Source: a virus | Taxonomy: Duplodnaviria > Heunggongvirae > Uroviricota > Caudoviricetes | Virus record (IMG/VR): IMGVR_UViG_2695420732_000016 | Length of the DNA stretch: 6,360 nucleotides | Reading direction: 5' to 3' (one strand) | In this document: positions 1-6,360 of the stretch, piece by piece | Layout of the letters: each line of letters starts with the position of its first letter | How positions within the stretch are numbered: position 1 is the stretch's first letter | Position numbers and translations under genes: made by a program | Notes under the pieces: model-generated | The model's database searches: none | The model's input: the letters and a program-made list of their open reading frames with translations, nothing else | What the model was told of the DNA's origin: nothing

Positions 1-299
1 TCCGGCAGCGGAAGGCCTTCACCATATGCCATGCTGTTTGACTGCCCCGCCAGAACCACAACAAAGTAATACTCCGGGTCTCTGGTGGCGCTGATTACTG
101 TGCCTTCTCCATCCGACGGCTTCACCAACACAGGTGTGGTGACATCACCTTCCGCCGCAATGGCCTGCATCAGAGTATAAGGCGTGATGGCCACCGGGCT
201 GCCAAATGGCTGCCACCCCTCCTTCAGTTTTTGTGTCAGCTTTTCCGCAAGATCTGACGGCGACGCCGCCCTGACCACATCGTAGTGTTTAAATACCAT
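1..299 (-). CDS. NanS-p-like prophage sialate O-acetylesterase, 5' partial (N-terminal domain plus start of SGNH esterase domain); continues beyond window start
   Basis: Manual minus-strand translation from ATG at 299..297 is open for 99 codons to the window edge: MVFKHYDVVRAASPSDLAEKLTQKLKEGWQPFGSPVAITPYTLMQAIAAEGDVTTPVLVKPSDGEGTVISATRDPEYYFVVVLAGQSNSMAYGEGLPLP. The VVLAGQSN motif matches block I of sialate O-acetylesterase/SGNH hydrolases, and the preceding ~80 aa resemble the DUF1737-type N-terminal domain of prophage NanS-p proteins. Not in the ORF track because no stop lies in the window. Possible SD GGTGGAAAAGG upstream. Confidence 0.6.
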   Translation of the reverse strand, partial: MVFKHYDVVRAASPSDLAEKLTQKLKEGWQPFGSPVAITPYTLMQAIAAEGDVTTPVLVKPSDGEGTVISATRDPEYYFVVVLAGQSNSMAYGEGLPLP

Positions 300-1521
300 G
301 ACCTTTTCCACCATATAAAGGAACAATAAATTCTTTTCTGATAGAGATTTAAATAAAAATACATTATTTTACAAAAAAATAATATCCATTACAAAAACAT
401 CCGATTTTTTTATATTCCCGCTCATCCTGCTAATTTGTATTACAAAAAAATGAAACAACTTGAACCAAAGTGATACAAAATTAGAAAAGAAAACCCCAGG
501 AAGACAAAGAAGACGATCTTTTTCAATGAGTTACACTGATTTATTGACTATGATTTTTAGCAAAACAATCGAAAGCAATGTGTACCGAGAAGGTTAAAAG
601 ATGGAATGGATAGTTATTGACACAGTGATATGCCCATCAAGCGGAATAACGTTTTCAACTGTATGGTGTAAAATAAAGTTGATAATCTGGTATCAGTCAG
701 ATGTGTTCCTGCCACCCGGAAGTATTCTCACACCTGTTAACTCAGGTGTGATTATGGATAATAAGCTGCTTCCATTAACCATTTACAACGTGACACCATT
801 TAACAGAAAATTCTGGTTCCTTATCAGAAATCAAAAAGAGTGCCCCGGGAATTCAGTTAAAACAAAAATAAAATGCCATAATAGTATGTGTGTACTGATG
901 ATATGCCCGTATGGATTATATAAGTAACAACATATGAATACATAACAGATAAACTATTGACCTTGAGGCTCATCCATATAAAGAAGAGCTCTCCGAAGAG
1001 GTGTGTATTTGCATGCACATTCCTTTTTTGCTCTATGTCATGACCTCCGGCGACTCTATCCCGGCACCAGCAAACCCGCATCATTCTCGTTTCCGGTGTC
1101 TCTAAAACCACAGCACACCTGCCCCCCCGCTGAGGGAGGGAAGCACTGTATCCGTACACTCAGCAACAGAAATACCACCTGCTCACTGCGCTACATATCA
1201 GCAACAATTTTATACCCGAACATTATCATTCAACAGCATGGTTCACAACAACATCATAACCCAGGAAACGAGAATCAGATCAAAAAAACAGAAATTTTAC
1301 ATGAAAAATACTGTTTATTAATATTGATAGCGTCGTACCACAAAATACGATGAATTATCCCTGAACTTAACATTAATGCCAGTATGTATTGCCCGCTGGT
1401 ATCAGCGGGCGCTTTAAGAGATCGTATTCATGACTACCTGGGAAAAAGCTATTTTACTATTGTCAGTTTTTATTGCAGCCTTATCTGTCTACTTGCTTCA
1501 CAGCCTGAACTGACCATATCT
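300..1521. other. AT-rich, apparently non-coding tract between the methyltransferase and the NanS-p-like gene, with a more GC-rich core around 1000-1200
   Basis: Strongly A+T-rich with A-tracts; TTACAAAAA occurs three times near 369, 390 and 440. The three track ORFs here (601..927 +, 857..1159 -, 1003..1353 +) translate to low-complexity, Cys/Trp/Ile-rich sequences and two use GTG starts. No tRNA T-loop motif (GGTTCGAATCC or its complement) seen. Confidence 0.5.
1391..1410. other. Perfect 8-bp GC-rich hairpin (GCCCGCTG-GTAT-CAGCGGGC) about 110 nt downstream of the methyltransferase stop
   Basis: Inverted repeat read directly. No clean U-tract follows on either strand (minus: AAUACAUACUGG; plus: GCUUUAAGAG), so it is not a canonical intrinsic terminator; possibly an RNA stability or processing element. 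Confidence 0.4.
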
Positions 1522-2598
1522 TTATCCATCCTTCCCGTCATCAATTGAGCATGTAAGGATGTGACTAATCTCCTTAACGGTCTGCGCAAAACGTTCTGCC
1601 TCCAGTTCAACACCAGTTGCACGACGCCCGAGCGCCATAGCTGCTTTTATGGTTGAGCCAGAACCCATGAAAAAATCCGCCACCAGGTCACCCGGACGAC
1701 TGCTCGCGCAGATTATCTGCCGCAGCATTTCTGCCGGTTTTTCGCACGGATGTTTCCCTGGATAGTACTGCACCGGTTTATGCGTCCACACATCGGTGTA
1801 CGGCACCTGCACCGTCACACCGAAATACCGCCGCAAATTTTTATATTCACTCAGCAGTTCCATGTACTGCCGGTTCAGCTCACTGTATGTGCTGACCAGT
1901 TGGTAATGGGACTTTTCCAGTTCTCCCCGCTGATGTTTCTCTTCTGCCACCCGGGCAAACAGCGACTGTAATTTCAGATAATCGCTTTCGTTCGGTAGCT
2001 GCCACTGACTGGCACTGAACCAGTGCGACACCATGTTTTTCTTTCCTGTGGCATCTGCAATCTGTTTTGCCGTTATCCCAAGAGCAGCACGCGCATCACG
2101 AAAGTAAGAAATCAGCGGGGCCATCACATGCTGTTTCAGTGCCCTGCCCTTCGCCTCATCGCCATCATCTTTCGGACGATACGGCCCCTGATAATGTTCC
2201 GCGAACAGAATGCGTTCTGTGGCCGGAAAATACGCCCGCAGGCTTTCCTTGTTGCACCCGTTCCAGCGTCCGGACGGCTTCGCCCAGATAATATGGTTCA
2301 GCACATTGAAGCGTTCACGCATCATGATTTCAATGTCAGATGCCAGGCGATGGCCACAGAACAGGTAAAGACTTCCGGCAGGTTTCAGCACCCGCCAGAA
2401 CTGCGCCAGACACTGGTCCAGCCACTTCAGGTAATCATCGTCGCCCTTCCACTGGTTATCCCAGCCCTCGGGCTTCACTTTAAAGTATGGCGGGTCTGTG
2501 ACTATCAGATCGACAGAGTTTTCCGGTAAGGTCTGGATAAATTCCAGGCAATCAGCGTTGATTAACTCACAACTGGATATTTTTACAGTATTAAGCAT
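1522..2598 (-). CDS. DNA methyltransferase, beta-class N6-adenine/N4-cytosine family (DPPY motif favours N6-adenine); orphan prophage methyltransferase
   Basis: 358-aa ORF. Catalytic motif IV LIVTDPPYF near the N-terminus (aa ~32-39) and AdoMet motif I FFMGSGST near the C-terminus (aa ~300) give the beta-class order IV then I. No adjacent restriction endonuclease ORF. An in-frame TGA sits immediately upstream of the ATG at 2598, so this is the first possible start; the SD is weak. Confidence 0.9.
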   Translation of the reverse strand: MLNTVKISSCELINADCLEFIQTLPENSVDLIVTDPPYFKVKPEGWDNQWKGDDDYLKWLDQCLAQFWRVLKPAGSLYLFCGHRLASDIEIMMRERFNVLNHIIWAKPSGRWNGCNKESLRAYFPATERILFAEHYQGPYRPKDDGDEAKGRALKQHVMAPLISYFRDARAALGITAKQIADATGKKNMVSHWFSASQWQLPNESDYLKLQSLFARVAEEKHQRGELEKSHYQLVSTYSELNRQYMELLSEYKNLRRYFGVTVQVPYTDVWTHKPVQYYPGKHPCEKPAEMLRQIICASSRPGDLVADFFMGSGSTIKAAMALGRRATGVELEAERFAQTVKEISHILTCSIDDGKDG

Positions 2599-2607
2599 GG
2601 ATCATTA

Positions 2608-2649
2608 AGCCTGTCTCTGATAGGCTCATTCTGCTTTTGCGCAAAGCAG
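2608..2649 (-). promoter_or_regulatory. Two inverted repeats in the methyltransferase 5' region: AGCCT-N9-AGGCT (2608-2626) over the expected SD, and an imperfect palindrome CTGCTTTTGCGCAAAGCAG (2631-2649) overlapping a weak sigma70-like promoter
   Basis: Both repeats read directly. On the minus strand a possible -35 TTGCGC, 16-bp spacer, -10 TATCAG lies about 30 nt upstream of the ATG. The promoter match is weak. Confidence 0.3.
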
Positions 2650-2734
2650 TGGGCCTGAGGTTTGCTTGTGAACCCAACGCATGAGCAGATGGCTGGTAGG
2701 TGCCCCTAACACCCACCAGCCGCCCATTTACCAC

Positions 2735-2762
2735 AAATAAAAAAGCCTTCACTGCGGAAGGC
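2735..2762 (-). terminator. Rho-independent terminator at the end of the 65-aa ORF
   Basis: Minus strand reads GCCUUC-CGCAGU-GAAGGC followed by UUUUUUAUUU (plus-strand stem 2745-2762, A-tract 2735-2744). The stop codon of the 65-aa ORF lies inside the 3' arm of the stem. Confidence 0.65.
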
Positions 2763-2946
2763 GTCTGTAACAACCGAACTGATAGTCTGCCAGACCCGCC
2801 ATAACAAGCTGGGTCAGTATTAACTGGCAGCGTTCGCGTGAAAGGTAAGTATTCTGCGCAATCTCCCCGACTGTCGCCGGGTCGGTAACGCTTAATTCAT
2901 TAAACACCACTCTGGCGGTTTCTGTCATATCCTGCTGTTTTAGCAT
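2749..2946 (-). CDS. Small putative winged-helix DNA-binding protein (FaeA/PapI-like pattern), 65 aa
   Basis: ORF with ATG at 2946 and a purine-rich SD-like stretch (AAAGGGAAAAAAGAC) upstream. The segment VFNELSVTDPATVGEIAQNTYLSRERCQLILTQLVMAGLADY resembles the PapI/FaeA winged-helix pattern (ILEFLN...[28 protein letters not shown]). The assignment is from recalled family patterns, not a search. Confidence 0.45.
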   Translation of the reverse strand: MLKQQDMTETARVVFNELSVTDPATVGEIAQNTYLSRERCQLILTQLVMAGLADYQFGCYRRLPQ

Positions 2947-3068
2947 GTCTTTTTTCCCTTTTGGTTAACGTGACATACCAATAACTCTTGTCCAAAAAGC
3001 CAGTAAGCAGAAAGACCGGTATTCGCAACCACCAGCGCATTTAACGCCCCGTGCCGTTTTTCAGTCAT

Positions 3069-3093
3069 AAAAAAACCCGCAAAAAGCGGGCTC
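3069..3093 (-). terminator. Rho-independent terminator about 100 nt downstream of the Q-like gene (tR'-like position)
   Basis: Minus strand reads (GAG)CCCGC-UUUUU-GCGGG followed by UUUUUUU (plus-strand stem 3076-3090, A-tract 3069-3075). Short GC stem with a 7-U tail; position matches the terminator of the short PR' transcript in lambdoid phages. Confidence 0.55.
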
Positions 3094-3169
3094 TTTCAAA
3101 TGTCCATGTCTGCTATTCGCCTCGCGGTACAGCTTTGCGAAGCTTACCGGAATTGAAGCAGTTTTTACG

Positions 3170-3736
3170 TCAAAAAGCAATAACTTTTTTCTCTATACCA
3201 AAAGCCATAACCATTGGTTTGTACAAAATAAATTCTGCCACCTTTAGCCAATGCTCAATGCGTCTTTCACAGGTTCTTAAACTCCATTCCGGATGTGCAT
3301 CATTCAGCAGTTCAGCCATTTTGCGCTTAGTCATCCCCCGCCCCACATAACGCTGACTCAGAACATTGAGCAGCCCGGGATAACCTGCCAGTACTTCACC
3401 AATAACCCTGTCGATTATTAACGCCTCTGAATCGGTACAATGTGCCAGCCAGCTTTTTTGATTGCCGTTGATCATATCCCGCAAAAAAGCCTCAAGTTCA
3501 GGTTTGTCCAGACCCGCTTTTTTCATCCTCCGGAGCGCCTCGTTAATTGCCGTTTTTGTCAGCTTTTTAGAGGTCAGTAATTGGTTGAACATATTTCCCG
3601 TCTTACCGTCGCCAATATACGACCAACGCCCCCACATACGCAGTTTCCCCTGGATCCAGACACTTTCCAGCGTTTTCAGGCGTAAATGCTCACCGCTTTT
3701 GCCTGTAATTTCCGGGTATATCATATTTATGCTCAC
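3170..3736 (-). CDS. Q-like late-gene antitermination protein (putative)
   Basis: 188-aa ORF directly downstream of rusA and upstream of tandem terminators and late-type cargo, the canonical lambdoid Q position. N-terminal LRMWGRWS resembles the conserved ERWGAWA motif of P22 gp23-type Q proteins. The track start at 3736 is GTG, overlapping the rusA stop as GTGA; an in-frame ATG at 3724 (MIYPEITG...) is an alternative start. Confidence 0.6.
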   Translation of the reverse strand: MSINMIYPEITGKSGEHLRLKTLESVWIQGKLRMWGRWSYIGDGKTGNMFNQLLTSKKLTKTAINEALRRMKKAGLDKPELEAFLRDMINGNQKSWLAHCTDSEALIIDRVIGEVLAGYPGLLNVLSQRYVGRGMTKRKMAELLNDAHPEWSLRTCERRIEHWLKVAEFILYKPMVMAFGIEKKVIAF

Positions 3737-4092
3737 TCACTTTCAATTTTGTAAATCTTCACGCCCAGCCGCCCACCAGAAACGAGCTGACCGCGCACAA
3801 TATTGATTTCATCAAACTGCTCGTCGTCTATGAGAAGTCCGGCATGCGTCAGCGCATCCAGCGGTGCTTTCAGGATATTGTCCAGATCACGACGGCGCTT
3901 ATCCGGTGGCTCTGCAATAATCTTTATCGCCAGCCTTCCGGACAGGCTTAATTTCAGCCGCTGCTGGCGAACAATAAGCGCCACAGCCCGGCGATAACGC
4001 TTTCCCTCCTCCGAGATAAAATATGTGCTGCCACGGCGTCGCCAGTAAGTGTTCACCGTCGGCGGGTAAGGTAAAACCAAATCTATGAGCAT
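3733..4092 (-). CDS. rusA: Crossover junction endodeoxyribonuclease RusA (Holliday junction resolvase)
   Basis: 119-aa ORF with RusA hallmarks: LPYPPTVN near the N-terminus, the catalytic-region block DKRRRDLDN, DALTHAGL, DDEQ and GGRLGV, matching E. coli RusA (LPWPPSNN, DRRRRDLDN, DALTKAGF, DDAQ, GGRLEL). Good SD (AAGAGGTGA) about 5 nt before the ATG; starts 12 nt after the upstream gene's stop. Confidence 0.92.
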   Translation of the reverse strand: MLIDLVLPYPPTVNTYWRRRGSTYFISEEGKRYRRAVALIVRQQRLKLSLSGRLAIKIIAEPPDKRRRDLDNILKAPLDALTHAGLLIDDEQFDEINIVRGQLVSGGRLGVKIYKIESE

Positions 4093-4104
4093 CAGTCACC
4101 TCTT

Positions 4105-5154
4105 TTACCCAAGCACGCCAGTTGCAAAGGCGTGATCAAGAAAACGAAAAATTAAATCAACCTGAGAACCATGCTTTTCTTCGAACGCCAGCGGATCCGC
4201 ATGAAGCTCGTTGTGATGCTCCCGACACAGCGGTAGCGTGAAAATATCGTGAGATTTTGTCCCCATTCCGCCCTGACCATGACCAATCAGGTGATGGGGA
4301 TCGTCGGCTGGCTTACCACAACACGCACACGGCTGAGTCTTCACCCAGCGTGTGTATTTCTCGTTAACCCAGCGGCGACGTTTAGGTCGTTTCATGAAAG
4401 ATTCCGGAGACTCAGGATCAACGGCAATGCTGACCACCGTCTTTTCCTGTGGTGGGTTCTGTTGCTGGTGGGCGTGAGGCAGCGGCGCAAGATTTTTTGT
4501 GCGCTGTTTCAGTATGCTGATGGCGGTCTGCTCTCCCGGTACGATGTCGCTTTCGCGGTACAAGGAGCGGATTTTTTCCGCACGTAACCCCAGAGAACGA
4601 CGTAATACTGCCTCCGGAAGCGCGTCCGCCACCTGATTGCAGACCGCCCACCAGGATAATTCAGCCAGCGACAATTCCCGCTCCTGCGTGCCATTCATTG
4701 CATGGCGTATGACGTCAATCATCCATGCTGACAGGTTTTGATGAGCAAGTTGCCCGAGTGATTCGGATGTCTGGTCACGCAACTGGTTGTCGCAGTGCCA
4801 GCACAACACCATCGCGCCGGTACCGTAACGATGTATGACGATTTCACTGTGATGATAGTCACCATGAGGCCACTGGCAGGATTTGACATGACGCAACAGC
4901 CAGTCAGACAGTGCCCCAGCGCCGCCAGCAGCACGAATCACCCGCTCATCGCTGAAAAATGGCAGAAATGATTTATCCTCCGCCAGCGGCTGGCGAACGG
5001 CAGGGACGACTCCGGACGGCAGACCGCGCATGCTTTTCGGTTCAGGCTCCACCAGCACTCGAGGGTTATGAAATACTTGCATGGATTCACGGCCCGGCCT
5101 AAGGACCACCAGCCCGAGTTCCGGTACCAGAACAGGTCGAAGTAATATCCGCAC
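4105..5154 (-). CDS. DUF968/YdfU-like prophage protein with C-terminal HNH-type zinc-finger nuclease motif
   Basis: C-terminus CACCGKPADDPHHLIGHGQGGMGTKSHDIFTLPLCREHHNELH is an HNH-like Cys/His motif; the organisation matches Qin-prophage YdfU. The track frame is open from ATG 5226 (373 aa), but that start overlaps the upstream ORF by 71 nt and adds a low-complexity 24-aa tail. I favour GTG at 5154..5152, preceded by GGAGGTAAC and placed 1 nt after the upstream TAA, giving 349 aa. ATG at 5082 is another alternative. Confidence 0.8.
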   Translation of the reverse strand: MRILLRPVLVPELGLVVLRPGRESMQVFHNPRVLVEPEPKSMRGLPSGVVPAVRQPLAEDKSFLPFFSDERVIRAAGGAGALSDWLLRHVKSCQWPHGDYHHSEIVIHRYGTGAMVLCWHCDNQLRDQTSESLGQLAHQNLSAWMIDVIRHAMNGTQERELSLAELSWWAVCNQVADALPEAVLRRSLGLRAEKIRSLYRESDIVPGEQTAISILKQRTKNLAPLPHAHQQQNPPQEKTVVSIAVDPESPESFMKRPKRRRWVNEKYTRWVKTQPCACCGKPADDPHHLIGHGQGGMGTKSHDIFTLPLCREHHNELHADPLAFEEKHGSQVDLIFRFLDHAFATGVLG

Positions 5155-5155
5155 G

Positions 5156-5428
5156 TTACCTCCAGATCCGTTGCTGGTATGTGCGGGATGGGCGCGGTGA
5201 GCGTTCGGAATAAGGGAGCCTGACATAGATTATCCAGTGACGATAATCGAGGCTGAGGGCTTTCTTAATCTCGTATCCGCGTCTGCGGTAGTTATGAATT
5301 AGCCATTCGGCCTGTTCTTCAGTACATGATGGGTGTTGGTACCAGTCGGTTTTAAATGCGTGTGAACGCCGCCCATGCCGGATGGCAAGGTCGGTATCAG
5401 AATTGTGAAATTTGGTTTTGTGCACCAT
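5156..5428 (-). CDS. Small hypothetical prophage protein (Rem-like by position between hokD and the ydfU-like gene)
   Basis: 90-aa ORF (MVHKTKFHNSDTDLAIRHGRR...). Assignment is by synteny with the Qin-prophage order hokD-rem-ydfU only. Weak SD (AGAGAAAACAG), and a hairpin lies just upstream of the start. Confidence 0.5.
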   Translation of the reverse strand: MVHKTKFHNSDTDLAIRHGRRSHAFKTDWYQHPSCTEEQAEWLIHNYRRRGYEIKKALSLDYRHWIIYVRLPYSERSPRPSRTYQQRIWR

Positions 5429-5438
5429 CTGTTTTCTC

Positions 5439-5453
5439 TGCTGGCGCAGCAGG
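5439..5453 (-). promoter_or_regulatory. Palindrome CTGCTGGCGCAGCAG about 11 nt upstream of the Rem-like start codon
   Basis: 6-bp arms CTGCTG/CAGCAG around a GCG centre, read directly; overlaps the expected ribosome-binding region. Function unknown. Confidence 0.3.
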
Positions 5454-5500
5454 TGTCAGGTGTTCAGGCTGACGTGCGAATTGTAAACCAGAATGCCAGG

Positions 5501-5527
5501 AAAAAACAAAACCCGCCGAAGCGGGTT
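5501..5527 (-). terminator. Rho-independent terminator of the hok transcript
   Basis: Minus strand reads AACCCGC-UUCG-GCGGGUU followed by UUGUUUUUU: a 7-bp stem with a UUCG tetraloop and U-tract, about 70-95 nt downstream of the hokD stop. Confidence 0.75.
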
Positions 5528-5566
5528 AAGTGCGGGTGCGTTGAGGATGCCTGACTCATCAGAGGT

Positions 5567-5588
5567 GGCGAGGGATTTCTCCCTCGCC
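5567..5588 (-). other. Perfect 9-bp GC-rich hairpin in the hokD 3' UTR (GGCGAGGGA-TTTC-TCCCTCGCC), candidate fold-back (fbi-like) element
   Basis: Inverted repeat read directly, 8 nt downstream of the hokD stop. hok-family mRNAs carry structured 3' ends that pair with the 5' leader. Confidence 0.45.
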
Positions 5589-5595
5589 TGGTCTC

Positions 5596-5751
5596 TTACT
5601 CCTCAGGTTCGTAAGCTGTGAAGACAGCGACCTCCGTCTGGCCGGTTCGGATTCGTACCTCGCAGAGGTCTTTCCTCGTTACCAGTGCCGTCACTATGAC
5701 GGTTAAACAGATGACGATCAGGGCGATTAACATCGCCTTTTGCTGCTTCAT
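5596..5751 (-). CDS. hokD: Hok-family type I toxin (small membrane-depolarising peptide), HokD/RelF-like
   Basis: 51-aa product MKQQKAMLIALIVICLTVIVTALVTRKDLCEVRIRTGQTEVAVFTAYEPEE: a single transmembrane helix followed by the conserved TRK.LCE.R...G..EVA.F.AYE core of Hok/Gef. SD AAGGAG 9 nt upstream of ATG 5751..5749. Confidence 0.9.
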   Translation of the reverse strand: MKQQKAMLIALIVICLTVIVTALVTRKDLCEVRIRTGQTEVAVFTAYEPEE

Positions 5752-5808
5752 AGCCTGCTTCTCCTTGCCTTTCGGCACGTAAGAGGCTAACCTACATGTG
5801 CAAAGCAT
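5596..5808 (-). CDS. Mok-like in-frame N-terminally extended reading frame of hokD (putative translational coupling frame)
   Basis: The 70-aa track ORF begins at ATG 5808 with SD GAGG 8 nt upstream and shares hokD's frame and stop. This matches my recollection that chromosomal mok frames share their stop with hok. The mok SD can pair with GCCUC at 5783-5787 in a hairpin that encloses the start codon. Confidence 0.5.
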   Translation of the reverse strand: MLCTCRLASYVPKGKEKQAMKQQKAMLIALIVICLTVIVTALVTRKDLCEVRIRTGQTEVAVFTAYEPEE

Positions 5809-5927
5809 GAAATTGGCCTCAGATTAATGTTAAGCGTCTTGCCGGACGCGTAATGTTAACTGGGGCTTTTCTCTATCTGCCTTTTGGTGTTCATACCTGA
5901 GGCAGATAGCCTCAAGCACCCGCAGCA

Positions 5928-5956
5928 ATTCTAACTATCCAATAGATCAATGCCAA
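5928..5956 (-). promoter_or_regulatory. Candidate sigma70 promoter for the hok/mok mRNA
   Basis: Minus strand reads TTGGCA (-35, plus-strand 5951-5956), a 17-bp spacer, then TAGAAT (-10, plus-strand 5928-5933). The predicted start near 5920 gives a leader of ~170 nt and a transcript of ~420 nt to the terminator, consistent with hok mRNA size. Confidence 0.5.
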
Positions 5957-6138
5957 CTTCTTTTCCTGCAACATCTCTCATCATAAGTGACCCAAATTCA
6001 TCCAATCAGCACAAAAGAAACATTTAAAGCGTGAATGCTACCGAACGTTCATTTCAATTACATCGTTTTGATTTTTAACAGTTTTCACCTCAACAAATCA
6101 AATGGCATTAGCATTCATCATGGAAGAAAGACTGATAA

Positions 6139-6190
6139 AAATGATCATTTTCAATGACTTATGATCACACCGGGTATTGCCAAGTCATTC
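6139..6190. repeat. Perfect 14-bp palindrome AAAATGATCATTTT (6139-6152) followed by an 8-bp inverted repeat AATGACTT/AAGTCATT (6153-6160 and 6183-6190) that flanks a second TGATCA
   Basis: Read directly; lies between the hok promoter and the IS left end. Possible operator remnant; function unknown. Confidence 0.35.
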
Positions 6191-6233
6191 CTTTTACGCC
6201 AGGATACCCACAAGTGAGTAGTCGAGGAGAGTT

Positions 6234-6360
6234 TGAACCGCCCCGGAAATCCTGGAGACTAAACTCCCTGAGAAAGAGGTAAACAGGATGACTAAAAATA
6301 CTCGTTTTTCCCCCGAGGTCCGTCAACGGGCAGTTCGTATGGTTCTGGAAAGTCAGGGCG
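6234..6360 (+). mobile_element. Left end of an IS3-family insertion sequence (IS629/IS1203-like), continuing beyond the window
   Basis: TGAACCGCCCCGGAAATCCTGGAGACTAAACTCCCTGAGAAAGAGGTAAACAGG matches, from memory, the IS629-group left terminal repeat, with the orfA ATG 54 nt inside the end. Exact IS identity needs a database check. Confidence 0.75.
6288..6360 (+). CDS. IS3-family transposase OrfA (HTH domain), 5' partial, runs off window end
   Basis: Translation from ATG 6288 gives MTKNTRFSPEVRQRAVRMVLESQG, the characteristic N-terminus of IS629/IS3-group OrfA, preceded by SD AAGAGG. Not in the ORF track because there is no stop in the window. Confidence 0.85.
   Translation, partial: MTKNTRFSPEVRQRAVRMVLESQG

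Follow-up and report, generated by a model that had tools for sequence, protein, structure and literature searches.

The AT-rich tract at positions 300 to 1521 of the window (the whole 6,360-nt stretch of DNA analyzed here) is best explained as an accessory slot of a lambdoid prophage that lacks both stx and tRNA genes: it holds an intact iraM-family gene, the decayed remnant of an STnc100 small-RNA gene, an empty cargo position, and a conserved stretch beside the methyltransferase gene that we call segment D. We put the probability of this reading at about 0.88. The initial annotation had called the tract non-coding, with no credible open reading frame (ORF). This was wrong, as the plus-strand ORF at 601-927, which was present in its own ORF list, is a bona fide iraM-family gene; a missed conserved coding gene, which the initial annotation had itself named as the finding that would speak against its call, thus exists on the other strand. 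Probably, only the strand of the late genes had been looked at. The remainder of the tract is, judged by its sequence relationships, a mosaic.

The window covers the late-regulatory region of the prophage, with the phage genes on the minus strand (Table 1), and the same record continues beyond it with holin, lysozyme, and Rz genes. The gene order that had been proposed, Q, methyltransferase, tract, and NanS-p-like esterase, proved correct, with DUF1133 and Phage_antitermQ identifying the first gene and DUF1737 and the RefSeq esterase annotation the last. The proposed correspondence to the toxin slot of Stx phages was borne out as well: the Stx2a phage Stx2_EH2201 has the same plan, with stx2AB between methylase and nanS-p (in full: Q, a hypothetical gene, methylase, three tRNAs, stx2A, stx2B, STnc100, iraM, nanS-p), and the tract is therefore a version of that slot without stx and tRNA genes. 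Across the relatives, the general plan reads Q, 65-aa ORF, methylase, (segment D), tRNAs, (stx2AB), STnc100, iraM on the opposite strand, and esterase. Two examples are a related locus, L004 (methylase, segment D, tRNA-Thr/Arg/Gly, STnc100, iraM, esterase), and the Stx2a phage L006 (methylase, tRNAs, stx2AB, STnc100, iraM, yjhS); STnc100 has been described as lying 75 nt downstream of stx2 (PMC12370729). When 5,426 complete E. coli genomes were searched with the tract by megablast, 29 near-identical copies came up, and the carriers of this block are E. coli of serogroups O103, O111, and O121 (non-O157 STEC and EPEC lineages).

Table 1. Features of the tract and of the genes around it (positions in the window).
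Feature	Position	Strand	Basis or remark
hokD/sok		-	first in late-region order; Rfam sok 119 bits
DUF968 gene, then rusA		-	after hokD/sok
Q-type antiterminator		-	DUF1133 + Phage_antitermQ; followed by terminator-like hairpins
65-aa ORF		-	between Q and methyltransferase
N6/N4 DNA methyltransferase	1522-2598	-	
Segment D, conserved DNA directly 3' of the methyltransferase gene, beyond its stop codon	1266-1521		
Diverged continuation of segment D	1156-1265		nhmmer to L004, L050
Decayed STnc100 homolog (pseudogene; RF02076, PasD-related)	about 974-1168	-	nhmmer, synteny, covariance model
Hairpin (upper stem 1002-1008/1013-1019) followed by TCCTTTTTTG	996-1030	+	inside the decayed sRNA gene
iraM-family gene, 108 aa	601-927	+ (opposite to late operon)	NF007393, PDB 8twd, dN/dS
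iraM proximal upstream region, putative promoter and 5' UTR	453-600	+	75-78% identical to L004
Segment A, distal part of the divergent nanS-p/iraM intergenic region	300-452		GC about 26%
NanS-p-like esterase	start codon at 299	-	DUF1737; RefSeq "SASA family carbohydrate esterase"

Several lines of evidence identify the gene. Its 108-aa product matched the NCBIfam IraM model NF007393 over residues 1-107 with 144.2 bits (E = 1.6e-42), above the curated cutoff of 121 bits, and matched the sequence of crystallized IraM (PDB 8twd_A) over residues 1-77 with E = 2e-29. In RefSeq, precisely this position is labeled iraM for at least 28 complete genomes (WP_001443281.1, "anti-adapter protein IraM"), and precomputed database assignments list PF11183 for all homologs. 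The protein is 83% identical to its closest relative, that of L004, and 56% identical to K-12 IraM. An AF2 model built from a 16-sequence alignment (pLDDT 76-94 over residues 1-79; strands E3-66, helix H69-77) gave 8twd_A, i.e., IraM bound to RssB, as best Foldseek match (TM 0.87, rmsd 1.1 Å), followed by the PmrD structures 4hn7, 2jso, and 2rqx. Residues 1-78 are accordingly predicted to form a PmrD-like antiparallel beta-barrel with a beta-hairpin and one C-terminal helix, and the model so reproduces the relationship between the IraM and PmrD folds described in PMC10844676.

The reading frame is also maintained by selection. Nei-Gojobori dN/dS was 0.18 against L004 and 0.10 against the copy of the Stx2a phage (dS was saturated in the comparison with K-12 iraM), and no copy in the 29 genomes or in the diverged relatives has a disrupted frame; the iraM coding sequence is under purifying selection. 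A tract this AT-rich, with an ORF that lies antisense to an operon transcribed through it and whose product finds no match at E ≤ 0.01 in a Pfam-A scan, could be taken as functionally non-coding, a leader or H-NS-silenced buffer for nanS-p in which the 108-codon ORF is fortuitous or dead. This explanation is already refuted, because the selection and homology data oppose it: the IraM score above the curated cutoff, the PDB match, the fold prediction, the PF11183 assignments, the low dN/dS with saturated synonymous sites, and the frame that is kept intact throughout. We give it hardly any credence.

We assign the product to the IraM/IraL/RssC family of RssB anti-adaptors, with RssB binding suggested by homology. 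Comparing the 14 RssB-contact residues of clusters I to III (taken from PMC10844676) with those of K-12 IraM, we found nine identical (I4, I6, W22, K26, I42, F18, W30, I61, and Y62) and five different, mostly by conservative changes (T13S, C14S, L75I, H63N, and I64V). [quoted passage not shown] A paralog that binds in a modified way might be expected to show such partly changed clusters II and III. The details of the RssB mechanism may differ, because IraL, a paralog at a similar distance, contacts RssB differently.

The gene belongs to a distinct branch of its family. In a neighbor-joining tree, the allele groups with L004, L032, L033, and P0002-P0006 in a clade of its own, apart from the K-12 IraM, IraL-type, and Stx2-phage-type sequences. 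While the IraM family occurs in 4,726 of the 5,426 E. coli genomes, the allele of the window is present in 29, with 10 more at 80-90% identity. With K-12 IraM (YcgW; 107 aa; an RssB anti-adaptor induced by Mg2+ starvation), the window protein shares the PmrD-like beta-barrel and the fully conserved cluster I, and both genes lie in or beside prophage DNA (e14 in K-12) in AT-rich contexts. They differ in clade and in location, the window gene being placed in a lambdoid late region with the STnc100 remnant on one side and nanS-p on the other, and no similarity was detectable between the sequences upstream of their start codons. IraL of UPEC CFT073 and Shigella (PMC4045071) is of the same family, and 61-63% identical to the window protein, but falls in a different clade; its binding to RssB is limited to the N-terminal domain, and it works during log phase. 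Like the window gene, it is part of the accessory genome, where it has its own sigma-70 promoter, and iraL-type alleles in the viral contigs L035, L038, and L044 show the same iraM/STnc100/esterase arrangement. The iraM genes of Stx2a and Stx2c phages (Stx2_EH2201, LC567829; phage 2851; phage 1717) have the same position and orientation, with stx2B/STnc100 on one side and nanS-p (yjhS) on the other. Although the flanks of these phages are close to those of the window (methylase 92% identical, 5' end of the esterase 89%), the iraM protein reaches only 64% identity and the DNA, over its first 216 nt, 72%, and these phages keep tRNAs, stx2AB, and an intact STnc100 (149.5 bits), which the window does not.

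Upstream of iraM, a Shine-Dalgarno sequence AGAAGG (588-593) lies 7 nt ahead of the ATG and a -10-like hexamer TATGAT (549-554) about 47 nt before it. In an alignment of nine alleles, the hexamer aligns with the TATACT or TATAAT of the other alleles, the iraL type included, and at iraL-type loci the sequence after it matches the iraL mRNA start mapped by 5'-RACE. Because of this match between the iraL-type leader and the mapped start, the hexamer very probably marks a putative iraM promoter. No acceptable -35 element was found 16-18 nt from TATGAT; the -35 is poor and differently spaced, with indels of 2-4 nt around it in the comparison with the iraL type. A PhoP box of the K-12 kind was not recovered upstream of the window allele: 13 matches with three mismatches were seen where 6.3 are expected, none was better, and none of the PhoP-box-like matches was conserved in relatives. 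Farther upstream, segment 300-452 carries three copies of TTACAAAAA and weak sigma-70-like matches on both strands. It occurs only in the same 29 of 5,426 complete genomes, and nhmmer found no similarity between it and the relatives. The initial annotation had considered an H-NS-silenced leader for nanS-p. H-NS silencing appears plausible at the iraM promoter instead (300-600, 26-28% GC), because K-12 iraM is reported, by way of a secondary citation, to be H-NS-repressed.

The compositional description given earlier was accurate. In 200-nt windows, GC content is 26-39% at 300-1000 and 1200-1500 compared to 50-57% in the flanking genes, a GC-richer core reaches 52.5% at 1001-1200, and TTACAAAAA occurs exactly three times in the tract, at 369, 389, and 440. 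The repeat and the phasing of A-tracts are, however, only mildly above chance: some 9-mer was present three or more times in 74 of 2,000 local-composition shuffles of 300-600 (p about 0.04), and the 10-bp A/T phasing, which does exist, was reached in 33 of 1,000 shuffles (p about 0.03) and derives largely from the three TTACAAAAA repeats. Four further ORFs, at 460-597, 1003-1353, and 1384-1548 on the plus strand and at 857-1159 on the minus strand, were rejected as genes, as none had a Pfam or NCBIfam match. A search of 5.8 billion proteins with the 116-aa product of 1003-1353 recovered no sequence other than the product itself and a deletion variant, and the indels between the iraM upstream region and its relatives have lengths that cannot be divided by three.

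Most of the GC-richer core is accounted for by the remnant of an STnc100 gene that is convergent with iraM. Searches of the 264-bp core (1002-1265) by BLAST against plasmids, phages, and E. coli genomes found nothing outside the same block, and the Rfam STnc100 model (RF02076, gathering score 47 bits) gave no match in the window, either at the gathering threshold or at E ≤ 10, and none in its identical copies. Using nhmmer, we found that the remnant matches the STnc100 genes of L043, L046, and L035 at E = 1e-4 and that, among the loci of relatives, window positions 1017-1149 match the sequence immediately 3' of iraL-type genes, which is itself Rfam STnc100 with 141 bits. In every relative examined, STnc100 lies on the minus strand, convergent with iraM, and scores 83-150 bits with the Rfam model; the 3' ends of the two genes are 11-47 nt apart in all relatives. 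In the window, the 3' end of the remnant reaches into the segment downstream of iraM (928-1001) that is also conserved in L004. A custom covariance model built from 10 relatives aligned in full length at 974-1168 with a score of 8.9 bits (E about 0.09).

Alignment with the relatives reveals how far the copy has decayed. It forms 15 of the 27 consensus pairs (relatives, 24-27) and matches 38 of the 67 columns that are invariant in relatives; its terminator hairpin has dropped to -2.3 kcal/mol from -17.3 kcal/mol in relatives; two helices are lost; and the TAAAAA -10-like element and the invariant 5' block GCATGGTGAATCCCCC are mutated. Hallmarks of STnc100, namely, the 5' block GCATGGTGAATCC, the closing helix, the CCGGG/CCCGG hairpin, and the strong terminator, are missing from the window. 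In L049, a 53-bp deletion between CACCTGC repeats has removed the 5' hairpin of the remnant, and an equivalent gap is present in L024 and L028. Since the core is homologous and syntenic but decayed, we file it as a pseudo-sRNA, i.e., a pseudogene, and not as a member of the family. The likeness to STnc100, PasD1, and PasD2 lies in homology, synteny, and the late-operon direction; the difference lies in the absent promoter-like element, 5' block, two helices, and terminator. As to PasD, the PasD2 RNA of EPEC E2348/69 has been reported to share ancestry with STnc100 and to lie upstream of an esterase gene. PasD2 itself matched the STnc100 of relatives at 5e-12 and nothing in the window, and a PasD identity of the core was rejected. 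Of the earlier guess at a small RNA or degraded remnant, then, the part that stands is a degraded remnant of an STnc100/PasD-family gene, and the part that falls is the non-coding tract around it.

Could the core nevertheless encode a functional, highly diverged small RNA of the STnc100/PasD family or another kind? The family, as PasD and STnc100 illustrate, is known to stay functional while diverging beyond recognition by BLAST, the core is syntenic and homologous to STnc100, an altered 5' hairpin (CCCUCCC/GGGGGGG) is retained, and the core is 98-100% conserved among carrier genomes. The last point reflects recent common descent of the whole block and not constraint. Taken with the low covariance-model score, the lack of Rfam and PasD2 matches, the loss of 12 of 27 consensus pairs, the mutated elements, the collapsed terminator, and the deletion and gap variants, as well as folding that was no better than that of shuffles on either strand (z = -0.3 and -1.1), this makes a functional RNA very unlikely, and we keep to a decayed gene. 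Longer transcripts could still include the remnant. Within it, the plus-strand hairpin listed in Table 1 may serve as a weak intrinsic terminator for iraM; its folding is not significant (z = -0.7), and it fails terminator criteria.

On the methyltransferase side of the remnant, segment D is 82-90% identical to relatives. It contains an island of about 60 nt (1363-1425) with an 8-bp GC hairpin (1391-1410, without a T-run on either strand). The island is 100% identical in three lineages, compared to 77-83% for its flanks, and was found in 42 of 5,426 genomes and in no phage record. In the diverged continuation of segment D, positions 1156-1222 align by nhmmer with L004 4936-5002 and L050 2436-2501 (E = 0.005-0.01), which places a cargo junction at about 1150-1170. 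At this point, relatives have about 720 bp that include three tRNA genes, and in Stx phages the region also holds stx2AB; the corresponding stretch of L004 (4215-4935, with tRNA-Thr, Arg, and Gly) has no counterpart in the window. Of the checks that the initial annotation had suggested, the search for stx or tRNA remnants gave none, and the Rfam scan gave no match in the tract (no family at E ≤ 1, and none at E ≤ 10 in a 661-nt sub-region); the lead to STnc100 came only from nhmmer. Its statements on missing cargo agree with our data: ARAGORN called 0 genes in the tract at default and relaxed settings, and tblastn with stx2A/B gave a sole match of 12 residues (E = 0.35). One candidate tRNA/tmRNA remnant, a sole 12-nt match to the tRNA-Gly of a relative inside the STnc100-homologous sequence, was set aside as probably due to chance. 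A MITE-like inverted repeat (1083-1099/1259-1275) was likewise rejected; it straddles the STnc100 remnant and segment D and has no other support.

The junction raises the possibility that the slot is a deletion scar, left when an ancestral phage bearing stx or tRNA genes lost them. In relatives, the tRNAs, and in Stx phages stx2AB, occupy precisely the position that separates segment D from STnc100; in the window, positions 1156-1222, which extend segment D, almost directly join the 5' end of the STnc100 remnant; and the decay of the neighboring sRNA fits relaxed selection after cargo loss. Against this, no fragment of stx or tRNA genes is detectable, and other lineages may instead have gained the tRNA and stx cassettes by insertion. 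We regard such a loss as having somewhat less than an even chance. It is compatible with the accessory slot described above, as it concerns history and not present function.

From the gene identity, fold, purifying selection, synteny, and sRNA decay observed here, we infer how the tract may act. In the lysogen, late transcription would stop at the terminators after Q, and iraM would be expressed from its own putative AT-rich promoter region (300-600). Its product would sequester RssB and block the delivery of sigma-S (RpoS) to the ClpXP protease, as in the mechanism established for the IraM/IraL family and RssB in PMC4045071 and PMC10844676, upon which RpoS would accumulate and the general stress response would rise. 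With such a rise of RpoS in the lysogen, iraM would therefore be a lysogenic-conversion gene (moron). Upon induction, Q-modified RNA polymerase would cross the whole tract antisense to iraM and reach nanS-p and the lysis genes. Such read-through is consistent with the data, because neither strand of 200-1700 showed a terminator-like site. Like phage morons of the Hendrix type, the gene appears as an autonomous unit with its own upstream region between genes of the late operon, stands out by GC content (33-39% versus about 52% in its neighbors), and is variably present among related prophages; it differs in being oriented against the late operon and in that promoter and terminator are putative.

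The tract is thus a known moron with a pseudo-sRNA and not a new kind of system. This is already known, because the gene is annotated in RefSeq, both families have been described, and the position of STnc100 has been published. In the literature that we searched, we found no discussion of a conserved convergent iraM-STnc100 pair next to stx or of this distinct IraM clade as an uncharacterized group, and the preprint on Pas sRNAs never mentions IraM. A further reading would combine the two: the allele would represent a third IraM-like clade, as far from IraM and IraL as those are from each other, with its own inducing signal and perhaps its own RssB binding mode, and iraM and STnc100 would form a functional unit whose two RNAs, the sRNA and the iraM mRNA, influence each other via a shared terminator or by antisense pairing of their 3' ends, with the sRNA having decayed in the O103/O111/O121 block. 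We consider this combination unlikely as a whole. If it were true, iraM expression in these lineages would change with the decay of the sRNA, and RpoS levels would change as a result.

Overall, correcting the false non-coding call means that the slot equivalent to that of stx carries a lysogenic-conversion gene that probably raises RpoS, which controls how food-borne E. coli O103, O111, and O121 resist acid and stress. Stx-type phages keep the iraM-STnc100 pair right beside stx, and the tract illustrates that an sRNA gene in this slot can decay while the adjoining protein gene stays under selection.

In every relative, iraM (+) and the STnc100 sRNA gene (-) face each other convergently, and their 3' ends are separated by only 11-47 nt. 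In Stx2 phages this convergent pair lies directly downstream of stx2B. IraM goes unmentioned in the Pas-sRNA preprint, whose analysis covers the neighbourhoods of STnc100.

Part of the STnc100 remnant is missing in some related loci: In L049 (127-133), 53 bp are deleted between two CACCTGC direct repeats (window counterpart 1116-1182), an event that looks like a slipped-strand or microhomology deletion and through which the poly-C/poly-G hairpin of the remnant is lost. An equivalent gap is present in two further related loci, L024 and L028.

On the opposite strand, the C-terminal tail of IraM (residues 81-108; window 841-924) carries four cysteines, C81, C92, C97, and C102, and a CPYG motif, all of which are invariant in 16 family members with identities down to 44%. 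These residues lie in the tail that was taken off IraM for crystallography, a region with a pLDDT of <50 in the AF2 model, and together they may constitute a metal-binding site.

Several further elements were located in the window (see table). The hokD ORF and the sok antisense RNA are a type I toxin-antitoxin module within the prophage. The 65-aa ORF, which is conserved at the same position in Stx phages, weakly matches the TrmB helix-turn-helix (E = 0.004), and in one RefSeq genome a homologue bears the annotation "TrmB family regulator". The two sub-threshold isrK-like matches overlie short terminator-bearing regions, one after Q and the other after the 90-aa ORF, the former of which is probably the pR'-tR' short transcript. 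The ORF that runs off the window end starts with MTKNTRFSPEVRQRAVRMVLESQG, presumably resembling the N-terminus of an IS3-family OrfA (IS629-like).

Coordinates of the convergent gene pair in related loci and of additional features in the window
Feature	Sequence	Position	Strand	Remarks
iraM/STnc100 pair	L004	3644-4214		
iraM/STnc100 pair	L006 (Stx2a phage)	5001-5546		
iraM/STnc100 pair	L035	3501-4072		
iraM/STnc100 pair	L033, L032, L038, L044			
8-bp GC hairpin	window	1391-1410		within island
65-aa ORF	window	2749-2946	-	between post-Q terminator and methylase
isrK-like match	window	3070-3143	-	19.8 bits vs gathering score 50
isrK-like match	window	5506-5587	-	27.8 bits vs gathering score 50
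hokD toxin ORF + sok antisense RNA	window	5596-5921	-	Rfam RF01794, 119 bits
ORF at window end	window	6289-6360	+	

Segment D, the conserved stretch just past the methyltransferase stop codon, contains an island of ~60 nt (1363-1425) that is 100% identical among the window, L004, and L005, whereas the surrounding segment reaches only 77-83%. No record of the phage collection contains the island; among the 5426 E. coli genomes, 42 carry it. Its GC hairpin has no T-run on either side, and the island could act as an RNA processing element, a stability element, or a recombination site.

Follow-up and report, generated by a model that had tools for sequence, protein, structure and literature searches.

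M.EcoGII is a widespread tool for labelling chromatin and RNA. To our knowledge, the means by which a phage silences this toxic enzyme and then deploys it have not been worked out before. M.EcoGII and M.EcoGI were described from prophages of E. coli O104:H4 and, like the enzyme analysed here, are prophage-borne orphans with the motif order DPPY, TRD, FxGxG (Murray et al. 2018, PMC5778455). M.EcoGII methylates adenine in any sequence context, is unexpressed in lysogens and is deleterious to cells once expressed, and an anti-restriction role has been proposed for it (PMC5778455). No activity of M.EcoGI/GII homologues is seen in the methylomes of STEC lysogens (PMC6602927). In Mu-like prophages, com-linked non-specific adenine methylases take the place of mom (PMC3299994), and these methylases are alpha-class enzymes (PMC5778455). 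The late genes of lambdoid phages are served by PR', a constitutive promoter whose transcripts end at tR' in the lysogenic state (PMC7547250). Here, we analyse a 6,360-nt stretch of phage DNA (the window) from an E. coli lambdoid prophage, in which a 65-aa ORF and a DPPY methyltransferase gene lie 3' of a Q-type antiterminator gene (Table 1). We put at roughly 60% the probability that this locus is a late, tightly gated anti-restriction cassette of the prophage and not an epigenetic switch.

Late-operon setting and identity of the methyltransferase

The 65-aa ORF lies directly upstream of the methyltransferase gene on the same strand, as stated in the initial annotation of the window. The product of the next gene upstream belongs to phrog_753 ('anti-termination protein Q-like') and is annotated by PGAP as a DUF1133 family protein. 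As this Q-like gene, with its DUF1133 and Phage_antitermQ matches, is located upstream of the pair, the pair belongs to the late operon, in agreement with the initial annotation; the cassette is flanked by Q on one side and by the lysis genes on the other. In Stx phages, the cassette often sits between Q and stx. No restriction enzyme gene is found in the window or in the 9 kb that flank the identical locus of E. coli O103 on each side, which confirms the earlier remark that a cognate restriction enzyme is absent, and over this span the methyltransferase is a prophage-borne orphan without a restriction partner. The cassette is present nearly whole, that is with at least 80% coverage, in 1,899 of 5,426 complete E. 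coli genomes (∼35%). A putative promoter for the methyltransferase had been placed across the palindromes that precede it. A sigma-70 scan of the minus strand from 1400 to 3800 reveals no promoter-like site, either for the small gene or in the intergenic region, and on this result the intergenic promoter is not supported.

The probable tR'-type hairpin is positioned ∼80 nt past the Q stop codon, has a conserved equivalent in 12 aligned loci and is an annotated terminator in SfV. The short RNA upstream of this terminator gives an isrK-like Rfam match (3070-3143; 19.8 bits, E = 0.6) that falls below the gathering score. The small gene carries a 5' leader of its own, whose blocks are invariant from E. 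coli to Proteus and Morganella (alignment A6), and in the minimum free energy (MFE) fold of the window TTGGTATGTC pairs with GACATGCTAA and encloses the small gene's start codon in a hairpin. An intrinsic terminator had also been reported between the two genes, and it is recovered here as the second terminator-like hairpin, which is followed by TTTTTTATTT and appears in the MFE fold. With a 6-bp stem containing 4 G-C pairs and a 6-nt loop, it scores as a predicted terminator, overlaps the stop codon of the small gene and lies directly 5' of the leader RNA described below. Equivalents of this hairpin are found in most Enterobacteriaceae loci, and not in those of Proteus, Providencia or Morganella.

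The methyltransferase matches Pfam N6_N4_Mtase (PF01555) with 147.9 bits (cut-off 26.7) and has TDPPYF at residues 34-39 and FMGSGS at residues 310-315. This arrangement, with DPPY N-terminal and FxGxG C-terminal, is the beta-class order, and both lines of evidence agree with the class and the DPPY motif assigned initially. In comparison with M.EcoGII, 321 of 350 residues are identical over the full length including the TRD, a value of 92% that is a lower bound because the comparison sequence was machine-read from the supplement of PMC11551740. The two enzymes differ in length (349 aa for M.EcoGII, 358 aa for the window allele) and the C-terminal tail of the window allele is different. Judged from its 92% identity to an assayed enzyme, the window's enzyme is probably non-specific like M.EcoGII. 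Solved relatives include 8urk/9c3u, RsrI, CcrM and MboIIA. The M.EcoGII family was noted in phage 1720a-02, where the gene order of the locus is that of the window. The text of the paper in question contains neither 'upstream' nor 'terminator', and it describes neither the winged-helix gene ahead of the enzyme nor the terminators nor the leader RNA (PMC5778455).

Table 1. Positions of the genes, terminators and RNA elements of the cassette in the window, listed in the direction of transcription
Feature	Position	Strand	Basis
Q-like late antiterminator gene	3170-3736	minus	Pfam DUF1133 349 bits, Phage_antitermQ 33 bits
Probable tR'-type intrinsic terminator, GCCCGC-TTTTT-GCGGG + 7 U	3066-3092	minus	sequence, MFE fold
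Conserved 5' leader of the small gene	2947-3010	minus	CTTGCTG..CAGAGTTA..GT.T.T..AAGGGAAAAAAGAC, alignment A6
65-aa protein gene (predicted winged helix)	2749-2946	minus	ORF, selection, AlphaFold, phrog_331
Second terminator-like hairpin, GCCTTC-CGCAGT-GAAGGC then TTTTTTATTT	2735-2762	minus	terminator scan, MFE fold
Structured leader RNA, ∼125 nt, three-way junction then two hairpins	2596-2733	minus	covariation
Leader helix P0	2722-2726 with 2650-2654	minus	
Leader helix P1	2710-2721 with 2691-2702	minus	
Leader helix P2	2681-2687 with 2663-2669	minus	
Leader helix P3	2643-2649 with 2631-2637	minus	
Leader helix P4, end 9 nt before ATG	2619-2626 with 2608-2615	minus	
M.EcoGII-orthologous beta-class N6-adenine DNA methyltransferase gene, 358 aa	1522-2598	minus	identity and Pfam

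The 65-aa protein and its relation to PapI

The 65-aa ORF is a genuine gene. It is under strong purifying selection, with dN/dS of 0.03-0.13 and pN of 0.03-0.24 against a saturated pS of 0.45-0.85, and it is annotated by PGAP, some orthologues being named 'TrmB family transcriptional regulator'. The protein belongs to phrog_331 (PHROGs: unknown function) with E = 2.8e-37, and its family comprises 88 clusters among 1.84 billion representatives. The AlphaFold model (pLDDT 92.6) exhibits the winged-helix topology H-H-H-beta-beta, with helices at residues 9-16, 26-33 and 37-49 and strands at 53-56 and 59-62, and from this model we are confident that the protein has a winged-helix fold.

A PapI/FaeA-like pattern had been read in this ORF, and the HMM search proposed with it, against FaeA and other winged-helix families, yields no support for such a relationship. 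Pfam FaeA (PF04703) gives no match to the window protein at E ≤ 1, and among 34 family members scanned at E ≤ 10, FaeA is outside the 25 most often matched of 31 families. A profile search of the PDB with the 65-aa protein returns no PapI chain at E ≤ 10, and PapI is absent from the Foldseek top 50; by these searches, membership in PapI/FaeA is ruled out. The matches that do recur are weak ones to TrmB and DprA_WH. TrmB (PF01978) matches the window protein with 17.3 bits, below its gathering cut-off of 25.6, and is matched by 30 of the 34 family members (E ≤ 10; best member E = 3.3e-4). DprA_WH (PF17782) matches the window protein with 15.1 bits against a cut-off of 22.9 and is matched by 27 of the 34 (E ≤ 10; best E = 7e-6), the Rosenbergiella orthologue being just over the cut-off at 23.1 bits. 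The sub-threshold TrmB, DprA_WH and MarR_2 matches fall in one register, and the only long protein matched by the family profile is a true DprA, at its C-terminus (E = 4e-4). O-methyltransferase winged-helix domains, MarR proteins and IclR proteins occupy the Foldseek top 50. NCBIfam and HTH_3 give no match for the 65-aa protein. It contains two Cys residues (C40, C59) and has no zinc-ribbon match, so that the Cys4 hallmark of Com (PF10122) is not found in it.

These results bear on the main idea of the initial annotation, namely that a PapI/FaeA-type co-regulator and site-specific adenine methylation constitute a heritable on/off switch tied to prophage induction. Pap phase variation, in which PapI/FaeA acts with Dam and Lrp, does resemble the locus in placing a small winged-helix protein near adenine methylation: the 65-aa protein shares with PapI a winged-helix fold of ∼70 aa, albeit a generic feature, its gene adjoins an adenine methyltransferase gene, and a GATC beside the methyltransferase start codon is conserved. 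This GATC is, however, situated inside the transcribed leader, where it is open to interpretation as a pairing partner in the RNA, and the window protein lacks a sequence match or a specific structural match to PapI. The setting is a Q-dependent late operon and not an Lrp/Dam-controlled fimbrial operon, and paired Lrp sites with GATC are not evident. Moreover, the enzyme is an orthologue of M.EcoGII and would thus be non-specific and silent in lysogens. Methylation of adenines irrespective of sequence provides no defined site at which a methylation state could be passed on, and an enzyme that is off in the lysogen is absent in the state where a heritable switch must act; we therefore consider a PapI-type switch highly improbable at this locus.

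A structured leader RNA between the two genes

Inverted repeats are located at 2608-2626 and 2631-2649. The palindromes of this region (2608-2649) had been described as lying across a promoter and a Shine-Dalgarno sequence of the methyltransferase; the repeats themselves are confirmed, whereas the promoter finds no counterpart in the sigma-70 scan and no clear Shine-Dalgarno sequence is seen ahead of the ATG on inspection. The repeats correspond to helices P4 and P3 of a larger RNA fold (Table 1). The nucleotide sequence of this leader is far better conserved than the flanking genes, and its pairing is maintained as the sequence varies. In the MAFFT alignment of the leader (A3), 85% of cells are paired, compared with 31-44% when the partners are slid. 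In a diverse leader set the corresponding values are 82.8% and 26-42%, and double-change cells number 412, compared with 146 in shuffles. In model-fitted alignments, double changes are observed in 26 of 34 pairs, and the G-U pairs fit the sense strand only. On these alignments, the palindromes at 2608-2649 have the properties of helices in a conserved RNA, and an operator at this place is not upheld. The MFE fold of the window (-61.1 kcal/mol) differs from the fold supported by covariation (-45.2 kcal/mol). P4 contains the sole AGG near the methyltransferase start, and the GAUC beside the AUG is able to pair with the 3' side of P2. The proposed pairing joins GGUCA to UGAUC in the window, and GGUCAU to AUGACC in leaders of the Mom and C5 types. 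A candidate leader peptide that starts at the invariant AUG of AAAUGGGCG spans 7 to 34 codons; the peptide is unconserved and has no Shine-Dalgarno sequence. Rfam 15 gives no match to the leader at E ≤ 1 for the window and six diverse motif-bearing loci.

The leader core is not confined to methyltransferases of this type, as it also heads late operons in which the first genes encode Mom, a C5 methylase, Com, a ParB_N-like protein or a holin. A leader specific to the methyltransferase or sensing SAM is ruled out by the occurrence of this core before genes for Mom, ParB_N-like proteins and holins. Phages with the core in front of a Mom, C5 methylase, ParB_N-like or holin gene are without the winged-helix protein, and a search with the family HMM does not recover the winged-helix gene at loci in which this leader is followed by other genes; the core is therefore not the specific target of this protein. 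A Chi-related DNA element was also considered, as P1 has GCTGGTGG in E. coli. This octamer is lost through compensatory changes in Providencia, Proteus and Serratia, and Chi is therefore not the conserved feature. The leader motif is absent from the com-mom region of Mu, where a search with filters off reaches 3.8 bits at most. A hairpin is frequently found upstream of the leader core, although a terminator before every leader is not supported: a terminator-like site is present upstream of 73 of 167 cores and at 54 of 835 random positions, where the 167 cores were defined by a regular expression that admits false cores and many true cases are G+C-rich hairpins without a U-tract.

These features allow an assessment of the reading in which the winged-helix protein is a DNA-binding factor that acts on the palindromes and controls a methyltransferase promoter, in the manner of a restriction-modification controller (C) protein. 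Such proteins have an Xre-type HTH and time the restriction enzyme through C-boxes. The cassette resembles these systems in that a small regulatory gene immediately precedes a methylation gene, is tightly linked to it and is separated from it by palindromic DNA; helix 3 of the winged helix carries R37, R39, Q41, T45 and Q46, and the sequence of P3 varies yet stays palindromic (CTGCTTTGCGCAAAAGCAG, GCTGTACAGC, GCCGATCGGC). On the other hand, the protein of the window is a winged helix and not of the Xre type, it is not basic, no restriction enzyme is present and the intergenic region has no promoter-like site. Winged-helix types that differ in helices 1-2 and in the wing precede identical leaders in SfV and mEp460, and the palindromes are embedded in a larger covarying fold with strand-specific G-U pairs. 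As these palindromes are RNA helices that are also present without the small protein and before other, unrelated genes, a simple C-protein/operator model is disfavoured, and we regard it as unlikely.

The leader RNA is a candidate new RNA family, common to late operons that start with four or five unrelated DNA-modification genes, and its presence before unrelated modification genes points to a common control of anti-restriction functions. Tentatively, it may represent a previously undescribed class of phage riboregulator that heads the Q-dependent late operons of gammaproteobacterial temperate phages and that gates, by switching to a pairing in which the start codon is hidden, translation of whichever gene comes first in the operon. 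Very often this gene is one for DNA modification, encoding Mom, Com plus methylase, or a methylase of the M.EcoGII or C5 type. In this tentative scheme, the 65-aa protein would be a new trans-acting counterpart of Com that has been added by cassettes of the M.EcoGII type.

Linkage, proposed mechanism and comparison with known control systems

The order Q, small ORF, ∼140-150 nt gap and methyltransferase is found in all eight phage genomes inspected, in spite of different Q types and protein identities down to 48%/61%. With few exceptions, the small gene sits at a fixed distance of ∼150 nt upstream of an M.EcoGII-type gene, in E. coli as well as in Morganella, Proteus and Providencia, and 75 of 76 loci with the E. 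coli-type winged helix carry an M.EcoGII-type enzyme at the fixed spacing. In a set of 80 species genomes that encode the enzyme, ∼64 loci bear the leader and ∼40 of these also have the winged-helix gene. Approximately one-third of the leader-plus-enzyme loci are without the winged-helix gene and the leader there is equally conserved; the protein is therefore not essential in cis. Relatives of the enzyme in Vibrio and Shewanella have Com-like zinc-ribbon ORFs upstream instead, and for one of the two such ORFs scanned Zn_ribbon_Com is the top Pfam match (E = 0.0016; 18.3 bits against a cut-off of 22.9). Homology of the enterobacterial winged-helix protein to the small ORFs upstream of the Vibrio/Aliivibrio enzymes was considered and not adopted, as the match is only weak (hhalign 31%, E = 5e-4).

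The initial annotation had offered, as its second suggestion, that the small protein controls an anti-restriction methyltransferase. This suggestion is indirectly supported by the fixed ∼150-nt spacing, by the family HMM matching nowhere else in the loci examined and by the exchange for Com-like ORFs in Vibrio, whereas an operator at 2608-2649 is not supported, and a controlling role of the small protein is plausible. It might instead be an independent moron that adjoins the methyltransferase by chance and has a function unrelated to methylation. The small gene does have its own conserved 5' leader and its own terminator, it is missing at one-third of the enzyme loci, and in some genomes its slot is held by other small genes, e.g. 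for a 79-aa zinc-ribbon protein or for proteins of 220-300 aa. Such a chance association is nevertheless improbable given that, in the loci examined across Enterobacterales, the winged-helix gene occurs only beside M.EcoGII-type genes and at a fixed spacing, and that no sigma-70 promoter is detected for it.

A further possibility is that the winged-helix protein binds no nucleic acid and acts through protein-protein contact, as a subunit, chaperone or inhibitor that holds back or steers the methyltransferase or as the partner of a host factor. Its net charge, as counted from sequence, is about -1 in the E. coli type and -4 in the Proteus type, and such a neutral-to-acidic charge is unusual for nucleic-acid binders. 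The best-conserved parts of the protein are the low-confidence N-terminal tail MLKQxDMT and the very hydrophobic helix 3. Its best neighbours by structure and sequence include the dimerization winged helices of the SAM-dependent O-methyltransferases RedM, DsyB and PigF, the family resembles the C-terminal winged helix of DprA, and the dispensability in cis noted above is also in line with this reading. Against it, winged helices of this size mostly bind DNA, and no fusion of the winged-helix domain with an N6_N4 methyltransferase is found among the 88 family clusters. We consider a role by protein contact alone doubtful, though not far-fetched.

The anti-restriction cassette that we favour would operate as follows. 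During lytic growth, Q-modified RNA polymerase from PR' would read past the tR'-type terminator and transcribe, in order, the gene for the 65-aa protein, the second terminator hairpin, the ∼125-nt leader RNA and the M.EcoGII orthologue. The enzyme would then methylate the adenines of replicating phage DNA without sequence preference, and adenine-methylated progeny would be expected to resist many restriction systems of the next host. In the lysogen, the two terminators would keep the harmful enzyme off, and the leader, which lacks a Shine-Dalgarno sequence and covers the start region by its fold, may contribute by gating translation. By analogy with Com, which serves Mom in Mu and the non-specific methylases in Mu-like prophages, the winged-helix protein would be a dedicated accessory factor and most likely tunes the translation or the activity of the methyltransferase. 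If the winged-helix protein and the leader do gate the enzyme, they would amount to a compact, naturally occurring means of switching a promiscuous methylase off and on.

Among described systems, the upstream part of the cassette is closest to lambdoid PR'-tR' control with its short terminated RNA (lambda 6S RNA, StxS; PMC7547250). As in the window, Q is followed there by a short leader with a strong terminator and the late genes are read only after antitermination; the late genes of the window stand in the slot that stx has in Stx phages. The described PR'-tR' unit is, however, without the second terminator and the structured RNA that the cassette adds after tR'. The downstream part is comparable with com-mom of Mu and with the com-linked methylases Hin1523, Hia5 and Nma1821 (PMC3299994; PMC6483171), in which a promiscuous, host-harmful late enzyme is likewise accompanied by a small dedicated regulator gene upstream and by mRNA structure around the start site. 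The components are nevertheless distinct. Com of Mu is a Cys4 zinc ribbon, whereas the small protein of the window is a predicted winged helix without Cys4; com overlaps the enzyme gene, whereas the small gene precedes both a terminator and the leader and has no overlap with the methyltransferase gene. Similarly, com-mom depends on C, Dam and OxyR whereas the late operon of the window is Q-dependent, and the methylases of Mu-like prophages are alpha-class whereas the enzyme of the window is beta-class. If the proposed gating holds, the cassette would represent a second solution, beside Com, to the problem that is solved in the mom operon of Mu.

Genomic position and identity of the methyltransferase

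The relevant genes all lie on the minus strand of the window. Positions 1400-3200 match the E. coli O103 strain ML775 chromosome at 100% identity, and of 5,426 complete E. coli genomes, 2,231 contain similar DNA (query coverage at least 80% in 1,899). The ML775 region is part of a lambdoid prophage with the order racR, replication genes, hokD, DUF968, rusA, a DUF1133 Q-like gene, a hypothetical protein, a DNA methyltransferase, iraM (opposite strand), SASA esterase, holin, lysozyme and terminase. From this order and the Q-like antiterminator call, the pair is placed between Q and the lysis genes, the location of stx in Stx phages; in phiP27 and 1720a-02, Q is followed by the small ORF, the methylase, tRNAs and then stx. 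The 65-aa and 358-aa ORFs and the terminator between them are present as described in the initial annotation, which had overlooked a second, stronger terminator after Q. A promoter scan of the minus strand from Q to the methyltransferase gave no sigma-70-like site, and no restriction gene was found near the pair, as had been stated.

Features of the window
Feature	Position	Strand	Remarks
Q-like antiterminator	3170-3736	-	Pfam and PHROGs concordant
Terminator	3066-3092	-	~80 nt after Q, tR' position; stronger than that at 2735-2762
Small winged-helix ORF	2749-2946	-	65 aa
Small-gene start region	2937-2975	-	start codon paired in MFE fold
Terminator	2735-2762	-	hairpin then TTTTTTATTT; overlaps stop codon of small ORF
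Leader RNA	2596-2733	-	helices P0-P4
Invariant AAAUGGGCG	2722-2727	-	5' edge of leader; includes AUG
Inverted repeats	2608-2626, 2631-2649		helices P4 and P3, respectively
Methyltransferase	1522-2598	-	358 aa
iraM	601-927	+	NCBIfam, 144 bits
hokD with sok antisense RNA	5596-5921	-	Rfam RF01794, 119 bits
isrK-like match	3070-3143	-	19.8 bits, below gathering score
isrK-like match	5506-5587	-	27.8 bits, below gathering score
Chi octamers (GCTGGTGG)	2713-2720, 3029-3036, 5049-5056, 5106-5113	-	late-transcription strand
Chi octamer	4464-4471	+	

Several further features accompany the locus. The iraM gene, for an RpoS-stabilising anti-adapter protein, lies within a 1.2-kb A+T-rich stretch that separates the methyltransferase from a SASA/NanS-p-like esterase; this is the slot of tRNAs and stx in Stx phages, and the window stretch holds no tRNA genes. 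The first weak isrK-like match covers the short RNA that runs from Q to the tR'-type terminator, where lambda 6S RNA and StxS are located; in L295, an above-threshold isrJ match lies upstream of the leader motif. The hokD toxin gene lies on the early-region side. Five Chi octamers occur in 6.36 kb versus 0.27 expected from shuffles, one inside leader helix P1 and another between tR' and the small gene.

The 358-aa ORF matches N6_N4_Mtase (147.9 bits) with an N-terminal DPPY and a C-terminal FxGxG, the motif order of a beta-class amino-methyltransferase, confirming the DPPY assignment. Its alignment with M.EcoGII (sequence from the supplement of PMC11551740) gives 321 of 350 identical residues and identifies the window enzyme, at the sequence level, as an M.EcoGII orthologue; as an enzyme it is not new. 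M.EcoGII methylates adenine regardless of sequence context, is unexpressed in its native lysogen and harmful to cells once expressed, and has been proposed to be turned on as the prophage launches infection, defeating restriction (PMC5778455). Homologues at ~93% similarity are listed as ‘nonspecific’, without activity in STEC lysogen methylomes (PMC6602927). The PapI-type epigenetic switch suggested initially is thereby not supported and loses its basis: an enzyme of this kind would leave no specific site with a heritable methylation state, and it would be off in the very state in which such a switch must operate. In one IMG/VR contig (L126), an E. coli-type cassette with an internal deletion has the leader fused to the last 62 methyltransferase codons, followed by a tRNA-like sequence as in Stx phages.

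The small winged-helix protein and its association with the enzyme

The small ORF, annotated by PGAP, is a real gene: against 14 orthologues pN is 0.03-0.24 and pS 0.45-0.85, with dN/dS of 0.03-0.13 where computable. An AlphaFold model with 34 homologues as input (pLDDT 92.6) has the H-H-H-beta-beta topology of a winged helix. The PapI/FaeA-like pattern read from the sequence did not survive profile searches. Pfam FaeA did not match the window protein at E<=1, nor was it among the 25 most often matched of 31 families for 34 family members at E<=10; the recurring weak matches were TrmB (30/34), DprA_WH (27/34), Rrf2 and MarR_2. The family profile against PDB sequences found the winged-helix domain of DsyB-type methyltransferases (E=7.6e-4), with PapI absent at E<=10. 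The Foldseek top 50 (E ~1e-3) also lacked PapI and consisted of winged-helix domains from SAM-dependent O-methyltransferases and from MarR and IclR regulators. By these three measures the protein is not PapI-like in any specific sense. PHROGs assigns it to phrog_331, listed as unknown function, and NCBIfam gives no match.

At 50% identity, a set of 1.84 billion representatives contains only 88 clusters of this small family. Apart from one DprA, matched via its C-terminal winged helix, these are all short proteins standing alone. In that protein (P0225, 405 aa), the DprA_WH domain at residues 345-403 (..SILTQLEMYGLI..) resembles family helix 3. The best-conserved stretches of the small protein are the N-terminal MLKQxDMT and helix 3 (RCQLILTQL.MAGL), and its charge, counted from sequences, is neutral to acidic. 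RNA, DNA and the enzyme itself are its candidate targets. The fold family leans towards nucleic acid; acidity, a hydrophobic helix 3 and the conserved N-terminal tail lean slightly towards protein contact.

The order Q, small ORF, a gap of 138-150 nt and methyltransferase was found in eight of eight phage genomes with different Q types (1720a-02, Morganella IME1369_02, SfV, phiP27, mEp460, an Stx2c phage, Providencia PSTRCR_117lys and cdtI), and is retained down to 48% and 61% protein identity. The enzyme follows at the same spacing in 75 of 76 E. coli-type winged-helix loci from IMG/VR for which the downstream sequence was long enough; conversely, a winged-helix match ends ~150 nt upstream of the enzyme in about 40 of 80 loci from different species that each encode an enzyme relative. 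The family HMM found no copy outside loci with an enterobacterial M.EcoGII-type gene among 78 viral loci from the motif scan. The small gene is absent from about one-third of enterobacterial enzyme loci, where its slot is empty or differently filled, and the link is near-exclusive, yet not absolute. In some genomes, for example, proteins of 79 aa (zinc-ribbon), 220 aa, 300 aa and 163 aa replace it with leader and methyltransferase intact (L020 and L024, Kosakonia and a contig labelled Vagococcus; L017, L022 and L054; L037; L064). Judged by database and literature searches, the fixed pairing of enzyme and winged-helix protein is new.

A conserved leader RNA before the methyltransferase

Nucleotide conservation in the gap between the two genes is far above that of both genes, whereas synonymous sites of the small gene are saturated. 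Substitutions in the gap are compensatory, P1 reading GGCTGGTGGGTG..CACCTACCAGCC in E. coli, GACTGTAAAGGTG..CACCCTTACAGTC in Providencia, GACAGTGAGGATG..CATCCCCGCTGTC in Proteus and TGCGGTGAAAGTG..CACTGACACCGCC in Serratia. We propose a fold of five helices, a three-way junction closed by P0 with P1 and P2, then P3 and P4, the last ending 9 nt before the methyltransferase ATG. When 54 sequences were aligned with MAFFT without fitting, 85% of cells are paired, versus 31-44% with partners slid, and both sides have changed in 13 pairs. The covariance model derived from this alignment gives double changes in 26 of 34 pairs in its own fitted alignments. In a diverse set, 82.8% of cells are paired versus 26-42% when slid, double-change cells number 412 versus 146 in shuffles, and three or four kinds of Watson-Crick pair occur at individual P1 and P3 positions. 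Fitted alignments are biased towards the model. P0 is invariant except for two single events, so it is a putative helix, compatible with the fold. G-U pairs are accommodated on the sense strand only. The palindromes reported across a putative promoter are genuine inverted repeats, but they are part of this conserved RNA and no sigma-70-like site accompanies them. Rfam 15 has no family matching the leader (window and six diverse loci).

IMG/VR pattern scans followed by the covariance model yielded ~110 additional instances, and L300, L295, L309, L322 and L359 carry the motif too. The first gene after the motif, in 60 diverse instances, was a holin-like protein (19), a Mom-family protein (14; PF25680, E=7e-71), a Com-like ORF mostly with an M.EcoGII-type methylase next (9), a C5 cytosine methylase (6; PF00145), a ParB_N-like protein (6; below cut-off) or an M.EcoGII-type methylase (5), with insufficient downstream sequence in one. 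The leader is not methyltransferase-specific. Several motif loci have a Q-type antiterminator gene upstream and a G+C-rich hairpin abutting the motif. As far as database and literature searches show, a covariation-supported leader RNA common to late operons with several unrelated first DNA-modification genes is new.

Unrelated first genes start AUGAC(C) or GUGAC(U) (MT.. in Mom, C5 methylase and Com, VT.. in the ParB_N-like protein), complementary to GGUCAU on the P2 3' side; in methyltransferase-class leaders the P2 3' element can pair with UGAUC directly before the AUG. Each helix is short and individually not significant (10-45% of random 21-mers equal it); the constant position suggests that the start codon region may pair with the P2 3' side. 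In 98% of cells AUGGGC could also base-pair with the P2 5' strand, and in the window this alternative belongs to the minimum-free-energy fold (-61.1 kcal/mol; consensus fold, -45.2 kcal/mol). A pair of mutually exclusive folds, combined with a start region that lacks a Shine-Dalgarno sequence, would, we infer, be the expected look of a translational switch. The invariant AAAUGGGCG is present in all motif instances; the ORF that its AUG opens varies in length, with 33 codons for the window, 7 for most Enterobacteriaceae and 16 for Morganella. It has no Shine-Dalgarno sequence and an unconserved peptide, and its stop falls within a conserved GTGAGCC in several types. The small-gene start codon pairs, in the MFE fold, with a conserved upstream block (TTGGTATGTC with GACATGCTAA), so the small gene may also be translationally masked.

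Proposed late expression and the parallel with Com

Transcription from PR' is constitutive and, in lysogens, ends at tR' (PMC7547250). On induction, Q would carry polymerase through both terminators, the small protein and the enzyme would be produced late, and replicating phage DNA would be adenine-methylated prior to packaging. That lysogens do not express the enzyme, as published, would be accounted for by both terminators together with a folded leader poor in Shine-Dalgarno sequence. The small protein is the least certain part of this mechanism; its near-exclusive association with the enzyme family and its replacement by Com-like genes in Vibrio argue that it serves the enzyme, and the initially suggested controller of an anti-restriction methyltransferase is a plausible but unproven reading.

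In Vibrio and Shewanella, enzyme relatives are preceded by a 36-42-aa ORF with the pattern ..LRCPxCxKLLC...V.IKCxRCK... (L071-L073, L083, L085, L088, L328, L340, L352, L359). In scans of two of these ORFs, Zn_ribbon_Com ranked first among the Pfam matches of one (E=0.0016, below cut-off) and lower among those of the other (E=0.037). A conserved GAG.GCCAAGAGC.CC element and a hairpin over the methyltransferase GGAGG lie between the two genes. In Aliivibrio and other Vibrio loci, an ORF of 63-98 aa resembles the winged-helix family weakly but in register (hhalign probability 31%). A second conserved leader, unrelated to the first, lies 5' of Vibrio, Aliivibrio and Psychromonas methyltransferase genes (L075-L087) and, in L359, ~50-100 nt 5' of the motif; its pattern is GCCTTGAGTACCTGAGACCCA..GGAGAGGAAGCA..terminator-like hairpin..TTCAAGGCTC, with no Rfam match in L081 or L359. 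Com is a zinc-ribbon translational activator of Mom, and in Mu-like prophages non-specific adenine methylases occupy the mom slot behind com (PMC3299994; PMC6483171). The arrangement in the Vibrio and Shewanella loci is similar to com-mom, with a beta-class methylase.

What the first reader, a model, noticed from the sequence alone, without database searches (positions are those of the whole stretch)
5500..5956. Self-contained hok/mok-type type I toxin locus with promoter, SD-sequestering hairpin, structured 3' UTR and terminator; antisense Sok not located
The hokD-like toxin has the full mRNA architecture expected of an autonomous hok system: promoter TTGGCA-17-TAGAAT, a ~170-nt leader with nested hairpins (9-bp CTATCTGCC/GGCAGATAG at 5873-5909), an in-frame Mok-like extension whose SD is sequestered, a 9-bp 3' hairpin and a UUCG-loop terminator. 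My recollection is that K-12 hokD is a relBE-attached copy lacking its own upstream elements, which would make a complete locus here notable. I could not identify a convincing plus-strand promoter and terminator for a Sok antisense RNA.
Basis: partly seen in the sequence, partly recalled or inferred. Interest (0 to 1): 0.45.

Follow-up and report, generated by a model that had tools for sequence, protein, structure and literature searches.

The report
Complete prophage hok/mok/sok toxin–antitoxin locus

Summary
Window 5500-5956 (minus strand) holds a complete hok/mok/sok type I toxin–antitoxin locus.

- **Toxin:** the Hok peptide is identical to K-12 HokD and matches Pfam HOK_GEF.
- **Leader:** it matches Rfam RF01794 at 119 bits (gathering score 59).
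- **mRNA switch:** folding reproduces the plasmid R1 model. In the full-length RNA, tac pairs with fbi and ucb covers the mok Shine-Dalgarno. After 3' trimming, tac pairs with ucb and the mok SD pairs with dcb.
- **Sok:** the "missing" antisense RNA lies on the plus strand at 5800-5870, downstream of a weak promoter, TTGCCT-17-TAACCT. The 45 nt upstream of its start are identical to those upstream of the annotated sokW of phage 933W.
- **Relatives:** the locus is 93% identical to hokW-sokW of 933W/Sp5, annotated in those phage records and shown functional in 2021.
- **K-12:** Homology to K-12 hokD stops at 5765, where relE takes over. That rearrangement is already published.
- **Frequency:** at least 2305 of 5426 complete E. 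coli genomes carry a near-full-length copy.

Verdict: already known, low interest. One side observation may merit follow-up. The Sok 5' recognition tail is a diversity hotspot among otherwise near-identical copies.

The parts
5951..5956 (-). hok mRNA promoter, -35 hexamer TTGGCA
   Evidence: Consensus scan, 10 of 12 matches with a 17-nt spacer. This hexamer lies outside the part of the cassette shared with 933W.
5928..5933 (-). hok mRNA promoter, -10 hexamer TAGAAT
   Evidence: A -10-like hexamer (TAGAAT in most, variants such as TATAAT or TACAAT in others) sits at a fixed distance from the tac element in the homologues.
5910..5921 (-). tac element, the 5' end of the hok mRNA (GGGUGCUUGAGG); transcription start inferred at 5921
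   Evidence: Position 1 of the Rfam RF01794 match falls at 5921. It pairs with fbi in the full-length MFE and centroid structures, and with ucb in the truncated RNA. It is invariant in 91 unique loci.
5893..5919 (-). Metastable 5' hairpin of the nascent transcript, which sequesters tac
   Evidence: The first 30 nt fold into an 11-bp hairpin at -17.6 kcal/mol. This is replaced once 50 nt have been made. The concept comes from PMC9841398.
5873..5909 (-).
5862..5868 (-). ucb (anti-SD of mok), AAGCCCC
   Evidence: It pairs with the mok SD in the full-length fold and with tac in the truncated fold.
5765..5793 (+). Sok promoter: -35 TTGCCT (5765-5770), 17-nt spacer, -10 TAACCT (5788-5793)
   Evidence: The 45 nt upstream of the Sok start are identical to those upstream of the annotated sokW of 933W. 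The hexamers are positionally homologous to the regions upstream of the annotated K-12 sokC, sokB and sokE. Only 7 of 12 positions match consensus, so the scan did not report it.
5800..5870 (+). Sok antisense RNA: 5' single-stranded tail of about 9-15 nt, a long hairpin, then GGGGCUUUU(CUC)
   Evidence: Coordinates were transferred from the sokW misc_RNA features of 933W and VT2-Sakai. The fold is -30.2 kcal/mol, z = -4.9. This strand folds about 6-14 kcal/mol better than the opposite strand in all 31 unique homologues. RNAalifold gives 12 pairs, 3 with compensatory changes, and an invariant U-G.
5817..5820 (-). mok Shine-Dalgarno, GAGG
   Evidence: It lies 8 nt upstream of the mok ATG. It pairs with ucb in the full-length RNA and with dcb in the truncated RNA.
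5596..5808 (-). mok reading frame (70 codons plus stop), in frame with hok
   Evidence: The same arrangement is annotated for mokW/hokW and mokC/hokC. The mok ATG is invariant in 91 loci.
5783..5787 (-). dcb (GCCUC), closing the Sok-target hairpin 5820..5783 in the truncated mRNA
5761..5764 (-). hok Shine-Dalgarno, GGAG
5596..5751 (-). hok coding sequence, 51 aa, peptide identical to K-12 HokD
   Evidence: Pfam PF01848 HOK_GEF at 82.9 bits against a cut-off of 22. The nucleotide sequence is identical to K-12 hokD. RefSeq annotates it as hokD in strain ML775.
5567..5588 (-). 3' UTR stem-loop (9 bp, GAAA loop); the likely protective 3' end of the processed mRNA
   Evidence: One A-U to G-C double change relative to 933W keeps the stem. 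The role is inferred from R1 (PMC9841398).
5534..5546 (-). fbi element, CCUCAACGCACCC
   Evidence: It pairs with tac through 12 pairs and one bulge. It sits 45-56 nt after the stop codon in nearly all homologues that keep both mRNA ends. A U:A to C:G covariation is seen in Photorhabdus and Pantoea.
5500..5527 (-). Intrinsic terminator of the hok mRNA (7-bp stem, UUCG loop, T run)
   Evidence: It is shared with K-12 hokD but not with 933W.

Best explanation
The region is an intact hok/mok/sok type I toxin–antitoxin cassette of the hokD/hokW subgroup. It sits in a lambdoid prophage of a Shiga-toxin-type E. coli lineage; bases 1-6235 of the window are 100% identical to E. coli O103 strain ML775.

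What the sequence and the folding calculations show:
- A sigma-70-like promoter would start a roughly 420-nt hok mRNA at about 5921, ending at the terminator at about 5503.
- The nascent 5' end first folds into a metastable hairpin.
- In the finished RNA, the 5' tac element pairs with the 3' fbi element, and the mok Shine-Dalgarno pairs with ucb. This form should be closed to translation.
- When the 3' end, including fbi, is removed in silico, tac pairs with ucb. The mok SD then moves into a hairpin with dcb that also carries the mok start codon. This is the Sok target.
- A roughly 71-nt Sok RNA is encoded on the opposite strand at 5800-5870, starting 9 nt inside mok. It has a free 5' tail and a terminator hairpin.

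What is inferred from plasmid R1 hok/sok and from hokW-sokW:
- Slow 3' exonucleolytic trimming activates the stable mRNA.
- Unstable Sok binds the activated form, blocks mok translation and therefore the coupled hok translation, and the duplex is cut by RNase III.
- When Sok transcription stops, Hok is made and depolarises the inner membrane.

The most likely biological role, by analogy with hokW-sokW of Sp5, is to aid prophage-induced lysis and phage release, and/or prophage retention.
For: Membership of the family:
- Pfam HOK_GEF at 82.9 bits.
- Rfam RF01794 at 119.1 bits against a gathering score of 59, covering 5921..5746.
- The locus is 93.4% identical to the annotated mokW/hokW/sokW of 933W and VT2-Sakai.

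mRNA structure:
- tac:fbi and ucb:SDmok pair in the full-length MFE and centroid structures, z = -7.1.
- tac:ucb and SDmok:dcb form after in-silico 3' truncation.
- The metastable 5' hairpin forms in the first 30 nt.
- tac and fbi covary, and fbi keeps a constant position, in almost all of 34 loci from six genera.

Sok:
- The fold has z = -4.9.
- The Sok strand is more stable than the opposite strand in 31 of 31 unique loci.
- Compensatory pairs and invariant G-U pairs are present.
- The promoter region is identical to that of sokW.

Published experiments:
- hokW-sokW was shown to be a functional type I TA that depends partly on RNase III and Hfq, and it increases Sp5 release (PMC8621323).
- The R1 mechanism is summarised in PMC9841398.
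- The HokD peptide served as a previously characterised control in toxicity assays, where 42 of 45 homologues were toxic (bioRxiv 10.1101/2025.08.07.668861).
Against: - No transcript data exist for this exact allele. Both transcription starts, the 3' processing step and Sok instability are inferred.
- The Sok promoter is a poor consensus match (7 of 12).
- Chromosomal hok loci tested earlier (hokA, hokB, hokC) did not mediate post-segregational killing, according to the summary in bioRxiv 10.1101/2025.08.07.668861. Activity in the native context is therefore not guaranteed.
- The Sok 5' tail differs from the characterised SokW at 7 positions. Kinetics could differ.
Confidence: 0.9

Rival explanations
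1. The locus is structurally complete but biologically silent. On this view it is a passenger relic, like the chromosomal hok loci reported not to mediate post-segregational killing.
For: [quoted passage not shown] The K-12 loci are IS-disrupted or truncated. An IS3-family element lies about 280 bp upstream of this locus.
Against: Every regulatory element is intact. tac, the mok ATG and the Sok +1 position are invariant in 91 unique copies, and diversity is low in the Sok hairpin. Compensatory changes keep the Sok hairpin, the tac:fbi pairing and the 3' stem-loop. The 93%-identical hokW-sokW is functional (PMC8621323). The IS lies outside the locus.
Confidence: 0.2
2. The cassette mainly serves the host as an abortive-infection defence against superinfecting phages. 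Host transcription shut-off by the incoming phage would deplete Sok and release Hok.
For: [quoted passage not shown]
Against: The same preprint found no enrichment of hok near other defence systems. The only direct experiment on a close relative points to help with lysis and phage release (PMC8621323). Nothing in this sequence distinguishes the two roles, and they are not mutually exclusive.
Confidence: 0.15
3. The DNA upstream of 5808 is a relE remnant, so this is the K-12-type relBE-hokD arrangement rather than a hok leader.
For: None was found. The only grounds were the K-12 precedent.
Against: The Rfam leader match spans 5921..5746. The region aligns to the hokW and hokC leaders. BLAST against the K-12 region finds no similarity beyond 5765, and the pairwise alignment shows the break there.
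Confidence: 0.01

Closest known systems
hokW/mokW/sokW of Stx2 phages 933W and Sp5 (VT2-Sakai)
   Same: Identity is 93.4% from the hok -10 to just past fbi. The layout is the same: in-frame mok, and Sok starting 9 nt inside mok. The Sok promoter region and Sok hairpin are identical. Both are prophage-borne.
   Different: - Hok differs at 4 C-terminal residues and is identical to HokD instead.
- Seven substitutions fall in the Sok 5' tail, which is also the mok start region.
- The -35 of the hok promoter and the terminator are different sequences.
- The position in the phage genome differs. Here the cassette lies next to the DUF968/ydfU gene; in 933W it lies near the ygiW-like gene.
hokD (relF) of the E. 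coli K-12 Qin prophage
   Same: The hok coding sequence is identical, and the 3' UTR, fbi and terminator are 98% identical over 5502-5765. The neighbourhood is syntenic, with the ydfU/DUF968 gene downstream.
   Different: K-12 lacks everything upstream of 5765: the hok promoter, tac, ucb, the sok gene, the mok start and the Sok -10. These are replaced by relBE. This rearrangement is published (PMC6379469).
hok/sok of plasmid R1, the archetype
   Same: The full set of elements and the same predicted conformational switch are present: tac/fbi, ucb, dcb, the metastable hairpin, the Sok-target hairpin, and Sok with a 5' tail and terminator hairpin (PMC9841398).
   Different: HokW, which differs from this toxin at only 4 residues, shares 44% identity with R1 Hok (PMC8621323). 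From my own recollection of the R1 sequence, not checked here, mok is out of frame with hok in R1, whereas it is in frame here. R1 is a plasmid and this is a prophage.
hokC (gef)/mokC/sokC of the E. coli chromosome
   Same: Hok identity is 82%. The leader is homologous, with the same tac, and mok is in frame. The annotated sokC starts 9 nt inside mokC.
   Different: The hokC Sok hairpin is 18 nt shorter. In K-12 an IS186 lies 20 bp downstream, which removes fbi.

Membership tests
hok/sok (Hok/Gef) type I toxin–antitoxin system | Toxin of about 50 aa with a single hydrophobic helix, belonging to the Hok/Gef protein family | tested here: met
   PF01848 HOK_GEF at 82.9 bits against a cut-off of 22, covering profile positions 1-42 of 42.
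hok/sok (Hok/Gef) type I toxin–antitoxin system | Conserved hok mRNA leader in sequence and structure | tested here: met
   Rfam RF01794 at 119.1 bits against a gathering score of 59, full model length 1-157, on the hok-sense strand 5921..5746.
hok/sok (Hok/Gef) type I toxin–antitoxin system | Overlapping upstream mok reading frame with its own SD | tested here: met
   A 70-codon ORF at 5808..5596, with GAGG 8 nt upstream. The ATG is invariant in 91 loci.
hok/sok (Hok/Gef) type I toxin–antitoxin system | hok translation is coupled to mok translation | not testable with these tools
   This needs reporter fusions or mok start-codon mutants.
hok/sok (Hok/Gef) type I toxin–antitoxin system | Long-range 5'-3' pairing (tac/fbi) that closes the full-length mRNA | tested here: met
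   Twelve pairs, 5921-5910 with 5534-5546, in the MFE and centroid structures. Position is conserved and a U:A to C:G covariation occurs across genera.
hok/sok (Hok/Gef) type I toxin–antitoxin system | Refolding after 3' trimming: tac/ucb stem, SDmok/dcb stem and an exposed Sok-target hairpin | tested here: met
   The in-silico truncations to 5549 and 5560 give the full tac:ucb and SDmok:dcb structures; the truncation to 5555 gives tac:ucb but pairs the mok SD elsewhere. Whether and where the RNA is processed in vivo cannot be tested here.
hok/sok (Hok/Gef) type I toxin–antitoxin system | Cis-encoded antisense Sok RNA with a promoter inside mok, a single-stranded 5' tail and a terminator hairpin | tested here: met
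   The gene maps to 5800-5870 by homology to the annotated sokW. The promoter region is identical to sokW. Fold and strand asymmetry support it, as does covariation. Transcription of this allele was not observed.
hok/sok (Hok/Gef) type I toxin–antitoxin system | Toxicity of Hok and neutralisation by Sok | not testable with these tools
   This has been shown for the 93%-identical hokW-sokW (PMC8621323). HokD is listed among previously characterised toxic controls (bioRxiv 10.1101/2025.08.07.668861).
K-12-type relBE-hokD operon | relE immediately upstream of hok, with no hok leader, mok start or sok | tested here: not met
   Homology to K-12 ends at 5765 and no relE-like sequence is present. A full leader is present.

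The most novel reading that the evidence does not exclude
The only part of the cassette that varies strongly between otherwise near-identical prophage copies is the Sok 5' recognition tail and its target, window 5800-5816.

The evidence:
- 22 variants occur among 120 viral contigs that share identical flanks.
- Nucleotide diversity there is 0.32, against 0.089 at hok third codon positions and 0.028 in the Sok hairpin.
- The mok ATG and the Sok +1 position stay invariant.

This may reflect diversifying selection for distinct Sok 'specificity alleles'. Such alleles would keep the several hok/sok copies in one genome (median 2, up to 11) from cross-neutralising each other, so that each prophage keeps its own private addiction or lysis timer. 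An analogous discrimination is, from my own recollection and not checked here, known for Sib/Ibs. I found no statement of it for prophage hok/sok in the papers I read.

The alternative is relaxed constraint. Complementarity is automatic for a cis-antisense pair, and the Mok N-terminus may be free to vary.
Probability: 0.3. Interest if true: 0.4.

Novelty: already known. Interest (0 to 1): 0.12.

Why it matters
It matters little as a discovery. The result confirms that this window carries a standard, intact prophage hok/sok module.

It gives precise coordinates for elements missing from the RefSeq annotation of the identical ML775 region, which lists only the hokD coding sequence. These include the Sok gene, mok, tac, fbi, ucb and dcb.

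It also shows concretely that K-12 hokD is the 3' remnant of such a cassette.

The only forward-looking point is the hypervariable Sok recognition tail. It could be tested as a specificity determinant among co-resident copies.

Tried and rejected
1. The consensus promoter and terminator scan did not report the Sok promoter or terminator. Both became clear only through homology to the annotated sokW and through folding.
2. The search for related loci with a six-protein Hok alignment (HokA-E plus the window) failed for lack of a conserved stretch. A three-protein alignment worked.
3. The primary paper on chromosomal hok loci (Pedersen and Gerdes 1999, PubMed 10361310) is not held. Its conclusions are cited only second-hand, or marked as my own recollection.
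4. The sub-threshold Rfam hits were set aside as terminator-like chance similarity: isrK at 27.8 and 19.8 bits against a gathering score of 50, plus rsmX and CsrC.
5. I looked in K-12 for a leader remnant beyond relBE, which would indicate a simple insertion. None was found in the 5-kb K-12 stretch compared, so the K-12 event was a replacement, or an insertion with a deletion.
6. I did not run the large protein-database searches or structure prediction. The Pfam, Rfam and DNA-level identities already settle the family.
7. The nucleotides mutated in the sokW -10 element in PMC8621323 appear only in a figure. I could not verify that they are the TAACCT hexamer named here.

Full report
**What is in the sequence.** On the minus strand of window 5500-5956 lies a 51-codon ORF (5751..5596). 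A 70-codon ORF starting at 5808 extends it in frame. The 51-aa peptide matches Pfam HOK_GEF at 82.9 bits, against a cut-off of 22. Its coding sequence is base-for-base identical to hokD of E. coli K-12. Upstream, Rfam family RF01794 ('sok') matches 5921..5746 over its full length at 119.1 bits, against a gathering score of 59, E = 1.5e-27. This match is on the hok-sense strand and ends at the hok AUG. It therefore identifies the conserved hok mRNA leader, not the antisense RNA itself.

As isolated consensus matches neither exceeds chance: one of each was found against about one expected. Position and conservation make them credible.
- The -10 ends 7 nt before model position 1 of the Rfam match.
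- A -10-like hexamer recurs at that distance in homologues.
- The terminator directly follows the fbi element and is shared with K-12 hokD.

**Where the window comes from.** Bases 1-6235 are 100% identical to the chromosome of E. coli O103 strain ML775. There the region is a lambdoid prophage segment containing iraM, a DNA methyltransferase, a DUF1133/Q-like gene, rusA, a DUF968 gene and hokD. From about 6236 the window instead carries the end of an IS3-family element that ML775 lacks at this site. The element lies about 280 bp upstream of the hok promoter and does not touch the locus.

**The mRNA switch.** The 419-nt RNA from 5921 to 5503 folds at -174.7 kcal/mol, with z = -7.1 against dinucleotide shuffles. 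The predicted structures follow the plasmid R1 model summarised in PMC9841398.
- *Full-length RNA.* In both the MFE and centroid structures, the first 12 nt (tac, 5921-5910) pair with 5534-5546 (fbi). The mok Shine-Dalgarno (GAGGC, 5820-5816) pairs with GCCCC at 5866-5862 (ucb).
- *Truncated RNA.* When the 3' end is removed in silico to 5549 or 5560, tac pairs with ucb (5862-5868). The mok SD moves into a hairpin with GCCUC at 5787-5783 (dcb). That hairpin carries the mok AUG in its stem and has a 7-nt loop. A truncation to 5555 also gives tac:ucb, but there the mok SD pairs elsewhere.
- *Nascent RNA.* The first 30 nt fold into a hairpin that sequesters tac (-17.6 kcal/mol). It is replaced as transcription proceeds.

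Across 34 loci from Escherichia, Shigella, Kluyvera, Pseudocitrobacter, Photorhabdus, Pantoea and Erwinia, fbi lies 45-56 nt after the stop codon in nearly all; the exceptions are an IS-flanked and a frameshifted copy. Where tac reads GGGCGC instead of GGGUGC, fbi reads GCGCCC instead of GCACCC. This is a compensatory change.

**Locating Sok.** The GenBank records of phages 933W and VT2-Sakai annotate mokW, hokW and a 71-nt 'SokW antisense RNA'. The window aligns to that locus at 93.4% identity, and sokW maps onto the plus strand at 5800-5870, starting 9 nt inside mok. K-12 sokC is annotated with the same 9-nt overlap.

The 45 nt upstream of 5800 are identical to those upstream of sokW. They contain TTGCCT (5765-5770), a 17-nt spacer and TAACCT (5788-5793). 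These hexamers are positionally homologous to the sequences upstream of K-12 sokC, sokB and sokE. They match only 7 of 12 consensus positions.

The plus-strand RNA folds into a free 5' tail, a long hairpin and GGGGCUUUUCUC, at -30.2 kcal/mol and z = -4.9. Two strand-specific tests support a real plus-strand RNA.
- In all 31 unique homologous loci, the Sok strand of this segment folds about 6-14 kcal/mol more stably than the hok strand. The stem uses G-U pairs, which become C-A mismatches on the other strand.
- RNAalifold on 16 diverse Sok sequences gives 12 consensus pairs. Three have compensatory double changes, and one U-G pair is invariant in 16 of 16.

**Relation to K-12 hokD.** K-12 aligns to the window only over 5502-5765 at 98% identity. 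That is from just upstream of the hok SD through hok, the 3' UTR, fbi and the terminator. Upstream of that point K-12 has relE. The DUF968/ydfU gene downstream is syntenic at 84% identity. No remnant of the leader was found in the 5-kb K-12 stretch compared. K-12 hokD is thus the 3' remnant of a cassette like this one. [quoted passage not shown]

**How common and how well known it is.** A query spanning the locus (5430-6000) is covered to at least 80% in 2305 of 5426 complete E. coli genomes. Genomes with any match hold a median of 2 and up to 11 places. The cassette also occurs in 110 phage records and in P1-like and other plasmids.

The near-identical hokW-sokW of Sp5 was shown experimentally to be a type I TA (PMC8621323).
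- Hok was toxic.
- sokW expressed from its own promoter was protective.
- Protection was lost when the sokW -10 was mutated and partly restored by sokW in trans.
- Protection depended partly on RNase III and Hfq.
- Mitomycin C reduced sokW RNA, raised HokW, and phage release halved without the locus.

A recent survey reports enrichment of hok in prophages (bioRxiv 10.1101/2025.08.07.668861).

**Mechanism and confidence.** I am about 90% confident that this is an intact hok/mok/sok module that works as in R1 and hokW. What is shown here is the presence, arrangement, conservation and predicted folding of every element. What is inferred is the two transcription starts, the 3' processing, Sok instability, mok-hok translational coupling, RNase III cleavage and the biological role.

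The main rival is that the locus is structurally intact but silent in vivo. Native chromosomal hokA, hokB and hokC were reported not to mediate killing. Purifying selection visible in the structures argues against this: tac, the mok ATG and Sok +1 are invariant, Sok-hairpin diversity is low, and compensatory changes occur. So does the activity of hokW-sokW. A role in phage defence is possible and not exclusive.

**Side observation.** Among 120 IMG/VR contigs chosen only for identical flanking 18-mers and 11-mers, the 24-26-nt segment between the mok SD and the Sok -10 has 22 variants, in about seven major classes. In 91 unique full-length loci, nucleotide diversity differs sharply by region:

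| Region | Nucleotide diversity |
|---|---|
| 5816-5800 (Sok 5' tail, mok start) | 0.32 |
| hok coding sequence | 0.067 |
| hok third codon positions | 0.089 |
| Sok hairpin | 0.028 |
| tac | 0 |

The mok ATG and the Sok +1 position are invariant. The window's Sok differs from SokW at seven positions, all within 5801-5815. This could mean specificity alleles that insulate co-resident copies, or merely relaxed constraint. The sample is not phylogenetically independent, and no cross-reaction was tested.

**Verdict.** The missing Sok has been found, and the K-12 comparison is verified. The feature is already known and very common, so interest is low.

Noticed in passing
window 5800-5816 (Sok 5' tail, SD-AUG spacer and codons 2-3 of mok): This is a diversity hotspot. 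There are 22 variants among 120 viral contigs that share identical flanks. Nucleotide diversity is 0.32, against 0.067 in hok and 0.028 in the Sok hairpin. The mok ATG and Sok +1 are invariant. All 7 differences from SokW fall here.
   Followed up: partly
window 6236-6360: This is the left end and the start of orfA (MTKNTRFSPEVRQRAV...) of an IS3-family insertion sequence. It is absent at this site in strain ML775, which is otherwise 100% identical. It lies about 280 bp upstream of the hok promoter. K-12 hokA, hokC and hokE are also flanked by IS elements.
   Followed up: partly
window 5746-5921, minus strand: The Rfam family named 'sok' (RF01794) matches the hok-sense strand from the mRNA 5' end to the hok AUG. 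A hit therefore marks the hok leader. The strand of the hit is opposite to that of the real Sok RNA.
   Followed up: yes
window 5928-5935 and 5528-5532 (cassette boundaries): Similarity to 933W runs only from the hok -10 to just past fbi. The -35 hexamer and the terminator differ between contexts. Many E. coli genomes lose similarity to the window exactly at 5933. The cassette appears to move without its own -35 and terminator.
   Followed up: partly
window 5375-5554, plus strand: RefSeq annotates a 59-aa 'hypothetical protein' (WP_001112732.1) that overlaps the hok terminator and fbi. It has no Pfam match and is probably a spurious call.
   Followed up: partly
window 3070-3143, minus strand: This is a sub-threshold isrK-like Rfam hit (19.8 bits against a gathering score of 50) with a strong terminator hairpin. 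It lies just downstream of the DUF1133/antiterminator-Q-like gene (3170-3736). It might be a short late-promoter leader RNA and terminator.
   Followed up: no
window 5567-5588, minus strand: The 3' UTR stem-loop shows an A-U to G-C double change relative to 933W, and a G-U in K-12 at the same pair. This is consistent with selection to keep the stem that should protect the processed mRNA.
   Followed up: partly
window 601-927, plus strand: This ORF is annotated in ML775 as the anti-adapter protein IraM, carried in the prophage. It gave no Pfam hit here.
   Followed up: no
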